This document shows positions 1-64,000 of a stretch of DNA of 64,000 bases, piece by piece. The notes under the pieces were generated by a model. The model was not told the DNA's origin and ran no database searches. It saw only the letters and a list, made by a program, of their open reading frames with translations. Within the stretch, counting starts at the first letter, position 1. The number at the start of each line of letters is the position of its first letter. The translations under genes and the position numbers were made by a program. The stretch covers positions 62,001-126,000 of the IMG/VR virus record IMGVR_UViG_3300010885_025649; one strand, 5' to 3'.

Positions 1-440
1 ACTTTACTGTAGGAAATAGAATTAGAATTGTTGATGAAGTACAAACCATAGCTACTATAGTTAATGATAGTCAATTAACTACTTCAAATGCTTTTAGTAT
101 CTTTAATAAACAAACTTATGGACAGGTTTATAATTTAACTGGTTGCACTTTTAAAGCACAAATAAGAATTGGAGATAATACTACCGAACTAATAGCAACA
201 TTCACAATAACAATAACTAATGCTTTTAATGGAACATTTGAACTAATCTTACCGGCAATAACAACTGCCAACATTAGTCCGGGTGTTTACCAGTATGATT
301 TATTTATAACATATACTAATGGAGATGTTAGTAGACTTTTATATGGAGATGTTACTGTATTAGCTCAAACAACAGATCCATCAGTAAATAGTAATACAGG
401 TCAGGCCATTGGATTATTACTAGCACTCACACAAGCATAA
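1..440 (+). CDS. 5'-truncated virion structural protein (BppU-N-like/baseplate-type beta domain)
   Basis: Open frame from nt 3 to TAA at 438-440 (…YNLTGCTFKAQIRIG…GVYQYDLFITYTNGDVSRLLYGDVTV…). Not in the ORF track because the start lies outside the window. Confidence 0.6.
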   Translation, partial: FTVGNRIRIVDEVQTIATIVNDSQLTTSNAFSIFNKQTYGQVYNLTGCTFKAQIRIGDNTTELIATFTITITNAFNGTFELILPAITTANISPGVYQYDLFITYTNGDVSRLLYGDVTVLAQTTDPSVNSNTGQAIGLLLALTQA

Positions 441-449
441 GAGGTATTC

Positions 450-1559
450 ATGTCAATTCAAGTAACACCAGGATCAGGAGTTAGCGTAGCCACAGATCTA
501 GCTGCTGGAGATAATTACCAAATAGTTAAATTAAACTGGGGAGACCTGGGAGCTACACAGCCAGCTACCTTAAGCAATCCATTCCCTATGCAAGCGCCTA
601 ATGGCATCCTAACTCTTCATACGGATGCAACTCCTGCTACTCAAACTATTACTGCTGCTGATGTGGCCTCTTCAACGGGTAGTGGAGCTAACTCTCAGAC
701 CATTATTACGGGAACACCCACAGCTAACTCTACTGCAACTTTTACAGTAAGTAACTATGATACAGCAACTGTACAAGTTACAGGTACTTGGGTAGGAACA
801 TTACAAAGTGAAATCTCTTTAGATGGTGGAGTTACTTGGTATTTAAGAACTGTACACCAAGCAGGTACTACAAGTTATACTACCTCATTTACTGCTAACT
901 TTGCTGGCGGTGTTGTAGTTGGTGGCTATACTACTTATAGAATAAGATGTACAGCATATACTTCCGGAACCGCTACCGTAAAACTTATCACAAGTCTAAA
1001 CCCTAATCTAGTACATATTTCCAGTGGATTACCTCCGGGTACTAATAGTATTGGAGCTATTACTAATACTACATTTGCAGCCACTCAAAGCGGCACATGG
1101 AATATCGGAACGATAACTACATTACCCTCATTACCTGCTGGAGCAAATGCTATTGGATCTATTACCAATACCACCTTTGCATCCACACAAAGTGGCACAT
1201 GGACAGTAAGAACGCAAGACGGCGCTGGAACAGCTTTAACCTCTACTAGTGGAGTATTAGATGTTAATACTAAACCCACTATTAGCTTTACTACTCCCAG
1301 TGCTACCGGAGCTACTGTTACTACAACAAGTTCCACAGTATTAGCTTCAAATGCTAGTCGTAAATATGCTTCTATTATTAATTATGGAGCTGTGGATTGC
1401 TTTCTTAACTTAACTAGTGCCGCCACATTAACTACAGGTATATACCTTAAAGCTGGTGGAGGTCAATATGAAATTACCACAGGAACACTACATGGATTAG
1501 CAGTTACAGGAATTGTAGCCAGTGGAACAACAACACTTTGTATTTTAGAAGGAACCTAA
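450..1559 (+). CDS. Thr/Gly-rich virion/tail-fibre-like protein
   Basis: 369 aa, beta-rich low-complexity T/G/S composition, internal repeat (GTNSIGAITNTTF/GANAIGSITNTTF), RBS GAGG. Confidence 0.55.
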   Translation: MSIQVTPGSGVSVATDLAAGDNYQIVKLNWGDLGATQPATLSNPFPMQAPNGILTLHTDATPATQTITAADVASSTGSGANSQTIITGTPTANSTATFTVSNYDTATVQVTGTWVGTLQSEISLDGGVTWYLRTVHQAGTTSYTTSFTANFAGGVVVGGYTTYRIRCTAYTSGTATVKLITSLNPNLVHISSGLPPGTNSIGAITNTTFAATQSGTWNIGTITTLPSLPAGANAIGSITNTTFASTQSGTWTVRTQDGAGTALTSTSGVLDVNTKPTISFTTPSATGATVTTTSSTVLASNASRKYASIINYGAVDCFLNLTSAATLTTGIYLKAGGGQYEITTGTLHGLAVTGIVASGTTTLCILEGT

Positions 1560-1561
1560 TA

Positions 1562-4249
1562 ATGCCAGTACGTAATTCAACACAACCAACAAATAGTCAA
1601 TTAGCTTCAGCAATTGCTCAGTATAATCCTGGGGGAATTGCTCTATTAGATAACCGCGGTAATACAGTTAGAGATACTACTAATCCCACAGTAGTTATTG
1701 GCTCAGGTACCGGGGGTAACTATCCTACATCAGCTATTAGTAGTCCTGTCGCAGGGGTACCATTATTTCCTTGGTTAAGAAATGCTAATAGATTAAATAC
1801 TTGTTATAGTTATTCTCATGGTGCTATAGAAAGAGCAGAATCAATTGCTCCCGCTTATAACGCTATAGAAAGTAATGCTGTAAGTAATCCTAATACTAAA
1901 GGTAATGTAAGAGTACATTTCTATTCAGATGCCCCTCAAATAGGTTTCGTTGTTAGAGGTCAAGCAGGTTTACAATATAGAGTTATTGTAGAAGGGGTTG
2001 AGAGATTATATACAGTAGCCGCACCAACAGCAACTGCCCCTTTATGTGTATCAGGTAGTACAACTACAGCTAGATTAGCAGCTAGTGAAGGTAGTGGAAC
2101 AAGTTATACAGGCCAATACTTTACTATTGTCGGTGGAACAGGAGCAGGACAAGCATCTAAGTTAATTACTTCTTATGTAGCTAATACTCAAACAGCAACA
2201 TTTAGTGCTCTTACAACCGCACCTGATACAACTTCTGTATATGTAATTACTGTAGCGCCTATAGTAGTTGGTTCTTCAGCTACAGCATTTGTAATTCCTA
2301 CAGCTTCCGCTTTGTATTATGAAATGCTTATGGATTTTAGCGCAGGTACTGGAAACGTAGATAGAGAATTTATTGTAGAAATTACTGGTGGGTACTTCTT
2401 TGGAGTTAACGTAGCAGGAGTAGCTGTAGGTACAGCCGGAGCAGTTAATACTATTTATTCTGTACGCCCTGCACCCATCAGAAGAGCAGGTAGAGGTTTA
2501 GTTATAGGAGATTCATTTACAGAATCTTCTTATGCTAAAGGTAACTTACAAACCTTAGCAGGTTACTTTGGAGACTTTACTGGATTAGATGCTATTAATG
2601 CTGGAGTAGGATCTACTGGCTATTTAGAGCCAGGAACTATTAACCTGGCAACGGGCGGCGCAGCTATATATCGTAAGATGAATACTATGGATAGAATGCT
2701 ACCACCTCCTGCAAATCCGGCATATCCTAATGGAACCAGTTGGAGAGTTAGATTTAATGAAGCTAATACTGGTGCCAGCGCTAACTTTGATTTAAGTTAT
2801 GGTGGCCAATCTACAGCAGTCACATTTACAGCAACTACTAATGGAACTACATCTGTTACAGGTATTAGTAGTACTTCTATAGGAAGTAACACTGCCGGAC
2901 TATGGCCAGGAATGGTAGTTACGGGTACTAATATTACAGCAGGTACAACTATAGCTACAGTAAGTACAAATAGTATTACTTTAAGTCAAGTTGCTAGTGG
3001 ATCAGGTACACAAACCTTAACCCAATCATTACCCTTTACAACTACTGGAGGTAATATTGGCTTAATGCAATTAGCATTATCACAAATGAGTAGTGTAGGT
3101 AGAACAGTATTAGGTACCTTTACAGGAACTATTTCTAATAACGGTACTACAATAACTAGCATCAGTCCTGCAACAGCAGGTTCTGGTAACTTAGTTGTGG
3201 GCGCGACTATTGAGTGGTTTAATATAGGGACTGGAGTACAAGTATTACCTATAGGAAGTCAAGTAGCTTCGGTTGTAAGTAGCTCTTCTATTACAGTTAA
3301 TGGTGCTGCCGGAAATGCATCAGCACAAACCACTACCACCTTTTATATAGTTACTTATCAAGTAGATGTCTTTGGTCCTTGTTATACTTCAAGTCCTATT
3401 GTAATGTTCAGAAACCCAAGTACTGCTAGCGGAACACTAACAGCTAACTCAGCTAACATGACCTGGACTTCTAGTTTAAGCTCTGCAATTAGTGTAACTC
3501 AATATGTAGGAGATTTAGTACAAAACTTCCAATATAATGGTGCTGGACAAGCTTTACCTATATATGCCTTATTTACTGTAGGCCATAATGATATAACTAC
3601 TAAAAACACTAACTGGGTTAAGAGCACAATACAAACTCAATGCGCTAGTTTATGGGGAACTATACAGAAGTTATATCCTAATGTTACTGTAGTAGTTGTA
3701 GGTGTAATGTGGTTAGGAAGTTTAAGTCCAGTAACTACATTTACTGTTAACAGTGCTACTGTAGCTGCAGGATCTACAAGTATTACAGTAGCATCTAACG
3801 CTGGGGCTACCGCTGGTATAGGATTATTAGGATTTGGCTTAGATGCAGGAACAACTATAACTGGTACTGGAACAGGAACAATTACAATTAATAAACCTAC
3901 AGTTGGTGCTATTCCGGTTAACACAGTATTATATCATGGTACTGTTGCAGATACACATTGTGCATTACAAACCCAAGCGCCACTAACACTAAATACAATT
4001 AATGGACAAGTACCCTTTATAGATACTTACTTCCCTGATTTCTGGTTAACTGGTACAGGAAGTAGAGGTACATTTACTACAGGTATGGCTGCGCCTGGAG
4101 TTAAAAATGATGGAAATTCTGATATCTTATGTTCAGCAATTGATGGCGTTCACCCTGATGGATTAGTGGGACACTATTATTTGGGTAGACGTATTGCTGA
4201 TGCATTTATTAGATTAGTCTGGGGACAACAAGTTCCATATGTTAAATAA
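1562..4249 (+). CDS. Tail-fibre/tailspike-like protein with split SGNH (GDSL) esterase domain
   Basis: SGNH blocks GDSF, GVGSTG, GHND and DGVHP in order, separated by T/G-rich modules. ATG at 1562 preferred to the ORF-track start at 1538. Confidence 0.65.
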   Translation: MPVRNSTQPTNSQLASAIAQYNPGGIALLDNRGNTVRDTTNPTVVIGSGTGGNYPTSAISSPVAGVPLFPWLRNANRLNTCYSYSHGAIERAESIAPAYNAIESNAVSNPNTKGNVRVHFYSDAPQIGFVVRGQAGLQYRVIVEGVERLYTVAAPTATAPLCVSGSTTTARLAASEGSGTSYTGQYFTIVGGTGAGQASKLITSYVANTQTATFSALTTAPDTTSVYVITVAPIVVGSSATAFVIPTASALYYEMLMDFSAGTGNVDREFIVEITGGYFFGVNVAGVAVGTAGAVNTIYSVRPAPIRRAGRGLVIGDSFTESSYAKGNLQTLAGYFGDFTGLDAINAGVGSTGYLEPGTINLATGGAAIYRKMNTMDRMLPPPANPAYPNGTSWRVRFNEANTGASANFDLSYGGQSTAVTFTATTNGTTSVTGISSTSIGSNTAGLWPGMVVTGTNITAGTTIATVSTNSITLSQVASGSGTQTLTQSLPFTTTGGNIGLMQLALSQMSSVGRTVLGTFTGTISNNGTTITSISPATAGSGNLVVGATIEWFNIGTGVQVLPIGSQVASVVSSSSITVNGAAGNASAQTTTTFYIVTYQVDVFGPCYTSSPIVMFRNPSTASGTLTANSANMTWTSSLSSAISVTQYVGDLVQNFQYNGAGQALPIYALFTVGHNDITTKNTNWVKSTIQTQCASLWGTIQKLYPNVTVVVVGVMWLGSLSPVTTFTVNSATVAAGSTSITVASNAGATAGIGLLGFGLDAGTTITGTGTGTITINKPTVGAIPVNTVLYHGTVADTHCALQTQAPLTLNTINGQVPFIDTYFPDFWLTGTGSRGTFTTGMAAPGVKNDGNSDILCSAIDGVHPDGLVGHYYLGRRIADAFIRLVWGQQVPYVK

Positions 4250-4275
4250 CATTTATATTTACTAAGGATAAACAA

Positions 4276-4431
4276 ATGGAATTACTACAATTAAAGTTAG
4301 AGAACATTACTTTAAAGAAAGCACTACTACAATTACAATTCAATGGATTGGAAAAAGATGAAGCTGAGTTACTAGCTAAACTAGAAGAACTAAAAGCACC
4401 ACCAGCAGAAGAAAAGCTACCAAATACATAA
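4276..4431 (+). CDS. Small coiled-coil protein (51 aa)
   Basis: AAGGA RBS, ATG at 4276, MELLQLKLENITLKK…, TAA at 4429-4431. Confidence 0.5.
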   Translation: MELLQLKLENITLKKALLQLQFNGLEKDEAELLAKLEELKAPPAEEKLPNT

Positions 4432-4435
4432 AAAG

Positions 4436-4461
4436 AAGCCGCTTATTAATTTAAGCGGCTT
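4436..4461. terminator. Bidirectional intrinsic terminator between converging modules
   Basis: 10-bp stem AAGCCGCTTA/TAAGCGGCTT with A/T-rich flanks, at the + to - strand switch. Confidence 0.75.
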
Positions 4462-4475
4462 TATAATTTATTAAA

Positions 4476-4661
4476 TTACTGAGGGGGAGTAGCAGGCTTA
4501 TTACTATAATAACCAATAAGACCTACAAACAATGCTGCAAAGAAAGCACTAAGATTAGCAGGAATTAATCCAGCAGTACCCGCAGCAACAGCAACCAATT
4601 GTAGCAATCCAAATAAATTGGTTAGAATATTTGGAGTTAAGAAAGCAGCTAATTTGTCCAT
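4476..4661 (-). CDS. Small two-TM membrane protein (holin-like)
   Basis: 61 aa, two hydrophobic helices, basic/proline C-terminus. Confidence 0.45.
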   Translation of the reverse strand: MDKLAAFLTPNILTNLFGLLQLVAVAAGTAGLIPANLSAFFAALFVGLIGYYSNKPATPPQ

Positions 4662-4704
4662 GAGTATTCTCTAATCAGTACAAATTAACTATACTATAAA
4701 AGAT

Positions 4705-5916
4705 CTAGAGATAACTTAGCACATGAGGATTTACTTTACAAGCTTTAACAAACTGAGAGCCATTACCAACTAAGCGTAATCCTCCGGGATTAGTAGCTCT
4801 GGATAAAGCTGTGTAAAGTAATCCTGGAGTACGAGCACAATGTTGATTTCTAAAATCAACTTGGAGAGAATTAATAGATAAAGATTGACTCGAATGTGTA
4901 GTTAAAGCAAAAGCTAATACTAAAGGTAAATAGGTTATAGTACCAATAACTTTAAAGTCTAGCTTATGAAAATCATATACTTTATTCTGTCTAGAAACCG
5001 GATTAATAACTACCACAGCACTATTACGCAGCAATCGCACCACTACAGAATTTCTATAGAGTTCTTCTACAATAGCTAAATCCCCGTTACTAACACCAAG
5101 ATCAATATTATTAACCTTAATCATTACAAGCGCGCCTAATTTTAGGGATAGCTTCTCGGGAATATTCTTCCAGTTACTATCAACAACTCCTTTAACAATA
5201 GAGGCATATTCAATAATCTTACCAGTAAGTCTATCTAATCTATAAGTATTAACTTGATTAACTTCTTTATTAGTGGAAGCTAATGTAGTACCTACAAAGT
5301 CTGGATCTAACTGGGCATGAAACTTAATAACATCTTTAAAGTAATCAACGCTATCCAAAGCATTACCTTTTCTGACAAGATTAAGTGCATTAACAAAATC
5401 AACATCTGATTGGCGTTTAATCTCTGTTAGCTTAATCTGCGTAAAGTTTCTAAAACATGGTGCATCAATAATTAAATCTCCGTCTACACAAGGTAGTTGT
5501 CCTAGATCATATACTAAAAGAATTCCTAGTTTATGTTTAGAGTCTGCTCCCGGTTTAAGTCTAGTAGAATTATTTACATCTACTAATGCGCTATATATTA
5601 ATTCTAGTTGTTGTCCGGCTAACATAGAAGCTTCTTCAATAACTAGATATTTAACTCCGGATTCTCTTAATGATTTTAACCGGCCATGTAATTCTAGCTT
5701 ACGATAAGAAATCATTAAAGATTCCGTATCAAAATAGCCTAATAGTTTATTAATAGTAGTAGCATCTGGACTAATATTAACTGCACTAATCCCTGTAGTA
5801 CTACTTAATAAGGCAAACTTTGGAATATGTTCGTAGTGTTGCCTTACTAAGTAGCTTTTACCTGAACCCCCTGGTCCAGTCAAGGCTATAAATTGGTCTT
5901 TAAATTGATTCTCCAT
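4705..5916 (-). CDS. PIF1/RecD-like SF1B DNA helicase
   Basis: Walker A GPGGSGKS; IEEASM; GQLPCV; EIKRQSD; ALTTHSSQSLSI; YTALSRA. Confidence 0.9.
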   Translation of the reverse strand: MENQFKDQFIALTGPGGSGKSYLVRQHYEHIPKFALLSSTTGISAVNISPDATTINKLLGYFDTESLMISYRKLELHGRLKSLRESGVKYLVIEEASMLAGQQLELIYSALVDVNNSTRLKPGADSKHKLGILLVYDLGQLPCVDGDLIIDAPCFRNFTQIKLTEIKRQSDVDFVNALNLVRKGNALDSVDYFKDVIKFHAQLDPDFVGTTLASTNKEVNQVNTYRLDRLTGKIIEYASIVKGVVDSNWKNIPEKLSLKLGALVMIKVNNIDLGVSNGDLAIVEELYRNSVVVRLLRNSAVVVINPVSRQNKVYDFHKLDFKVIGTITYLPLVLAFALTTHSSQSLSINSLQVDFRNQHCARTPGLLYTALSRATNPGGLRLVGNGSQFVKACKVNPHVLSYL

Positions 5917-6118
5917 TAATTGCTTTTTCCTTAGTCATACTAACACCATCATTATAACCCATATTAAACGCGAGCGGAATAACCTGCGTTGTTACTAAAT
6001 GTATAAGTCTCATAGCAAATATCTGCCGATTAGTATCATCAGGTTCCTTTGCTAAATTCTCAATCATCGGTTCTAACAATTTAGTAAAGCAATCAGTTAA
6101 ACCAGCGGGCACTTTCAT
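5900..6118 (-). CDS. Hypothetical protein
   Basis: ORF tiles the operon; AGGAG RBS. Confidence 0.5.
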   Translation of the reverse strand: MKVPAGLTDCFTKLLEPMIENLAKEPDDTNRQIFAMRLIHLVTTQVIPLAFNMGYNDGVSMTKEKAINGESI

Positions 6119-6126
6119 GGGAACTC

Positions 6127-6576
6127 CTATTTGGTGAATTGTGCGGTAACATCAAGCAAAGCTTTCCAACCAACTACACGGCCTAGAGTTTCTAGTGGAG
6201 TCGCTCTAGAAACTCCTACAAGGAATTCTTCAGAGCGGGCAGAGATAAGATTATATCCACGCAAACTACCATCTTTATTCTTAACCTCCTCACGTTCAAT
6301 AACCGCATATTCAAAAGGGTTTTGATTATACGCATACTGAAGAGCAGGAGCAATTAAAGGATTTATATAACTAAAAGGCATATTTATAAATCCCGGATTA
6401 ACTTTTGGACCTTTATATAAATAGTGATCAATTTCTCCTAAGAACTGAACATAAATAATATCTGTAGAAGTGTGATTAAAACAACCAGCACCAATAACAA
6501 TAGTCTTACACATGTCAACTAGATCTTGTAGTGATCCAGAGAAGAAGACTTGATTAACAACAGTATTAGTCATCAT
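6127..6576 (-). CDS. Hypothetical protein
   Basis: ORF tiles the operon. Confidence 0.5.
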   Translation of the reverse strand: MMTNTVVNQVFFSGSLQDLVDMCKTIVIGAGCFNHTSTDIIYVQFLGEIDHYLYKGPKVNPGFINMPFSYINPLIAPALQYAYNQNPFEYAVIEREEVKNKDGSLRGYNLISARSEEFLVGVSRATPLETLGRVVGWKALLDVTAQFTK

Positions 6577-6784
6577 TACCTTTTAGTAGTGTATAGTTAA
6601 GAGCACGTAGAGATTGATAAGTAGTCCACCCGGGATTACCCAGGTTATCTGGATTAGGTTTTACCAAGTGAGGAAAGTCTGTATAAGGTTGCCAAGGCTC
6701 GTCGGCCTTATGCCGGATATGTAACACGCGTTGAGTTTGGGAAAGCGAAGGAACAAACATCCAGCACATTTGACCTGAGAACAT
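6566..6784 (-). CDS. Small hypothetical protein (QRVLHIR…EPWQPYT motif, recalled from cyanobacterial hypotheticals)
   Basis: ORF tiles the operon, locally higher GC. Family recognition is from memory only. Confidence 0.45.
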   Translation of the reverse strand: MFSGQMCWMFVPSLSQTQRVLHIRHKADEPWQPYTDFPHLVKPNPDNLGNPGWTTYQSLRALNYTLLKGNDD

Positions 6785-7005
6785 TAGAGCACCTCTTCGT
6801 AGTTGATGGTTGCGAGAGTGTTGTTGTCGTCATCTAGGAAGTCATATTTACCTGGACTAATATATTGTATATCTTCAGGATTAATTGGTTCAATATAATA
6901 AGCCTCTCTATCCCGCTTTAATAGAATTCTATATTTATTAATCTTACCAAATGTAAAGGGCTTCGGTTCTTTAATCCAATTTGTGGTCACTTTTAGTTGA
7001 TGCAT
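6784..7005 (-). CDS. Hypothetical protein
   Basis: ORF with TAATG-type overlap to the next gene. Confidence 0.45.
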   Translation of the reverse strand: MHQLKVTTNWIKEPKPFTFGKINKYRILLKRDREAYYIEPINPEDIQYISPGKYDFLDDDNNTLATINYEEVL

Positions 7006-7060
7006 TATACAAATCCCAAGAGTTTAAATAAACATTATACCAATAAGAGTTTGGATAATC

Positions 7061-8989
7061 TTAACTAACCTGTAGCTCATTATAAGCTTTAAATGTTAGT
7101 GGAAAGATAGGTTCAGCAAGTTGTTTAAATGCTATAGCATATTGACGAATCTCCCATTGTGCATCTTCAGATAAACGTAATCCTAAGAAATGTAATAAAG
7201 ATCTTAGATTAAAAGTGATATATAAACTTGTATAAGTGCAATGTGGTAAAACTCCTCTAGCTTGTTCTCTACACACACCATTAGCTAATAACTGCTCATA
7301 TATTTGATAAGCTTTATTAACTTGTTCTGCATATAATTCTCGTACTAACTCTTGATTAATATCCGGATTAGATACACTAGATTGTCTATTAGTTTTACCT
7401 TGCCCTCGAAACTCTTTAGGAATATAAGCTTGGTTCTTGACTACAATATATCTTGCACTTTCCTGATTAAATGAGTTATGAACCACAATTCCATTAGCTA
7501 CAAAATTATGCCAAGGCTTTGTAACACACAAATCATAAGTATCTTGTTCTCCCATATATTCAATAGCAGTAACTTTAACGGGATGAGCTTTAAGTTTCTG
7601 GCCTATACGTTTATTTACTCGCACTCTAAATAAAACAGGTTTATTCAAAGCTTGTTCTGCAAAAGCAATTTCATTTGCTTGAGATTTATGAACTTCCATA
7701 TGACAAGATTTACAAAGAGTAATAAGATTATCAATGTCATAAGCTTTAGTTATATCAGCAGCAACTGGAATTATATGATGTGCATGAAGTATACTAGAAC
7801 CTTGTCCGCATTGTTGACAAGTATAATCATACTTTTCATGAACGACTTTAGCATTTAGTCTAGTCCATGCACCAATATTAGCCCGTTCAGTCGTAATACC
7901 CCCACGCCAGAAATTGTTCTTCTCGCCTACCTTTTGTTTAGCTCTAATTGATCTAACTTGGCGAGCTTCTGGAGTTAAGTTAATCTTATAACCAGTCTTA
8001 CCTTTATTCCAAGGAGTCTGATTTAGGAAGAGTTTATCTATTTCTTGTTTAGAGAATTTTAGATCATGTATCTTAAGCCATTTCCTAATAGTATGATAAC
8101 TACACTCTGCCTCTGACGCCATTTGTGCAACAGAATATCCATCTTGTCTACATTTCTGCATCCAATCATAATCTCTATATAATCCGCTACCAACAACAAC
8201 ATTACCATTAACCATAAAATAAGAATCTTTAGTCATAAGTACTTCATCATTTATTACTTGTACTCCAAGGGCATGTCCCATAGTTTGCCAACCTTCTGAA
8301 GTATAAACTTTATGATTAGTAGTCATAGTTAAAGTTTTATTATCTTCTAATGTAACTTTATATACTGGCTGTATACCTTGATAAACTACATCTTCAACAT
8401 GACCAGTTGTAAATAAACCAGTACTTTCATCTAAAACCCGCAGCCGCATATTACTAATTCGTTTCTGCTTACTACGAAATCCTGCAGGTAATTTACTATT
8501 ACATACTCTTTGTACTGTGGCCCAACCCACCCCAGTTTTATTAGCTATTTGTCTATAGTTAATATTAGCTGCAGCCATTTCTTTAATTTGGTCTACAACT
8601 ATTTGTGGAGTAGTTAATGGATGTTTTTCTCCAATATGCCAATCTTCATATAATTCTTTAATTGTTTTATTTAAAGATTTAGAAGTTACACCAGTATTAT
8701 TAACAAATGTAACTATAGTATCACCAGTAACACAACAACCAATACGATGTCTTAACATCTCTTGAACTACATATAATGGAGCGGTAGCTCTAAAGGTTAA
8801 TAGATTGTGTTCCACAGGGCTAAAATGTTTGTTCTTAAGTAAATATTTAATTAATTTATAATTATCTTCTTGTGATCTAACTTTAAGATCATTAGCTAAA
8901 GAAACTCTAGCTGCGGCGCAAATCATCGCATCATCACCGACATGCTGAATTAATTCAACATGACTAATATTATCTAATAAAGGATCCAT
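7061..8989 (-). CDS. thyX: FAD-dependent thymidylate synthase ThyX, intein-interrupted
   Basis: AAARVS, HFSPVEH and the signature RHRIGC|…|SFNQESARY; C-terminal REQARGVLP and NLRSLLHFLGLR…AQWEIR. Confidence 0.95.
   Translation of the reverse strand: MDPLLDNISHVELIQHVGDDAMICAAARVSLANDLKVRSQEDNYKLIKYLLKNKHFSPVEHNLLTFRATAPLYVVQEMLRHRIGCCVTGDTIVTFVNNTGVTSKSLNKTIKELYEDWHIGEKHPLTTPQIVVDQIKEMAAANINYRQIANKTGVGWATVQRVCNSKLPAGFRSKQKRISNMRLRVLDESTGLFTTGHVEDVVYQGIQPVYKVTLEDNKTLTMTTNHKVYTSEGWQTMGHALGVQVINDEVLMTKDSYFMVNGNVVVGSGLYRDYDWMQKCRQDGYSVAQMASEAECSYHTIRKWLKIHDLKFSKQEIDKLFLNQTPWNKGKTGYKINLTPEARQVRSIRAKQKVGEKNNFWRGGITTERANIGAWTRLNAKVVHEKYDYTCQQCGQGSSILHAHHIIPVAADITKAYDIDNLITLCKSCHMEVHKSQANEIAFAEQALNKPVLFRVRVNKRIGQKLKAHPVKVTAIEYMGEQDTYDLCVTKPWHNFVANGIVVHNSFNQESARYIVVKNQAYIPKEFRGQGKTNRQSSVSNPDINQELVRELYAEQVNKAYQIYEQLLANGVCREQARGVLPHCTYTSLYITFNLRSLLHFLGLRLSEDAQWEIRQYAIAFKQLAEPIFPLTFKAYNELQVS
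7475..8734 (-). mobile_element. Intein (420 aa) with HNH homing endonuclease
   Basis: Begins CVTGDT, block B LTMTTNHKVYT, ends YDL…HNFVANGIVVHN with +1 Ser. Central CQQCG…HAHHIIP…NLITLCKSCH plus PWNKGK motif and HTH-like segments. Confidence 0.92.
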
Positions 8990-9016
8990 ATAACCTATAT
9001 ATATAATAAAGTATAA

Positions 9017-12000
9017 TTAAAAACCGAGAGCATTAGGAGTTAAATCAAATACATATAAATCTAATACACCATTACCACTACCGGCATTAGTAACCCAACC
9101 TTCTAACTTTAATGTGTGAGTGGTAGTAGTTAAATCTAAACTTCCAATGGAAGTGGCAAAGTTAACTGTAGAGTAATTAGTGGTAGCAGTACCCATAAAC
9201 TTTAACCCACCATTAGCTGTAATTGTAGTACCAACCCCAAAACATCTCATTGTTCCTTGAATAATAATAGGCCCAACTTGACTATCAGTTAAAGTAACTA
9301 GTACAATTTGAGTTTCAGCATTTCCTGCATTATATTGAACTAATCTAATATTCTTAGTATTAGTAGCCGTATTACCACTAGCTTGAGCAACTATTTTAAA
9401 CGCTAACTCAGAACCTACTACAAAGGAGTTTGCAGGAACTGTTCTAATAATAGAAGATCCACCATTATCAACTACCACAGCATTAGCAGTAGTACTAGTA
9501 ATATTAATAACTCCTCTAGTATTATAAGCAGCACTATTAAGTCCTCTAGTTAATAACGTACTATTCCTCTTAAGAACATTAGAGTTAAATACCAAGCTAG
9601 TTACAGATTCATTAGAACTAGGGCAAGTAATATTACCAGCTAATAAAGTACAATCAGAGATATTATTATTACTAGAATTAACATATAAACTTACATCTCC
9701 AACCATAAATAAACATCTATCTAATACATTATATTGTCCTTGAATATACGCACCATAAGTATTACTACCATTATAAGAAGGTGTGCCGTTAAAATCACAG
9801 CCGATAAGTTTATTACTTAAGCATTGATTTCCATTACTATCTTTCTCACTTAACTGTAAGTAATATTTAAAGCCAATATTATTACAAGTAAAACTACTAT
9901 CTCTAACTGTATTAGAAATAGGAGCAATATCAATAATAGGAATAACAGTAAGATTATTAGTAGAACTTGCAGTAGCCGCATTACTAACAACCATAGAACC
10001 ATAATTAACCGCAGCAGATACACTTAACCCTGTGCCGGCTTTAGTAGTTGCTGTCGCAATAGTTAAAGTATATCCACTAATCTTAGTTAACTGGAATGAT
10101 TGGGTGGTAGCATCTCCATAGGTAATAGTTAATGTCATACCTACTACTAGATTAGTAGTAGATGATGCCGCAGTTAATGTGGTTCCATTAACTGTAGAGG
10201 TAGCAGTAAATACAATAGCAGTCGGATTAACAGTAGCAGCTAAAGAAGCATTAGTAGAATTAGCAGCTTTACTTAAGGTTATAGTTGTTCCAGAAACAGC
10301 AGTAATAACTGTACCGCTAGGAAATACTGTATCAGAAGCACTAATAACTAACTGCCCTATATTACCAGAGGTTAATCCACTAGCAGTCATAGTAGTACTA
10401 TTAAGTGTAGTGGCAGCAGTAATACTCGTAGGAGAGCCGGTCTTAGGATATTTAGTTCCTACTATTGTAGAAGCCGGAATACCTGTGCCATATATCTGTG
10501 TAGTTCCTGTAGTTAAAGCAGTAAGAGTGGTGTTTAATATATTAGCTATAAAAGTGCTACCAGAAGTAGTAATTCCATAGAAACTACTGGTATGATCATA
10601 ATTAGTAAGAACATAACCATTACCATTTCTAAGAGAATCACCATTGAATGCTACTAAAGTATCAGAGCTAATTCCATTCTCAACAATCTTAATACGATCA
10701 AATACATTATGGTGTGCACCGCCGGCAATCAAGCATTGATACCAAGTAGAAGTAACACCAGTACTAATAGTACCTGCATCTATAGTAAAGTCTTCATATA
10801 CATTATGGTGAATAGCTTCACTAATCTGAAATAGAGATCCTCTAGGCCCACCCGGAGAATTAGGATCTCCAGGACTTCCATCAGAGTTAACAGTAGCACT
10901 AGAAGTATTAGCATATTGTCCAGACCAACCAACTTGTATATTCTTAAAGTTAGAGTTATGACTGAAGTATGCAGTCTCTATAACTTTCTGGTGGAATAAT
11001 CCGGTTACATTTCTAAAGACAGTATAAGCAAAAGCATTACCATAAATAATCTGTCTAGCTTCTATATAAAGATCTTCAAAGAGACATTCAAAAGTACCAC
11101 CAGTAGCGGACCAAGGACCTAAAGATTTAATAGCAATTCCAGCTATAGTAGAATTACAGGTAACAAACTTCCTATTATATAATCCATCACTAGCATTAGC
11201 AGAAGAAGAAATAGTTAATCCGGTGGCAGTAGTTGTAGCTAAAGCAGGATTACCATTCTTATCTCCAATAGTAAAAGAAGTATTGGGAGTAACAGTCAAA
11301 ACATGACTATTAAGTGGAATACCCACCCCGGTAATTAAATCTCCTACAGTAACACTACGACTGGCTCCTAATGGAGTAGTACCACTAGTACTACCTGTAG
11401 TAATAGTATTGCTATTAAGTGTAATGGCACCTGTAATAGTAACTGTATCTCCAAAGTATCCATCAATCCTAACTGTAGAGCCACTATTAAAAGCAACTTC
11501 TAAAGGATATCTTAGAGTAATTACAGTATTACCCCCATTAATAGTAACCGCTTCCACTCTATTAACATAACCATTTAAAGAAATAGTTCTATTATTACTT
11601 GTAGTGGTATTCAAAGCACTATCATAATACGAAGAATCTTGATAATAAAGATTACTATCCTTTAGGAATAGAATACTACCTGCAGTAAATCTAGGAGTAT
11701 AGGCAGAAGTAACAAGAGTAATAGTTCTTGCACCCGCGCTAGCTGTAAAGCTAAATGGATATAGGAGATCTACCTCTACACCACCATAATTACCATTAAA
11801 GAATACACAAGAGGTTTGAATTCCACTTGTTGTAGGAGTGGTTGGGTTATAGAATAAGGCTGCTTTACCCGGCCCCCACAATTTAATATTATTAGGAGTA
11901 TACAAAGGGGGACTAATTAGATATTGTCCTGCTGGAGCATAAATAGAACCCCCACCAAGATTACTTAAAGTATCAAGAGCTAATTGAATATAAGAACTAT

Positions 12001-12631
12001 CACTAGCAACAAAGTCACCTTTAGCTCCGGCTTGTTTAATGTTCAGATCTTTTAAAGGTCTAACAAACCTACCAGTTGTAATATTAGAACTCTTAAAGGT
12101 TATAAATCCATCATCGGGAGTAGTGGAACCAGAAATCCATTGGACTTCTCCACCACCCCCATCCCCGGGAGTATAATAACCTTCTACATAAAACCAATTA
12201 TTATTAACTTGATTAGCTGTTACACTTCTAAGCGCCGCCACATTAGGAAGAATTACATAAACTTCAGAGTTATAACTATAAAGATTAGTAAAGAATCCTT
12301 GACCTGGAGTAGTAGTTCCTATATCTCCTGGAGTAGCCAAGCTATCAATAATAGTAACTATTGGTCCGGTAGCCACAGTAATATTAATAAAGGTACTAAC
12401 CACAGTAAGACCTGTAGCAGTACCTCTAATTTCAATTAAATAAGTACCTACTGCAATACTATCAGTCCAGGTAAGAGTAGTTACTATTGTAGTAGCAACG
12501 CCAACTACTGGAGTAATAGGGTTAGTAGCAAAAGCACAAGTTAGATTGGGAGGTAATCCAATTGCACTTAAAGTTATTGGGGCTGTGATTCCTGTTGTAT
12601 TAACAGTCACATTAAAGATTTGTTGTCCCAT
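9017..12631 (-). CDS. Large tailspike/beta-helix (pectate_lyase_3-like) receptor-binding protein
   Basis: NIKQAGAKGDF…DSSYIQLALD…GGGSIYAPAGQY motif; T/S/G-rich repeats; 1204 aa. Confidence 0.7.
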   Translation of the reverse strand: MGQQIFNVTVNTTGITAPITLSAIGLPPNLTCAFATNPITPVVGVATTIVTTLTWTDSIAVGTYLIEIRGTATGLTVVSTFINITVATGPIVTIIDSLATPGDIGTTTPGQGFFTNLYSYNSEVYVILPNVAALRSVTANQVNNNWFYVEGYYTPGDGGGGEVQWISGSTTPDDGFITFKSSNITTGRFVRPLKDLNIKQAGAKGDFVASDSSYIQLALDTLSNLGGGSIYAPAGQYLISPPLYTPNNIKLWGPGKAALFYNPTTPTTSGIQTSCVFFNGNYGGVEVDLLYPFSFTASAGARTITLVTSAYTPRFTAGSILFLKDSNLYYQDSSYYDSALNTTTSNNRTISLNGYVNRVEAVTINGGNTVITLRYPLEVAFNSGSTVRIDGYFGDTVTITGAITLNSNTITTGSTSGTTPLGASRSVTVGDLITGVGIPLNSHVLTVTPNTSFTIGDKNGNPALATTTATGLTISSSANASDGLYNRKFVTCNSTIAGIAIKSLGPWSATGGTFECLFEDLYIEARQIIYGNAFAYTVFRNVTGLFHQKVIETAYFSHNSNFKNIQVGWSGQYANTSSATVNSDGSPGDPNSPGGPRGSLFQISEAIHHNVYEDFTIDAGTISTGVTSTWYQCLIAGGAHHNVFDRIKIVENGISSDTLVAFNGDSLRNGNGYVLTNYDHTSSFYGITTSGSTFIANILNTTLTALTTGTTQIYGTGIPASTIVGTKYPKTGSPTSITAATTLNSTTMTASGLTSGNIGQLVISASDTVFPSGTVITAVSGTTITLSKAANSTNASLAATVNPTAIVFTATSTVNGTTLTAASSTTNLVVGMTLTITYGDATTQSFQLTKISGYTLTIATATTKAGTGLSVSAAVNYGSMVVSNAATASSTNNLTVIPIIDIAPISNTVRDSSFTCNNIGFKYYLQLSEKDSNGNQCLSNKLIGCDFNGTPSYNGSNTYGAYIQGQYNVLDRCLFMVGDVSLYVNSSNNNISDCTLLAGNITCPSSNESVTSLVFNSNVLKRNSTLLTRGLNSAAYNTRGVINITSTTANAVVVDNGGSSIIRTVPANSFVVGSELAFKIVAQASGNTATNTKNIRLVQYNAGNAETQIVLVTLTDSQVGPIIIQGTMRCFGVGTTITANGGLKFMGTATTNYSTVNFATSIGSLDLTTTTHTLKLEGWVTNAGSGNGVLDLYVFDLTPNALGF

Positions 12632-12684
12632 TTGTATCCCATAAATATTATATTAACAATGTTAACATAATACAAATGGAATAA

Positions 12685-12951
12685 CTAAGCGGGATTAGAA
12701 TCTCTACGAATTAATTCCTCTGTAACTAATTGCACAAAGTCTTCAATAGGAATTCTAGTATCCGCCAATCCTGCGGGATCTTGTTTAAGAAGTTGTAAGG
12801 TTTCATACTTACTATTTCTTAGCCCTGTCCAAGGTTTATTTGGATGACCATACACAATTTCCTTAACAATTAACTTTGTTTGGTTGCTTGCATCAATTTG
12901 TGCATTAGACTTCTTAAGATTATCATCAGGGCGTTCAGCTAACATGCTCAT
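12685..12951 (-). CDS. Hypothetical protein
   Basis: ORF tiles the operon. Confidence 0.5.
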   Translation of the reverse strand: MSMLAERPDDNLKKSNAQIDASNQTKLIVKEIVYGHPNKPWTGLRNSKYETLQLLKQDPAGLADTRIPIEDFVQLVTEELIRRDSNPA

Positions 12952-13363
12952 GGGTTAATTCTCCTGGAGGTCGAAATTGATCACTAGCTTGTATCATACT
13001 TAATCTGCACTTATCATCACTAAAGAACTGATAAATCATATATCCAAGTTTAGGAAATTCCCTACAATACCCAGCTAGTAATAATCTATGTCCTATTAAA
13101 TAATGGTTATTAAAAGATTTATCTTCCCAACAAGGCGCTAAGAAATCTTTCATTATTGAAATATATTCTGTCTTATCCATTGAAGAATATTTAGGACTCT
13201 GTTCTAATATCTGTTTAGTAAATACAGTAATTGCAAAGACATCTACTATATCAAACCGTCTGGGATTATAACTACCTAAATCCTCCAAATATAAATCTAA
13301 TAGTTTTGCCGCTAAATAAGTTACGGGGATGGCATCATAAAAATTATCGAGATTATCAAACAC
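12935..13363 (-). CDS. Hypothetical protein
   Basis: ORF tiles the operon. Confidence 0.5.
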   Translation of the reverse strand: MFDNLDNFYDAIPVTYLAAKLLDLYLEDLGSYNPRRFDIVDVFAITVFTKQILEQSPKYSSMDKTEYISIMKDFLAPCWEDKSFNNHYLIGHRLLLAGYCREFPKLGYMIYQFFSDDKCRLSMIQASDQFRPPGELTHEHVS

Positions 13364-13545
13364 TTTAAGGCTCCTAATAAAAAATGAGCCTGTGGTAATT
13401 TAATGATACTTAATTCTAACAATACCATCCGAATAACTAGGTTTAGAACAACCAGTAAAATCTTCAGAGCACAAAATATAAATATTAAGTTTCTTAAAAA
13501 CATTTAATGTAAAATAGCTACCATATTCTATAGATTCACAATAAG

Positions 13546-14100
13546 TCATTTATATTTATCTAGTAAGTTGTATAGTAATTCAGGACCATCAGGGCCGTGG
13601 AATACAATATCAGAATGTACTCCAGTGGGTTTATTATCCAATCGTTGTGTTATTAGCCTAGTAACCATTTTATTATTAAGCATTATATAGTCTTTATGTA
13701 ATGGAGTTATTATTTTAGCAGCTTTTGGATAAGCATTAAAAGTATTAAGCGGAGTATAAGTATCTCCAACCTTTGCAACATATATTGGAGTCTTCTGCTT
13801 CGTATAATCTGCAATAGCATATAGTAATTCCTCTTTAGTAAAATGACTAAAGAGACTATTTATAGCATATTTAAAGTCAACTTTCCTAAGATGTCTAGCC
13901 ATATATAATACTCTACCTAATTTAGTATAGGCAGATCTAGTTGTACTTTTAATAGGCTTTAATGTAGAAGTCTTTGTATAGCTAATATAAGTATAATAGT
14001 TATCACATTTAATTACTTTACTATAAGTAGAATTAGGCGAATCCAAAAGAATACATATAATACTACCTTGATATTTAAAGTACGGATTGATCATATTCAT
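13546..14100 (-). CDS. Hypothetical basic protein
   Basis: 184-aa ORF, K/Y-rich. Confidence 0.5.
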   Translation of the reverse strand: MNMINPYFKYQGSIICILLDSPNSTYSKVIKCDNYYTYISYTKTSTLKPIKSTTRSAYTKLGRVLYMARHLRKVDFKYAINSLFSHFTKEELLYAIADYTKQKTPIYVAKVGDTYTPLNTFNAYPKAAKIITPLHKDYIMLNNKMVTRLITQRLDNKPTGVHSDIVFHGPDGPELLYNLLDKYK

Positions 14101-14554
14101 ATAAATAAATATCTACAGATTGTGCAAAGTGTTGAATCATTAATTCAATCAAAGACCAGAACCCGCCGCTACGAACACTACCAATATATGGCATATGAAT
14201 AGTATAAGAGTTCTTTATAGCCTGGGTGGTAATATATTCCAAACACTGATATAACTCTGGGTATCTAATAGGCGGAATATTAGTTCCATCTACTAGAGCA
14301 TTATAACCAACCTTGTGCTGTGCGCACATATTAGCTACATAAATCCCAGGGGTTTCAGTCTTAATAATATCAACTTGTCCTGGAAACATGGGGGAGTGCG
14401 CACGATAAGTTCGTTCCGAAATAGGATAGCGAAGTCCTAATGGAACTACAAATCCACTTCCCCATAATCCGGCATCATTAACAATATGAGCAATGAGACT
14501 ACTCCCGCCAGTTTTTACTGGGAGAGTAGCATCACCTTTAAGTTTAATTAACAT
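14075..14554 (-). CDS. Macrodomain protein (ADP-ribose binding/hydrolase)
   Basis: KGDAT…IAHIVNDAGLWGSGFV…ANMCAQ…IHMPYIGS…GGFW. Confidence 0.85.
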   Translation of the reverse strand: MLIKLKGDATLPVKTGGSSLIAHIVNDAGLWGSGFVVPLGLRYPISERTYRAHSPMFPGQVDIIKTETPGIYVANMCAQHKVGYNALVDGTNIPPIRYPELYQCLEYITTQAIKNSYTIHMPYIGSVRSGGFWSLIELMIQHFAQSVDIYLYEYDQSVL

Positions 14555-14776
14555 TTACACTACCTGAATACGTTCACCAAAATCAATATAACCATCTTGA
14601 GCAAGTTTCTTAAGCACAACCTTTTCAGCAGCATAAGAATAATGTTTAGACTTACGAAAATACAAAATAGCTGACGACCATTCAATTGGAATTTGTAACT
14701 CCTCCGCAATTTGTTGAGATTCAATTTTGATGGACAAGATGTACTCACTGATGGCGGTGTCAATTGCTGTTGTCAT
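14555..14776 (-). CDS. Small helical protein, paralog of 55692-55901
   Basis: QIAEELQI…YFRKSKHYSYAAEK aligns with EIATELNI…LLRAGANYTAQAEI. Confidence 0.5.
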   Translation of the reverse strand: MTTAIDTAISEYILSIKIESQQIAEELQIPIEWSSAILYFRKSKHYSYAAEKVVLKKLAQDGYIDFGERIQVV

Positions 14777-14807
14777 CGGATGAACTGCTCCAAAGGAAAT
14801 GGGGATG

Positions 14808-16100
14808 TTAAATTGTACTTAATGCATAATACATCTGAGATAATAAATGGTAATGTTTAGTCGGAAGATGAACACCTTCCAAGACTGTTCTAATATCTTT
14901 TATAAGATAACCTAATGGGTAACCTACTTGCGCGGCTATTATTTTGGCTTCTTGTAACACGTCTTTATAATCTTTCATAAAGTCCTGTTCATCATAGCCA
15001 AACTCAAATCCTAAAGTTAAGAAATCAATATTAGAATTTATATTATCCGCAATATACTGCACAGATTCTTTAACATCAGCTTCAGTAACCTCTTTTGCTG
15101 GAGGTAACTTTAGTTGTTCTTTAAGACTTGGTGCAGCAGGAAAAGACTTATCTACAATACTATAATCAGGTTTAGCAGTTTTACTACCATTATTATATCC
15201 ACCAATATTATAGTTGCCACTATAAGCAGGATTAGTATAAGTAAAAGGATTACCCAGCTTTTGGCCAGATTTACCTTTACAGTTATCTAGATCCAGATTA
15301 TACATAGTAGTTTCAGTATCCTCAACAGTAGGAACTTCCGCATGATATTTAATATTAGATAACTTATCAATAGTAAATGCCACCTTCCAATTATCAACCC
15401 GTTCTCTAGGAGAAGCATATACAGCATGTCCACCAGTTAAGGCAAAGGAAGTAGCTGTTGCTAGCATAGAGCACATGATAATTGGTTTAGGAATTGTGGC
15501 TGAGTATTGGAAGTTCCAATCCTTAGATTGTTGAACTGCCAATTCCCTAGCATATCCTTCTGGCATCATCTTGATATATTCTTCATTAGAAGTATTACAA
15601 TCAATATTAGCCATAGGATTAACTCCTAAAGCAGCTTGCCAAGCTTTAGTTTCCGCAACGCGAGTGGCAAGTTTCCTATAATATACTGAAGCAATTCCCA
15701 GATCATAAGGTTTAATTAAATCTGAAATAACTGTTAAAGTATAAGATTCATCTAGGCCACCTATAGAAGTTTTAGGGTGTGCATGATACCAATTCTTATC
15801 TGCAGTAGAAAGCCGACCAAGGCATTTACTTTGCATATAATCATCAGTAGCATTAAATGCGCATAGCGCAGCAGTTTTAGCAACTACTTTATAAGCTGCA
15901 TTTTCTGCAGGCATTTGGAATCGAATAACTTTATCTTCTTCAATAAAATCTAATCGCGCTTTATAGAAATCAATCTTAGCTTGAGAAGGATAATCAACTC
16001 CATAAACATTCCCATTAGATAATTCAATGTCAATATCTTTAACAGTACTTATAGGTTTAAAGTAATTCCCAATTTGGGGTGATGCATGTTTCCGTGACAT
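14808..16100 (-). CDS. Hypothetical protein with possible JAB/MPN-like HxH motif
   Basis: WYHAHPKTSIGGLD resembles JAB WxHSHP…D but with shorter spacing; third gene after ThiF. Confidence 0.35.
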   Translation of the reverse strand: MSRKHASPQIGNYFKPISTVKDIDIELSNGNVYGVDYPSQAKIDFYKARLDFIEEDKVIRFQMPAENAAYKVVAKTAALCAFNATDDYMQSKCLGRLSTADKNWYHAHPKTSIGGLDESYTLTVISDLIKPYDLGIASVYYRKLATRVAETKAWQAALGVNPMANIDCNTSNEEYIKMMPEGYARELAVQQSKDWNFQYSATIPKPIIMCSMLATATSFALTGGHAVYASPRERVDNWKVAFTIDKLSNIKYHAEVPTVEDTETTMYNLDLDNCKGKSGQKLGNPFTYTNPAYSGNYNIGGYNNGSKTAKPDYSIVDKSFPAAPSLKEQLKLPPAKEVTEADVKESVQYIADNINSNIDFLTLGFEFGYDEQDFMKDYKDVLQEAKIIAAQVGYPLGYLIKDIRTVLEGVHLPTKHYHLLSQMYYALSTI

Positions 16101-16107
16101 ATTATTC

Positions 16108-17469
16108 CTATTGTAATTTATTTGCAGCGGTTAGAAACTTATTTAATCTTTCAACACGACCTTTTAATTTAGCGCCATAGATAACATTATATCCAGGGAT
16201 TGTATCACTATGACCATTGCCATAGATTCTACTAAATGCAGAATCCACAATCCAAGCATATAAAGATCTAGGACTAGACTTAGGAGTTTGTAGATTATAA
16301 CCTTTATCAAGAGATTTGAGTCTATTCCGTTGGCACCAAGAAGAGCCAATGAATAATAAATCAGACCACGGAACAAAGTTATCTACAATATCAGGACGTA
16401 ACTTACTATAAGCAGCATAGTATTGTTCAGGGGTAGCAAATAAGATTCTACAACCTTCTAATACATCTTTACCACCAATCGTAAAGTAAATTTGATAACA
16501 TTCTCCAAAGTAAATTAGAGGAGAACCTGAACCATTTTTATCATAGAGAACTCTAAGAATATTTTGATTATCATATTCAGTATGAATACTAAGCTTTGGA
16601 GTATGATAATTAACTGCATCTAGAGTACACTCCATAGACCCATCACTAACATAAGCAGCGATATGTTTACGAAGATACACTACTTCAAATCCAGGGATAC
16701 CTTTACAATGTTCTCTAACTTGTTCTAACATTGCAGAGTTATCTTCAAATTCAACTTCATTAGGCGAACTAATAATCCAATAATCTTCCTGCTTATAATT
16801 CTTAGAAGCTTCTTTTAGTAGCGCAGTACGTTGTTCATCAGTTACCTGTGGAGGATTTAAAGAGGCTAAATAATAAGTAGTCTCTACCTTTTTAGAAAGC
16901 TCCTTAGGATTAAAGTAATAATAAAGATTAGTATTAGTAGATAACGTACAACCTTGATTAAAAGCATCTCTTAGGTATGAAGTCATAGGACAATCATATA
17001 AAGTAATATTCGTAATCTTTTGTACTGGCGAATTAGTTGTAGCGGTACATACATTAAATCTATTAAGATTAGCACTAACACCTTTACTAGCCGGAAACAT
17101 ATTATCAAGTTTAACAAGTGCTTTAGTCGTAGTAATTACTTCAGAGATTTCTAAATCTGTTTCTACTTCAGCAGGCATAACTAAATCTTCAACAAACTCT
17201 TCAGATTCAAACTCAATTAAAGGGTGAGTCTTACTTATTAATTGAGATAGAAATGTTTCTACGGTTGGTTTAGTTTTAAACTTCCAACGTTTAGAAGTAA
17301 GATTATAATTAGAAAAATCAACAGTATTTAAGTCAACAACTTTACCACTATAGGGATAAACGTCAAAGCCATTCCCTAAGTTTACATTGACTGTTGTCGG
17401 CCCGCCGTGTAATTTATTACCAATAACTGTACCAAATACAGGTTTATAATCCTTCAATTTATATTTCAT
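16108..17469 (-). CDS. Hypothetical protein (possible E2-like C-terminal part)
   Basis: 453 aa, start coupled to the ThiF stop. C-terminal PW…IGSSWC…AFSRIYGN is a weak E2-like pattern only. Confidence 0.3.
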   Translation of the reverse strand: MKYKLKDYKPVFGTVIGNKLHGGPTTVNVNLGNGFDVYPYSGKVVDLNTVDFSNYNLTSKRWKFKTKPTVETFLSQLISKTHPLIEFESEEFVEDLVMPAEVETDLEISEVITTTKALVKLDNMFPASKGVSANLNRFNVCTATTNSPVQKITNITLYDCPMTSYLRDAFNQGCTLSTNTNLYYYFNPKELSKKVETTYYLASLNPPQVTDEQRTALLKEASKNYKQEDYWIISSPNEVEFEDNSAMLEQVREHCKGIPGFEVVYLRKHIAAYVSDGSMECTLDAVNYHTPKLSIHTEYDNQNILRVLYDKNGSGSPLIYFGECYQIYFTIGGKDVLEGCRILFATPEQYYAAYSKLRPDIVDNFVPWSDLLFIGSSWCQRNRLKSLDKGYNLQTPKSSPRSLYAWIVDSAFSRIYGNGHSDTIPGYNVIYGAKLKGRVERLNKFLTAANKLQ

Positions 17470-18185
17470 TAAAACTCATCCCAATGTGTATATTGTTTAT
17501 CAAAAGTTAAAGTAGTAGTTGTAGCAGACCAATTAGTTAATACCCCAGAACTATTAGCACCTTCTGTTAAATCAGTAACATAATTGCTAACATCTCTACC
17601 TAATGAAATAAATAAAGCTTCTAGTAAACCAAAAACAGTATTCATTATAAGAGGTCTAAAAGAATTCAATTCACATGGCGGTAGTTTAGTTTCCACTGCA
17701 TTAAGAATTACTTGCTTTTGATTATAAGACATTTTAGTAGGATTCAATCCAAAAGTATCATACGTTTTATAAGTCCAAGTTATGGAGCCAGAACCAGAAG
17801 TAGCCATGCCACCATGTAATACTGGCATTTGAGTAGCCATACCATGTTCCCATAGCATCCATCTTGATTCAACATTATCAACTACATCAATAATAATACC
17901 CTTTCCAGGAGGAATTAGATTAAAGATATTCTCCTTAGTAACTCTCACTTCATAAGATTGAAGAGTTACATAAGGATTCTCTTGTGCTAATCGCTCACAA
18001 ATAGAAACCTTAGGTTTACCAATATCAGTATAATCAAAGGCTTGTGCTACCACATTTCTGCGCTCAATTGTATCATCATCAAAAGCGTGAATACTAATAG
18101 GTAACTCTACTGCGAGTGCACGTTTACACATTTCTACTAATAGATTAGATCCTAAAGCACCAACACCAATCAAATATAATTGCAT
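17469..18185 (-). CDS. ThiF/MoeB/E1-like adenylyltransferase
   Basis: LIGVGALGS, DDDTIERRNVVAQ, GKPK, IIDVVDNVESR, PPC. Confidence 0.88.
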   Translation of the reverse strand: MQLYLIGVGALGSNLLVEMCKRALAVELPISIHAFDDDTIERRNVVAQAFDYTDIGKPKVSICERLAQENPYVTLQSYEVRVTKENIFNLIPPGKGIIIDVVDNVESRWMLWEHGMATQMPVLHGGMATSGSGSITWTYKTYDTFGLNPTKMSYNQKQVILNAVETKLPPCELNSFRPLIMNTVFGLLEALFISLGRDVSNYVTDLTEGANSSGVLTNWSATTTTLTFDKQYTHWDEF

Positions 18186-18215
18186 TATGTATATTCCAGA
18201 TAGTATAAAGAATAC

Positions 18216-18248
18216 CTATTAGAGAAGAAAGCAGCTCTTCTCTAATAG
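18216..18248. terminator. Perfect 13-bp hairpin upstream of ThiF gene
   Basis: CTATTAGAGAAGA / TCTTCTCTAATAG with a 7-nt loop. Confidence 0.5.
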
Positions 18249-18260
18249 ATACTTAAGGGT

Positions 18261-18737
18261 TTAACCCCATTGAGCTAGACCAGTTACCAAGTAAGAGACT
18301 TCACCATTTAAGGGGTGACTAATAGTAGCCAATTGCATGTGTTCAACAGCAATATACGGAAGATTCTCTTGAGGATTTAAGGTAAAGGTTTCAGGAGCAG
18401 GCAAAGTAGTAAGATACTTTTGAACACCTAAAAGAATTTGTTCATAAATACTAGTACCACCAAGCTGGCTATAAGCTTGAGAAGCGGTATTGAAATTATC
18501 CATAAGTTGTTTAATTTCAGCAGACTTCTGTTCAGGAGTCAAATTAGGAGAAGCCGCAAGTTCAGCCAACTTTTCAGAAGGAAATACTGGAGCGGGAACA
18601 TTAGAAGCTTCATCAAGTTGTAGATCAGAAAGCAATACCACTTTATGAATATTAATTCTTTTAGAACCAGAATCAGTATTACTTAAATTAATATGAACTA
18701 AGGAATTAGGAAAATACTCAACTTTAGCTGTAGACAT
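18261..18737 (-). CDS. Hypothetical protein
   Basis: 158-aa ORF with GAGG RBS. Confidence 0.55.
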   Translation of the reverse strand: MSTAKVEYFPNSLVHINLSNTDSGSKRINIHKVVLLSDLQLDEASNVPAPVFPSEKLAELAASPNLTPEQKSAEIKQLMDNFNTASQAYSQLGGTSIYEQILLGVQKYLTTLPAPETFTLNPQENLPYIAVEHMQLATISHPLNGEVSYLVTGLAQWG

Positions 18738-18859
18738 AATAAATTAACCTCTTGTAATATAGTAACGTAACCATTGATACACTCAAACTAAATATTAAAC
18801 ATATATAATAAGCGTTTAAACTTCTATAAGTTTTCCGGTAGTATCCACAGAGCTTTTAA

Positions 18860-19756
18860 TCAGAAATTCCCAGGAGCAACTTGAAGGCAAGTTAATCCCA
18901 GAGATCTCCATAATTCTACTACTTGATCTCTATCATCTAGAACGAATAGAATATTATATTTATCTTTTACATAAGTGTTATAAAGTTCTTCTTTAACAAC
19001 ACTATCTTTTCTACCATCTCCCCGACTACGCATATAGAATTCATACTCAGTAATTTCAGGAACACATTGTTTAATTTGTATCACTGAACTTATACGATCA
19101 GTATCATTACGCCCGGACATAAAGATAATCTTATATCCCTGTTTATGAAACTGATTTAAGATTTCAATAACAGGAATATTAGGAATATCCACCAGATAGC
19201 AATTCTTAGCGTCATAAGGACTACGGTCACCTACTTTAACTAGAGTGCCATCCAGATCACAAATAATAGCAGGAAGCCTATCAGTAACTACTTCAGGTAA
19301 TTCCTCTACTACTTGTATTGGATACTTCTTGAACTCATCAATGTATTGATTATACATACGACGAATGATTTGTTCTCCTAGTGGAATTGTACGCATTGCA
19401 TCTCGTTTAATGCATACACTCAACGGAGTAGACATAAAGGAATCATTAACTTCTACAGTAACATCCACTTCAAGATGTTTCATTACAGTTATTAATTCTG
19501 TAGCGCGCTGTAAATGTTTAGGATGTAAATTAGTATCAGACCAAATTACAGATTTCCCTTTCTTTAAAGCTATAATAGTAAGTTCATCCCGAGCATCAGT
19601 AACAAGATTCTCATTACCTTTACCACTAGGGCCAAAGAGCATGGTTCTTAAATCATCTTTATTAATATTAATAGTATCTTTATTCTGTTGTACATATTGA
19701 CTAGCCCAAGTAGTTTTACCTGAAGCTATCAAACCTTTAGTCAGTATTAGTTTCAT
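18860..19756 (-). CDS. pseT: Polynucleotide 5'-kinase/3'-phosphatase (PseT-like)
   Basis: GLIASGKTTWA, NKDDLR, SDTNL; HAD DLDGTL, SGR, RGDGRKDSVVK, DDRDQVV, QVAPGNF. Confidence 0.92.
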   Translation of the reverse strand: MKLILTKGLIASGKTTWASQYVQQNKDTININKDDLRTMLFGPSGKGNENLVTDARDELTIIALKKGKSVIWSDTNLHPKHLQRATELITVMKHLEVDVTVEVNDSFMSTPLSVCIKRDAMRTIPLGEQIIRRMYNQYIDEFKKYPIQVVEELPEVVTDRLPAIICDLDGTLVKVGDRSPYDAKNCYLVDIPNIPVIEILNQFHKQGYKIIFMSGRNDTDRISSVIQIKQCVPEITEYEFYMRSRGDGRKDSVVKEELYNTYVKDKYNILFVLDDRDQVVELWRSLGLTCLQVAPGNF

Positions 19757-20345
19757 CAGTGTTATTTAATATATCAAAAATGGCTCTATCAAGTTTATAA
19801 GGATCTGCATCAGGATTATTAAGATCAGGGGGTAGGTTATCTATAATCTTAAGATAATCTGGTGTAGATAATGTTTCTACTCTAACAATTACATCATCAT
19901 GACTAATCTCACGTTTCCCATAATAGTTTCTATAAGTTTGTTTATAAATACTATTTACAAGAATCTTAGGATCAGAAAACCAATAATTAAATCCAGAGAT
20001 AAACTTGATTAATTCTTCTTGTTGAGGAGAAGTATAATCTTTCTCTTTTAGCTTACGCAGTTGTTTCTTTTCTAGTTCTGCTAAGCGTAAAGCAGTAAAC
20101 AGAACATTTCTAGAAGATTGTTGTATCGGAACAATAGTAGCCATATCTACTTTTAATAAATGTGCTAATCGAATTGCATACCAATAAACATCTCCCGCTT
20201 CATCATATTTACTTTCTAAAGTGGTGGCTTCTAACAACTCACCAAATTCTCCAAGTAATCCCAACGTATAATAATTTACATCTTTAAACTGTTTAGATAA
20301 AGATAAGGTCTTATTATAATAATCAATTAATTTCATAATTACCAA
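19737..20345 (-). CDS. MazG-like nucleotide pyrophosphohydrolase
   Basis: LGLLGEFGEL…DEAGDVYWY. Confidence 0.75.
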   Translation of the reverse strand: MVIMKLIDYYNKTLSLSKQFKDVNYYTLGLLGEFGELLEATTLESKYDEAGDVYWYAIRLAHLLKVDMATIVPIQQSSRNVLFTALRLAELEKKQLRKLKEKDYTSPQQEELIKFISGFNYWFSDPKILVNSIYKQTYRNYYGKREISHDDVIVRVETLSTPDYLKIIDNLPPDLNNPDADPYKLDRAIFDILNNTDETNTD

Positions 20346-20527
20346 ATGGGGTCATAACAGATTATAAGAAAGTCATCCTTATATATATTAACGCAACTTT
20401 CAATTAAATCAGGAGGAATAATTACTGAGCAGTTATAAGAACACAACCGCTCAGTTGTTTTATTTAAAGCAGGCAGAGTATAATTAAGATCAAAAAGACA
20501 ATACTGTAGTGTACTAAAGCTAGTCAT
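20339..20527 (-). CDS. Hypothetical protein
   Basis: ORF tiles the operon. Confidence 0.4.
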   Translation of the reverse strand: MTSFSTLQYCLFDLNYTLPALNKTTERLCSYNCSVIIPPDLIESCVNIYKDDFLIICYDPIW

Positions 20528-20535
20528 TCTAATCT

Positions 20536-20730
20536 TTATAGACCTTCTTCTTCTTGATAAGTAATAATCAATAGGCTAATTAAATCAAGAAACTTTTGCA
20601 GATCTTCATCTTCAACTATAGTAAAAGTTAAATCAAGAAGCTCCCCTTGTATTTGAAGCAGCCGATTATACTCATCCATGGAATTAATAACTTCAGGTTT
20701 ATATTGTACAAGCAGATCAGTATAATTCAT
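20536..20730 (-). CDS. HigA-type antitoxin N-terminal domain without HTH (64 aa)
   Basis: Likely start MNYTDLLVQYKPEVINSMDEYNRLL at 20730 (AAGGA RBS) …FLDLISLLIITYQEE; ends before any HTH. Confidence 0.6.
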   Translation of the reverse strand: MNYTDLLVQYKPEVINSMDEYNRLLQIQGELLDLTFTIVEDEDLQKFLDLISLLIITYQEEEGL

Positions 20731-20791
20731 GATTAATCCTTTATAGTTTAAAAGGGCCTCACTTATTGCAAGGCCCTTAATGAAGTGTAGT

Positions 20792-21421
20792 TTAGTAGTA
20801 ACGTGGAGGAATTGGAGTAGAAGTTTGTACAGCAGGGGCCGCAACAACCGGACGAGGCCGAGATTGTACTACAGGCTTCAACCGAAGATGAATCGTTCTG
20901 GTATTTGCAGTATCCAGCGGCATAAACCCTGCAGTACCAAATTGCTGATCAGAAGCTCCGGTAAGACCGGTGCCCATAGCGCTATTGGTCTCATGCAAAC
21001 CTAAGGACGCAATGGACCTATACGAAATGGGCCTAGTACCCCGCTCACTACCAAGAAAACTCTTAGTGTAATAAGTACGAGGCTCCGGCAGTTTCTCTGG
21101 GGTAAATACTACAGTGATTAGTCCCAAACTAGGATTACTTTCATCCAAGCCCGCATATGCGCCATCAACTGAATTAGCAAATAAAGCAGTGAACTTACCG
21201 GAGTCATGATTACCCGCACATTCCAATGTAGCAATCTCACCGGGGTATAAGCGGTAAGTACCAATAACCTTTCCATCAATAGAGACTTGGGCATTAGCAC
21301 GCCGAGTCCAATCTCCATTATTCAATGTGATTCCATATTGAGTTCCATGTTCAATTTCTACATGCCCGGTGACACGTTCAGTACCTTTAGTCAGACTTAC
21401 CATAAAGTTGCCAAGTTGCAT
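20792..21421 (-). CDS. Conserved-looking hypothetical protein downstream of PspA
   Basis: Probable start MQLGNF at 21421 (GGAGA RBS); GC higher than the flanks. Confidence 0.55.
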   Translation of the reverse strand: MQLGNFMVSLTKGTERVTGHVEIEHGTQYGITLNNGDWTRRANAQVSIDGKVIGTYRLYPGEIATLECAGNHDSGKFTALFANSVDGAYAGLDESNPSLGLITVVFTPEKLPEPRTYYTKSFLGSERGTRPISYRSIASLGLHETNSAMGTGLTGASDQQFGTAGFMPLDTANTRTIHLRLKPVVQSRPRPVVAAPAVQTSTPIPPRYY

Positions 21422-21501
21422 TTTAGATCTCCGTTGTTGTTGTTGTTTCTTGTTGTTCTTCCCATTCAAATAATGAAATAGGACTTTCTTTCTTCGAGGC
21501 A

Positions 21502-22254
21502 TTATTCATGGATTGACTCCTTATTGGACAGTGGGAGATTCAATGGAGAGGAATTACCAGCAGCTAATTGGGCAAGGCGTTGCTCGATAGCATCACCTTG
21601 AACCATATCATCCAGTTGTTTACTAAGAGCATCAGCCGGATTTTCACTCAGATCTAGCTGTGCACTAACCCTAAGGTTCTTTCTTTCCACAGCATTTTTA
21701 GCTGCATCAAATTGTGAACGCGCAGAATCAATACTATAACTGTCATTAACTTTAGCCATTTGTGCTAAGGCCTCGTTAATTTCACTTATATCCTTCATAT
21801 TATCCAGTTGAGTTCTGTAATCTTCAAGCTGCTGTTGTTGCCGAGCTAATTTATCTTTAGCTTTAGCAACAAACGTTTCAGCTTGTTTAACTTGCTCAGC
21901 CATCCCAGGAAGAACTCCTTCAATTTGAAGTAATCTACCCATAGCTAAACGCGCCGCTTCGGTATTACCATTACGTTGAGCAGTTGCAGCTTGCTGCTCA
22001 TAGGTTTTATACTCCTTAACCTTCTCAGCATACTTTTGTTGTGCTCGTTGATACGCAGCAACTTGAGTAGCTACAGCTTGAGTTAACTCTTGCAGCGCCT
22101 GCTTCATAGATATGATAGACTGCTCTGCAACTTCAACAGCAACTTGACCACCTTCTTGAACTGGCTGACCAATCAACCAACTCCACCAACCCACAATAAC
22201 CCGACCTGCTTTCTCACCAAAGAGAAACATAACAGCATTTCTGACTAAACCCAT
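21502..22254 (-). CDS. PspA/IM30 (Vipp1) family protein
   Basis: Long coiled coil with EQSIISMKQAL, ARLAMGR and DSARSQFD…VERK; C-terminal LDDM…IEQRLAQL. Confidence 0.85.
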   Translation of the reverse strand: MGLVRNAVMFLFGEKAGRVIVGWWSWLIGQPVQEGGQVAVEVAEQSIISMKQALQELTQAVATQVAAYQRAQQKYAEKVKEYKTYEQQAATAQRNGNTEAARLAMGRLLQIEGVLPGMAEQVKQAETFVAKAKDKLARQQQQLEDYRTQLDNMKDISEINEALAQMAKVNDSYSIDSARSQFDAAKNAVERKNLRVSAQLDLSENPADALSKQLDDMVQGDAIEQRLAQLAAGNSSPLNLPLSNKESIHE

Positions 22255-22422
22255 GATTCAACTCCTGAGGGGTGACATGAAACGAAGATTGTTTACCAAT
22301 CTTCCAATAGGACTGGTTGGGAACGGGCCAACATCTTTCCCATTATCAGTAGAAAGCTTTACGTTAAGCTACAGTCCCAAGTATTTGAACTACTAACCAC
22401 AATCCTACCTAACACATACCAA

Positions 22423-22629
22423 TTAAGGTTTGGTGCGTTGAATTTCACTTGGTGGATAATAAGATAACGTCTTACATTTATCTTCAAGTTCATATATTCT
22501 ATCTCTTAATCTTTTATTCTCTATATCTGTTTGAAGTAGTAAATGACTAAGCCGCGTATATAAGTTAAGTATAGTAGCATAAGCTTTCTTTAACTCATCA
22601 TAATCCCTAAGCTTCTCAGGATCTGTCAT
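22423..22629 (-). CDS. Small coiled-coil hypothetical protein
   Basis: ORF with GAGG RBS. Confidence 0.45.
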   Translation of the reverse strand: MTDPEKLRDYDELKKAYATILNLYTRLSHLLLQTDIENKRLRDRIYELEDKCKTLSYYPPSEIQRTKP

Positions 22630-22664
22630 GCTACCTCACTCACAAGAATTATTTAGTTTTAAAA

Positions 22665-22747
22665 TAGGTGAGGTCAGATTCGAACTGACTAAGCCGGAGG
22701 CGCCTGTTTTACAGACAGGTGTAGCTAACCATGAATTAATCCCACAA
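22665..22747 (-). pseudogene. tRNA-Tyr(GTA) with degraded 5' end
   Basis: Stem CCTGT/ACAGG, loop CTGTAAA, long V-arm, T-arm GTCAG-TTCGAAT-CTGAC. The 5' acceptor and D-arm are replaced by the last codons of ORF 22736-23155. Confidence 0.7.
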
Positions 22748-23155
22748 ACCTGTGTAATATTTGCCAAATAATCTAAGACCGTTTTGTAACTTCTCCTGAT
22801 AAACCTGATACGCTTCTTTGTTAGGCAAAGTATTCATATAAAACTCATCCTCATTGTCAGGATGAATCTTATCAAAAGACCAAATCATTTGATCTAAGAT
22901 CCAATCACACCTGCGATGGATGTTATCTCCTTCAGGGGTATCATCTGTCTTAGGAGTAGTAGATCTAAGTTCTTCAGGTACATCTTCATCATCACTGTCA
23001 AAGCTACCATGTCTAGTTTCTTTAAGTTGTTTAAGCATGGGTAATATTATAAGAGCTAAGGTGCTATCCATACCCCAAGTATCATAAGGGTCAATCTGCA
23101 CAGATATTTCTCTAGGACTATTATCATCATTATATGGACCAAGTATTACTTTCAT
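22736..23155 (-). CDS. Conserved phage hypothetical protein (LRLFGKYY..LWD C-terminus)
   Basis: C-terminal motif recalled from T4-like phage hypotheticals. Confidence 0.6.
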   Translation of the reverse strand: MKVILGPYNDDNSPREISVQIDPYDTWGMDSTLALIILPMLKQLKETRHGSFDSDDEDVPEELRSTTPKTDDTPEGDNIHRRCDWILDQMIWSFDKIHPDNEDEFYMNTLPNKEAYQVYQEKLQNGLRLFGKYYTGLWD

Positions 23156-23404
23156 ATTATTCCTTAGGAAATTCTAATGGCTCTTTACGTGCAGCATTAT
23201 TAAGGAAAAGCCTTAGCCGCGTGTCAAAGTCTCCTTCTTTACCATCAGTAGCAATAGCTAAGTCTATATTAGTTGCTTTATCAAGTAGTTGTAAAATAGT
23301 TCCATATGCGTCTTTTTACTTAATAATCTATTTTTAATCTTATAACGCAACCATATTTCATACTCGCACATTAAACCTCCAGTTCATAGTGCTGCTTTAA
23401 TTAG

Positions 23405-23668
23405 TTAATTTTCATATCCTTCAAGATCCAAGTTTATTCTTCTAATAGCTTCTAGTTCAGTTCTTATATTAGCCTGAATAGCTTTTATAAAAGCATATCG
23501 TGCTTGTCGTTTAGAGGTGAAAGCTAGTTTAGGATCTATTGGGGTAACTCCTAACCGACCATCTGCATATCTAATATACCAATACTCTCCAATTCGTGTA
23601 GCGGGAACTATAGTTAAGCTACTAAAGTCCACTGCCCAACCTTTCTCCATAGCTATTTCAGGCATCAT
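23405..23668 (-). CDS. Hypothetical protein
   Basis: ORF with GGAGA RBS. Confidence 0.5.
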   Translation of the reverse strand: MMPEIAMEKGWAVDFSSLTIVPATRIGEYWYIRYADGRLGVTPIDPKLAFTSKRQARYAFIKAIQANIRTELEAIRRINLDLEGYEN

Positions 23669-23696
23669 CTGTAGTATCTCCTTAAGAATTGATTAA

Positions 23697-23732
23697 TGGG
23701 CTGTGTAGGAATCAAACCTACCTGAAGGCGTA
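23697..23732 (-). pseudogene. 3' half of an interrupted (outer) tRNA
   Basis: TACGC-CTTCAG-GTAGG-TTTGATT-CCTAC-ACAGCCC-A; pairs with the 5' half at 24483-24512. Confidence 0.8.
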
Positions 23733-23821
23733 TGGGAGTGTAGGGAATCGAACCCTAACACGGGGCCAGTCCAGCCCACTTGAGGATATAAATCTCACGA
23801 TGCTCCATACATCACACTCCC
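23733..23821 (-). tRNA. Class II (Leu-like body) tRNA with UAU anticodon, nested in the outer tRNA
   Basis: GGGAGTG/CACTCCC-A73, loop TTTATAT, about 22-nt V-arm, T-arm TAGGG-TTCGATT-CCCTA; one A-C mismatch at the stem base. Confidence 0.7.
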
Positions 23822-23828
23822 CTATTAT

Positions 23829-24419
23829 TTAAATATCTTTCTCTTTAACTTGTTCAGCAGCTAATTTAGCCCAGTAACCTCTTCCGGGTTTAACTATACC
23901 ATAACTATCACACCACTTACCAATACAACGATCAGATACCAAATAACGTTTAGCAACTTGTATTGTAGGTATTGTCCACACTAACACTTCTAATTCTTCC
24001 TTAGTGGGTCTTTCCGCTTGTCGTCTACTTAAGCCTGCACAAGAAAGACTACAATGTACTGTGTTTTTATTATCACTAAAGAAAGCATTACCACAAGACT
24101 TACATTCTTTAGTATCCTTGGATTGTTTTGCAGTTGTAACAGTTTCACCAATTGGCGCACCCCTATCAATCCAAGCATGTAATTTCATGTGCTGGCCTCT
24201 ATCAATAACTAATAAGTTATCCACAGCATTATTTCCTCGGTTACAATCTAAATGATGAACAACTTCATTAGGCAGTAATCATCTACCTATAAGCGTTTCA
24301 GCAATCATTATATGTTCATATATCCAACCATCCCAATTATCACTACTCATACTTGATATATTACCAGGGGCATAAACTAATTTATAACCATTTAGTTCTC
24401 TAGTTCTTTCTAATGACAT
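23829..24419 (-). pseudogene. HNH homing endonuclease with one in-frame TGA
   Basis: ATG at 24419; …YEHIMIAETLIGR*LLPNEVVHHLDCNRGNNAVDNL…H; TGA at 24279-24281; C-terminal Zn-ribbon and HTH. Confidence 0.85.
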
Positions 24420-24446
24420 TAATTTACCTAACTTTATAATATACTT

Positions 24447-24475
24447 ATTATATCACAGTCGAACATACTAATCAA
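24447..24475 (-). promoter_or_regulatory. Sigma70-type promoter of the HNH/tRNA cassette
   Basis: TTGATT-N17-TATAAT, at the start of the insert inside the outer tRNA. Confidence 0.7.
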
Positions 24476-24482
24476 CCCAACT

Positions 24483-24512
24483 TACGCTGCCTCCTCAATC
24501 GGCCAACAGCCC
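24483..24512 (-). pseudogene. 5' half of the interrupted (outer) tRNA
   Basis: GGGCTGT-TG-GCC-GATTGAGGA-GGC-A-GCGTA; 7/7 acceptor and 5/5 anticodon-stem complementarity to 23697-23732. Confidence 0.8.
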
Positions 24513-24563
24513 GTAAAATGCCCCTCAATAAACATGAACAGCAACTCTAAACCTTCACGCATA

Positions 24564-24698
24564 TTAATTCCTCTGCTCGGTTGTAGTGGGACATTGATAA
24601 TAAGTAATCTTGACATTTTGCATAGCACCAATAGCAATTGTCATCGCAAAGATGAATATCATTATCATCTTGAGACGTTCTGTTGTAAGCCATTCCAT
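24564..24698 (-). CDS. Small membrane peptide (44 aa)
   Basis: AGGAG RBS; MEWLTTERLKMIMIFIFAMTIAIGAM…; one TM helix. Confidence 0.45.
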   Translation of the reverse strand: MEWLTTERLKMIMIFIFAMTIAIGAMQNVKITYYQCPTTTEQRN

Positions 24699-24721
24699 GA
24701 GTAGCTCCTGTGAGGTTAATT

Positions 24722-24746
24722 AACCGCCTAGTTTAGACTCGAACTT
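24722..24746 (-). pseudogene. tRNA 3' fragment (T-loop plus acceptor)
   Basis: AG-TTCGAGT-CTAAA-CTAGGCG-G; no 5' part found nearby. Confidence 0.5.
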
Positions 24747-24785
24747 CATGATATAATATATTTATATCTATATTACGGGGACAAG

Positions 24786-25454
24786 ATGAGGTTATATACA
24801 GACGAAGAATATAAAGCAGCTAAAAATGAAGATACTTTAAAAATGCAATGTGATTATTGCAATCAGGAGTACATAAAGAGTAAAAGATCTATTTATAAGG
24901 GATTACTTAAAGGATCTACAAAACAATACTGTAGTAAAGAATGCCAAAGCGTAGGACAAGTTACTAGAGTTGCTGTTACCTGTACTAATTGTAATACAGA
25001 ATTTACTAAATCTAAATCTACTATTACCAAGAATAACTTTTGTAGTAGTAGCTGTGCAGCTACATTTAATAATAAAGTTACACCTAAAAGATCTCCAGAA
25101 GGAAGTTGCTTTACTTGTAAAGTTGCTATTGCAAAGAGTTTGAAATACTGTAAAGATTGCTATAAAGAAATACATCATGCCGATTGTACTTTAAAAAGTA
25201 TTAAATATGATAAACATCATAAATCCACAGCTTATGCTCTTGTGAGAACTAGAGCTAGAGCAATTGCTAAAAAGTTAGGTTGGTATAAATGCTACAACTG
25301 TGGTTATGATAAACATATAGAAATCGCTCATATTAAAGGAATAACCGATTTTCCAGAAGATACTTTAATATCAGTAGTAAATGATATAAATAACTTATTA
25401 CCTCTTTGCCCTAACTGTCACTGGGAATTTGATAATAATAACTTGATATTATAA
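24786..25454 (+). CDS. Free-standing HNH homing endonuclease with Cys-rich N-terminal repeats
   Basis: CxxC repeats, NNFCSSSCAATFNN; C-terminal CYNCG…EIAHIKGI…NNLLPLCPNCHWEFD; opposite strand to neighbours. Confidence 0.88.
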   Translation: MRLYTDEEYKAAKNEDTLKMQCDYCNQEYIKSKRSIYKGLLKGSTKQYCSKECQSVGQVTRVAVTCTNCNTEFTKSKSTITKNNFCSSSCAATFNNKVTPKRSPEGSCFTCKVAIAKSLKYCKDCYKEIHHADCTLKSIKYDKHHKSTAYALVRTRARAIAKKLGWYKCYNCGYDKHIEIAHIKGITDFPEDTLISVVNDINNLLPLCPNCHWEFDNNNLIL

Positions 25455-25500
25455 ATTTCTATTATTCTGTGATAATTAAGACGGGAATATCATAAACATG

Positions 25501-25522
25501 TCCCCGCACCAAGATTCGAACT
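25501..25522 (-). pseudogene. tRNA 3' fragment (T-loop plus acceptor)
   Basis: AG-TTCGAAT-CTTGG-TGCGGGG-A; breaks at the same T-stem position as 24722-24746. Confidence 0.55.
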
Positions 25523-25523
25523 A

Positions 25524-25600
25524 CGCCCCTGGTCCGAATCGAACGGACATTGACTCCGATTACTCAGCTACGCTTTAGAAGAGCGTTGAGGTACAGGGGC
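25524..25600 (-). tRNA. Atypical D-armless tRNA-Arg(TCT)-like RNA with long extra arm
   Basis: GCCCCTG/CAGGGGC, ACGCT-CTTCTAA-AGCGT, GTCCG-TTCGATT-CGGAC; only 7 nt between acceptor and anticodon stems. Confidence 0.6.
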
Positions 25601-25656
25601 ATGTTTACTATTGTTTGGGTTAGGCACAATAGAAAAAGCCCAGTGAAACTATTAAA

Positions 25657-25730
25657 TCTGACAGGTCGGATTTGAACCGACAACCTTTCCGCCCCAAACG
25701 GAACGCGATACCAAGTTACGCTACTGCCAG
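25657..25730 (-). tRNA. tRNA-Pro(TGG)
   Basis: Full cloverleaf; TTCCG-TTTGGGG-CGGAA; no CCA. Confidence 0.92.
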
Positions 25731-25777
25731 TAATATCAGTGTAGTTTTACACTGATTTATATATCATACCTTATTAT

Positions 25778-26332
25778 CTAGATCTTGTCTATATGTAGTA
25801 AGCGGAATCCAGCTTCTCTAAACTTAGCTTTAGCATCTGTCATTACAGCTTGGTCTCGTTCTATGCGTCTAATTAACTCATCTATTCCGCTCTGTAAATC
25901 ATCAAAACAAGGGACTTTATTAGCGCAGACAATTTCGACATTTCCTCGCCTCCAGTAAGTTGTGGGACAACAGACAATAAGCTGATTATTAGGTTCATCT
26001 CCATAAATTCCAAGCCGCAAACCCAGCTCTAATAAAGTAATAGGAGATTTTGAGTTAGGGGCAAAGTACATTAATATATATCTACTATTCTCTAATCCAA
26101 AGAGTTCCCAATCTACTTGAGCTTTGAATACAGGATTATTTATAGATTGTTCTACAGTAACATCCCATTTATCTCTCCGCGGATTTAGGATATCAATATC
26201 TAAATGATTCAATTGTTGTGTTACTTCTGCTTGCCAATCAATGGAATTACCTTGATCAATAGTTCCTGCAAGAAATACAGAAGGGCGATGATCAGGTTTC
26301 CACGGAGTGGGTGGTTTAAATATATTAGCCAT
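25778..26332 (-). CDS. Nucleoside 2-deoxyribosyltransferase-like protein
   Basis: SVFLAGTI…DWQ…NPRR…QVDWEL…SPITLLELG. True start MANIFKP at 26332; the ORF-track extension runs through tRNA-Cys. Confidence 0.8.
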   Translation of the reverse strand: MANIFKPPTPWKPDHRPSVFLAGTIDQGNSIDWQAEVTQQLNHLDIDILNPRRDKWDVTVEQSINNPVFKAQVDWELFGLENSRYILMYFAPNSKSPITLLELGLRLGIYGDEPNNQLIVCCPTTYWRRGNVEIVCANKVPCFDDLQSGIDELIRRIERDQAVMTDAKAKFREAGFRLLHIDKI

Positions 26333-26350
26333 ATTAATTATCCTATAAAG

Positions 26351-26421
26351 AGACCTCGACTGGAATTGAACCAGCCTAAAGAGTTTTGCAGACTCCCGTA
26401 TACCCAACCTACCCCGAGGTC
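26351..26421 (-). tRNA. tRNA-Cys(GCA)
   Basis: GACCTCG/CGAGGTC, U73, GGAGT-CTGCAAA-ACTCT. Confidence 0.88.
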
Positions 26422-26429
26422 AATGTTAT

Positions 26430-26960
26430 TTAAGTATACACCTTAAATACTTCTATATTCTGTGCAAAGTCACCTTTGCCTTTAAATATATCTATATCAG
26501 TATAAGTAACATATAAAAACACCTGTGCAATTTCATGTCCAGTAGGACCTTCAGTATCAAGTAGTGTTAACTCAGGAGCTAATGGACCTGATAAAACCTT
26601 TAGGGAAATATCAAAGCCACCAGTTTGGTCTAGTTCTTTATATTTTGCCTTATGACTAAAAGTAGAAGATAGACCCTCAAACTGAATGACTAAGAAATCC
26701 TGAAAGATTACAGGATAAGCATTATTAAATTCAGTAGTCTTAAGGATATTTCCTACAGTTAATAAACCATTAAAGGTCGGGGAATGAAACCTTTTAGATT
26801 CCTCTAACTCTACATTAAATGTAGACACCTCTTCTATTAAAATACTATGAGAAGAGTTAAGCTTAGGTAAAATACTAGTAAAGATAACTTCACCAGTTTT
26901 ACCTTTAAGAACTTTGGTATCAATCTTGAGCATGTGCCGACGAGTAAATCCCATAAACAT
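26430..26960 (-). CDS. Hypothetical protein
   Basis: ORF tiles the operon. Confidence 0.5.
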   Translation of the reverse strand: MFMGFTRRHMLKIDTKVLKGKTGEVIFTSILPKLNSSHSILIEEVSTFNVELEESKRFHSPTFNGLLTVGNILKTTEFNNAYPVIFQDFLVIQFEGLSSTFSHKAKYKELDQTGGFDISLKVLSGPLAPELTLLDTEGPTGHEIAQVFLYVTYTDIDIFKGKGDFAQNIEVFKVYT

Positions 26961-26961
26961 G

Positions 26962-28197
26962 TTAAACTCCTTGCTGTTGTTTTAACTGTTGCACTCGGTT
27001 ACATAACCAAGCATAGGCTTCAGCTTGATTAGTAATATAACCTTCAAGTACTAACTCATGTACTTCATCAATTATCTTCTTATAAATAGGCCCAGGAATA
27101 ACACCTCGCACTTGTAAATCCCGGCCTTGAATAAGATAAGGTAATTTATTATCTAGCACACCTGCTTTTTGTGCAAATTGCAAACAAGCATGAAGAGTAA
27201 TACCAGTAATAGCAAAATAGAAATCACATAAGATTCTTATATTAATAGACTTTAATTTGTGAGCTAATTGCCTAACCTTACTAATAGTGTCACAATCTTC
27301 AATAGCTTTATAGTAAAGGTATAATTCCAATGCAGGTTCTTCAATACGCCCGGTATTACAACTAAGAGTATTAAGTCTCCGGCTACCATAATAAGTATGA
27401 ACAACAACTGCAACCATAAATGCATGTTCATGTGCAGTTTTAGAAGCAACTTGTTTAGCCCGCTGTAAAATTATAGCCGGCTCATCTTCATACTTACCCT
27501 CAAACCAATACTTAAACCAGCCTACATCAGATAAGAACTTTAGGCCAAGCTCAGGATGATCACCTTTAACAAGCAACTTCTGGAACTCACCGCCAATTCT
27601 CTCCATAGAAAGGTCATTAGGGTTTAAGGATTTACACATCTCGATAGTAGCTGGATCTACAATCTGCAGATTAAAGCGAGAGATAAATTGCGCTCCGCGC
27701 AGAACCCGCAAGGGATCTTCTGCAAAAGCCGGTCCTACATGGCGTAGAATACCAGCTCGTAAATCTGCTCTACCATTATAAGGATCTAGGAATTCCCCAG
27801 TCACAAGATTAAGACCAATGGCATTAATAGTAAAGTCTCTTCTGGATGCACCTTCAGCAAAGGTCATGTTAGAATCGCCTTGAATAACAAAGCTGCGATG
27901 TTTATCACCAACTTTAGATTCACGACGAGGGAGAGAAACCTCAAGATCATTAACACTATATACTTGGAACTGTGCCCCTAATAGTTTAGGCTCCGAAGCT
28001 TTTACAGTCTCAGCATACCGATATAGTATATGATGTAGCTTCTCCGCTTCAATTCCATATACTTCAATATCTAAATCTTTAGGAGTAATACCCAAAAGCA
28101 TATCTCTAACAAAGCCACCAACTGCATAGACTTTAGCAGTGGGAACAAAGTTAATGACAAACTGAGCAAAGTTGTGGCCTTTCTGTATTAGTTCCAT
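26962..28197 (-). CDS. tRNA nucleotidyltransferase (CCA-adding enzyme, class II)
   Basis: VGGFVRDMLLG…DLDIEV, SRRDFTINAI, DPYNGRADL, FAEDPLRVLRGAQF, GRDL. Confidence 0.92.
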   Translation of the reverse strand: MELIQKGHNFAQFVINFVPTAKVYAVGGFVRDMLLGITPKDLDIEVYGIEAEKLHHILYRYAETVKASEPKLLGAQFQVYSVNDLEVSLPRRESKVGDKHRSFVIQGDSNMTFAEGASRRDFTINAIGLNLVTGEFLDPYNGRADLRAGILRHVGPAFAEDPLRVLRGAQFISRFNLQIVDPATIEMCKSLNPNDLSMERIGGEFQKLLVKGDHPELGLKFLSDVGWFKYWFEGKYEDEPAIILQRAKQVASKTAHEHAFMVAVVVHTYYGSRRLNTLSCNTGRIEEPALELYLYYKAIEDCDTISKVRQLAHKLKSINIRILCDFYFAITGITLHACLQFAQKAGVLDNKLPYLIQGRDLQVRGVIPGPIYKKIIDEVHELVLEGYITNQAEAYAWLCNRVQQLKQQQGV

Positions 28198-28215
28198 GAG
28201 GTTTCTCCAGGTGAA

Positions 28216-28656
28216 TCAAGCTGTGAGTAATTCCTTAGCCACTTTAGAAGCTACTTTCCCATCATACTTACCATTAAAATTAGCTTTAAGATAATTCATA
28301 AGATCGCCTATTTTAGCCTGAGAATCAAACTTAAGTAATGATTCTAATTCACTCTTAATTTGTTCTTCAGTTAATTGCTGAGGTAAGTATTCAGTAAGAA
28401 TATTAATCTCATCAGTCTGTTGATTAGCCACCATAATATGCGCGCCATCACCAAACTGTAATCTCAAACTCTCATTAGCATTACTAATAAACTTCTTAAT
28501 AACTTGAATAACTTCTTCGTCTGTAGGAAGTCTATTACCTTTATTCTTCCCTACCATAGTAGCTTCTGCCACTAAAGTAGTTAGTAGATTATATTTTAAT
28601 TCAGTTCCTTCTTTGCGAGCTATTAATTTATCTTTCTTTAAAGTATCAAGTAACAT
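28216..28656 (-). CDS. YqeY/GatB-domain protein
   Basis: LPTDEEVIQVIKK…EINILTEYLPQQLTEEQI…IGDLMNYLK…YDGK. Confidence 0.85.
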   Translation of the reverse strand: MLLDTLKKDKLIARKEGTELKYNLLTTLVAEATMVGKNKGNRLPTDEEVIQVIKKFISNANESLRLQFGDGAHIMVANQQTDEINILTEYLPQQLTEEQIKSELESLLKFDSQAKIGDLMNYLKANFNGKYDGKVASKVAKELLTA

Positions 28657-28657
28657 T

Positions 28658-29527
28658 TTAGTAATTCCAGTTAAGTTTATAATCTTCTAATGTGCTATCC
28701 ATTGCCGCAGCTCTAGCCTGTATAATATCACACATAGTTTCCATTAGAGTAAAGTGCCAAGCATAACCATAAAACTGACCACCTTTAGCACCACCAGGAT
28801 ACCAACTTCTACGCAGCATACTAATGGCATCTTCTATAGCAGATAATTCACATAGACTCTTAACAAAGCTCATTAATTTAGGATCGCCTAATGGCAGTTT
28901 GTCTACAAGAATTAATTGGTTAAGGATAGTCACATAGCATCTAATATCTCTAGACTCAGAGATTCCTCCGCGTAGTCCAAGACACCTGGAGAATGATAAT
29001 TGAAATATGTCTGCGAAATAAAACTCCCCGATAGCTTTATAACGTTCAATAGGTTCATGTGTAGTTACATGCTTGTAATACTCTGAGAAATCCTCTAAAT
29101 ATCTATTTACAGAAATCTCTGCCAATTTATCCCAAGCATATTTATGGCACATCCATAAACCTAAGCCATCTGTGTATTTATTATCTTCTTTAACCGGCTC
29201 CTCAGGCCAATAGGAGTAATCTTCAGAATAATAATACTCATCACGTTCTACAACTTCGCAAATAAACTTCTCAGCATCTTCAACCTTAAATCTAGTTTCT
29301 ATTTCTTTAGTAATAATATCTTTAGTAATCTCTTCAATCGCACCATAATCATTATAAAATCCAGTAAAGCCTAGAGTAACTGGCCATGCAGCTTCATTAG
29401 GATAACAAGCACCGCTCATATTCTCAACTTTAGCTTTATAAGGAACTCTAATTAGAAGTCCTATTACTGGATCTCCACAGTGAATTGGTAAATTAGTTAA
29501 TGCACAAGTAGCATTCCAATATCCCAT
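28658..29527 (-). CDS. Conserved phage hypothetical protein
   Basis: MGYWNATCALTNLPI…G.YNDYG N-terminus; 289 aa. Confidence 0.6.
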   Translation of the reverse strand: MGYWNATCALTNLPIHCGDPVIGLLIRVPYKAKVENMSGACYPNEAAWPVTLGFTGFYNDYGAIEEITKDIITKEIETRFKVEDAEKFICEVVERDEYYYSEDYSYWPEEPVKEDNKYTDGLGLWMCHKYAWDKLAEISVNRYLEDFSEYYKHVTTHEPIERYKAIGEFYFADIFQLSFSRCLGLRGGISESRDIRCYVTILNQLILVDKLPLGDPKLMSFVKSLCELSAIEDAISMLRRSWYPGGAKGGQFYGYAWHFTLMETMCDIIQARAAAMDSTLEDYKLNWNY

Positions 29528-29571
29528 TATTATATGTCCTTTTATATTATATTATTTTATATTTAATTAAA

Positions 29572-29643
29572 AGCGAACGAGGAGTGTCGATCTCCCTACC
29601 CGATGCTTGGAAGGCATCCGCTCTGCCGTTGAGCTACGTTCGC
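29572..29643 (-). tRNA. tRNA-Gly(TCC) with non-canonical T-loop
   Basis: GCGAACG/CGTTCGC, U73, GATGC-CTTCCAA-GCATC; T-loop ATCGACA. Confidence 0.8.
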
Positions 29644-29656
29644 GTTCGGATATCAG

Positions 29657-29872
29657 TTATACTAACCATTCTAACATATTAGTAGCCACCTGTACAGAGT
29701 CTTCTAGTTTAAACTCTGCACAAGTAGTTTGATCAGAATCTTCTTCCCCAAATAAATAAACTAATTCACCTGAATTACAGAATTCTATATAAGCATATTT
29801 GTTATTATCTTTACCTTTAAATGTAAGCATAATGCCGCCTTCAACAGAATTATCTACGGTATATACCACCAC
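29657..29872 (-). CDS. Hypothetical protein
   Basis: ORF, start uncertain. Confidence 0.4.
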   Translation of the reverse strand: MVVYTVDNSVEGGIMLTFKGKDNNKYAYIEFCNSGELVYLFGEEDSDQTTCAEFKLEDSVQVATNMLEWLV

Positions 29873-29987
29873 TCAGTATCAATAGATGGATTATTAACTA
29901 GAATGTAACTAGTATCGCCCCGAGTAATCCCATATACAAAATAAATGAATTGCGCTTTATTATCCAGAGCAATTTGATTAGGTTCCA

Positions 29988-30194
29988 TTACAGTCCCAAC
30001 TCTTGTTCTAGTCTAAAGGCCACCGCTTCTTCTTCTGTGGGTGCCGCTATAGGATAATGAAGTTCTTCATATTCCTCAATAGCATTAACAAGTATTGTCA
30101 ATTCGCGGCCTTCCTCTGAATCTACAGGAGCTAAGAAGATTTCTTCTACTCTCCTTAAAGCTTCTTCATACATTTCTTCTGATGTAATTTCCAT
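29988..30194 (-). CDS. HigA-type antitoxin N-terminal domain without HTH (68 aa)
   Basis: ITSEEMYEEALRRVEEIF.AP.DSEEGRELTILVNAIEEYEELHYPIAAPT…AFRLEQ..GL matches the HigA N-terminus and stops where the HTH would begin. Confidence 0.75.
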   Translation of the reverse strand: MEITSEEMYEEALRRVEEIFLAPVDSEEGRELTILVNAIEEYEELHYPIAAPTEEEAVAFRLEQELGL

Positions 30195-30325
30195 TAGATA
30201 TCCTTTACAGTAATAAACTTAGCGAACTCCTTTTGAATTTCTTTTACTTCTTGCTTCTGCTCTAATACAGCTTGCTCACGTTTTCTAGCAAAGCTTTCAA
30301 TAGCTAATTCTATTCATTTGATTCC

Positions 30326-30976
30326 TCAAGTTAATAATGCTTCTAGCAATTCCGGATCAATAGGTAATCTTCTAAGATTAGGAACTAGTAATTCATTCAT
30401 CCAATGTGCATGAGTGGTAACATGATTAGCGCGGACATATTTACCCACACTAGTACTAAACTCATCCATAAAGAAAGCTTCTCTTAATCTAACTACATAA
30501 CCTTCACATAAATCTCCATTAACTATATGTAGCGGCTGGAAAGAATTATCCCATATACCTTCATAAAGAACAGGTACAGTAGGCAATCCAAAGTAATTAC
30601 ACCAAGTAACTACATCATCCCAACTTAAACATTCATCATCTTCCCAAATATTAAATACTTGGAAATACGCTATTAAGTTCTTGTAATAAATACTATGTTT
30701 AGCATATAGATTCTCCCCACAAATCCGCATATTTGTGGGGATATCAAAGGAGAATAAACTATGTAATCTACTTACAAAGGTTCTACTTTTATGATAGGGA
30801 GAATCTATAGATCTAGCATGTAAACCATTAGTATACATAGTAGTATTCTCCCCATCCATCTTCGCAGTAATAACTACTTCTTTACCTTCAAAGGGATTAA
30901 AGGTTAATCTTTTATCATCTGAAGTAGCCCCTGGAGAATCGGGTAAATGTAATGTACGAGGATATTTAGTGGCCAT
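30326..30976 (-). CDS. ATP-dependent RNA ligase (Rnl2-like)
   Basis: KYPRTLHLP.SPG.TSDDK, KMDGENTT, ICGENLYAKHSI, EGYVVR, KYVR; start MATKYP at 30976. Confidence 0.85.
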   Translation of the reverse strand: MATKYPRTLHLPDSPGATSDDKRLTFNPFEGKEVVITAKMDGENTTMYTNGLHARSIDSPYHKSRTFVSRLHSLFSFDIPTNMRICGENLYAKHSIYYKNLIAYFQVFNIWEDDECLSWDDVVTWCNYFGLPTVPVLYEGIWDNSFQPLHIVNGDLCEGYVVRLREAFFMDEFSTSVGKYVRANHVTTHAHWMNELLVPNLRRLPIDPELLEALLT

Positions 30977-31055
30977 ATTTACTTTAGCTCTGATAAGTTT
31001 ACTTATATAATCTAGTAAGTTAAACATAAGAATTATACGAGGCTTTTGTCAAGTG

Positions 31056-31298
31056 TTATACCTTTAAGAGGTTAGCGGTGGTTGTAAGCGAGGGATGCCA
31101 AAGATGTACGGTTACCAATTCCTTTATCCCCTCCAACTCGTCCTGCGTCGGGGGCGGTCCCGGCTTCTCTAGCCGCCGATGCAACATCCCGATCAAAGAC
31201 AGCTTCATGGGACGAGGCAACTGCTGGATCTCTTCCGGTGAAAAGACTTTCAGTGCCGCTTTCGAGATATCGCTTGAGGATACTTGTTCTTTCTGCAT
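31056..31298 (-). CDS. Hypothetical protein (GC-rich)
   Basis: AAGGAG RBS, start MQKEQV at 31298. Confidence 0.5.
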   Translation of the reverse strand: MQKEQVSSSDISKAALKVFSPEEIQQLPRPMKLSLIGMLHRRLEKPGPPPTQDELEGIKELVTVHLWHPSLTTTANLLKV

Positions 31299-31370
31299 GT
31301 TAGACTCCTTGAGTAAATGAGGAAGCCCCCTATAGAAACTATAGAAGGCAGCAGTACTGAGATTCAAAGG

Positions 31371-31437
31371 TGCCTGAAGTAGGAGTTGAACCTACGAATG
31401 ACTTGGGTATGAACCAAGCGCTTTACCCTTGGCTCTT
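31371..31437 (-). pseudogene. tRNA-Met(CAT), 5' acceptor strand cut off by the TnpB element
   Basis: CTTGG-TTCATAC-CCAAG, GTAGG-TTCAACT-CCTAC, 3' TTCAGGC-A; first about 5 nt missing at the IS junction. Confidence 0.75.
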
Positions 31438-32740
31438 TGGGTCTAAAGCCCCGTCCCTTTAGGGCGGCTTTTTATCCTCGTTCGTGCTATCATAAGAACA
31501 GGAGGAAACAATGATTGTCTTTGAGTTCAAAACCTACGGCAAAGCAAGCCAATTCACTGCGATTGATGAGGCTATCCGAACGATGCAATTCATTCGGAAC
31601 AAGTCTATTCGTTTGTGGATGGACGGCCAAGCTAAATCTTGGGTAGAACTCTCCCGTCATTGTGCCCTGCTTGCTAAAGAGTTTGAGTTTGCCAACAAGC
31701 TCAACTCTATGGCTAGACAAGCTGCTGCCGAACGCGCATGGGCTAGTATCTCCCGATTCTACGACAACTGTAAAAGCAAAGTACCCGGTAAGAAAGGGTA
31801 CCCTACTTTTCAGAAAGACTGTAGAAGTGTTGAGTACAAAACCTCTGGTTGGAAGCTATCAGAAGACCGGAAAAGAATAACCTTCACCGACAAGATTGGC
31901 ATTGGTTGTTTGAAGTTAAAAGGCACCCGTGACTTAAACTTCTACGCCCCAGAGCAAATCAAAAGGGTGCGGTTAGTCAAACGTGCGGACGGATACTACG
32001 CGCAGTTCTGTGTCTCAGTAGATAGGTCTGAAGAACTAGAGCCAACAGGAAGTGCAGTTGGTTTGGATGTAGGGCTTAAAGAGTTCTACACCGACTCCAA
32101 TAACCAAACTGTTGATAACCCTCGCTTTCTAAGGACTGGTGAGAAAGCTATAAAGCAGACTCAGCGCAGAGTATCTAAGAAAGTAAAAGGCTCAAATAAT
32201 CGACACAAGGCCAAGAAGACACTAGGCAAACGCCACCTTAAGGTAAGTAGGCAACGCAGGGACTTTGCAATCAAGACTGCAAGGTGCGTAATCAGGTCAA
32301 ACGACCTAGTAGCTTATGAAGACTTAAGGATTAAGAACATGGTGAAGAACCATTGTTTGGCTAAGTCAATAAACGATGCCTCTTGGTACATGTTCCGTCA
32401 GTGGTTGGAGTACTTCGGCAAGATATTTGGCAAGGTAACAATAGCAGTACCAGCAGCCAGAACAAGTCAAGAATGCTCAAACTGTGGGGCTATTGTTGTC
32501 AAGTCATTATCCACTAGGACTCACGCTTGTAAGTGCGGGTGCGTGTTGGATAGAGACCACAACGCAGCGATTAACATTTTGATGAGAGGATTGGGTACCG
32601 CAGGGCATGTGGGAACCTTTGCGCTAGACGCAAGAATCGCTTGGGGAGACACGACCTCTACTCTGGTTGGAGCAATCCTGCCCGTGCAAGCCGTCTCGTA
32701 GAACCAAGAATCCCCGCACCTTTAGGTCGGGGAGTGTCAA
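31438..32740 (+). mobile_element. IS200/IS605-family (IS1341-type, TnpB-only) element
   Basis: Left hairpin AAAGCCCCGTCCCTTTAGGGCGGCTTT; right hairpin CCCCGCACCTTTAGGTCGGGG ending GTGTCAA; no tnpA; higher GC. Left boundary +/-3 nt. Confidence 0.85.
31511..32701 (+). CDS. tnpB: RNA-guided endonuclease TnpB
   Basis: RuvC-I GLDVGLKEF, RuvC-II AYEDL, Zn finger CSNCG…CKCG, RuvC-III DRDHNAAIN. Confidence 0.95.
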   Translation: MIVFEFKTYGKASQFTAIDEAIRTMQFIRNKSIRLWMDGQAKSWVELSRHCALLAKEFEFANKLNSMARQAAAERAWASISRFYDNCKSKVPGKKGYPTFQKDCRSVEYKTSGWKLSEDRKRITFTDKIGIGCLKLKGTRDLNFYAPEQIKRVRLVKRADGYYAQFCVSVDRSEELEPTGSAVGLDVGLKEFYTDSNNQTVDNPRFLRTGEKAIKQTQRRVSKKVKGSNNRHKAKKTLGKRHLKVSRQRRDFAIKTARCVIRSNDLVAYEDLRIKNMVKNHCLAKSINDASWYMFRQWLEYFGKIFGKVTIAVPAARTSQECSNCGAIVVKSLSTRTHACKCGCVLDRDHNAAINILMRGLGTAGHVGTFALDARIAWGDTTSTLVGAILPVQAVS

Positions 32741-32807
32741 CAGAAGCCGGAATCGAACCTACACCTCCTCAAACCATTGAGGATTCTTCCATTAAACTAT
32801 TCTGGGG
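32741..32807 (-). pseudogene. Degenerate tRNA at the TnpB right junction
   Basis: CCCAGAA acceptor, CCTCA/TGAGG stem with irregular loop, GG-TTCGATT-CC T-loop; 3' acceptor ends at TTCTG where the IS begins. Confidence 0.55.
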
Positions 32808-32813
32808 ATGTAA

Positions 32814-33779
32814 CTAAACTAGCCTAATAATATCTTTAGATCTATTAAGAAAGTGATCTGCAAATAAACGATTAACTAATATAATATCAGGAGTAATAAT
32901 ATCAAAACTAGGACCGGGTGCATCTTCTTCAAGCCCGCTATCAAATTTACCAAATACAAACATATCTGGAGTAATAATAAGTTCCTTTCTCTTATAAAAT
33001 AAGAGAGAATATGCGGTTCGGGCTGAGCAACCAAACACATCCGCCACATAATTATAATAATCTACTAAAGATAATTCATAACCTTCAGGAGTTTTCCTAA
33101 CTATTTTAACTTCCGGAATACCCATAACCTTTAATTCAATAGTATCATCTCGAAGTAATACAACTGTACCTACAAAGTCAACACAATTATAATAAAGATG
33201 ATGCCCAAGTGCGGGTAAGAATAATTTAGCTAATATAACTTTAGTAAATTTATGCGAGGGTTTAAAGATACCCACACAAGTAAGATTAGATGCAATAACA
33301 GAACTATTATCAAAGCATTCAGAAAAGAGATAGTTTAATTCTTCACTTTTTAAAGCCAGATTAAATAACTTTATATTAGGAAATGTAATACTTAATTGAT
33401 TATCAAATAAGTTAACCTTAACGACATCTCCTTCAGGTAACTTAGTAGGATCTACTGGTAAGTTATGCGCAAAGGCTAATCGATATGCTTCAAATAGCGG
33501 GTGCTCTACCTGAAATAGTTCTAAGGGAATAGGGATTTGTGCAACACCCTTAACCATAACATAGACGTTATACTGACTATTAACTTGAAGATATATAAGA
33601 TCAGTTATCCCCGGTGCATTTTCTACATTACTGCTAATCTGTTCACCTAAATATTCCATGAATACATTATATTTAGCTTTAAATTTATAGAGAATAACAT
33701 CAACATCTTTAGTAGCCAACCACGCTTTAAACAAATCAACTTGTAACAATTCAACAATTTGCTCAATTAAGTCTTTCAT
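32814..33779 (-). CDS. Hypothetical protein
   Basis: AAGGA RBS, start MKDLIEQ at 33779. Confidence 0.55.
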   Translation of the reverse strand: MKDLIEQIVELLQVDLFKAWLATKDVDVILYKFKAKYNVFMEYLGEQISSNVENAPGITDLIYLQVNSQYNVYVMVKGVAQIPIPLELFQVEHPLFEAYRLAFAHNLPVDPTKLPEGDVVKVNLFDNQLSITFPNIKLFNLALKSEELNYLFSECFDNSSVIASNLTCVGIFKPSHKFTKVILAKLFLPALGHHLYYNCVDFVGTVVLLRDDTIELKVMGIPEVKIVRKTPEGYELSLVDYYNYVADVFGCSARTAYSLLFYKRKELIITPDMFVFGKFDSGLEEDAPGPSFDIITPDIILVNRLFADHFLNRSKDIIRLV

Positions 33780-33787
33780 GGATTCCT

Positions 33788-34120
33788 TCAGGAGTTTGTG
33801 GTTTGTATTAACTGGATATACTTTAGAAGTAATCCCGCAGTAACATCTTCCCAACCTTTACTAATCATTAGATTGAGTTCAATCAAATCTTTATCTAATT
33901 CTGGATCAAAGTTTTCCACAATAAAAGTATTTTTATCGTATGCCCAAACTGCATACCAATTTATATTTACAGTAAGAGTTCCAAGTTCTCTAACTTCTCT
34001 AAGATAAGTTACTAAAGGATTATCTTCGCCCACAAAGGGTCTACCTAACTTAAACTTAGGAGGTTTAGTAGCTAACCAAGATTTAATAAGTTCTAACTGC
34101 AGAGCAGGTTTGAATGACAT
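33788..34120 (-). CDS. Hypothetical protein
   Basis: AGGAG RBS. Confidence 0.5.
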   Translation of the reverse strand: MSFKPALQLELIKSWLATKPPKFKLGRPFVGEDNPLVTYLREVRELGTLTVNINWYAVWAYDKNTFIVENFDPELDKDLIELNLMISKGWEDVTAGLLLKYIQLIQTTNS

Positions 34121-34195
34121 GAAATGGTCTCCTAAGAATGTTTAGAAAGCATTGTAATAGTTGATTCTAAATACTTTATAGAGCTATAAGGATAA

Positions 34196-34217
34196 ACAAA
34201 AGCCCCCGTAAGGGGGC
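34196..34217 (-). terminator. Intrinsic terminator ending the tmRNA transcript
   Basis: GCCCCC-TTAC-GGGGGC-TTTT. Confidence 0.8.
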
Positions 34218-34266
34218 CGATGTCTAACTAGTTGGGTAACAAGGCTAGTTAGCAACCCCGCTCAGT

Positions 34267-34317
34267 TTACGCAGCTACAAGAGCGCGCTTACGAGAGAAA
34301 GGATAAATGTTATTGAC
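34267..34317 (-). other. tmRNA tag reading frame (A)VNNIYPFSRKRALVAA*
   Basis: Direct translation; resembles cyanobacterial ANNIV.F.R..AA tags. Confidence 0.9.
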
Positions 34318-34417
34318 CTTTATTTTGTTTGTGTTTCTTCGCTTACACTGCGTTCAGTGGTACTCTTTCCCAATCATGTCGAAACCTGTATATCCCCGAG
34401 TAGTGGAGATAAGGGGA

Positions 34418-34698
34418 CACGTTACCCCCAGTTTTCACTGAGGCGTGGACTATTCCTTCAACCAAATGCGTGTCTTTGGTTGCCAAGCATTTAAAGCATT
34501 ACTGCTTTCCTAGTCACACTTAAAGTTAGACAAAGCTAATCACGCTCGAAGTGCTCTATGAGTCTCTAGACCATCGTTACCATCACTGGTAGTTTTGGTA
34601 CGGTGTTAACATGTCTGGTTACCCAGATTTAGTCTTCGCCGTTTGAGCTTGGTTTACATTCAACCATTACTGATTGAAGCGACTAACTCTTTCGAGTA
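34418..34698 (-). ncRNA. Group I intron (281 nt, ORF-less) in the tmRNA T-loop
   Basis: Exon …TTCGAU| with P1 U-G pair; P3 GCTC/GAGC; R GAGACT; S GAAGGAATAGTCC; P9 GAAA hairpin; terminal G then TCCCCT. Confidence 0.9.
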
Positions 34699-34871
34699 AT
34701 CGAACCCCTGTCCAGTCATAGTACTCAGTACCACCTAGTCCTCTTCTTAATAAGATCTGTTGAGAACAGTTAGACCCACCGTTATAAGGCCACGGACACG
34801 GGCGCCGAAGATTAAACTATCAGGGCCAGGACGAACCTTGGCCCAACAGCTACAAAGCCTTTGCTTTGTAT

Positions 34872-34952
34872 CTAGCTGTCATCACGATTAACACCAATTA
34901 CAGTAACAAGCAGAATGGCCAGTAGAAAAATGAGGCCACATCCAAGATCCAT
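34872..34952 (-). CDS. 26-aa membrane peptide
   Basis: GGAGA RBS; MDLGCGLIFLLAILLVTVIGVNRDDS*. Confidence 0.4.
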   Translation of the reverse strand: MDLGCGLIFLLAILLVTVIGVNRDDS

Positions 34953-34990
34953 GACAATCTCCAGTGTGTGTGTGGTTAACTAAACTAAAA

Positions 34991-35259
34991 CTCCTCGAAA
35001 AGGATTCGAACCTTTGACCAGTCGATTACTTTACCACTACGGTTTTCACCGCCCTTTCAGTTTGTGGTCTGGACTTTCTCTTCATCCTATTTCTAAGAGC
35101 ACTCTATAAAGTCTCTACACTTGCCCGATCTTACGACCTGCTAGCTCGGGATTGGCATTTTAAAGCTTTCCCCGATTTAGGAGTGTTTTCATCTATTCAT
35201 TTCTAAATAGCGCTGCTATCATTTTACAGTCGACCGCTCTACCACTGAGCTACCGAGGA
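34991..35259 (-). tRNA. tRNA-Asn(GTT), intron-containing
   Basis: Exon 1 35226-35259 ends GTCGA-CTGT; exon 2 34991-35028 begins TAA-TCGAC; spliced loop CTGTTAA; TCCTCGG/TCGAGGA-G73. Confidence 0.92.
35029..35225 (-). ncRNA. Group I intron (197 nt) between anticodon positions 35 and 36
   Basis: P1 CUGU/GCAG with U-G; P3 CACTC/GAGTG; P4 TCGGG/CCCGA; P7 GACTTT/AAAGTC; GAAA P9; terminal G. Confidence 0.92.
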
Positions 35260-35313
35260 ATAAAGGAGAGGTAATTAATCTCTCACACAAACTAATTATA
35301 CCACAAGAATTAC

Positions 35314-35541
35314 TTAAGGAGCAATTCCTGTATTCCAATTACGATGGAAATCATCAGAGTTATATGCAGCAATATAATCATCATATACCGTACCTAATAA
35401 CTTCCTAAGCATCTGATCTATAACCCATTGTTTATGGTTAGCACCATCAATACTTCCATATTCAAGGGCCACATCAACAGCTTCATAAACTCTATCTAGT
35501 GGATCATTACCATCTCTATCTATTCGGTCATCATAGTCCAT
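35314..35541 (-). CDS. Conserved phage hypothetical protein (YGSIDG.HHKQWVIDQM…GIAP type)
   Basis: Recognisable motif; GAGGA RBS. Confidence 0.6.
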   Translation of the reverse strand: MDYDDRIDRDGNDPLDRVYEAVDVALEYGSIDGANHKQWVIDQMLRKLLGTVYDDYIAAYNSDDFHRNWNTGIAP

Positions 35542-35869
35542 GTAGAATCCTCTAATTAATTAATAGAAATTGAGTATTGGGAATCAAGTTGCGATTGAAA
35601 GAAGTACTTTGGATAAACACTTCATAACTACCTTTAGTACCACTCGCTGGAGAAATCTTAGTAGCTTGTCCAATAGGCAAACCCAGTAGACTCCTTGCTT
35701 CATTGCCGCTATAAACCTTACCACTAATGGTATGACAAACAGCAATCTTTTTATTTGCTGTGAGAGTTTCAGATTTAGTTAGCTGATAAATTGCTGTGTA
35801 GCTAACATTGTCATGTTCTTCTCCTATTTAAACATCATCAGGATTCATTAGTAAAACTCATGGTATAAG

Positions 35870-36556
35870 TTAGATCTCTAAAACTACATCAACAGGATTA
35901 GTAGCATTACAAATTACTCTAGTATCATAGGCTTCATAGTCACAAGGAGTATGGGTGTGCCCGTGGAGCCAGAATTTAGGTTTATTACTTTGGATAATAT
36001 CCGCGCAGTTATTTACATAAGCGGTATTAGTAGGCTGATTCACATATTCTCTAGCAACACTTGCCCAAGTAGGTAAGTAGTGGGTTAATACCACATCCCC
36101 TTCTTGGATAGCATTCCTTAAGTAATTCCTATGAACAAGTCCTAGAAGTACAAACTCCTCATAGCTTAAGCCAATATATTTAGAATCATTAATTTGAGTT
36201 CTAATCATCTGTTGTTCATGCCAAGAATTTGTAGGGCCGTACCACAAAGTACATCCCACAAATCTCTGATTATTAATAGTAACAGTCTTACCCAAATCTA
36301 ATAAATGAAAGTTACTATACTCACTATCTAAAGTATAAAGCAGCTCTTGTACTCTTTGATAAGTACTTCCATAGTATTCATGGTTGCCTGCTACATACAC
36401 GATATGGTCATAGTTATCACACCAATAAGGAACAATACTTTGTAGTTGATACGCCGCCGCAATATCTCCTACTGCAAGTAAATTAGGTGCGGCAATATTA
36501 GGTAGCACATTCTTACGATGCTCAAGGTGGGTATCTGAATACACTTGGCATTGCAT
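35870..36556 (-). CDS. Calcineurin-like metallophosphoesterase
   Basis: SDTHLE, VGDI, AGNHEYY, LTHYLP, WLHGHTH; start MQCQVY at 36556. Confidence 0.88.
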   Translation of the reverse strand: MQCQVYSDTHLEHRKNVLPNIAAPNLLAVGDIAAAYQLQSIVPYWCDNYDHIVYVAGNHEYYGSTYQRVQELLYTLDSEYSNFHLLDLGKTVTINNQRFVGCTLWYGPTNSWHEQQMIRTQINDSKYIGLSYEEFVLLGLVHRNYLRNAIQEGDVVLTHYLPTWASVAREYVNQPTNTAYVNNCADIIQSNKPKFWLHGHTHTPCDYEAYDTRVICNATNPVDVVLEI

Positions 36557-36583
36557 GTTAAATTCCTTTGGAGTTGAGTGAAA

Positions 36584-36655
36584 TGGGTCTGACAGGACTC
36601 GAACCTGCAACAACCTCCGTGTAGGGGAGGGACTCTACCATTGAGCTACAGACCC
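36584..36655 (-). tRNA. tRNA-Val(TAC)
   Basis: GGGTCTG/CAGACCC-A; CCTCC-CCTACAC-GGAGG (C at position 33). Confidence 0.85.
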
Positions 36656-36722
36656 AGGAAATTACTAACAGTATCACCCATAGTTAGTAATTGAATTGCA
36701 TGGAGGTAACGTGGTGAAAACT

Positions 36723-37337
36723 TTAATTAGTAAATTCTAAACCTCTACCTATTATATCATCTTCTAGGTTTAATGGTTGGTGTTCTCTTAACCAAGTTAA
36801 TTCTTTAATAGCTTCTTCTTCAGTAGCAACTTCCAGACTATAACTCCAGTCATCTAAACCGCCCAGATAAACTCTCCATGTTTTCGCATGTACGTTAGGA
36901 GTTTGAATATAAACATAGACATATTGATCTTCAGATTCCTCAGAATCTTTAAAAGCAGAAACCCAGGAATCATCATCAAATAATAAGAACTCCCCAGTAC
37001 GCGAATTCCCATAACCGGGGCGATCTTGCATCCAACAAGGCAATCCTAATTTAGTTAGCTTAGGTTTACCTGCTTGGGAAAACTTAGCTAATATATCTAA
37101 TAGTTTATTACTATCAGACATATAACGATGCCATAATATTTCTGGATTCTCTTGTGCTTCTGAGTCACCACATACAGTAGATAACCAATTGAATCCGGGT
37201 AATGCATAATTATAATGAAAGTTATACTGCTCGGGAATATACTGCAGGTACAATATAACCCGAGTAGTAACTTCATAACTAAGCTTTTCAATCTTCATGC
37301 TATTTACGAAGAGATCATTCTTAAACTTGAATAACAT
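36723..37337 (-). CDS. Hypothetical protein
   Basis: 204-aa ORF in the operon. Confidence 0.5.
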   Translation of the reverse strand: MLFKFKNDLFVNSMKIEKLSYEVTTRVILYLQYIPEQYNFHYNYALPGFNWLSTVCGDSEAQENPEILWHRYMSDSNKLLDILAKFSQAGKPKLTKLGLPCWMQDRPGYGNSRTGEFLLFDDDSWVSAFKDSEESEDQYVYVYIQTPNVHAKTWRVYLGGLDDWSYSLEVATEEEAIKELTWLREHQPLNLEDDIIGRGLEFTN

Positions 37338-37341
37338 TTAT

Positions 37342-38304
37342 TTAACCAATCGTATGATACTTATCTTTAAATGGGCCAACTAACTCTCGCACTTTATCTA
37401 AAACATAATCCCAATCTTCTATATTCTTAGGATCATAATAGACATATTGCGCCAGCTTTTCCGCCGGATAATCATTGCTATTGTATTTCTGCACTAATTC
37501 TGCAATTATTGCATCCACTTCTTCAAAGTACGCGGTGTCATCCACATCCTCATCTTCCATCTCATCAAAGTCACCACTAAACCGATTAGGTCTTTCATAC
37601 AGGGTTTCATCCAAACGAGGGCGTTCACAAATCGCAACCACTTCAAACCTACACACGCGCATCTTCTGCCCGTTATAATCTGTAGGTACTGCTACTACAT
37701 CTTTAGGATTAACTTTAACTTCCATAGTATAACCATCTGAAGCAAAGTTATGTGCATATTCATAAGCAGCTACGTGAAGCCCTTTAGAACAAGTACGATT
37801 AGGATTATCATCTACTTCTGATCTGGGCATTGCACAAACTGCACCCACAGAATTATCAAAGGTGTGTGTATGACGATCTTTAAACTCTTTAGTAACCCCT
37901 CTATAAGCAATGAAGCAACCATCTTCTGTTAAGGGGTGCCCATTCTGCTCAAGGAATGTAAATAGTTGTTGTCTAGAATTATAACTAGGATTCTTCTTTA
38001 AGTTATCCCAGAATAATAATAGATTATCAAAAGGTAATCCTTCTCTATAGAAAGCTAAGATTCTATCGTGTAATGCTGTAGGAATTTCCTCACCAGCTTT
38101 AGTAAAGATTTTACCATCTGTAACTACAATACCTTGTTGTTCTAATTGTTCTACAACATTTAATAATCCAGGAATCTTATCTAACTCTTTATTCTTAATA
38201 GCTTCATATACAGAAGCATATCTATTATCACCTTTAGTTAAGCTAACAGTTTTACCATCATAGTTAAGGATGATACTACTATTAGTAATCATATAATTTA
38301 CCAT
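37342..38304 (-). CDS. rIIB: RIIB-like protein
   Basis: DGCFIAYRGV, DNSVG…MPRSEVDDNPNRTCSKGLH, VKVNPKDVVAVPTDYNGQKMRVCRFEV. Confidence 0.9.
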   Translation of the reverse strand: MVNYMITNSSIILNYDGKTVSLTKGDNRYASVYEAIKNKELDKIPGLLNVVEQLEQQGIVVTDGKIFTKAGEEIPTALHDRILAFYREGLPFDNLLLFWDNLKKNPSYNSRQQLFTFLEQNGHPLTEDGCFIAYRGVTKEFKDRHTHTFDNSVGAVCAMPRSEVDDNPNRTCSKGLHVAAYEYAHNFASDGYTMEVKVNPKDVVAVPTDYNGQKMRVCRFEVVAICERPRLDETLYERPNRFSGDFDEMEDEDVDDTAYFEEVDAIIAELVQKYNSNDYPAEKLAQYVYYDPKNIEDWDYVLDKVRELVGPFKDKYHTIG

Positions 38305-38306
38305 AT

Positions 38307-38933
38307 TTATATACTCCAGTGTTTAGTTAGACCAATTCTTAATAAACTAGCTACATCTTGTGCATCTGCAACCGCTGTATGTTCCACAGATTTCTGTGTG
38401 CCTGCTCTATCTAAACAAGTTTGTAGGCTAGGCAGGAATTCATCATCTGGTAATACAAAATAAGGTGCAGGATCCATTACTCTACGTCTAAACATATCAA
38501 AGTTATCATTTAGTTTAGCTTTTAGCCAAGGTAAATCAAACCCTGCTACATTCTTACCAGCTACATTAAATTTAGTTCCACCTAAATCTTTAGATAATTT
38601 TAGAGCAATATAGTTCTTTACTTCTTGTCTAGTAATAACATTAGGATCAACTAGTTTAAATGTATCTACATCCATATTAACATATATAACATTAGGAAGT
38701 AATGCACCTCCTTGAACTACATATTCAATATGTTCAATTAGTTCTTTATTTAAATTAAGAGCATAAGATTGCCCAATAATAGTTTTATATAAGAATATAA
38801 ATCTGTATGTGGGAAGTTCTGCTACTGCTATATCTTTATTATTATCTACTACAATTCCTAATTCTAATAGAAGACCCCATTCTGGTTCTATAGATGAGGT
38901 TTCTATATCAATAGAAGCATATTTTAATTTCAT
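38307..38933 (-). CDS. DEDDh 3'-5' exonuclease (DnaQ-like)
   Basis: SIDIETS, GKNVAGFDLPWL, HTAVADAQD. Confidence 0.85.
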   Translation of the reverse strand: MKLKYASIDIETSSIEPEWGLLLELGIVVDNNKDIAVAELPTYRFIFLYKTIIGQSYALNLNKELIEHIEYVVQGGALLPNVIYVNMDVDTFKLVDPNVITRQEVKNYIALKLSKDLGGTKFNVAGKNVAGFDLPWLKAKLNDNFDMFRRRVMDPAPYFVLPDDEFLPSLQTCLDRAGTQKSVEHTAVADAQDVASLLRIGLTKHWSI

Positions 38934-41002
38934 TAATTAATATCCTTTAAAACTTTAGTCTCATATACATAATTAAAATAGTCTATAACATCGTCTAATT
39001 GTTGGATATTATAACACCTAATAGCCTCCAACAAAGTATAATACTTATTAATTCTTTCTTCATAGCTATTAAGAAATTCAATCCCTTTAATATATCTTTC
39101 ATCTTTAATTACATCTGGAAATTCTTTAATTAAGTTAGGTACATAACATCTATACTCAATTAGTTCAGGAGTTCTTTGTAATAAAGGATCTTTAACTTTA
39201 CTAAGAATTTGTGGATTCTGCCCAAGTAAATTTAGTCCTGAGTTAAGTTTGTGTCGGAAAGTGTTAGATATTGTATTATTAACCAGACAAATTATATCAA
39301 GGTCTCTAATCTTAAAGGATTCTTTCCAGGTTTCAAACGGGATAAACTTATCTGTAGGAATAAGAGTCTTAGCAACTTCTTTAGAAACTTCTATAAAGAA
39401 ATATTCAGGATCAGTACCACCAAAATAATCTCCCACATCACAACCATTATACCCAGACATATAAACAATAGTCTTATTCGGATGGTCTTTTTGTATAGAT
39501 TTTAAAGAGCGGGTCTTTTTACCCCAAATATTAGTTAGTTTACATATAAAGTTCTGCTCAGAGTAATCTACCAACTCAGCAGCCCTTTTACTTCTTACTA
39601 CCGGGATATATTCTATAGTTTGTAAACTGGGTATTTCAAAAGCTTCTGCAAAAGTCTGAGCATAATTACCATCAAGAATATATACTGAGTCTGCTTCAGT
39701 ACTATTAAAGTAATTCCTAATTCTGGAATTCATTTTAATAGCGCTTTCATCTTCAGTAGTAAAAGCATGAGCAATTATTTGTGGGGAAAGTCTAACTCCA
39801 GAGTTCTTTACTAAATTCCTAGTCCCGCTGTTAGTAACTTCGATACTATATTCAGTTACAAATACGTGAGAATCTTTAGGTAAAATAATAGCTTCCTGAC
39901 TAAAGGTAAACCCCTTGAAAGTAACCGGAGGCATTACAAATTCTGTAAATAAACTATTGCAAGTTAATACAGCTTCTCTTAAAGTAGCACACTTATTTAT
40001 CTGTTCAGTACAATAAGATGTAATAAACGCCATAGTGTTAGTAGCTATTTTAGTAATAACATTTCGGTTATTAGTAGAGTCATCTATCTTTTCTCTACCG
40101 GGGCCTAATACAATTAAACCTGTAGGAATTTTTATAAAGAGCTGTCTTTCTTTCTTAAAGTAATTTCTTAATGTATGTACTTCAGGAATCTTATCTTCAA
40201 GTTCTGAAGTAATAGGATAGATAATACCATCAATAACTAATACAATAGGAGCATCTATTCTGCCTTGTCTACCATAATAACTATTATCATTAACTATAGT
40301 AGGATTAACTATAGCAAATAAAGAACTCTTAGAAGCTGTTAATAATAAATTATGTACAGTAAACCCAGTAACTTTCTCAACGTTAATATTATTTAACTTG
40401 GGTTGTTCCTGCTTATCCCAAAGAATACAAGCTCTTGTAATAGCCATAGTGAATTCTTTGATGTCACTATTAGCCACAGCAATTTGAACTTCAGTTCCAT
40501 TAGGTTCATTAGTATACTCACAAGATACTAAATCAAGTTGCCCGATATTAGTATCACCAAGATGTGCATAATAAGTATACTTTTGGTTTAGATATCTGGT
40601 AATAATTACAAAAGCGCTTGTATAAGCCCATGCTGATTTAGAACCAATTCCATATCCACCGGTTTCATTATTACTTCCGCGTTTAGTAGAAGCACAATAC
40701 TTTACAAAGACTTCTTTAACTCTTTCAGGAGATAATCCGGGGCCATAATCTTTAACAGTAAAAGTAGGTTCAAATACCGTAGGAGCAGTAACTTCTATAG
40801 GTTTAGTTTGATTAATCTCTCTATGTGCATCTCTAGCATTACACATATATTCTTGAACAAGAGTTCTGATTTTAAATTCATATAGTTTATTTCTAAGAAT
40901 ATCAATAATAACTTCAAAAGAGTTCTCATCAATACCAAAATCTAATGATTGCGCTGGAATAAAATTACTATCTAATTTATTATTCGTAGCTGTTAATAGC
41001 AT
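38933..41002 (-). CDS. rIIA: RIIA-like protein (N-terminal GHKL ATPase)
   Basis: LYE.KIRTLVQEYMCNARDAH, VKDYGPGLS, STKR.SN.ETGGYGIGSKS, NGTEV. Confidence 0.9.
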   Translation of the reverse strand: MLLTATNNKLDSNFIPAQSLDFGIDENSFEVIIDILRNKLYEFKIRTLVQEYMCNARDAHREINQTKPIEVTAPTVFEPTFTVKDYGPGLSPERVKEVFVKYCASTKRGSNNETGGYGIGSKSAWAYTSAFVIITRYLNQKYTYYAHLGDTNIGQLDLVSCEYTNEPNGTEVQIAVANSDIKEFTMAITRACILWDKQEQPKLNNINVEKVTGFTVHNLLLTASKSSLFAIVNPTIVNDNSYYGRQGRIDAPIVLVIDGIIYPITSELEDKIPEVHTLRNYFKKERQLFIKIPTGLIVLGPGREKIDDSTNNRNVITKIATNTMAFITSYCTEQINKCATLREAVLTCNSLFTEFVMPPVTFKGFTFSQEAIILPKDSHVFVTEYSIEVTNSGTRNLVKNSGVRLSPQIIAHAFTTEDESAIKMNSRIRNYFNSTEADSVYILDGNYAQTFAEAFEIPSLQTIEYIPVVRSKRAAELVDYSEQNFICKLTNIWGKKTRSLKSIQKDHPNKTIVYMSGYNGCDVGDYFGGTDPEYFFIEVSKEVAKTLIPTDKFIPFETWKESFKIRDLDIICLVNNTISNTFRHKLNSGLNLLGQNPQILSKVKDPLLQRTPELIEYRCYVPNLIKEFPDVIKDERYIKGIEFLNSYEERINKYYTLLEAIRCYNIQQLDDVIDYFNYVYETKVLKDIN

Positions 41003-41007
41003 AACTT

Positions 41008-41196
41008 TTATATATCCTCTATATTTCTATCTAATATTAACTTACCTGTAGGTTCCATCTTAAACCTAACATACTGTTCTTCAGTAAGCACCGCTACTTG
41101 AGGATGAAACACAAAGTATAGCGGCGCGGTACTATCCACAATAACATCATATTGATTTAATAAATCTTTAAACTTATTTATAAATTCCTGACTCAT
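41008..41196 (-). CDS. Hypothetical protein
   Basis: ORF tiles the operon. Confidence 0.4.
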   Translation of the reverse strand: MSQEFINKFKDLLNQYDVIVDSTAPLYFVFHPQVAVLTEEQYVRFKMEPTGKLILDRNIEDI

Positions 41197-41202
41197 ATAT
41201 TA

Positions 41203-41730
41203 TTATTCTTTCAATTCCTGATAAGCCTTTAATACTTCCGGAATAGGAGTATAGAAAGCAGGAATAGTATTATATTTTATATTATGTGTATCTAACATAT
41301 CTTTAATTTCTTTATCCTTTTGTATAGCTTCTGTAAGAGATTGAACTCTACCTTCTTGTTGATAAACTCCGAAGTCAGTTCTATTAATATAGAAGTTACA
41401 ATTATCATGTAAATTAAATAGATCTAATACAAATGCATCAAAGCTTTTAGGTAACTTAGGGGACTTATAAACTAATCCATAAAGTATAGAGCTATCTATA
41501 ATAGCAATCTCTACTTTATCTAATACTCTAAAGATTCTATGATACTGATTCCCTAAGATTAATACTTGATTATTAAGTAGATCTAAAGCTCCATCCCAAA
41601 CATAATCTTTAGGAACTTCTGTAATTAATTCACAGTTTATATGTTGCTTTTTAATCGCAGCAAAAAGTTCTGCCGCCATTGTAGATTTACCTGTACCCGG
41701 GCCAGCAAATAAGTTAACTAATAATGTCAT
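41203..41730 (-). CDS. P-loop NTPase/kinase (AAA_28, NadR-like)
   Basis: NLFAGPGTGKST…ITEVPK…IIDSS…QEGR. Confidence 0.75.
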   Translation of the reverse strand: MTLLVNLFAGPGTGKSTMAAELFAAIKKQHINCELITEVPKDYVWDGALDLLNNQVLILGNQYHRIFRVLDKVEIAIIDSSILYGLVYKSPKLPKSFDAFVLDLFNLHDNCNFYINRTDFGVYQQEGRVQSLTEAIQKDKEIKDMLDTHNIKYNTIPAFYTPIPEVLKAYQELKE

Positions 41731-41780
41731 ATAACATACCTAAATATTTATTAGATATATTATAGCATTTAACAAGAGGA

Positions 41781-42047
41781 TCAACTAGCTAAGTGTTCAA
41801 AACCTTCATCAACCAAGTGTGCAAAGATATCTAAAGCTTCTTCTTCTGTAATAGTATCTGAGTCCTGAATACAGTTCCAGCTACCATTAGTAACCTCTAC
41901 CAAATTCCAATTCCGCAATTCCATTAACTGATTGTTAACGGTACGTTTAGACATTTGTAAACCAGCGGCAATCTGATCAGGGGTTTGATCATGATTATTA
42001 AACAGGTAAAGGTAAATCGATTTTAAAGGCGTTAGATCTGTGAACAC
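41781..42047 (-). CDS. Winged-HTH DNA-binding protein
   Basis: TPDQIAAGLQMSKRTVNNQLMELRNWNLV. Confidence 0.65.
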   Translation of the reverse strand: MFTDLTPLKSIYLYLFNNHDQTPDQIAAGLQMSKRTVNNQLMELRNWNLVEVTNGSWNCIQDSDTITEEEALDIFAHLVDEGFEHLAS

Positions 42048-42227
42048 AATTCCTCATCATTCAACGGCGACAACAAACTCATCTTTGTAAACTTCATTCC
42101 AATGTTTATATCTATTAGAATTTCTATGTTTATTATATTCAAACTTCTTACCATGAAGCCGGTACACAAATAGCACCGGCCCCAACTGTAATTTATATTC
42201 CGCACCAAAAGAAAACCGGCACATTTA

Positions 42228-42548
42228 TTATCGTTTATCTTTCTTATTCAACGCTTGTTTCCAAGAACTAAATGTCTTATTACTAATAGGACAACTAATA
42301 ATATTATTCCTAAGCGGGGCAGCGACCTTTCCATCAGCAGTAAACCGCCGAGTCTTGCCCGTCTTAGTCGTAATAATATCAGCCATACTTACTTTCTTAG
42401 GACTAATCTGCGCTAAGAAATCATTAAAGGTTAAATTAGACGGCATAATAAAACCGGAGCTACTATGTGCTCCTACTTGATTAACACCTGCCCAAGAAGC
42501 ATTATGAAATTTGTCTCTAATCAGTAATTTACGACGGCTCATTTTCAA
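42228..42548 (-). CDS. Hypothetical basic protein
   Basis: ORF; start uncertain. Confidence 0.45.
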   Translation of the reverse strand: MKMSRRKLLIRDKFHNASWAGVNQVGAHSSSGFIMPSNLTFNDFLAQISPKKVSMADIITTKTGKTRRFTADGKVAAPLRNNIISCPISNKTFSSWKQALNKKDKR

Positions 42549-42558
42549 TTCCTTTTAG

Positions 42559-42834
42559 TTAATCTTCTTCATCATCTTCATCAATATACTTATCTAACTT
42601 TTCAACAGTCCAACCAGAACTTATAAATTCTTCATAGTAACATTCAAGTTGTTCTATTTGTTCAAGCATAGACTCTTGTTGAGATTCAGTAGCTTCATAT
42701 GAAATAGTAAATGTATATTTACTTAATTGAGTATCATAGTCATCATCTTCTTTCTCAGACACTACAGGTTTAGTTACTGGAGCCACTATTAAAGCTTTAG
42801 ATGGCCGCACTATATTAATTTTAATCTCGGGCAT
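42559..42834 (-). CDS. Acidic hypothetical protein
   Basis: ORF tiles the operon. Confidence 0.45.
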   Translation of the reverse strand: MPEIKINIVRPSKALIVAPVTKPVVSEKEDDDYDTQLSKYTFTISYEATESQQESMLEQIEQLECYYEEFISSGWTVEKLDKYIDEDDEED

Positions 42835-42839
42835 AATAA

Positions 42840-43184
42840 TTATTCCTCTATAATATAATTAAAATCAGCAAGATAACCAGTATTTTCATAATCCTCTAAT
42901 ACACTCAGAAGAGCCGCATTAAATGGTGTCTGTGAGGCTTCTTTATTAGTATCTTTCTTAGTTATATCTACTATTACTCTACAAACAACTTCAAAGTTCT
43001 TAAAGTCGCCCTTTGCTTCTAATATAGTAGGGATAGCTTTTATATCATCAACAAATCCCCAAGCATCTTCTGCATCTGTAAAGTCTTTAGAAATAATAGC
43101 TGTATGTGTATATACTTTATCTGGTACTTTAGTTAGACCTTTAGGAGGCCATACTACATTAATATTTAATTCTGTTAAATTCAT
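42840..43184 (-). CDS. Hypothetical protein whose ATGA start overlaps the IsrB stop
   Basis: ORF; N-terminus INVVWPPK resembles INIVRPSK of the next gene. Confidence 0.5.
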   Translation of the reverse strand: MNLTELNINVVWPPKGLTKVPDKVYTHTAIISKDFTDAEDAWGFVDDIKAIPTILEAKGDFKNFEVVCRVIVDITKKDTNKEASQTPFNAALLSVLEDYENTGYLADFNYIIEE

Positions 43185-44323
43185 CTAAAATTCTGCGTGG
43201 AGACCCGCACTGTACCTGTAGTCAGGTCAGTGTCGGGAGGAAACGCAGTCCTCCTTGTATGGTTTACTAATAAATTGCAAGAACGAGAAATAAGTCTCGT
43301 ATTTTTAGCAGTAATGCCCTGCTTAAGTCTTTGACGTTTCGGAAATATTTGATAGAGGTCGCAAGCAGAAACAATCCCAATTAAGTGAAGTTTCTTAGTG
43401 CGATACTCAACCTTGTCTCCGTTTCTGTATGGATGGGTAGATTCAAATCCTCCATAACTATCGCGTCTACCACCTTTGTTAACAGTTAGGTCGTGCATCT
43501 TTCTAGGTCGATTACCTAGTCTAGATAGCACCAGGAAATTAAAGTTAGTTACCTTAACTTCTCCTATCCAGTCAGCACTGTTAGTTAGATTTGAAACTGT
43601 GTACCTAATGAAATGTCTAGCTGCTAAGCTAACACCATCATTAGCATGAGCAGTAGGAGACTGTTCGGCTTTGTTCTTTGACTTAACTAAACCAAGATAT
43701 TGCCGTGTATTAGAAGTCTCATACCCTTTCACCAAATGCACCTTCGTAAATTGATTTAATACTGAAACTAACCAATTCTGTCCTTGTGCGGCTCTTGAAA
43801 AAGCTGGACTGTAAGACTTATTCAGCATCTCTACATACACATGGCTGATTGGATAAATGGCAAACAGTTCTTTGATTACCCGTAATTCTAGCTGTTTAGA
43901 AGCCAGAATGCTAGGCGGAATCTTTGACTGTCTACGATTATTAAATCGTTTCTGCCTATGGTTGCGTAACTTGAATGGAAGATTACGCTTGATGCGTCTA
44001 CCCCTGCGAGTTCGACGCAGTACAGCCCTTTCACTCATTCGCCTTGACACTTCCTTGCGGGGTAGATTTAGGTTGAGTCCCACTAAGGTTTCGTGCTTGG
44101 ATTGTACGGCTAACCCTGTAAAACTACTGCCTGGGTCTACTCCTAGTGCCATGTCTTGTAACTGATTACCCGAAGATTGAGTTAGCTGAATTTGGAAGAT
44201 GCTTAGGTCGTTATGCACTACCTTTGCTTTTCCCTCTGCTAGCCACCTTCTCGCCCTAGATGCCTTAGTTGGCATTAGAGGGTTTCCGTCTACACTTAAT
44301 ACCGCTACTCTTTTGTTTAACAT
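43181..44323 (-). CDS. isrB: IsrB (HNH-less IscB relative; OMEGA nickase)
   Basis: PLMP motif; RuvC-I GVDPGS; bridge helix RRTRRGRR; RuvC-II VYVEM; RuvC-III HANDG; no HNH insert; 380 aa. Confidence 0.85.
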   Translation of the reverse strand: MLNKRVAVLSVDGNPLMPTKASRARRWLAEGKAKVVHNDLSIFQIQLTQSSGNQLQDMALGVDPGSSFTGLAVQSKHETLVGLNLNLPRKEVSRRMSERAVLRRTRRGRRIKRNLPFKLRNHRQKRFNNRRQSKIPPSILASKQLELRVIKELFAIYPISHVYVEMLNKSYSPAFSRAAQGQNWLVSVLNQFTKVHLVKGYETSNTRQYLGLVKSKNKAEQSPTAHANDGVSLAARHFIRYTVSNLTNSADWIGEVKVTNFNFLVLSRLGNRPRKMHDLTVNKGGRRDSYGGFESTHPYRNGDKVEYRTKKLHLIGIVSACDLYQIFPKRQRLKQGITAKNTRLISRSCNLLVNHTRRTAFPPDTDLTTGTVRVSTQNFR

Positions 44324-44329
44324 GATTGG

Positions 44330-44550
44330 AGATAATCCATAAATGTATTTGTCTTTCGACTACCTCTCGCCCACTATGTAGTCCGATTCTCAACAACTGA
44401 TTGAGTCAAACTGGGAACTTCTGCTTAGGTGGCACAGAAGGGAGTGTAAGGCTACATAGCTCTATGGGCTATTCAACTGTTTAGTCTTGCCTTCAGTGTT
44501 GCAAGCCCACGCTATAATCAGTCTTCTGATTTAGCGTTGGGTAGTTGACA
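44330..44550 (-). ncRNA. omegaRNA (HEARO-like) scaffold of IsrB
   Basis: About 220-nt non-coding leader with GTCAACTACCC, GGGCTTG, GTTGAATAGCC and GGGCGAGAGG motifs. Confidence 0.75.
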
Positions 44551-44564
44551 TCCTTATATTATTA

Positions 44565-45641
44565 CTACTCATACTCTCTTACAGAAATACCAGTACAGAA
44601 TTGTAAAGAGAAATCATCTGTATAAGCCTGGAATTTGACCGTAAGCATTTTACCTATTAAAGCTTTGCGCTCTAATAAATACTTTTGTTTTAGTTCAATA
44701 GGACCTTCAGGAGTTACATCACAGATACGCGGCGGAATAGTGTCATCTTCCGGATTAGGAATTAAGCATTTAAACTTACCTAAACCAGGGGCATTATCAC
44801 ACTCAACCACATCTATAATCTCAAACTCCTTATCTAAAAAGTCCTTATACTTTAATAAGTATTTAGATCTATAACCACATTCATAAAAGCCATCAGGAAT
44901 TCTAATCATGATTCCTTCATGACCTTGACCAACATATTTATTAAACTGTTCTTTAATATCTTCTATAGATCTAGCTATATTAGTTTCTATTAATTCTAAA
45001 TTACCCAGATGTTTATTAGCTTCATATACCGCTTGTAGCTCTGCTAATCTATCCGTGTATGAAATGTTTGGAATAACTAAATCATATATAGTATAGATTA
45101 ATAAAGGTGTAGTTTCTTTATAAGCTTTAACAGCAGAAACAGTATCTTGAAATGTATATGGAGGTGGGAGTTTAATCTCCCCATCCAGAATATAATCAGT
45201 ATCTATATCTAATTTAATAGCGCCGAATTCCAAACCTTTCTTAGAGTAAGCTCCTAAAGATTTAGACCAGCACATTCTTAATCCATTATATTTAGGTTGC
45301 GTATACACATACTCAGGAAGTTTATCTCCATAAGCATATGTCTGCGCTTTCATAGGTAAAGGTTTAATAGTAGATACTTCGCCTTCGGCAACATATCCAC
45401 TTTGTCTTTGCTCTAGCCACATAGATTCAGCTTCTTTAAGAGCTTGTTCTACTGGAGTAGTAGCATTCTTCTTACCTATATTTTTACCTTTACGTTGTGT
45501 GACTTTAGTTTGTACTTTACCATCTTGTTGCCAATAGCTAACATGGGTACAACCATCATCACTAACTTCAACTAACCAATACTTTAATTTACCTAACTTT
45601 GTATTGGCATGTAAAACAGGCCATTCTTTTATGATTGTCAT
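44565..45641 (-). CDS. ATP-dependent DNA ligase
   Basis: QPKYNGLR, LDGEI, YDL, EGIMIR, YRSKYLLKYKDF, TVKFQ. Confidence 0.92.
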   Translation of the reverse strand: MTIIKEWPVLHANTKLGKLKYWLVEVSDDGCTHVSYWQQDGKVQTKVTQRKGKNIGKKNATTPVEQALKEAESMWLEQRQSGYVAEGEVSTIKPLPMKAQTYAYGDKLPEYVYTQPKYNGLRMCWSKSLGAYSKKGLEFGAIKLDIDTDYILDGEIKLPPPYTFQDTVSAVKAYKETTPLLIYTIYDLVIPNISYTDRLAELQAVYEANKHLGNLELIETNIARSIEDIKEQFNKYVGQGHEGIMIRIPDGFYECGYRSKYLLKYKDFLDKEFEIIDVVECDNAPGLGKFKCLIPNPEDDTIPPRICDVTPEGPIELKQKYLLERKALIGKMLTVKFQAYTDDFSLQFCTGISVREYE

Positions 45642-45670
45642 CTATAATTTATTTAATATAATATGTTTAT

Positions 45671-46288
45671 TTAAAAGCTCTTACCATCTCTATATCTTTG
45701 TCTTCTACTATGTCTACCATTGCCCACATTTAAAGCTTTATAGGTTGATGTTAATGAGTGACAATTAGGACATAATAAAGTTAAGTTAGAGAGATCATTA
45801 TTAGTACTATTACCATCTATATGTTCTAGTTCAATAGGCACTTTACCACTAGTAGGATTAACTTCACACCATCCACACCTTTGGCATTTATTACCAAGTT
45901 GTAGGATGAGGTACTTTCTAATTGTCTCATTGCACATAATTTTAGTATTATCTGCAGGATTATTAATCTTAGCTATACCTTTATTTAAATTACTTAGCTT
46001 ATAACACTCCACACCACAATACTTACTTGCCTGTCTAGGTTTAGGTTTAGAACAGACCGGACATAAACCAGGATCTTGACCATGTTTTCTTACACCATTA
46101 TTATTAATTGTAGCTGCACATGATCTATTACAGAACTTATTATGTCTTTGCTCATATGTAAGAGCACCGTCACAATTCTTACAAAGAGTAGGATTAAGAT
46201 TATATAAATCTATCCTTTCCTGTTTTTGTCTAGTGGAGGTCTCTTTTGATTTAGCCGCACCTAGTTTACCCGCTTCCGAGTGATTCAT
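45671..46288 (-). CDS. HNH homing endonuclease downstream of tRNA-Thr
   Basis: KFCNRSCAATINN; CQRCGW…PIELEHIDGNSTNNDLSNLTLLCPNCHS; start MNHSEAG at 46288. Confidence 0.9.
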   Translation of the reverse strand: MNHSEAGKLGAAKSKETSTRQKQERIDLYNLNPTLCKNCDGALTYEQRHNKFCNRSCAATINNNGVRKHGQDPGLCPVCSKPKPRQASKYCGVECYKLSNLNKGIAKINNPADNTKIMCNETIRKYLILQLGNKCQRCGWCEVNPTSGKVPIELEHIDGNSTNNDLSNLTLLCPNCHSLTSTYKALNVGNGRHSRRQRYRDGKSF

Positions 46289-46356
46289 AATAATTATACC
46301 TTTGAACTGTAATACTATACTCTTTAAGTATACATCACAGTTCAAAGATAATCAAG

Positions 46357-46429
46357 AGCCGCGAATCGAGACTTGCACCGATAACCTAATAATTACAAAT
46401 TATTTGCGCTACTATTGCGCCACCGCGGC
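46357..46429 (-). tRNA. tRNA-Thr(TGT)
   Basis: GCCGCGG/TCGCGGC; AATAA-TTTGTAA-TTATT; T-loop TGCAAGT with a bulged T-stem. Confidence 0.8.
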
Positions 46430-46460
46430 GTATATAATTATTACTATTATAACACATTAA

Positions 46461-46769
46461 TTAATAAACATGAACCACTTCATCTGCCTGATTCTGCTTA
46501 GCCAATTCCTGTTCAACAATCCGATCCACATTAGCTAAAGCGGCCTGTAGATATGGATCATTATTACAAGGACACGCTTCTGGAAAGCGGCAACCCAATT
46601 CAGGATTGCACGTAGTACAAGTGGAGTTGGTGACTTCTTCAACCTTAGGAAGTACAGTAGGAGCAAGCTTTACTCCATACTTCTGCAGGTATGCCAAGAA
46701 GTCTTCTTGATCAGGGGCATGACCTAAATGAAACACATGCTCACCAACCGTAACCTTAAACACACTCAT
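46461..46769 (-). CDS. Hypothetical protein with Cys-rich C-terminal module
   Basis: CTTCNPELGCRFPEAC…ALANVD…ELAKQNQADEVV. Confidence 0.55.
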   Translation of the reverse strand: MSVFKVTVGEHVFHLGHAPDQEDFLAYLQKYGVKLAPTVLPKVEEVTNSTCTTCNPELGCRFPEACPCNNDPYLQAALANVDRIVEQELAKQNQADEVVHVY

Positions 46770-46780
46770 GAAGAACTCCT

Positions 46781-46954
46781 TTAAGGATTGTAAGTAACAA
46801 CTTCGTCAGCACAATTCTGCTTAGCTAATTCAGCTTTAACATGCTTATCCACATTAGCCAGCGCTTTTTGAAAGTGGGTGTTCTTGTGATAAATACAAGC
46901 AGAAGGCCACATACAACCTTGTGCAGGGGAACATAATCTACATTGCCAATCCAT
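46781..46954 (-). CDS. 57-aa Cys-rich paralog of the neighbouring C-terminal module
   Basis: MDWQCRLCSPAQGCMWPSAC…ALANVDKHVKAELAKQNCADEVV; GAGG RBS; below the ORF-track cut-off. Confidence 0.6.
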   Translation of the reverse strand: MDWQCRLCSPAQGCMWPSACIYHKNTHFQKALANVDKHVKAELAKQNCADEVVTYNP

Positions 46955-46968
46955 AACCTCTTGTATAT

Positions 46969-47256
46969 CTATAGATTGATCTGGATACTGTTAGAAATGT
47001 TCCAGACTTGTAACTTCTCAATTCGGATTGAGTCGTAGGGAGGAAGATCAACCTGCCATAAGTTAGTTCCTGGAACTTCTACCAGCCAAGGCTCTGTCAT
47101 GATCTTAAGAAAGTTAATCCAATAGACCATACCACGCCCTCTAAAGCTTGGCTCATCTGCCATTTCCTCTAATACTTTAATCACATCTTCCTTAGTAGGA
47201 AAGGAAGTAAAGCATAAAGAAAGTCGCCAAAGACGAATCACATAAACCTCAGGCAT
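46969..47256 (-). CDS. Hypothetical protein
   Basis: ORF. Confidence 0.45.
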   Translation of the reverse strand: MPEVYVIRLWRLSLCFTSFPTKEDVIKVLEEMADEPSFRGRGMVYWINFLKIMTEPWLVEVPGTNLWQVDLPPYDSIRIEKLQVWNISNSIQINL

Positions 47257-47661
47257 TGTTAAAAGTCTTCTCTGTTAGTAATCTTGCCTGTTGTTTTAGA
47301 ATAGTAAGTGGATAGTCACTATTAATATCTACTTGAACAGAGGGTAATTCTCCCCATAAATCTAAACTCATACTTTAATCCTCCACTTGAATCTTATCTG
47401 TAATTACCAACCAACTCACGACGCCAATAACCAAACCAAGTAACCCCAACCAGAGACCTTGCATAGATTACTTCCAAGAGTTGTTATCAAACATCGCATC
47501 AAGCCAGAACCAAAGCGCTCATCCAATACCAATTATAAACTCTATAAATAAAGCTATTAATGCTATAGGAATAGTTAGTAATAAAACTAAACAGGCCAAC
47601 CCAACTTTAAGAAATAACCATAAGCCTAGTAAGAAAGCGAGCACACTAAGTAGAGTTGTTA

Positions 47662-47967
47662 TCATGCTATCTCCGCTTGAGGAATCATAATATCTGACTC
47701 ATATAACATAAATTCTATAGGCAGAACTTGCTGGTCATCATCAAATCTTTGAATGAAGTTAATAGCATCTGCAGGAAGTTTGATTCTAAGTTCCTCAGTA
47801 AATGATAAGGCAATAACTAGAAGATTATGATGAACATTAACCTTATAAATTGCTGGCACAAGCTTCTGGATTGCTAAGGATATAGGACACCTACCACAAT
47901 CATTCTTAATTCCTTCACGAATCTCTTCAGCAACTTTAACATGAAGTGGAAATGGAATGGTTATCAT
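47662..47967 (-). CDS. Hypothetical protein (GIK.D…CPI.LAI motif)
   Basis: AGGAG RBS. Confidence 0.55.
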   Translation of the reverse strand: MITIPFPLHVKVAEEIREGIKNDCGRCPISLAIQKLVPAIYKVNVHHNLLVIALSFTEELRIKLPADAINFIQRFDDDQQVLPIEFMLYESDIMIPQAEIA

Positions 47968-47982
47968 GACGAACTCCTGAGG

Positions 47983-48309
47983 TTAATCAACCAAAGTAAA
48001 CCTTTCAACCTTAACAACTAAATCTGGTTTAGGATCTTTAAATACAGGATAGAATCTAGCAGCTTGTTGAAAGTATTGTTCTTTAGTATCAAAGCCATTA
48101 GCTTGTACTTCTTCTAAAGTAATATCTGCAAATAGCTTTGTATAAGCATTAGAGATAACTACATCTAGTTCTGGATTAGCTGATTGAAGATCTTTAACTA
48201 TAGCCGGTCCTACAAATAATGCTTCATGAGTATCAGGAGAAATCTTAGCAGTTTTACGCCGCGTTAAAACTCTATTATACATTTCAGTATCAACAACAAT
48301 CACAGACAT
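47983..48309 (-). CDS. ASCH/PUA-like domain protein
   Basis: RRKTAKI…FADITLEEVQANGF…YP…VERF pattern. Confidence 0.6.
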   Translation of the reverse strand: MSVIVVDTEMYNRVLTRRKTAKISPDTHEALFVGPAIVKDLQSANPELDVVISNAYTKLFADITLEEVQANGFDTKEQYFQQAARFYPVFKDPKPDLVVKVERFTLVD

Positions 48310-48384
48310 AGTAAATCCTTTGAGAATATAAAATGATATTCAGTTTTAGCCGAGCATGATATTATCCTAGCATATAGGAGGATA

Positions 48385-48470
48385 AAGCCGCCATAAATGG
48401 CGGGGCTTGCACCCATTCCCAAGGGTTATAAGAACCTCCGAAGAAAGGTGTGGTTGAATTAGTCTCTAGC
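48385..48470 (+). mobile_element. Orphan IS200/IS605 end / omegaRNA 5' fragment
   Basis: GCCGCCATAAATGGCGGGGCTTGCA…GTTGAATTAGTCTCTAG parallels the IsrB omegaRNA start; no ORF follows. Confidence 0.45.
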
Positions 48471-48483
48471 TTGAGCAAGTTCA

Positions 48484-48792
48484 TCAGGTGATAATATTGT
48501 ATTCACTTTGACTTCTACCTACTCGGGATTGTGCACTAAAGAGCCATTTAATCCGAGGTGCAACATAACGATCAGTTGATTTAACATTCTTAGGATTTAA
48601 GGGAAGATACTGTATAGTAACATCCCAACCACTTATCATTCTTTTAGTAAAATCTATAACATCTTCAGGATAAACATTAGTAATAACTGTTATTGGATTA
48701 CTTCCCCAATAAGCAAGTAATTGTGTATTAATTTCTGCTGCTAATTTCTTACTATTCTCTGTTAAAACTTCAAGCGGCGTTAATACTGCCAT
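48484..48792 (-). CDS. Hypothetical protein
   Basis: AAGGA RBS. Confidence 0.5.
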   Translation of the reverse strand: MAVLTPLEVLTENSKKLAAEINTQLLAYWGSNPITVITNVYPEDVIDFTKRMISGWDVTIQYLPLNPKNVKSTDRYVAPRIKWLFSAQSRVGRSQSEYNIIT

Positions 48793-48813
48793 AATAAATT
48801 CCTTATATATTAA

Positions 48814-49239
48814 TTAATTATCTGGATAAAAATCTTCTACTATAACTTCTTCTCTATTATTTCTAGTAATCTTTGTTTGATGGGAATCATCAAACATAAT
48901 CTCTATAATGTCTTTATTATCTGCTAAAAAACTACAAAGGTCATTTAATATATTACCATCCTCATCAAATATAACAGGTTCATCTCCGTAAAGACTTTGT
49001 TCTACTACAGTATCGTCATCAGAAGTTACTTCAAAGATAACATCATAGATACCAAAAAGACATCTACTTCCATCATTAAAATAAGGAACTCCTCCTTGCC
49101 AACCAATAGAAATAACCTGAGGATTCTCATCAAAGATCTTATTAAGTTCGGCTCTTAATTCAACTTTAAATCTATCTAGCTTTAACTTTAAACTATTAAT
49201 ATGTTCTTCTACTTGATCTACTGCTGTATTAATATTCAT
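48814..49239 (-). CDS. Conserved phage protein (W..Y.PYFNDG..C.F type)
   Basis: IGWQGGVPYFNDGSRCLFGI; paralog of 49229-49612. Confidence 0.6.
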   Translation of the reverse strand: MNINTAVDQVEEHINSLKLKLDRFKVELRAELNKIFDENPQVISIGWQGGVPYFNDGSRCLFGIYDVIFEVTSDDDTVVEQSLYGDEPVIFDEDGNILNDLCSFLADNKDIIEIMFDDSHQTKITRNNREEVIVEDFYPDN

Positions 49240-49612
49240 TATATTCTTCTATAGTAATTTCATCAGGGGTTGCCCGATTAATAATTGCGCTATGATTCTC
49301 TCCACAAAGCATTTGTAGGATTCCTGAATTAGCATATAGGAAGTTTTCCAGATCATATAATAATGGTTGAATAAGATTCTTATAATCCGTAACCTCTAAA
49401 TAATAAGGATCAGGTATCATTTCCATAGAATATATTGCAAAGCTACAAACCTCTCCATCACAATAGCTGGGAGTATAACCCTGCCATGTAATGCCGGTAA
49501 CCTGTTCACTTTGATCAAATATCTTAGTAACTAATTCTTTAAAGGTAAATTTAAATGTATTTACTTGTTCTTTTATATTTTCTATTTGAGTATCAGTATT
49601 AATTATATTCAT
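49229..49612 (-). CDS. Conserved phage protein, paralog of 48814-49239
   Basis: ITWQGYTPSYCDGEVCSFAI. Confidence 0.6.
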   Translation of the reverse strand: MNIINTDTQIENIKEQVNTFKFTFKELVTKIFDQSEQVTGITWQGYTPSYCDGEVCSFAIYSMEMIPDPYYLEVTDYKNLIQPLLYDLENFLYANSGILQMLCGENHSAIINRATPDEITIEEYNEY

Positions 49613-49613
49613 A

Positions 49614-49964
49614 TTAATCCTTAAGGCTAACTGTACGAGAACGAATAATAGGTTGCCCCATCCAAGATTCCAATGGCATAAGATCTAACCATTGACTCAG
49701 AGTAGGAATACATCCCAAATCATCTAAGATATGTTGTTCAGCTACATCTCTAGGAGAATATACTTTATTATCAGAATTAATTCTAGTTACTCCAAAAGCT
49801 AATTCAACTAAATAGCAACCAATAGAATGATGTGTAACTGCACGATGGCGCATATCAGGATGACCGGCTTTAGAGAAGTCTAAGAAGTCATGTATATCTT
49901 GGTAGTCTTCTGATTTACCACCGAACTTCTTAACTGAAATATCTGCATGAATAAAAGGTTTCAT
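49614..49964 (-). CDS. DUF6915-like His-rich phage protein
   Basis: MKPFIHA.ISVKKFGG…IHDFLD.SK…RHRAVTHHS…AEQHILDDLG. Confidence 0.65.
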   Translation of the reverse strand: MKPFIHADISVKKFGGKSEDYQDIHDFLDFSKAGHPDMRHRAVTHHSIGCYLVELAFGVTRINSDNKVYSPRDVAEQHILDDLGCIPTLSQWLDLMPLESWMGQPIIRSRTVSLKD

Positions 49965-50001
49965 TTGTTTTATGTAGCTGCTAAAAGTTTCTTAAACATA
50001 T

Positions 50002-50247
50002 TTATCCTTTGTTATCGTTTATCTTAGTTAACTTACTAATTGTAGTCTGGGGGGCATTTTGTAATATGGTATCAGCCAAACAATCCGGACAAGTAAAATA
50101 AGCTTTTGGAATTCCCTTATCATAAAACGTCGGCTCAAAGTAATCTGCCTGAACGTCTTCTATATCCAAATCCCAGACAGCTTTACAATTATCACAAGTA
50201 ACATCCCGCCGCCAGGAAATATCCCCGGGGGTAATTCTGATAGCCAT
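50002..50247 (-). CDS. Zn-ribbon small protein
   Basis: CDNC…CPDC. Confidence 0.55.
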   Translation of the reverse strand: MAIRITPGDISWRRDVTCDNCKAVWDLDIEDVQADYFEPTFYDKGIPKAYFTCPDCLADTILQNAPQTTISKLTKINDNKG

Positions 50248-50294
50248 TGTTGAGTCCTCTGTTATGGTTTCAAACCTGTGGTTATTAATTTTAA

Positions 50295-50374
50295 TAGGAG
50301 TGAAGAGACTTGAACTCTTAAGCCGAAGCGGCGGAGCTTAAATCCGCTGTGTTTCCCAATTTCACCACACTCCC
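50295..50374 (-). tRNA. tRNA-Leu(TAA), intron-less
   Basis: GGGAGTG/CACTCCT-A; GCGGA-TTTAAGC-TCCGC; V-arm; T-arm. Confidence 0.9.
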
Positions 50375-50482
50375 ATATCCAACACTCAAGTCCTCCAGAG
50401 ACTTGCGGGAACGAGCTGCCCCTCATAGCCACCCATAGGGCAACATACAGCTCGCTCCAGCAAATCCCCTGAACCTAAGTTA

Positions 50483-51040
50483 TCATTCTCTAAATAATTC
50501 AAATCCATTAGCTTCATATTCTACAATATCATATTCGGGAAATCTGCTGACTAAAGCATCCAGAATAATAAAAGTATAAGGTCTAAAGATTGGATCATTA
50601 GGAAGATAATCTTTTAATTCATGAGCTTTATATTGAAAAGCTAATTGATTAGGACTCATATCATCTGTTTCTCTGATATAAACCTGAGTTAAGATCTGAG
50701 TTTCATCAACTCGAATAGTCATCTGGCCTTTAATAACTCTACCAATACTAACTAGAATTAACTTATTAAATATAGTTGATTCAATAGAAGCTAATTGTAC
50801 AGCAAGACTGTTAGGATAATACCAAGTATCAAGTAGTTTATCAATAGCAGTAACTAGCTTAGTATATAAAGCTCGTTGTGATTCGGTATCAGCTACACCA
50901 AGATTAGCATCATACACATCACGATGTTGTTCTAATGCAATTAAATCTTCAGCAGTATAATTTCCACTACCGGCTCTCCGAAGGATAGGAGACATATCTA
51001 CAGCACCATACTGATACAGGAAGTTTAGGAAGTCTTGCAT
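50483..51040 (-). CDS. Hypothetical protein
   Basis: AGGAG RBS. Confidence 0.55.
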   Translation of the reverse strand: MQDFLNFLYQYGAVDMSPILRRAGSGNYTAEDLIALEQHRDVYDANLGVADTESQRALYTKLVTAIDKLLDTWYYPNSLAVQLASIESTIFNKLILVSIGRVIKGQMTIRVDETQILTQVYIRETDDMSPNQLAFQYKAHELKDYLPNDPIFRPYTFIILDALVSRFPEYDIVEYEANGFELFRE

Positions 51041-51070
51041 GAAGTCTCCTTTGGAGTTTGATTAAAAGGA

Positions 51071-51406
51071 TTAGTTGATAATACTTTGTACAGATTGTTC
51101 AGATTTAGTTTTGCTCTCTGCGATTTCGTCAAGTACATATTGTGCCATCTTTATTAAACGTCTGTTGATATTATTATTAGCCATGCTCTTCAAAGGGTTA
51201 CGCGAATATAATTTACAGTCGGGATCAATCATTTCACTCTTTCTAAAACTAATAAACTGTTTGATTGCTTCTACAGAAACCTTATCCAATCGATTATCCA
51301 AAGCATTAAAGAAGGCTTCTGCAGTCTCTTCATACTCACAGTTGGCTATGAGTAAATTGTAATCAATGAACATCTTATATTTCCAAAAAGGGGTGGGAGT
51401 AGCCAA
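51071..51406 (-). CDS. Hypothetical protein
   Basis: ORF. Confidence 0.45.
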   Translation of the reverse strand: MATPTPFWKYKMFIDYNLLIANCEYEETAEAFFNALDNRLDKVSVEAIKQFISFRKSEMIDPDCKLYSRNPLKSMANNNINRRLIKMAQYVLDEIAESKTKSEQSVQSIIN

Positions 51407-51477
51407 GTTACTGCCTCGTAACTTGGCCGATAATTATAATATATATATAATATATTGTTTGCTTTAATTCAGTACAT

Positions 51478-51723
51478 CTAATACTTACCAGCTTTGGATA
51501 CTATAGCAGCCCAATCACAGTTGGAATGTGGCCAATGATAACAAGCAAACAACCGATGAATAACATATTGACCTTCTTTGATAAGAGCTTCTCTAAAATC
51601 GTAACTATCATCAGAATACCTTTCATTATCTAAAAGGGTATTTAATTGTGCTTCAGTTGCAGCAATAGGTTGCATAATTACTTCAGGTAATGCCTCTATC
51701 AAATTAGCAATTACATCACTCAT
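51478..51723 (-). CDS. Hypothetical protein
   Basis: GGAGA RBS. Confidence 0.45.
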   Translation of the reverse strand: MSDVIANLIEALPEVIMQPIAATEAQLNTLLDNERYSDDSYDFREALIKEGQYVIHRLFACYHWPHSNCDWAAIVSKAGKY

Positions 51724-51740
51724 CTAATTTCTCCAAGTGG

Positions 51741-51938
51741 TTAACGAAGTCTACATCGCATATCTTGTGCAGCATCTCTAGGATCAGAACTATTACGCAA
51801 GATATCCAGTTCAGTAATAAAGCGACTAGACATATTAGTTCCATCTATAACAGATAAAACACCAGGAATATCTTTAATATCCACTGCAGCAATTGCATCT
51901 GCTATAAAGAATAGCAAAGACCTTTCTATTTCAGTCAT
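51741..51938 (-). CDS. Hypothetical protein
   Basis: AGGAG RBS. Confidence 0.45.
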   Translation of the reverse strand: MTEIERSLLFFIADAIAAVDIKDIPGVLSVIDGTNMSSRFITELDILRNSSDPRDAAQDMRCRLR

Positions 51939-52064
51939 AAGAACTCCTAAGGTTTTATATCATATGAACTACCTGACCCTAAGTGCAAGCACTATAATGA
52001 TTATGAACTTGGGCAAACCGCTCACAAACTTTTAATGGTGATTGATCAAAAACTGGATACATCA

Positions 52065-52337
52065 TCATGATTGCACATCAACTCCACTATTAAACTTCTC
52101 TACAACTTCTAGAATTATTTCTTCAGACATGCCATAAACATCCTTTAGAACTTTAAGCTGATTACCTATTTGTTCTTCAGAAGAAGTAGCCAAAATTCTT
52201 TGCAGAAACCTTATACCAAGTTCTTCCAGAGTAAACTTAGAAGTCTCTTCTGCTCTAATACCCTGAAGATCAGTAGGAGATGAATCTAGAAAGTATTCCA
52301 TGTAATTATCCTTTAAGTAGTTTCCCAGTAATCCCAA
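52065..52337 (-). CDS. Hypothetical protein
   Basis: ORF; start uncertain. Confidence 0.4.
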   Translation of the reverse strand: MGLLGNYLKDNYMEYFLDSSPTDLQGIRAEETSKFTLEELGIRFLQRILATSSEEQIGNQLKVLKDVYGMSEEIILEVVEKFNSGVDVQS

Positions 52338-52750
52338 ATACCTGTAACCCTTTTATACACCGTGGTATTGGGAATATAATTAGGATCATTAAAGATTATA
52401 TTAGGATCTTGTCCATCCAAATATAAAGCCGCCGCAGCAATAGCTGCTGATCTACTTATACCTGCCTCACAATTAACTAATAAATAATCTACAGTATCTT
52501 TATGGCAATTAATAAAAGCTCTAATAAGTAAAGCTTGTTCTTTAGTAATTGCTTTGAGATATGTACCTATATCTTCTGTAATATCATCAAAGCGTAATTT
52601 AAGTACACCTTTACACTTAGAACTTTGATCAGGAGTTAATGCAAATCCGGCATCATAGTTATCTTCATGCCCTGTAATACTGATCACAATATATGAATTA
52701 TTATCCATAGGTTCATCAGCAAGTAGTCGGCTACTAATTCTTACTTTCAT
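52313..52750 (-). CDS. Cys-based (PTP/DSP-like) phosphatase
   Basis: LRFDD…VNCEAGISRSAAIA…PN. Confidence 0.85.
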   Translation of the reverse strand: MKVRISSRLLADEPMDNNSYIVISITGHEDNYDAGFALTPDQSSKCKGVLKLRFDDITEDIGTYLKAITKEQALLIRAFINCHKDTVDYLLVNCEAGISRSAAIAAAALYLDGQDPNIIFNDPNYIPNTTVYKRVTGIWDYWETT

Positions 52751-52770
52751 TCACTTATCCTGTATGTAAC

Positions 52771-52846
52771 TGGAACATATGAGAATCGAACTCATCTGAA
52801 ATTCTGATTGCAAGTCAGACGACCACTCCTAGCAGTCCCATGCCCC
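52771..52846 (-). tRNA. tRNA-Ala(TGC)
   Basis: G3-U70; TCTGA-CTTGCAA-TCAGA; A73. Confidence 0.88.
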
Positions 52847-52863
52847 AAAGTTAAATTAATCTA

Positions 52864-52949
52864 CGGGGAGCTGGTAGAATCGAACTCCAAGCGCTTCCGC
52901 GCTCCATCCGCTTTCAAGGCGGTGCAGATCCCAGATCTGATAACTCCCC
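52864..52949 (-). tRNA. tRNA-Ser(TGA) with long D-stem and bulged T-stem
   Basis: GGGGAGT/GCTCCCC-G73; D-stem CAGATC/GATCTG; ACCGC-CTTGAAA-GCGG; V-arm. Confidence 0.8.
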
Positions 52950-52958
52950 AATCACCAA

Positions 52959-53047
52959 AGGAAAGCCTGGGATTCGAACCCAGGGGAGCCTCTCGGCCCC
53001 GACACTTTAGTAGAATGTTGCAATCGGCCATGCTCTGCCAGCTTTCC
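52959..53047 (-). tRNA. tRNA-Ser-type body with ACT anticodon
   Basis: GGAAAGC/GCTTTCC; ACATT-CTACTAA-AGTGT; long V-arm. Confidence 0.8.
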
Positions 53048-53330
53048 CTATACTTTTATTATAACATATCTTTACAGCGCTGTTGAATCTCAGAATCTAA
53101 AAGAATTTAATTCTTCCTGACTAACACCTATCAACTCTTGTTCAATTAATAAACTTAATTTATTCATAAGACCTCCTAAGGTTTGATCTCTTGTAAGTAT
53201 TGAACAGCACGCATAATAGTACAACCTAATATAGCTTTTAATTGTATAGCCGCTTCTAAAACATTCATTGATCACCTATAGTTTGTGTAATTGGAGAGCG
53301 GTGTACTTTGGTAGGTGAGCCGCTTTCCTT

Positions 53331-53375
53331 TACCTCTTTATTATACCAAGAGTCTCTTGGTATAATAAAGAGGTA
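53331..53375. repeat. Perfect 22-bp inverted repeat containing two divergent TATAAT boxes
   Basis: TACCTCTTTATTATACCAAGAG-T-CTCTTGGTATAATAAAGAGGTA. Confidence 0.9.
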
Positions 53376-53394
53376 GTCATTCAAGTCTTGCTCC

Positions 53395-54657
53395 GTGCGT
53401 CTTACTCACCAGTACCGAATTAAGCCCTCACCAGAACAGGAAGCCTTGATGCTTCACTGGCTAGAGCTTTTACGTCAGCACTGGAATTATGCACTAGGTC
53501 AGCGTTTGGACTACCTACGTCGTACCCGTAGCCCGATTGACCGTTGTTCCTTGCGTAGTTGCCCGATTGGTGAGATTCCGGAACGACCCAACTACTACAC
53601 TCAGGCTAGAGACCTAAAGCAAACCAAGGCTCTATTCCCCGAGTACAAGGATATTTACCTAGAGGTGCAGCAACAGAACCTCATCCGCTTGGATAAGGCT
53701 TGGGATAGGTGGACTAAACCTGATGCCACAGGGAAGAGAGCAGGACGACCCCAGTTCAAGAAAACTGATGAGCTTCGTTCTTTTACTTTCCCCCGTGTGA
53801 ACTGCCCTAAAGCCGGGGTGCATCTCTTAGGTGAGGTGATAAAGTTCTCTAAAATCGGTGTGATGCCCGTTATCCTGCATCGTCCGATTCCTGAAGGGTT
53901 TGTCATCAAGACCGCTACGGTGGTTCACAAAGTAGACGGTTGGTTTGTTTCTCTGAGCCTGGAAGATACGAGCATCCCCGCTCCAATGCCCTGTGAGGAG
54001 GTCAAGACAGCAGTAGGTGTGGATGTTGGGCTAAAGGAGTTCCTTACTACTTCTGAGGGTGATGCAGTTGCGATACAGCACATCTACCGCAAGGCTCAGA
54101 AGCGTTTAGCCCGTCAGCAGCGCAAGTTAGCCCGTCAACAAAAGGGGAGCAAGAATGCAGTAAAGCAGAAGAAACGGGTAGCCCTGGTACATCAACGCAT
54201 CCAAAGACAGCGTGAGAACTTCCACTACAACACGGCGCATGACTTGTGCAGCAAGTACGACTTGATAGCGGTGGAAGACCTGAACATCAAGGGTTTGGCT
54301 AGAACCCGGCTAGCTAAGTCAATCCTAGATGCAGCTTGGGGAGCGTTCCTACAAAAACTAGAAGCAGTGGCGGTAAAACGCGGCAAGCTAGTCATAAAAG
54401 TCAATCCTTGGGGAACAAGTCAGGATTGCTCGGAGTGTGGGACAAAGGTTCCTAAGACCCTCAGCATCCGTACTCATGAATGTCCGAAGTGTGGGCTAGA
54501 GTTAGACCGGGATGTGAATGCAGCTCGGAATATCCTAGAACGTGCGCTATGCACCGTGGGACTCACGGTGTCAGCCTGTGGAGGCTTAGGGGTTGCCCAG
54601 CCAATGAAGCAGGAAGTCTCTCTAGTGATAGGGAGAAGCCCCCGCCAGACCCGTTAG
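53395..54657 (+). CDS. tnpB: RNA-guided endonuclease TnpB
   Basis: HTH_OrfB start YRIKPSPEQ; GVDVGLK; AVEDL; CSECG…CPKCG; DRDVNAARN. Confidence 0.95.
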   Translation: MRLTHQYRIKPSPEQEALMLHWLELLRQHWNYALGQRLDYLRRTRSPIDRCSLRSCPIGEIPERPNYYTQARDLKQTKALFPEYKDIYLEVQQQNLIRLDKAWDRWTKPDATGKRAGRPQFKKTDELRSFTFPRVNCPKAGVHLLGEVIKFSKIGVMPVILHRPIPEGFVIKTATVVHKVDGWFVSLSLEDTSIPAPMPCEEVKTAVGVDVGLKEFLTTSEGDAVAIQHIYRKAQKRLARQQRKLARQQKGSKNAVKQKKRVALVHQRIQRQRENFHYNTAHDLCSKYDLIAVEDLNIKGLARTRLAKSILDAAWGAFLQKLEAVAVKRGKLVIKVNPWGTSQDCSECGTKVPKTLSIRTHECPKCGLELDRDVNAARNILERALCTVGLTVSACGGLGVAQPMKQEVSLVIGRSPRQTR

Positions 54658-54684
54658 GATTGGCGGTGGGAGCACGTCATAAGT

Positions 54685-54972
54685 TTAACTATCCACTTCA
54701 TCTACATAGAATTCCTTCACAAACGCCATAATATCAGCAGCCGCTTCGATATTACCTGAAGCAACTAATTTAACTGCAGCCTCAGTCAATTTAAGTATTG
54801 CTGGTATAAATAAATTATAGCGTTTAGCAATAAGTCTTGTGATTGCTATTTCTTTATCAAGAGTACATTTAGAAGCAGCTCCGGTAACAACTTCTAAATT
54901 AATTAAGAGGCCATTACCATCATTTAACTGTGTACCATTCGCTGTTAAGGTATCATGAAAAAGAGAACTCAT
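54685..54972 (-). CDS. Hypothetical protein
   Basis: Start MSSLFHD at 54972 (GGAG RBS); the ORF-track extension crosses tRNAs. Confidence 0.5.
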   Translation of the reverse strand: MSSLFHDTLTANGTQLNDGNGLLINLEVVTGAASKCTLDKEIAITRLIAKRYNLFIPAILKLTEAAVKLVASGNIEAAADIMAFVKEFYVDEVDS

Positions 54973-55000
54973 CTTAAGCTCCAGATTGTGTGTTTGAAAG

Positions 55001-55074
55001 GGCGGTTGAAAGGAGTCGAACCTATACACCCCCTGTGCTATATACAGGTGCTCTACCACTGAGCTACAACCGCC
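55001..55074 (-). tRNA. His-type tRNA body with non-His anticodon loop (ATATAGC)
   Basis: G-1 GCGGTTG/CAACCGC C73; CCTGT/ACAGG stem intact. Confidence 0.7.
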
Positions 55075-55091
55075 ATGAATTAAACTAAAAG

Positions 55092-55164
55092 GGTGACATG
55101 AAAGGAATCGAACCAATATCTCCCGCGGATCATGCGGACGCACTACCTTTGTGCTACAGTCACC
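55092..55164 (-). tRNA. His-type tRNA-like gene with loop ATGATCC
   Basis: GGTGAC…GTCAC-C; D-stem GCAC/GTGC; TCCGC/GCGGG; imperfect T-stem. Confidence 0.55.
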
Positions 55165-55208
55165 ATGACTTTAACTAAACGTATCTCTCCTTGTTGTGAA
55201 TGTGTAAG

Positions 55209-55282
55209 GGTGTTTGGTGGGATTCGAACCCACGCCTCTCGCAAATCGGAAGCGAACGCTCTGCCGCTGAGCTACTAACACC
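55209..55282 (-). tRNA. His-type tRNA-like gene with 9-nt loop TTCCGATTT
   Basis: G-1 GTGTTAG/CAAACAC C73; intact D- and T-arms. Confidence 0.6.
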
Positions 55283-55453
55283 AAGATTTGGGGCGCGCCA
55301 TGAAAAGAAGAAACCGCTAAGTCCCAAGGTTGTAACCTAGCGGATGGAGCAAAAGCTTAACGTTTAAAACAGTCGTAAGGAGACTTATCAGTCTTTAAAT
55401 ATCCGGGAGGTCTATATCTAACTGTCACTTGCATTTAAATTCTCAATTAATAA

Positions 55454-55510
55454 CAGCCCCAACCGGATTTGAACCGGTGATCTCTCGCGTGACAGGCGAT
55501 CGCTTTAACC
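55454..55510 (-). pseudogene. tRNA-Asp(GTC) lacking 5' acceptor strand
   Basis: TCGC-CTGTCAC-GCGA, ACCGG-TTCAAAT-CCGGT, TGGGGCT-G73; the D-loop GGTTAA is the stop of ORF 55505-55699. Confidence 0.75.
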
Positions 55511-55699
55511 TACGCATTGTCTAATAACAATATCATCCGAATCTAATTCAACTACAATGCGATCTTGTAAGAAATCACAAGTAAGTGGAGTATATTCTTG
55601 TACAGTTATTCCCAATTCTTTACACAATTCTTTGGCATTAATCCAAGGTAACCCAATTAGATTAGGTAGCTTGATTGTATTATCATATTCATCAAACAT
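55505..55699 (-). CDS. Small protein, potato-inhibitor I/I78-like fold possible
   Basis: PNLIGL…AKE…T.DF..DRIVVELD..DIV pattern. Confidence 0.45.
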   Translation of the reverse strand: MFDEYDNTIKLPNLIGLPWINAKELCKELGITVQEYTPLTCDFLQDRIVVELDSDDIVIRQCVG

Positions 55700-55901
55700 A
55701 AGTTTCCCCGGTAATACTTTGTAGTAATTCTATTTCAGCTTGTGCAGTATAATTTGCACCGGCGCGTAATAAATGAACTTGCTTAGCTAATCCTGTAGAG
55801 ATATTTAATTCAGTAGCTATTTCTAAAATCCTAGCATCAATATCCTCTAATAAGAAATTAGGAATATCTACTGCAGGAATTCCTGGAGGTTTAAATAACA
55901 T
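55692..55901 (-). CDS. Small helical protein, paralog of 14555-14776
   Basis: EIATELNI…LLRAGANYTAQAEI aligns with QIAEELQI…YFRKSKHYSYAAEK. Confidence 0.5.
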   Translation of the reverse strand: MLFKPPGIPAVDIPNFLLEDIDARILEIATELNISTGLAKQVHLLRAGANYTAQAEIELLQSITGETYV

Positions 55902-56428
55902 TACAGTAAATCACTCAGATCTGTTAGTCTATAATCATCTAGATCAGTAGCTTCTTTATTCCACGGCTGATCCATCAGGTAAGCATAATGTCCATTCATA
56001 AGGAATACCCGAATGGTTTCTGGTTTATCATCCACAAATACATCAAAGTTATTTGCGAAGAGAACCTTATCATTACTATTCTTAACAGTAATTACAGGCG
56101 CATTTGCCTGAATATTAAAGATATCTAACCATTGTCTACTAATCTCACTGCTAATAGGACGGTGAGTAATAAACATAGTTACAGGTAATAAGTTAATCAG
56201 ATTAGGATCTACTAATGCTGGGGCTTGTAACCACAATTCAGGATTATCATTCAAAGCTTTCCAGATATCTTTAAATTTCGGAACTGTATCCATAAATCGC
56301 CAGCTATTAACTTCTTTACCTTTAGGAAAATGTGTATAGCCAAAATAAGTCTCAGCTATTTGAGCACACAAAGCATTCCAATCTACTACAACACCATCTA
56401 AATCTAAACCAATGCGATTAAACTTCAT
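55901..56428 (-). CDS. 5'(3')-deoxyribonucleotidase (HAD, NT5C-like)
   Basis: GLDLDGVVVD, ITHR, FVDDKP, PWN. Confidence 0.85.
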   Translation of the reverse strand: MKFNRIGLDLDGVVVDWNALCAQIAETYFGYTHFPKGKEVNSWRFMDTVPKFKDIWKALNDNPELWLQAPALVDPNLINLLPVTMFITHRPISSEISRQWLDIFNIQANAPVITVKNSNDKVLFANNFDVFVDDKPETIRVFLMNGHYAYLMDQPWNKEATDLDDYRLTDLSDLL

Positions 56429-56745
56429 GTTAATTCCAATAAGTAATAATGTGATTGATAACTTAAGACAATATATCCTAACTTACCTTCTTCCAATCTT
56501 TGATACAAACCCATTTGACTATTAAACATAGTAACTGAATCTGCTAATTTAACCCCATCTGTAAGTTCAATAACCACACAATAAGTTCCTGAAAACTTAT
56601 TATAAGGAATAGCTATATTACTTTGATGCTGTTGAAATCCTACTGAAGTTATATCATTAAGTAAGAAGAATCGTTTAATATTCTCAGGTAATACAGAAGC
56701 TTCAGTAATCTCTTTTACTTCTGGGAAATCTATAGTCAAAGCCAT
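56425..56745 (-). CDS. Hypothetical protein
   Basis: ORF tiles the operon. Confidence 0.45.
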   Translation of the reverse strand: MALTIDFPEVKEITEASVLPENIKRFFLLNDITSVGFQQHQSNIAIPYNKFSGTYCVVIELTDGVKLADSVTMFNSQMGLYQRLEEGKLGYIVLSYQSHYYLLELT

Positions 56746-56946
56746 TTATTTATCCTTACTAAAATCACTAACAGTTCGTTCAGTTATAATAATAAGCAGT
56801 AAGGTACTAACAAGATTAGCTAATTGAATAACACCAAAAGGTTGAAATAAAGAACTAACTAAACAGAACACATTTATAAGAGTTAATCCAGTAAAAGCTT
56901 GTGTAGGTAAATAAGACTTGAGAGCAGTAAGATATTTATTCATCAT
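56746..56946 (-). CDS. Small 2-TM protein, paralog of 56946-57158
   Basis: NKYL.ALK…LINV.CL shared between the two. Confidence 0.55.
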   Translation of the reverse strand: MMNKYLTALKSYLPTQAFTGLTLINVFCLVSSLFQPFGVIQLANLVSTLLLIIITERTVSDFSKDK

Positions 56947-57158
56947 TAGTAATCCCTAAAGAAATCATTAACACATTCTTCAGTTAAGAATGCAAGTAGT
57001 AATAGCGCAATAAAATTGTGCAAGCCGGGTATAATAAACAGACAACAAACATTTATCAGAATCAATAGCACACACCATTGAGTTTGTAGATCTACTTTAA
57101 GAGCTATGAGATATTTATTCGTTTGATTCATTTGATTCAATCTCCTTAAAGTAATCAT
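56946..57158 (-). CDS. Small 2-TM protein
   Basis: Hydrophobic; paralog of the previous gene. Confidence 0.55.
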   Translation of the reverse strand: MITLRRLNQMNQTNKYLIALKVDLQTQWCVLLILINVCCLFIIPGLHNFIALLLLAFLTEECVNDFFRDY

Positions 57159-57345
57159 AACAAAGTGCTAACAAACCCCACACCAAACTTGTAGACAAAA
57201 CCCAGCAGAAACTCAACAGGCCTACGAATTGATAACCCCAACTAATATACATAAGTATGTATACTAATAGATTAATCAGAAGAATAAACTGGGTAGTTAT
57301 ATCTTCAATTAACGCGGCGATGAAAAGCCAGAAGACCTTAGACAT
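57115..57345 (-). CDS. Small membrane protein
   Basis: Hydrophobic ORF. Confidence 0.5.
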   Translation of the reverse strand: MSKVFWLFIAALIEDITTQFILLINLLVYILMYISWGYQFVGLLSFCWVLSTSLVWGLLALCYDYFKEIESNESNE

Positions 57346-57358
57346 TTAATCCTTCTTG

Positions 57359-57589
57359 TTAATTAAACCTATACTGACAGTAATCATTTCCAATTTCAGT
57401 AATTAGACCACCAACAGCAATACCTAATATATTACCTATAGTAAGTGCTTGTGGAGTAAATACTGCTAGAAGTATACAACTGATTCCAGTACTTGTTAGA
57501 GAACCCAAAACCCAATCAGTAAGTACTTCTTCATCTTCATATGCTGTTTTAAGATAATCAACAAACAACTCTAATTCATTCGTCTTCAT
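57359..57589 (-). CDS. Small membrane protein
   Basis: Hydrophobic ORF. Confidence 0.5.
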   Translation of the reverse strand: MKTNELELFVDYLKTAYEDEEVLTDWVLGSLTSTGISCILLAVFTPQALTIGNILGIAVGGLITEIGNDYCQYRFN

Positions 57590-57830
57590 GTATATCTTCC
57601 TCTTCTTCGTAGCTGTAATAAATAGAAAGCACAGTAGCCATAGAAGTTACTAAGGTCATAACAGTACTAAATGTAAATACAAATAGTAATGCTAATAGAT
57701 TAGTCCCGCCATAGAATAAAGAATAAACACCAATATTTAATACACCAATACTTGCTATAAGTCCTAGCATAGGTTTATCTTGCCACAGTTCTGTAAAATA
57801 ACCTATTAGAAATGATTTAACCTCATCCAT
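57576..57830 (-). CDS. Small membrane protein
   Basis: Hydrophobic ORF, acidic tail. Confidence 0.5.
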   Translation of the reverse strand: MDEVKSFLIGYFTELWQDKPMLGLIASIGVLNIGVYSLFYGGTNLLALLFVFTFSTVMTLVTSMATVLSIYYSYEEEEDIHEDE

Positions 57831-57832
57831 GA

Positions 57833-58105
57833 TTAAGTTCCTTTAATCTTATATTGTTTACCTTTCTCATCTTCACTTGTTTCTTCTATTAAATGTTTCT
57901 CTACCAGATCTGCAATAAAACCTCTAATCTCCCATACATTTTTAGACTTAGTTAACTTCTTTAATTCCAATGCATTTGAGTTAGGATTATCTTGAATAGC
58001 ATTAAATACTAATTCACTAGTAGTAGATCCTACACGTTGTTTCTCTGTAGGATTAGTCCAAGTTCGCTTTGCCTGTAAGGGCGTTGATATTTTTGCTGTA
58101 ACCAT
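57833..58105 (-). CDS. Winged-helix-like small protein
   Basis: LVFNAIQDNPNSNALELKK…IADLVEKHLIEE. Confidence 0.45.
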   Translation of the reverse strand: MVTAKISTPLQAKRTWTNPTEKQRVGSTTSELVFNAIQDNPNSNALELKKLTKSKNVWEIRGFIADLVEKHLIEETSEDEKGKQYKIKGT

Positions 58106-58496
58106 ATACGTTATAATCCATAATAGTAAAAGCTAATTGTAATTTATCTTGAGCATAAACAACTACAGATACTGCAGTTGTTTCATCAATATTATAATAA
58201 CCTAATAAACTCTTAACACCTTTAGCAGCTCGTAAAACAGGATTCTTCTTAATAGATAGATCAAGAATAATCTGTTTATCAATCTTAGAGAGTTCTATTT
58301 GATAATAAAACTCTAATGGAAGTTGTTCAATACTTTCTACTTGAGTAGCATCATCCACACAAATGGCTATATAAGTAGCCTTTGGTTGTGTATGACTAAA
58401 CCTAAGCTGTTTAATCCGAGGGAGCTGCATAAGCTTATACGACTCCCCGTATTGCTCCAAGTACCATTGAGCCAAAGCCAATTGATTGTCCATCAA
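58053..58496 (-). CDS. Hypothetical protein
   Basis: GGAGG RBS. Confidence 0.5.
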   Translation of the reverse strand: MMDNQLALAQWYLEQYGESYKLMQLPRIKQLRFSHTQPKATYIAICVDDATQVESIEQLPLEFYYQIELSKIDKQIILDLSIKKNPVLRAAKGVKSLLGYYNIDETTAVSVVVYAQDKLQLAFTIMDYNVYGYSKNINALTGKANLD

Positions 58497-58507
58497 GCCT
58501 CCTTTGT

Positions 58508-58717
58508 TTAGTCACACAGATCACAACCATAACCCAGTAGTTCTGCAATAGATATATCAGGAGCAACTCCACAAGTCTGCTCAATAATAAGATTGAGATC
58601 ATCTTGTAAGTTAGCAAATAAGGTTGGCACTAGAGATGGAGGTAGCTCTAAATATTGTTTAGGATTTCCAAGATTAGCAGCATCATTATAAAGGCAATCA
58701 GTGTTGCGTGGATTCAT
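58508..58717 (-). CDS. Hypothetical protein
   Basis: AAGGAG RBS. Confidence 0.45.
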   Translation of the reverse strand: MNPRNTDCLYNDAANLGNPKQYLELPPSLVPTLFANLQDDLNLIIEQTCGVAPDISIAELLGYGCDLCD

Positions 58718-58890
58718 GAAAGTTCTCCTTGATTAGTTGAACAGAACGGTTAAACAATGAACTCAAGCAGTCTTCTGAGCCGGAGAGCTACTAGAAGACC
58801 ACTTGAGACCGAAACAATAAGTGCAACATGACCTTTCCTCCATTCCGATTTCTGTGTTATACTTAAATCATATTTGTTTAAAGGATCATA

Positions 58891-59370
58891 ATGCTTTCAC
58901 CAGTATATAAAGTTACTATTAATACTCCCGGGTTATCTAAAGTAACCGGAGCTATTAGATTTACCTTTGCCGATGGCGATACTTCTACCGGAGTTAATTT
59001 AGTTATTGTTAGTAGTGTTTCTTGTAATACTCTTCCTACATTAGATGGTAATGTTACTAAGACTGCTACCAATACTTATAAACTTAATGATGATAACCGT
59101 TTAGGTAATTTCGCTAACCTAACTTTCCCGGTTACATTTACAGATAAGCTTACATTTAGTTTCCAATTTAGTTATAGCGGGCCGTTTAATTCTAATGCTA
59201 CTCCTGATGGCTTCCAAGTAGCTTTACTTAATTCTATGGGTGCTGAAATTGGTACCACAGATCCATCTGGTTCTGGTCTACTAGTTTCTGTTCCTATTAG
59301 TTCTAACAAACCTACTATTGAATTATATAAAGGAAGTCTATATAACTTCTATGCTCAGATTAGTCAATAA
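58891..59370 (+). CDS. Beta-sandwich protein resembling cyanobacterial PEP-CTERM-associated surface domains (no sorting signal); moron
   Basis: FTFADGD…FSFQF…TPDGFQVALL pattern; opposite strand, own TGTTATACT promoter and downstream hairpin. Confidence 0.45.
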   Translation: MLSPVYKVTINTPGLSKVTGAIRFTFADGDTSTGVNLVIVSSVSCNTLPTLDGNVTKTATNTYKLNDDNRLGNFANLTFPVTFTDKLTFSFQFSYSGPFNSNATPDGFQVALLNSMGAEIGTTDPSGSGLLVSVPISSNKPTIELYKGSLYNFYAQISQ

Positions 59371-59436
59371 TTCTTTTAAGTTTATACCTCTTAAAATAGT
59401 AGCCGAGAATTAAATCCCGGCTACTTTCTTTATGTA

Positions 59437-60870
59437 TTAGTCTTTGCGGCTACGAATATCTTCTAGATACCAGTTCTTATATAACAGGCCATCTTGGAAG
59501 ACTACTTGCAGTTCGCCTAACTGTTCTTCTTCTGGAGATACATCATCTACAGTTACATACCCGGCATTAACAGTCTTTACTACTTGGATTAATCCTTTGT
59601 AAGACTTCTTAGAATGATCTGTAGCAGGGTCTTTCTGTAAAGATACTATTTCACCCTTGATAATGGCAAAAGATGCCTTAGAGGCCCAGCCAGCATCATC
59701 TCGGGAATGATTCTGAACTAACAGACCACCAACACCTACAACAAGATTAGAACTAGCATAACCCATACGTTCCATACGAGCCAAGATAGTTTCATACCTA
59801 CCTAAGAACATCCCATCACCATAGATGAGACCAATCTTAGGATTAAGTACTTTATAACCTTTGCTGTTTAAGGTACTACCAAAGAGTTCATCCAGAAGTA
59901 CCAGAGAACCTTTGTATTCAGGACTACCTATAGGAGCATTAGGATCACCACAGATAATAGTCTCAGGATCTCCAGAATCAGGGCGCACAACATACTTACC
60001 ATCTCGGGCTAAGATGCGCTCTTTAACCCGGGGTAATAACTGTGTGAGGGTGCGGTAGTAATCATACGTGTCAGATACTACAGATAAAACTCCTGTAGGA
60101 TATTTATCTAACATGGCATTCATGTATGCCAACTCATTGAGTACAGAATCTTCAGTAGGCTTATAGCTACAAGCCACAGAGTGTTCAGTAGCCGGTACAG
60201 AACCTCCAATAAGAGTATTCGGATTACAAGTAGGATAATAAGTCTGCAGAAACTTAATAGCAGGTAAAGTATCAGTACCTTGGAACTTAATTAAGTGAGC
60301 AGCCCCACCACGCGCAGCAGATTCCTCAGAACTTACACTGCGATAACTAAAATCATGCACAGCCCAAGGCATATGCAGATCATTATCACAAGTAACATCA
60401 GAGAAGTGTTTAGCTACACGATAATACTGAGCACTATAACTAGCAACAGTCGAACTAAACCACACCTTAAGCAAGAGAGATTCTAAGAAGGTTACCGTCC
60501 AAGCAAACTCCGGAAGCGTGTTAGTAATAGTCATACAAGCAGTACCTTTACCAACCACAGCCCCTTCAGGTAGCGCTTTAATCTTTAAAGGCCAGTAACC
60601 TAAATTACCCAATGCTTCCATTTGTTTAATAGTAGTTTCAGGCAGGGGACCTAAAGCTCCAGTAACTAAATCCAGGTATTCCCGAACCATGGCTTTAGTA
60701 ATAGGCTTACATAGATATTCTTTGAGCAATGCTTGTAAGCCAAACCAAACTATTTGATTGTCATAAGCAGCTTTACGCGGGGCGAAATAACTATAGAGTT
60801 GTGTAAGACCATCTGGATATTGGTTACCATGTCCAACTTTATATGCGTCAATTCTATAGAGAGTATTCAT
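59437..60870 (-). CDS. Nicotinamide phosphoribosyltransferase-like (NAMPT/Namat)
   Basis: IDAYKVGH..QYP, VHDFSYR, GTDT, VPATEHSV, SVVSDTYD, VVRPDSGDP, LIYGDG, KDP.TD..KKS.KG. Confidence 0.92.
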   Translation of the reverse strand: MNTLYRIDAYKVGHGNQYPDGLTQLYSYFAPRKAAYDNQIVWFGLQALLKEYLCKPITKAMVREYLDLVTGALGPLPETTIKQMEALGNLGYWPLKIKALPEGAVVGKGTACMTITNTLPEFAWTVTFLESLLLKVWFSSTVASYSAQYYRVAKHFSDVTCDNDLHMPWAVHDFSYRSVSSEESAARGGAAHLIKFQGTDTLPAIKFLQTYYPTCNPNTLIGGSVPATEHSVACSYKPTEDSVLNELAYMNAMLDKYPTGVLSVVSDTYDYYRTLTQLLPRVKERILARDGKYVVRPDSGDPETIICGDPNAPIGSPEYKGSLVLLDELFGSTLNSKGYKVLNPKIGLIYGDGMFLGRYETILARMERMGYASSNLVVGVGGLLVQNHSRDDAGWASKASFAIIKGEIVSLQKDPATDHSKKSYKGLIQVVKTVNAGYVTVDDVSPEEEQLGELQVVFQDGLLYKNWYLEDIRSRKD

Positions 60871-61757
60871 GAAATTACCTCAATAACGTTTGTAGTAATA
60901 AACTTCCGCCAATCCAATAAAACAACAAAATCAGAAACATCTTTAACAAATTCAGGAGTACAGAAAGTATCTGTAACATAAATACTATTAAGATGTGTTT
61001 GTAGTTCTGTAAATCCTTTAGAGAAGATACCATGAGTACAAATCAAGGATACTTCTAAAGCACCAGCTTGACGTAACTCTTTAGCTAATTCTATAAAGGT
61101 TCTACCACCATCAATAATATCATCTACAATCACACAGTATTTACCTTCCACATTACCATTATTAATAGTAACTTTATCTACCCGCCCGCCATTAGGATTT
61201 CTTACTTTACTACAAGCAATAAAATCCTTAGACATGTTAGGATATTTCTGTGTAACAGCAGTCATTAATGAAGGGAACTTCTTAGAAGCACCTGCATCAG
61301 GACATACCAGAACAACATCTTCTTGTACTTCAGTAAAATCATCTAAAGCTTCTAATACTAAGCCATGATTATTAACAACTTTTAGTTTATTAATAACTGC
61401 ACGACTTACATCAGAATGTGGATCAATAGTGTAAATCTTCCTGAAATTACACATGTTTAATAATTGTGCAAAGACTCTTAGAGAATCGGATTCCCCCTCA
61501 CTACAGATTCTATCTTGTCTACCATAAGGAATATAACCTAAGAAATATTCCTTACGCATTTCATCTCCATAGAATTCATCAATGGCATTACTCAGAAGTA
61601 ATAATTCCATGACATCATTACTATTACGAAGTGGTAAATCAATATAGATAATATTCTTATTATCTTTAATCTGTTTACATTTAGTTAACTTAACATAGCG
61701 TTCACCTCCACCAAATTGGGAAGAGGCAAAGCATTTCTTATTAATTAATATTGACAT
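60867..61757 (-). CDS. Ribose-phosphate pyrophosphokinase-like (Prs/Adps)
   Basis: FGGGE, YIPYGRQDR, DPHS, PDAGA, VDDIIDGGRTF, THGIFSKG. Confidence 0.9.
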   Translation of the reverse strand: MSILINKKCFASSQFGGGERYVKLTKCKQIKDNKNIIYIDLPLRNSNDVMELLLLSNAIDEFYGDEMRKEYFLGYIPYGRQDRICSEGESDSLRVFAQLLNMCNFRKIYTIDPHSDVSRAVINKLKVVNNHGLVLEALDDFTEVQEDVVLVCPDAGASKKFPSLMTAVTQKYPNMSKDFIACSKVRNPNGGRVDKVTINNGNVEGKYCVIVDDIIDGGRTFIELAKELRQAGALEVSLICTHGIFSKGFTELQTHLNSIYVTDTFCTPEFVKDVSDFVVLLDWRKFITTNVIEVIS

Positions 61758-61761
61758 TTGT

Positions 61762-61950
61762 TCAGCTCAAGATAAATTCTTCATTATCGATTAATTCAAG
61801 CACATCATATTCAGTTGGGGTTTCAGCAGTGACCAAACTATAAATATGTAAGATATTATAGATCTCATCTTCATACCCGGTATCATCCGATGTAATAACA
61901 GCTTCACAAGCACGGCGGATTAATTCCAAAGCTTTAGTTTGACTATCCAT
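61762..61950 (-). CDS. Hypothetical protein
   Basis: ORF. Confidence 0.4.
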   Translation of the reverse strand: MDSQTKALELIRRACEAVITSDDTGYEDEIYNILHIYSLVTAETPTEYDVLELIDNEEFILS

Positions 61951-62122
61951 TATAGTTCTACCTTAGGAGAATATAGTTGTTCTTGCTGTAGTTTACTTTT
62001 AAGAGCGGCCAAATCATCTTCCAATTCACAAGTTAATGAACTTACATAACCAGCATCAAGATCACTACGATTTTGTAACTGTACTATATCATTTTCAAGC
62101 TTTGCAATCTGATCTATAAGTG

Positions 62123-62596
62123 TCATACTTCCTCTTGATTTGCTAGTAATAACATAGGATGCATTGGTGGGCCGGGTTTACGCATTAATTTCATTCCGGA
62201 TTCTTCTGGAGTTTTATCTGCTTTAAAATTATTACAGGATTTACAAGCAGTAACTACATTATCCCACACATTTCTTCCCCCTCTAGAGGTAGGAATAACG
62301 TGATCAATTGTTAAATACTTCTTATCTCCGCAGTACTGGCAAGTATCTTCATCCCGTTTTATAACCGCTTTGCGGGTAACCTTCGGGATCTTCCATTGCC
62401 GCTCCATATTACTACTAATAAGTCTTAATCTATTAGGAATGAAATAGGTATAGTTATAACCTCTAACAGTAATTCCTTCAGTAGTACCAGGATTTAATGC
62501 TACAACTTTATTTGAATACAATAACATTAAAGCCCTGCGCCACGAAAGCTTACCTAAAGGTAAATAAGTGGCACTATATAAAAATACAGTGTCCAT
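62123..62596 (-). CDS. HNH endonuclease (McrA/HNH_5 type)
   Basis: CQYCG…LTIDHVIPTSRGG…WDNVVTACKSCNNFKADKTP. Confidence 0.9.
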   Translation of the reverse strand: MDTVFLYSATYLPLGKLSWRRALMLLYSNKVVALNPGTTEGITVRGYNYTYFIPNRLRLISSNMERQWKIPKVTRKAVIKRDEDTCQYCGDKKYLTIDHVIPTSRGGRNVWDNVVTACKSCNNFKADKTPEESGMKLMRKPGPPMHPMLLLANQEEV

Positions 62597-62597
62597 T

Positions 62598-62813
62598 TTA
62601 CACCTTTCTTTCAATTCCCAAAAGTTGTTTTAATTGAACTTCTACTTCAACATCAAGTAAATCTGCTACCATTTTCTCAATGCCGCCATAGACTCTACGA
62701 ACTCTATCATATTCTACATATTCATCTTTCTTAAATAACTGAATTACACTAGTAGTAAACATAATATAAGTTACTAATGCTTTTACCTGCCCGGGTGTTA
62801 ATTTTACTTCCAT
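62598..62813 (-). CDS. Hypothetical protein
   Basis: ORF. Confidence 0.45.
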   Translation of the reverse strand: MEVKLTPGQVKALVTYIMFTTSVIQLFKKDEYVEYDRVRRVYGGIEKMVADLLDVEVEVQLKQLLGIERKV

Positions 62814-62844
62814 TTATATTTTACCTATGTACCGTCATCTAAAC

Positions 62845-62880
62845 TTGACATCCTTCCCCTCCCTAAAGAAAGGGGATTCC
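62845..62880 (-). mobile_element. Solo IS200/IS605 right-end hairpin
   Basis: GGAATCCCCTTTCTTTAGGGAGGGGAAGGATGTCAA resembles the TnpB1 end GAATCCCCGCACCTTTAGGTCGGGGAGTGTCAA. Confidence 0.65.
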
Positions 62881-62898
62881 ACAATGTGAACTGTGCTA

Positions 62899-63468
62899 TT
62901 AACTAGGCCACACCGTACTAATAAGCTCTTCTTCACTAATAGGAAAATAATTATTAACATCTACTCCCACATTAAACATAGGAATATTCTTATAGTATTT
63001 TAATCGCCATGCACTATGCACATGTCCATGGATTAGAATATCCTCTTCTCCTCTGACGGCAGCAAAGTGAGGATACCTCATATCATCATAAGGTACATGT
63101 GTTACAAATGCTCGTTTACCATTAGCTAAAACCAAGGATTTAGACAAGGCGACTTTAGTAAAGCCAATGTCTAAATACTGTTGTACTGTAGCAGTTTTAT
63201 CCTTGAACTTAAAGGCGGGATGACAACTATCATGGTTACCCATATATAATTGTTTATTACCTTTTAGTTTGGGTAATACTGCGGCGGCATATCTAAATTG
63301 TAAGGTGAAATCCCCTACAAAATATACCGTATCATCATCACTAATTACACTGTTGTAATTAGCTATTAAACCCGTTGTCATTTCATCAACATCTCGCCAA
63401 GGTCTAGTCTCATAGGTGATGATGTTCTTGTGACCAAAATGTTGATCACTTGTAAAATAAAGTCCCAT
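62899..63468 (-). CDS. Calcineurin-like phosphoesterase
   Basis: FTSDQHFGH, VGDF, GNHD, THVP, IHGHVH, NVGVD. Confidence 0.88.
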   Translation of the reverse strand: MGLYFTSDQHFGHKNIITYETRPWRDVDEMTTGLIANYNSVISDDDTVYFVGDFTLQFRYAAAVLPKLKGNKQLYMGNHDSCHPAFKFKDKTATVQQYLDIGFTKVALSKSLVLANGKRAFVTHVPYDDMRYPHFAAVRGEEDILIHGHVHSAWRLKYYKNIPMFNVGVDVNNYFPISEEELISTVWPS

Positions 63469-63632
63469 GTTAAATTCTCAAATTACTTTCAAGTAGGTTG
63501 TTACCGCGGCCGATTTATAATATACACAATTAAATATAATTACAAATCTATCTGTATATATTACGGTAATATTAAATGTCTCATCATCATTACTAGAATA
63601 AATACCGGGAGGTGGAAAGTTAAAGTATGTCA

Positions 63633-63845
63633 TTATTCCCATCCTCGTTTTACGTATAATTGTATTGCACTATTATGCAAGTAAATATATTTACCCATGT
63701 AAGTATCATACCTATCATGAGGTTTATCTTGCCGGTAATTCCCAACATAATAGTTACCTATATATAATTTAAGATTTCCTGGTGGGGAAACTAATACAAT
63801 ATCAAAATCATCAAAATATTTAGTCTCAAAGAAACAATAAGTCAT
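63633..63845 (-). CDS. Hypothetical protein
   Basis: ORF. Confidence 0.4.
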   Translation of the reverse strand: MTYCFFETKYFDDFDIVLVSPPGNLKLYIGNYYVGNYRQDKPHDRYDTYMGKYIYLHNSAIQLYVKRGWE

Positions 63846-64000
63846 AACAAAAATATATGGTTGTGTAAAAAGATATGAGTAACCGAAAAGCCAACTGTAA
63901 GAAACCCATCTTTAAATACTTGTGTGCCAAAGTTCTCAAATCTAATAGTGAGTTTGTTGATGGTAGTGATATATTGAGGACTTGTGGAGGATTTGAATTT

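What the first reader, a model, noticed from the sequence alone, without database searches (positions are those of the whole stretch)
34991..35259. Compact group I intron inside the anticodon (35/36) of tRNA-Asn
Seen: a 197-nt intron with clear P1, P3, P4, P7 and P9 splits G34-U35|U36. Established: classical bacterial tRNA group I introns are in Leu(UAA), fMet, Ile(CAU) and Arg(CCU) at other positions. An Asn 35/36 site is rare; I recall reports from CPR bacteria only, unverified. The cyanobacterial-typical Leu(UAA) tRNA here (50295) is intron-less. Two introns lie within 1 kb.
Basis: partly seen in the sequence, partly recalled or inferred. Interest (0 to 1): 0.65.

Follow-up and report, generated by a model that had tools for sequence, protein, structure and literature searches.

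The report
Group I intron in phage tRNA-Asn
A large freshwater phage's only asparagine tRNA gene is split inside its anticodon by a small, probably self-splicing RNA intron; the call is right, but this kind of intron is common in phages and many bacteria, so it is a new member of a known class.

Summary
On the minus strand, 35259..34991 is a tRNA-Asn(GUU) gene split between U35 and U36 by a 197-nt group I intron (35225..35029).

Support for the intron call:
- ARAGORN calls it on the untouched window.
- Rfam Intron_gpI matches at 41.4 bits, below the gathering score of 50.
- A covariance model built from 27 related introns, without this one, scores it 155 bits (E 4e-38).
- Across 46 homologous introns the proposed helices hold in 88% of cells, against 30-41% for slid controls. 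Compensatory changes occur in P2, P3, P4, P5, P6 and P9.
- P1 (CUGU/GCAG with the U35•G wobble) and P7 hardly vary.

The rarity claim fails. The site is the "Asn.4Ug" class of Williams' 2020 bioRxiv survey of bacterial tRNA introns. I verified it in 50 distinct viral-contig sequences and in 86 of the first 120 bacterial genome hits. About 45% of those are Patescibacteria; the rest span at least ten other groups.

The closest relatives are viral. Some carry an I-Ssp6803I-like PD-(D/E)XK homing endonuclease gene in P6; this copy has none.

Splicing is inferred, because no RNA data exist.

In passing: the neighbouring tmRNA gene is both circularly permuted and intron-split, a combination absent from the current tmRNA form list.

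The parts
35226..35259 (-). tRNA-Asn 5' exon (tRNA positions 1-35; acceptor UCCUCGG, D arm, anticodon stem GUCGA, C32 U33 G34 U35)
   Evidence: ARAGORN -i. The 5' exon matches annotated tRNA-Asn genes of isolated phages at 88-90%. Other contigs in the source metagenomes match this exon and then continue as uninterrupted tRNA-Asn from exactly 35226/35225.
35029..35225 (-). Group I intron, 197 nt, no ORF, IC3-like architecture
   Evidence: RF00028 at 41.4 bits. Leave-one-out CM R1 at 155.3 bits, E 4e-38. Covariation on 46 homologues. The MFE fold recovers P2, P4, P5, P6 and P9 independently.
35213..35229 (-). P1: exon C32-U35 (35229..35226) paired with the internal guide G10-G13 (35216..35213). 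U35•G10 is the wobble pair at the 5' splice site.
   Evidence: All four pairs are invariant in 46/46 homologues: CG, UA, GC, UG (helix 1).
35193..35210 (-). P2 hairpin, 7 bp with a GAAA tetraloop (intron nt 16-33)
   Evidence: 7 of 7 pairs show changes on both sides; 90% of cells are paired (helix 2).
35100..35185 (-). P3 (intron 41-45 with 122-126), enclosing P4 (51-56/75-80), P5 (60-61/70-71) and P6/P6a (81-107, GUAA loop)
   Evidence: P3: 5 of 5 pairs compensatory, 93.5% paired. P4: 100% paired, 3 pairs compensatory. P5: 98% paired. Base of P6: 97% paired. P6a is variable across the family and is where relatives carry the endonuclease ORF.
35071..35115 (-). P7 pseudoknot (intron G111, G113-U116 with A151-C155, A112 bulged), the presumed guanosine-binding helix. 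It encloses P3' and P8 (128-141, GAAA loop) and J8/7.
   Evidence: P7 is paired in 100% of cells. 4 of 5 pairs are invariant and one shows GC/CG exchange (helix 9). P8 was not resolved by the MAFFT alignment (48% paired).
35033..35068 (-). P9 three-way junction: P9 (158-162/189-193), P9a (166-167/172-173, GAAA) and P9b (174-178/183-187, GAAA)
   Evidence: P9: 4 of 5 pairs compensatory. P9a: 2 of 2. P9b: 5 of 5, 91.5% paired (helices 12-14).
35029..35029 (-). Terminal guanosine (omega G, intron nt 197) before the 3' splice site
   Evidence: G is invariant at this column, followed by UAA, in all 46 homologues. Every intron my script verified ends in G; that was a search criterion, met together with full tRNA complementarity.
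34991..35028 (-). tRNA-Asn 3' exon (U36 A37 A38, anticodon stem UCGAC, variable loop, T arm AAAGG-UUCGAAU-CCUUU, acceptor UCGAGGA, discriminator G73). CCA is not encoded.
   Evidence: ARAGORN -i cloverleaf. My exon finder gives 0 mismatches in the anticodon stem, T stem and acceptor stem.

Best explanation
This is a genuine group I intron without an endonuclease gene, of the type found in bacterial tRNA genes (IC3-like). It interrupts the phage's only tRNA-Asn(GUU) gene between anticodon nucleotides U35 and U36.

Proposed mechanism. The fold is supported by comparison; the chemistry is inferred from the established group I mechanism.
1. In the precursor, C32-U33-G34-U35 pairs with the internal guide GCAG to form P1, with U35•G10 marking the 5' splice site.
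2. The P3-P9 core folds around the P7 guanosine site.
3. A free guanosine attacks after U35.
4. The terminal G197 then enters the same site, and the 3'-OH of U35 attacks after G197.
5. This joins U35 to U36 and restores the loop CU-GUU-AA. The flanking anticodon stem (GUCGA/UCGAC) holds the exons together; P10 is at most 2 bp.
6. The tRNA is then end-processed and given CCA. The phage encodes its own CCA-adding enzyme at 26962-28197.

Origin. The intron belongs to a mostly phage-borne lineage of the widespread 'Asn.4Ug' class. Other members of that lineage carry an I-Ssp6803I-like PD-(D/E)XK homing endonuclease gene in P6. This copy most likely descends from such a mobile intron, has lost the gene or never had it, and persists as a neutral passenger that must splice for the tRNA to work.
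For: - Exons and site. In DNA run X1, which may be the window's own source sample, and in X2, other contigs match the 5' exon and then continue as intron-less tRNA-Asn from exactly the predicted splice site.
- Intron identity: RF00028 E 7.9e-9. The leave-one-out CM gives 155.3 bits, E 4e-38, full length.
- Structure: 88.3% of cells paired against 29.5-40.7% when partners are slid. Covariation score 0.446 against 0.05-0.11. 37 of 53 pairs change on both sides. 0 of 500 shuffles reach the observed values on four of five measures. P1 and P7 hardly vary.
- Family: 50 distinct viral and 86 bacterial tRNA-Asn genes are split at the same bond, all with U-1 and omega G.
- Relatives carry a PF11645 ORF in P6 (E 6e-21 to 3e-30). 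It matches PDB 2ost (E 1.3e-8). Alignment A4 shows this copy has a short GNRA hairpin where that ORF sits.
- Need for the tRNA: it is the only tRNA-Asn among the phage's 14 tRNA genes. Asn makes up 6.5% of codons in long ORFs.
- The site is listed as Asn.4Ug in Williams 2020.
Against: - There is no RNA evidence. No RNA run holds the locus, so neither splicing nor expression is shown.
- The Rfam score (41.4 bits) is below the curated gathering score of 50.
- P6a and P8 could not be confirmed by covariation in the MAFFT alignment (21-48% paired), probably through misalignment of variable loops.
- The z-score of the single-sequence fold is only -1.67.
- The one other copy of this exact locus, in IMGVR_UViG_3300009154_002711, is 99.94% identical over 10.5 kb. 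It adds no independent evolutionary support.
- Whether the host's own tRNA-Asn makes this gene dispensable is unknown.
Confidence: 0.88

Rival explanations
1. The intron is a decayed relic that no longer splices, so the phage tRNA-Asn gene is a pseudogene and the phage relies on host tRNA-Asn.
For: There is no endonuclease gene and no RNA data. The Rfam score is below the gathering threshold. P10 is weak, at most 2 bp by inspection.
Against: - Every column that is invariant in the 46-member family is intact here, including P1, P7, J8/7 and omega G.
- All helices are canonical in this sequence.
- The leave-one-out model aligns it end to end at 155 bits.
- The tRNA exons have 0 stem mismatches.
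Confidence: 0.06
2. The RNA is a group I intron but does not self-splice efficiently in vivo. It depends on a protein cofactor from the host or the phage, so tRNA-Asn maturation is conditional and could time translation during infection.
For: Some small group I introns need chaperones or high Mg2+ (general knowledge). The intron is very compact and P10 is weak. The locus sits in an island of RNA-processing genes: CCA-adding enzyme and RNA ligase.
Against: No candidate cofactor was identified. The closest classical relatives, the tRNA IC3 introns of Azoarcus and Anabaena, self-splice without protein (my knowledge; one search lists a 2026 Azoarcus pre-tRNA structure paper). Four GNRA tetraloops (L2, L6a, L8, L9b), plus a GAAA loop closing the 2-bp P9a, suggest self-sufficient tertiary packing.
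Confidence: 0.1
3. The match is a chance resemblance, or the splice site lies elsewhere and gives a different anticodon, for example Thr GGU as ARAGORN labels some homologues.
For: ARAGORN places the boundary differently in several homologues (Thr ggt, Tyr gta).
Against: - Only the 35/36 boundary gives both U-1 and omega G.
- It is the same in all 46 aligned homologues.
- It coincides with the homology break against uninterrupted tRNA-Asn genes.
- The exons carry the Asn-type acceptor stem and the G73 discriminator.
- The leave-one-out E-value is 4e-38.
Confidence: 0.01

Closest known systems
'Asn.4Ug' class of bacterial tRNA group I introns (K. P. Williams, bioRxiv 2020, doi 10.1101/2020.01.27.920355)
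   Same: Same host gene (tRNA-Asn), same insertion point (after the 4th anticodon-loop nucleotide, that is 35/36), and same U-1 and omega G.
   Different: - That survey covered bacterial and archaeal genomes, not phages.
- Its seed Pam37.Asn.4Ug shows extra stems between P7 and P3' and after P2, which this intron lacks (read by eye; not compared by a tool).
- Bacterial Asn introns that I fetched are only 47-58% identical to this one, against 68-71% for the closest viral ones.
Classical IC3 tRNA introns: tRNA-Leu(UAA) of cyanobacteria and plastids, tRNA-Ile(CAU) of Azoarcus, tRNA-Arg(CCU), tRNA-fMet
   Same: - Compact size of about 200-250 nt.
- P2 with a GAAA loop, no P5abc, and a P9 with GAAA hairpins.
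- Shared core strings CAAUCCYGAGC and GURYAGAGACU. The pattern built from them also retrieved Leu(UAA) and Arg(CCU) introns.
- Location in the anticodon loop.
   Different: Different tRNA and different bond: Leu after nt 34, Arg and Ile2 after nt 36-37, fMet after nt 33 in Williams' numbering. The internal guide is GCAG, pairing with C32-U35 of a GUN anticodon loop.
I-Ssp6803I-bearing tRNA-fMet intron of Synechocystis PCC 6803 (PD-(D/E)XK homing endonuclease; PDB 2OST by my knowledge)
   Same: Relatives of this intron (L135, L137, L144, and by ORF length L132) encode a 146-164 aa PF11645 protein that matches 2ost_A. This points to the same homing mechanism for the lineage.
   Different: The window's copy has no ORF. 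[quoted passage not shown]
tmRNA T-loop group I introns (PMC11915505)
   Same: The neighbouring tmRNA gene carries such an intron (34698..34418). It matches the Asn-intron model at 53.5 bits.
   Different: It is not a recent duplicate of the Asn intron: the pairwise alignment is poor outside the core motifs. It is 281 nt long, with different P2-P6 sequences.

Membership tests
Group I intron (Rfam RF00028) | P1 helix whose last exon nucleotide is a U in a U•G wobble with the internal guide | tested here: met
   CUGU/GCAG with U35•G10, invariant in 46/46 homologues.
Group I intron (Rfam RF00028) | Terminal guanosine (omega G) at the 3' end of the intron | tested here: met
   G197 (window 35029), invariant across the alignment.
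Group I intron (Rfam RF00028) | Conserved core P3-P4-P6 and P7-P3-P8 with the P7 pseudoknot, supported by covariation | tested here: met
   - P3: 5/5 pairs compensatory.
- P4: 100% paired.
- Base of P6: 97% paired.
- P7: 100% paired.
- P8 and P6a were not resolved in the MAFFT alignment.
Group I intron (Rfam RF00028) | Score at or above Rfam's gathering threshold (50 bits) | tested here: not met
   The score is 41.4 bits. Williams 2020 notes that none of the Rfam seeds was bacterial and used cut-offs of 18-20 bits. A model built from the family itself gives 155 bits.
Group I intron (Rfam RF00028) | Guanosine-dependent self-splicing activity | not testable with these tools
   No RNA run holds the locus. 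A bench assay is needed.
Asn.4Ug tRNA intron class (Williams 2020) | Exons that make a tRNA-Asn(GUU) | tested here: met
   ARAGORN cloverleaf with G73. The 5' exon hits annotated phage tRNA-Asn genes.
Asn.4Ug tRNA intron class (Williams 2020) | Insertion after the fourth anticodon-loop nucleotide, with U-1 and omega G | tested here: met
   CU-GU|intron...G|U-AA.
Asn.4Ug tRNA intron class (Williams 2020) | Sequence homology to the preprint's seed Pam37.Asn.4Ug | not tested
   The seed exists only as printed text with no reference, so it was not sent to any tool. By eye it has extra stems. Homology to 86 bacterial Asn-site introns fetched here is 47-58% identity.
Subgroup IC3 | Compact core without a P5abc extension or P7.1/P7.2, and core sequence shared with the classical tRNA introns | tested here: inconclusive
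   The architecture fits, and the core pattern also retrieves Leu(UAA) and Arg(CCU) introns. No formal subgroup classifier was available.
Mobile (homing) group I intron | Intron-encoded homing endonuclease | tested here: not met
   The 197-nt intron is too short to hold an ORF of 50 aa or more, and none is listed there. Relatives carry a PD-(D/E)XK ORF in P6.

The most novel reading that the evidence does not exclude
Phage-encoded tRNA genes may be a large and essentially undescribed reservoir of group I introns.
- One core pattern hit at least 118 viral contigs. ARAGORN places about 50 of those hits in the anticodon loops of more than ten tRNA species (boundaries approximate).
- The Asn 35/36 introns of phages form largely their own clade. 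Some members carry I-Ssp6803I-like endonucleases.
- Because the guide GCAG pairs only with C32-U35, which all GUN-anticodon tRNAs share, the same intron lineage could hop between Asn, Asp, Tyr and His genes and between phages and hosts.
- The window's intron would be one leaf of that network.
Probability: 0.4. Interest if true: 0.5.

Novelty: new member of a known kind. Interest (0 to 1): 0.3.

Why it matters
For annotation: this phage has 14 tRNA genes, not 13. ARAGORN without its intron option and Rfam at gathering thresholds both miss this gene. Phage tRNA counts, and codon-usage arguments built on them, are therefore too low wherever such introns occur.

For biology: the locus adds a clean, minimal (197 nt) ribozyme with many natural variants for structure-function work. 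It also shows that the Asn 35/36 intron class moves in phages, with PD-(D/E)XK homing endonucleases as the likely vehicle.

It does not open a new question by itself. The class and the mechanism are known.

Tried and rejected
- Relatives of the phage: neighbouring-protein and intron-pattern searches found only the same phage again, 99.94% identical. They give no independent orthologous locus and no intron-less allele of this phage.
- RNA evidence: no RNA run holds the locus. The laid DNA contigs cannot show splicing. The single 'skips 59' joint at 35084/35144 comes from one short contig with 25 nt on its shorter side, at 80% likeness. I read it as another organism's intron, not a variant of this one.
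- Isolated phages (INPHARED): there is no tRNA-Asn intron relative. The HTVC028P hit is a partial tRNA-Asn next to an integrase (an att-like site). The HTVC120P hit is an intron-like stretch between two capsid ORFs.
- Literature: searches for 'group I intron' with 'tRNA-Asn', with phage and anticodon loop, and with 'phage tRNA' found nothing specific. The cyanobacterial tRNA paper PMC5733544 reports 22-49 nt 'group I introns', which are too short to be group I, so I did not use it.
- Recent duplication of the tmRNA intron: rejected.
- Host: rIIA-like, Dda-like and other proteins show it is a phage but not which host. The cyanobacterial-type permuted tmRNA is only a hint.
Exons were searched by reference only. 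One local script concatenated exons of loci already fetched, solely to compute pairwise identities.
- The tree has no support values and is used only descriptively.

Full report
**Context.** The window is bases 62001-126000 of a 212,497-bp IMG/VR virus record. It has 36% G+C and CheckV estimates it 91% complete. Its genes mark it as a large tailed phage:
- a Dda-like helicase;
- an ORF (7061-8989) matching both thymidylate synthase and HNH endonuclease families;
- a CCA-adding enzyme (26962-28197);
- an RNA ligase (30326-31027);
- an rIIA-like protein;
- nicotinamide phosphoribosyltransferase.

All its RNA genes lie on the minus strand in one island. Standard ARAGORN finds 13 tRNAs and no tRNA-Asn.

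**The observation.** Read on the minus strand, 35259..35226 is a perfect tRNA 5' half ending in the anticodon stem GUCGA and the loop start C-U-G-U. Then 35028..34991 begins U-A-A-UCGAC and continues through a T arm and an acceptor strand complementary to the first seven bases, followed by discriminator G.
- ARAGORN with introns allowed, run on the untouched window, reports tRNA-Asn(gtt) with a 197-nt intron at loop position 35-36.
- My own exon finder finds zero mismatches in the three stems.
- The 5' exon alone matches annotated tRNA-Asn genes of isolated phages at 88-90%.
- In the two DNA runs that hold the locus, contigs of other organisms match this 5' exon. From exactly 35226/35225 they continue as ...UAACCGAUUGGUC..GGUUCGAAUCC.., which is uninterrupted tRNA-Asn. 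The homology break therefore falls on the predicted 5' splice site.

**Is the insert a group I intron?**
- Rfam's Intron_gpI aligns 35230..35048 end to end at 41.4 bits. E is 7.9e-9 locally and 3e-10 per genome. That is below the curated 50-bit cut-off. Williams (2020) points out that this model has no bacterial seeds.
- By hand I placed these helices:

| Helix | Intron positions | Note |
|---|---|---|
| P1 | exon CUGU with G10-G13 | U35•G10 wobble at the splice site |
| P2 | 16-33 | GAAA loop |
| P3 | 41-45 / 122-126 | |
| P4 | 51-56 / 75-80 | |
| P5 | 60-61 / 70-71 | |
| P6 / P6a | 81-107 | GUAA loop |
| P7 | 111, 113-116 / 151-155 | A112 bulged |
| P8 | 128-141 | GAAA loop |
| P9 | 158-193 | three-way junction with two GAAA hairpins |
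| omega G | 197 | |

- An unconstrained MFE fold recovers P2, P4, P5, P6 and P9.

**Related sequences.**
- A core pattern shared with classical tRNA introns hit at least 118 viral contigs. ARAGORN places about 50 of these hits in the anticodon loops of many tRNA species, with approximate boundaries.
- A pattern specific to 'tRNA 5' half ending in CUGU plus guide GCAGC' hit 69 viral contigs. In 57 of them (50 distinct sequences) I could map a complete tRNA-Asn(GUU) split at the same bond. All have U-1, omega G and 3' loop UAA, and the introns are 183-624 nt long.
Of these, 86 are verified Asn 35/36 introns, and 6 are Asp(GUC) introns at the same bond.
- By record title, about 39 of the 86 are Patescibacteria. 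The others are Omnitrophota, Nitrospirota, Gamma- and Betaproteobacteria, Binatia, Planctomycetota, Clostridia, Chloroflexota and more. Some lie on megabase contigs.

**Covariation.** I aligned 46 viral Asn introns (A2) and imposed my structure.
- 88.3% of cells form standard pairs, against 29.5-40.7% when partners are slid.
- The covariation score is 0.446, against 0.05-0.11 for the slid controls.
- 37 of 53 pairs change on both sides.
- P2 (7/7), P3 (5/5) and P9b (5/5) are fully compensatory.
- P1 is invariant and P7 nearly so, as expected for the splice-site helix and the guanosine site.
- P6a and P8 are not supported in this alignment. I attribute this to misaligned variable loops.

A covariance model built from 27 of these introns, without the window, scores the window 155.3 bits (E 4e-38) over its full length at 35233..35021.

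**Lineage and mobility.**
- The nearest introns are viral: 68-71% identity, against 47-58% for bacterial ones.
- A FastTree tree, without support values, puts the window in a mostly viral clade beside L130.
- Five viral relatives have introns of 579-624 nt, and four of them carry an ORF of 146-164 aa. The three I scanned belong to Pfam PF11645, a PD-(D/E)XK endonuclease family (E 6e-21 to 3e-30). One of them matches PDB 2ost, which by my knowledge is I-Ssp6803I, the homing endonuclease of the Synechocystis tRNA-fMet intron (see PMC3384342).
- Alignment A4 shows the ORF sits in P6. There the window and L130 have only a short GNRA hairpin, while the flanking core is nearly identical.
- The window's intron is thus an endonuclease-less member of a homing lineage.

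**What is known.** Williams' preprint extends the four classical bacterial tRNA intron sites (Leu.3, Arg.5, fMet.2, Ile2.5; all IC3) to 21. Its seed alignment includes Pam37.Asn.4Ug, the same bond as here, and also Tyr.4Ug and Asp.4Ug. Lui et al. (PMC8172020) mention group I introns in CPR tRNAs. I found no paper on such introns in phage tRNA genes. The library searched is incomplete, so this is not proof of absence.

**Mechanism and limits.** The splicing chemistry is inferred from the family. No RNA data exist for this phage. The gene is probably needed: it is the only tRNA-Asn of the phage, and Asn makes up 6.5% of codons, mostly AAU.

**Handling note.** One local script concatenated exons only to compute identities.

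**Verdict.** The feature is real and correctly read. It is a new member of a known class, and neither rare nor confined to CPR bacteria.

Noticed in passing
window 34733..34202 (-); intron 34698..34418: The neighbouring tmRNA gene is circularly permuted. The T arm and acceptor 3' strand (34417..34404) come before the acceptor 5' strand GGGGAUA (34397..) and the tag frame ...VNNIYPFSRKRALVAA. The gene is also split in the T loop by a 281-nt group I intron. RF04321 scores 47.9 bits, cyano_tmRNA 48.8 bits and the Asn-intron model 53.5 bits. The 2025 tmRNA database lists standard, permuted and intron forms, with no permuted-plus-intron form (PMC11915505, Table 3).
   Followed up: partly
L005-L122 (viral contigs), e.g. 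L029, L035, L056, L082, L114: IC3-like group I introns sit in the anticodon loops of many phage-contig tRNA genes: Leu UAA, Arg CCU/UCU, Phe, Met, Lys, Thr, Gln, Ala and Tyr by ARAGORN -i. Boundaries and some isotypes are approximate.
   Followed up: partly
L135:7444-7896, L137:6073-6567, L144:238-678 (also L132): Long versions of the tRNA-Asn intron carry an I-Ssp6803I-like PD-(D/E)XK (PF11645) ORF inserted in P6. The literature describes this endonuclease family as mainly cyanobacterial.
   Followed up: partly
L220, L238, L242, L281, L290, L294 (Patescibacteria MAGs): tRNA-Asp(GUC) genes are split at the same 35/36 bond with the same GCAG guide. In the tree these introns nest among the Asn introns, which suggests switching between GUN-anticodon tRNAs.
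   Followed up: partly
window 26962-28197 (-), 30326-31027 (-), 31511-32701 (+), 53395-54657 (+): The tRNA island also encodes a CCA-adding enzyme, an RNA ligase and two IS605/TnpB-type transposase-like ORFs. The tRNA-Asn gene lacks an encoded CCA.
   Followed up: no
window 7061-8989 (-): A 642-aa ORF combines a thymidylate-synthase-like C-terminus (residues 504-638) with an HNH endonuclease domain (about 345-470). It may be an intein, a fused homing endonuclease, or a mis-joined intron ORF.
   Followed up: no
window 23733-23821, 52865-53048, 55000-55281 (-): ARAGORN gives several tRNAs unusual anticodons (Ile tat, Ser act, Tyr ata). Rfam's tRNA-Sec model just reaches its threshold at 52865..52949. 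These may be suppressor, Ile2-like or mis-registered genes.
   Followed up: no
window 33958..33778 (-): A weak third match to the Asn-intron covariance model (15.2 bits, E 0.019) lies just downstream of the tmRNA gene. It is probably chance.
   Followed up: no
L308 (Pelagibacter phage HTVC120P, MH598807.1 19638-19771): A stretch 70% identical to the intron core lies between two ORFs that are both annotated 'capsid protein'. It looks like an unannotated group I intron splitting the capsid gene.
   Followed up: no

What the first reader, a model, noticed from the sequence alone, without database searches (positions are those of the whole stretch)
55001..55282. Tandem trio of tRNAs with His identity ends but scrambled anticodon loops
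Seen: three consecutive, mutually divergent tRNA genes have G-1 and C73-type ends with His-like acceptors (GGCGGTTG, GGTGACTG, GGTGTTAG) and paired D- and anticodon stems. Their loops are ATATAGC, ATGATCC and TTCCGATTT, none with GTG. Two share a mismatched T-stem (…CCTTT). Established: G-1:C73 is the main HisRS determinant, and T-stem pairs tune EF-Tu binding. Inference: stems retained while loops diverge suggests chargeable non-decoding tRNAs. They could be decoys for tRNA-targeting toxins, or His donors for a non-ribosomal reaction. Parallel pseudogenisation remains possible.
Basis: partly seen in the sequence, partly recalled or inferred. Interest (0 to 1): 0.75.

Follow-up and report, generated by a model that had tools for sequence, protein, structure and literature searches.

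The report
Phage tRNAs: histidine ends, non-histidine anticodons
A large freshwater cyanophage carries three adjacent, well-folded tRNA genes whose ends carry the histidine-charging mark but whose anticodons are for other amino acids; this mismatch is rare and non-random, but its function cannot be determined from sequence.

Summary
Three tRNA genes lie in tandem on the minus strand: tA 55001-55074, tB 55092-55164, tC 55209-55282. Each encodes G at -1 opposite C73, and none has a GUG anticodon.

This G-1/C73 pair is absent from the phage's other 12-13 tRNA-like genes and from 123 tRNAs of five unrelated phages. In a Planktothrix genome only tRNA-His has it.

The genes have not decayed uniformly. 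Each keeps 20-21 of 22 base pairs and all universal core residues. They differ from one another by 6-7 compensatory double changes per pair (neutral simulation P<=8e-5).

- Only the ends are histidine-like. With the loop masked, tRNA-His ranks 15th-20th of 31 host-type tRNAs.
- The loops are not simply scrambled. tA has a canonical loop (anticodon AUA, matching UAU, 83% of Tyr codons). tC's core and anticodon arm match cyanobacterial tRNA-Arg(CCG), with CCG kept in a 9-nt loop. tB is eroding.

Nearby are a truncated tRNA-Asp-like relic, a 5' stub of a tA-like unit and a TnpB insertion.

Best reading: identity-mismatched tRNAs arising in a fast-changing cyanophage tRNA island. No diverged relative or RNA data exist, so function is open.

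The parts
55001..55074 (-). tA: 74-nt tRNA gene including encoded G-1 (55074) and C73 (55001). The 7-nt loop is AUAUAGC (U33, anticodon AUA, G37). The T stem AUAGG/CCUUU has a U50.U64 mismatch. The acceptor is GCGGUUG/CAACCGC.
   Evidence: Rfam 56.8 bits; ARAGORN; 21 of 22 pairs intact; cloverleaf 3.3 kcal/mol above MFE, typical for phage tRNAs.
55092..55164 (-). tB: 73-nt tRNA-like gene with G-1 (55164) and C73 (55092). The loop is AUGAUCC (anticodon GAU, C37). It has two U.U mismatches in the T stem and a bulged U in the acceptor 3' strand. It is probably an eroding copy.
   Evidence: Rfam 33.9 bits; not called by ARAGORN; fold z-score -0.36.
55209..55282 (-). tC: 74-nt tRNA gene with G-1 (55282) and C73 (55209). 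The 9-nt loop UUCCGAUUU contains U33-C34-C35-G36-A37. There is an A6.A67 mismatch. The core is tRNA-Arg(CCG)-like, while the acceptor top G-1/G1-U2-G3...C70-A71-C72/C73 is His-type.
   Evidence: Rfam 53.9 bits; core 49/60 identical to cyanobacterial tRNA-Arg(CCG) against 6/14 in the acceptor.
55073..55089 (-). Conserved spacer motif TTTAGTTTAATTCATGG that leads into tA. Together with the copy before tB it marks tA and tB as tandem duplicates.
   Evidence: The motif is found without mismatch only at these two places in the window; 14 of 16 spacer bases are shared.
55163..55179 (-). Second copy of the spacer motif (TTTAGTTAAAGTCATGG), leading into tB.
55290..55306 (-). Stub TTCATGGCGCGCCCC. It has the same TTCATG-G-GCG start as the tA unit and then breaks off, so it is probably the remnant of a fourth unit.
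   Evidence: Read directly from the sequence. This is an inference.
55462..55515 (-). tRNA-Asp(GUC)-like relic covering model positions 10-63 only. The 5' acceptor strand is missing and is overlapped by the stop codon of ORF 55505-55699.
   Evidence: Rfam 30.9 bits, partial match; fold z-score +1.0.
53395..54657 (+). TnpB (IS605 OrfB / Cas12f-like) gene. It is inserted between the trio and the Ser/Ser/Ala tRNA cluster.
   Evidence: PHROG 506 E=3e-103; Pfam PF07282, PF01385 and PF12323. All 35 closest relatives are cyanobacterial.
52771..53048 (-). Neighbouring tRNA cluster of the same island: Ala(UGC), a type-II Ser(UGA) that hits the tRNA-Sec model, and Ser(ACU).
26962..28197 (-). Phage CCA-adding enzyme (tRNA nucleotidyltransferase). 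It is relevant because none of the phage tRNA genes encodes CCA.
   Evidence: PHROG 2244 E=5e-56; 3' trailers listed.
30326..31027 (-). Rnl2-type RNA ligase inside the tRNA island, a candidate tRNA-repair function.
   Evidence: PF09414 at 97 bits.

Best explanation
The trio is a small, locally duplicated family of real tRNA genes in the tRNA island of a freshwater cyanophage. Each gene combines a histidine-type acceptor end with an anticodon arm that is not histidine-type. The end consists of an encoded G-1 paired with C73; tB and tC also have a G1-U2-G3 acceptor top.

The three anticodon arms differ:
- tA carries AUA.
- tB carries GAU.
- tC carries CCG, in an arm like that of tRNA-Arg(CCG) but widened to 9 nt.

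Shown here: the genes fold as tRNAs, the structure has been maintained by selection, the end signature is specific, and the array has been turning over by duplication, truncation and IS insertion.

Inferred from established tRNA biology:
- Bacterial RNase P would leave G-1 on because it pairs with C73.
- The phage's CCA-adding enzyme would complete the 3' end.
- Host HisRS would accept the products, less efficiently than true tRNA-His because the anticodon is a secondary determinant.
- G-1 and C73 would hinder recognition by the synthetases that match the anticodons.

The products would then be natural identity-mismatched tRNAs. tA and tC look maintained, and tB looks like a decaying copy. I think it most likely that they are kept at low translational activity. 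The weakened T stems of tA and tB and the widened loop of tC point that way. They would then act through binding, to HisRS or to tRNA-targeting or tRNA-modifying factors, rather than as bulk decoders. That last step is conjecture.
For: - Real tRNAs: Rfam 56.8, 33.9 and 53.9 bits. All universal core residues are kept.
- Cloverleaf energy gaps of 2.0-3.4 kcal/mol are like those of 136 ordinary phage tRNAs.
- Structure under selection: 20-21 of 22 pairs are kept despite 32-39% stem-base divergence, with 6-7 compensatory double changes per pair. A neutral simulation gives a mean of 11-12 pairs kept, P<=8e-5.
- End signature is specific: 0 of 12-13 other tRNAs in this phage, 0 of 123 in other phages, and only tRNA-His in Planktothrix.
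- A G1-U2-G3 acceptor top is seen only in tRNA-His genes of the panel.
- The other phage tRNAs have discriminators that fit the host rule for their anticodon (11 of 12: U73 for Gly, Cys and Thr; C1:G72 plus A73 for Pro; G3:U70 for Ala; G73 for Ser(UGA)). The trio scores 0 of 3.
- tC core matches tRNA-Arg(CCG).
- tA and tB are duplicates.
- Cyanobacterial host.
- tRNA maintenance genes are present: a CCA-adding enzyme and an RNA ligase.
- G-1:C73 is sufficient for HisRS recognition (PMC9976931). A tRNA-His-derived tRNA with an enlarged non-GUG loop is histidylated once G-1 is present (PMC3113583).
Against: - There is no expression, processing or charging evidence. Only DNA runs hold the locus.
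- No diverged relative exists in any collection searched, so conservation of the trio across phages is unknown.
- The paralog comparison shows past selection for structure, not necessarily present function.
- The three bodies are about as different from each other (64-69% identity) as from unrelated tRNAs. Apart from the tA/tB spacer, common descent is therefore not demonstrated.
- tB looks degraded, and the surroundings hold tRNA relics and an IS element, which fits a gene graveyard.
- His insertion at the phage's own abundant UAU codons would be harmful.
- No partner protein was found.
Confidence: 0.45

Rival explanations
1. The trio is a non-functional by-product of array turnover. Duplication, recombination between neighbouring tRNA genes and mutation in a fast-changing tRNA island produced odd copies that are no longer used. 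Their good folds only reflect recent origin from working tRNAs.
For: - tB is visibly eroded.
- A 5'-truncated tRNA-Asp-like relic and a 5' stub lie next to the trio.
- TnpB elements have inserted twice in the island.
- The non-canonical features would impair decoding: Y37 in tB, the 9-nt loop in tC, and A34 with G37 next to A36 in tA.
- No conservation data exist.
Against: - tA and tC score third and fifth best of all tRNA genes in this phage.
- Uniform decay is rejected by the paralog comparison.
- A single-crossover chimera would mismatch the two acceptor strands, but all three acceptors are paired and all three carry both G-1 and C73. That needs either selection or an unlikely run of coincidences.
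- The signature is absent from 123 control phage tRNAs.
Confidence: 0.3
2. They are ordinary decoders, charged with the amino acid that fits the anticodon: tA reads UAU (Tyr), tB reads AUY (Ile) and tC reads CGG (Arg). On this view the G-1:C73 pair is only a processing quirk.
For: - tA's AUA matches UAU, which is 83% of Tyr codons.
- The phage also has tRNA-Ser(ACU), which matches its top Ser codon AGU. A34 tRNAs for U-ending codons may therefore be a theme.
- tC keeps an Arg(CCG)-like anticodon arm.
Against: - The acceptor and core determinants for those amino acids are missing (identity sets as listed in PMC9976931; host forms).
- tA has C73 instead of A73, and a short variable arm where the host tRNA-Tyr has a long one.
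- tB has C73 instead of A73, and C37.
- tC lacks A20 and has C73.
- The rest of the phage's tRNAs do obey these rules (11 of 12), so the rules matter in this system.
Confidence: 0.1
3. They are tRNA-like processing signals. The folds serve only as RNase P and RNase Z cleavage sites that cut a long minus-strand transcript between the flanking genes, so the anticodon loop is free to drift.
For: - No promoter or terminator stands out around the trio.
- Genes abut both sides, and a ribosome-binding site plus start codon follow tA within 30 nt.
- The acceptor, T arm and D/T-loop elbow, which these nucleases read, are the best conserved parts.
Against: - Anticodon stems are also fully conserved with compensatory changes, which processing does not require.
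- It does not explain why all three carry G-1:C73.
- Three signals in a row are redundant.
Confidence: 0.1

Closest known systems
Bacterial tRNA-His (G-1:C73, anticodon GUG)
   Same: Both have an encoded extra G at -1 paired with C73. tB and tC have the G1-U2-G3...C70-A71-C72 acceptor top, which in the control panel is seen only in tRNA-His. tA has the G1-C2-G3 top of Planktothrix tRNA-His.
   Different: The trio has no GUG anticodon. With the loop masked, the body is no closer to tRNA-His than to other isotypes. tC's core is tRNA-Arg(CCG)-like.
Yeast mitochondrial tRNA-Thr1(UAG), recruited from a duplicated tRNA-His gene (PMC3113583)
   Same: That case also involves duplication, a remodelled and enlarged anticodon loop, and a mismatch between ancestry and anticodon. 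Biochemistry there shows that G-1 alone decides whether HisRS charges such a tRNA.
   Different: In yeast, G-1 was lost, a co-evolved ThrRS took over and a codon was reassigned. Here G-1:C73 is kept, no dedicated synthetase is found, and long ORFs read normally under the standard code.
Phage tRNAs with anticodon-loop changes that escape host anticodon nucleases (PMC10264068, PMC11464382, PMC11555353)
   Same: These are also phage tRNA islands with unusual anticodon loops. This phage additionally carries an RNA ligase and a CCA-adding enzyme, which suggests tRNA damage is an issue for it.
   Different: Those tRNAs keep the anticodon and the matching identity, so they can replace the cleaved host tRNA. 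The trio's anticodon and acceptor identity disagree.
Aminoacylatable tRNA-like structures of plant RNA viruses (reviewed in PMC9976931)
   Same: They are viral, carry an N-1:N73 pair that makes them HisRS substrates, and do not take part in decoding.
   Different: Those are 3'-terminal pseudoknotted elements of RNA genomes. The trio are free-standing cloverleaf genes in a DNA phage.
tRNAs with expanded anticodon loops (frameshift suppressors; 8-nt-loop tRNAs reported in cluster M mycobacteriophages, Pope et al. 2014, from my own knowledge)
   Same: tC has a 9-nt loop when the canonical 5-bp stem is drawn.
   Different: The known cases have 8-nt loops and a matching identity. ARAGORN can also draw tC with a U.U closing pair and a 7-nt loop that lacks U33. 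No frameshift site was sought.

Membership tests
tRNA (Rfam RF00005) | Score at or above the curated gathering score of 29 bits | tested here: met
   56.8, 33.9 and 53.9 bits.
tRNA (Rfam RF00005) | Cloverleaf with 7/4/5/5-bp stems and the universal residues U8, A14, G18-G19, A21, T54-T55-C56, A58 | tested here: met
   All universal residues are present in all three. 21, 20 and 21 of 22 pairs are intact; tB has a bulge and two U.U pairs.
Bacterial tRNA-His | Extra G at -1, genome-encoded, opposite C73 | tested here: met
   Present in 3 of 3 trio genes. Absent from the phage's other tRNAs and from 123 control phage tRNAs. Present only in tRNA-His of Planktothrix.
Bacterial tRNA-His | Anticodon GUG | tested here: not met
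   The anticodons are AUA, GAU, and CCG or CGA within a 9-nt loop.
Bacterial tRNA-His | Body sequence closest to tRNA-His among isotypes | tested here: not met
   With the loop masked, tRNA-His ranks 15-20 of 31 host-type tRNAs and 4-100 of 103 tRNAs from other phages.
Bacterial tRNA-His | Aminoacylated by HisRS; G-1 retained after RNase P cleavage | not testable with these tools
   This needs in vitro charging and cleavage mapping.
tRNA pseudogene | Disrupted stems, lost universal residues, or a low covariance-model score compared with functional tRNAs of the same genome | tested here: inconclusive
   Not met for tA and tC, which rank third and fifth of the phage's tRNA matches. Partly met for tB: 33.9 bits, fold z-score -0.36, a bulge and two U.U pairs.
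Cyanobacterial tRNA-Arg(CCG) (for tC) | Anticodon C34-C35-G36 in an Arg-type anticodon arm | tested here: met
   Stem 9 of 10 identical, CCG follows U33, and the core is 49/60 identical.
Cyanobacterial tRNA-Arg(CCG) (for tC) | A20 in the D loop, A/G73 and a 7-nt loop | tested here: not met
   The D loop is AGCGG-CA against AGCGGATA. tC has C73 and a 9-nt loop.
Phage replacement tRNAs that evade anticodon nucleases | Same anticodon and amino-acid identity as the targeted host tRNA, with changes elsewhere in the loop | tested here: not met
   Anticodon and acceptor identity disagree in all three.
Expanded-loop (frameshift-suppressor-type) tRNA (for tC) | Anticodon loop of more than 7 nt | tested here: inconclusive
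   The loop is 9 nt with the canonical stem. ARAGORN draws a U.U closing pair, and the MFE prefers a shifted hairpin.

The most novel reading that the evidence does not exclude
The phage deliberately maintains identity-swapped tRNAs: Tyr-, Ile- and Arg-type anticodon arms fitted with histidine acceptor ends. After charging by host HisRS, or after binding it unproductively, they could act in one of two ways. They could be decoys or sponges for host factors that read either end of a tRNA, such as synthetases, tRNA-cleaving defence nucleases or modification enzymes. Or they could be low-level His mis-inserters at chosen codons. Either way this would be a natural, virus-encoded use of tRNA identity mismatch.
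Probability: 0.2. Interest if true: 0.85.

Novelty: new variant of a known kind. Interest (0 to 1): 0.55.

Why it matters
Natural tRNAs whose charging identity conflicts with their anticodon are rare. Known cases led to codon reassignment in yeast mitochondria or to regulated mistranslation. I know of no earlier report of a virus carrying three such genes in a row, all with the one end signature that is sufficient for HisRS.

If they are made and charged, this would be a new way for a phage to interfere with, or shield itself from, the host translation and tRNA-defence machinery. It would also supply ready-made test substrates for asking how far G-1:C73 overrides the anticodon in cyanobacterial HisRS.

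If they are inert, the locus is still a clear snapshot of birth-and-death evolution in a phage tRNA island.

Tried and rejected
**Searches for diverged relatives (all failed)**
- IMG/VR was scanned with the 175-aa neighbour, NAMPT, the CCA-adding enzyme, RIIA, the terminase and the 145-aa island gene. These gave only a 100%-identical second assembly or unrelated phages.
- The 5.8-billion-protein search with both flanking genes found only the query itself.
- megablast and blastn against cultured phages found nothing specific.
- Distant cyanophage relatives (Ma-LMM01 type, 29% terminase identity) carry only canonical tRNA-Tyr(GUA) and tRNA-Met.

**Loop hypervariability**
- Contigs from three freshwater runs show no variants in the trio.
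- A metagenome scan with tC's stems fixed and its loop left free returned only the same phage.
- This is no evidence either way.

**Origin from a host tRNA**
- BLAST against 5 and then 401 cyanobacterial genomes gave an isotype-specific answer only for tC (Arg CCG; Gly CCC is second).
- tA hits Gly(GCC), Thr(GGU) and Arg(ACG) about equally.
- tB gave no match at E<=1e-4 in the combined-trio search and was not searched on its own.

**Partner enzymes**
- No HisRS core, HGTP anticodon-binding domain, cyclodipeptide synthase, FemAB or L/F-transferase was found.

**Other ideas rejected**
- Promoter or terminator signals: none stand out.
- Alternative genetic code: rejected, because very long ORFs read through under table 11.
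- Plus-strand reading of the region: rejected, because all tRNA models match the minus strand.
- HisRS-tRNA complex prediction: not run, because its shuffled-RNA controls could not separate His-specific docking from general tRNA-likeness.

Full report
**What is there**

The window is part of a 212,497-bp IMG/VR virus record (36.7% G+C, about 91% complete), and all of that record's tRNA genes lie inside the window on the minus strand.

At the reported place, Rfam's tRNA model matches three times: 55001-55073 (56.8 bits), 55093-55162 (33.9 bits) and 55209-55281 (53.9 bits), all above the gathering score of 29. ARAGORN calls the first and third. I call them tA, tB and tC.

Read 5'->3' on the minus strand:
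- Each gene has a G immediately before position 1, opposite a C at discriminator position 73, followed by C-T-T.
- The anticodon loops are AUAUAGC, AUGAUCC and UUCCGAUUU.
- tA and tB share the T-stem strand CCUUU, with one and two U.U mismatches respectively.

**Is it more than chance?**

- G-1 with C73 occurs in none of the phage's other 12-13 tRNA-like genes.
- It occurs in none of 123 tRNAs from five unrelated phage tRNA arrays: Caulobacter CcrBL9, Ralstonia RsoM2USA, Mycobacterium Colt, Raoultella Ro1 and an IMG/VR phage.
- Among 40 distinct tRNAs of Planktothrix sp. PCC 11201, only tRNA-His(GUG) has it.
- A G1-U2-G3 acceptor top, shared by tB and tC, occurs in the panel only in tRNA-His genes.
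- T-stem mismatches occur in 6 of 123 control tRNAs.
- The sequence is identical in two JGI assemblies and one Logan assembly, so it is not an assembly error.

**The phage and its host**

- All 35 closest relatives of the adjacent TnpB gene are cyanobacterial, at 60-71% identity.
- The terminase is closest to freshwater cyanophages of the Ma-LMM01/MaMV group and to a Microcoleus phage.
- The samples are freshwater metagenomes.

A cyanobacterial host is therefore likely, and Planktothrix shows that such hosts use the standard G-1:C73 rule.

The phage's other tRNAs fit host identity rules for their anticodons in 11 of 12 cases:
- U73 for Gly, Cys and Thr.
- C1:G72 plus A73 for Pro.
- G3:U70 for Ala.
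- G73 for Ser(UGA).
- A73 for Ile, Val, Leu and Met.

The trio fits in 0 of 3 cases. The island also encodes a CCA-adding enzyme and an Rnl2-type RNA ligase. None of the tRNA genes encodes CCA.

**Decay or constraint?**

No diverged relative could be found by any route, so I compared the three genes with each other.
- Each keeps 20-21 of 22 base pairs, counting G-1:C73, and every universal core residue.
- They differ from one another at 14-17 of 44 stem bases, including 6-7 double changes per comparison, almost all of which keep pairing.
- When one member is mutated at random to the same divergence, only 11-12 pairs survive on average. The observed value was reached in at most 8 of 100,000 trials.
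- The energy gap between cloverleaf and minimum free energy (2.0-3.4 kcal/mol) equals that of ordinary phage tRNAs.

This shows selection for structure in the past; it cannot show present function. tB is the exception in quality, with a bulged U, two U.U pairs, a pyrimidine at position 37 and a fold no better than shuffles.

First, only the ends are histidine-like. With the anticodon loop masked, tRNA-His ranks 15th-20th of 31 class-I tRNAs of Planktothrix. The three genes are no more similar to each other (64-69% identity) than to unrelated tRNAs.

Second, the loops are not simply scrambled:
- tA has a canonical 7-nt loop with U33 and a purine at 37. Its anticodon AUA pairs with UAU, which makes up 83% of the phage's Tyr codons.
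- The phage also has tRNA-Ser(ACU), which matches its commonest Ser codon AGU.
- tC, from position 8 to the end of the T arm, is 81-83% identical to tRNA-Arg(CCG) of several cyanobacteria.
- In that comparison, 9 of 10 anticodon-stem bases are identical, C34-C35-G36 follows U33, the variable region matches, and the core is 49/60 identical.
- By contrast, tC's acceptor matches that tRNA in only 6 of 14 bases, its D loop lacks A20, and its loop is two bases longer. Gly(CCC) is the second-best match.
- tA resembles Gly(GCC), Thr(GGU) and Arg(ACG) about equally, at 72-76%.

**History of the array**

- tA and tB are each preceded by the motif TTTAGTTnAAnTCATG-G, which is found nowhere else in the window without mismatch. 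They also share the U50.U64 mismatch, so they are tandem duplicates.
- Just upstream of tC is a stub, TTCATGGCG..., that starts like the tA unit and breaks off.
- Further upstream lies a tRNA-Asp(GUC)-like relic without its 5' acceptor strand.
- A TnpB element separates the trio from the Ser/Ser/Ala cluster, and a second TnpB sits next to tRNA-Met.

The island is being reshaped by duplication, truncation and insertion.

**How it most likely works**

Three facts are established:
- G-1 and C73 are the major bacterial His determinants and the anticodon is secondary. The pair confers His acceptance even on microhelices. Viral tRNA-like structures with N-1:N73 are HisRS substrates that do not decode (all from PMC9976931).
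- A tRNA-His-derived tRNA with an enlarged, non-GUG loop is efficiently histidylated when G-1 is present (PMC3113583).
- From my own knowledge, bacterial RNase P leaves G-1 on when it pairs with C73.

From these I infer that the RNAs mature with an 8-bp acceptor, receive CCA from the phage enzyme, and are recognised by host HisRS rather than by the synthetases that fit their anticodons. I consider tA and tC maintained and tB decaying.

Whether they decode is open. The weakened T stems and the 9-nt loop argue for low activity on the ribosome. His insertion at the phage's own frequent UAU codons would be costly. I found no partner enzyme for it.

**Rivals**

1. Inert by-products of array turnover. 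The neighbouring relics and tB favour this. The paired acceptors, the triple G-1:C73 signature and the high scores of tA and tC argue against it.
2. Ordinary decoders charged according to the anticodon. The codon match favours this. The missing determinants argue against it.
3. tRNA-like processing signals. The tight gene packing and the lack of promoters favour this. The conserved anticodon stems and the unexplained end signature argue against it.

**Comparison and verdict**

The closest known things are:
- tRNA-His itself, which shares the ends only.
- The yeast mitochondrial tRNA-Thr1 recruited from tRNA-His, which shares duplication plus loop remodelling but not the retained G-1.
- Phage tRNAs that evade anticodon nucleases, which keep anticodon and identity in agreement, unlike these.
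- Aminoacylatable viral tRNA-like structures.

The trio is best filed as a new variant of a known kind: identity-mismatched tRNAs, here in a phage, in tandem and with histidine ends. The function is unproven and may be none.

Noticed in passing
window 53395-54657 (+), 31511-32701 (+); genome G000:C1:193580-194806 (+): Three TnpB (IS605 OrfB / Cas12f-like) genes are present in this phage. The two in the window each lie next to tRNA genes on the opposite strand. The closest relatives of the first are all cyanobacterial (60-71% identity). A 45-nt inverted repeat at 53331-53375 sits just upstream of it.
   Followed up: partly
window 34267-34733 (-): There is a borderline match to the permuted tmRNA model RF04321 (47.9 bits, gathering score 47). 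ARAGORN does not call a tmRNA there. A two-piece tmRNA would fit a cyanobacterial host.
   Followed up: no
window 23733-23821 (-): This 89-nt tRNA has a long variable arm (Leu/Ser/Tyr type) and A73, but its anticodon is UAU (Ile codon AUA, 27% of the phage's Ile codons). An A.C mismatch closes the anticodon stem. It is another possible mismatch between body and anticodon.
   Followed up: no
window 52958-53048 (-): tRNA-Ser(ACU) has the rare A34 and U73 instead of the host-type G73. It matches AGU, the phage's commonest Ser codon.
   Followed up: partly
window 52865-52949 (-): The hit to the tRNA-Sec model (47.9 bits) is really a long-arm tRNA with anticodon UGA (Ser) and G73. It is not a selenocysteine tRNA. 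ARAGORN misses it.
   Followed up: partly
window 22308-22378 (-): tRNA-Ile(GAU) lacks the usual GG in the D loop and has CCCGTTC in place of the TTCRANY T loop. Several tRNAs of this phage are strongly non-canonical.
   Followed up: no
L032:19229-19302 (Mycobacterium phage Colt) and L034:12577-12648 (IMG/VR phage G004): The bona fide tRNA-His(GTG) genes of these two unrelated phages have C73 but T at -1, so they do not encode G-1.
   Followed up: no
window 7061-8989 (-): A thymidylate-synthase-like ORF of 642 aa has an HNH endonuclease segment in its middle. This may be an intein or a homing-endonuclease insertion.
   Followed up: no
window 55901-56428 (-): The 175-aa gene just upstream of the tRNA cluster is a HAD/NT5C-like phosphatase with a weak polynucleotide-kinase family hit. 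It could belong with the RNA ligase to a tRNA-repair set. It has no homologues beyond this phage at useful identity.
   Followed up: partly
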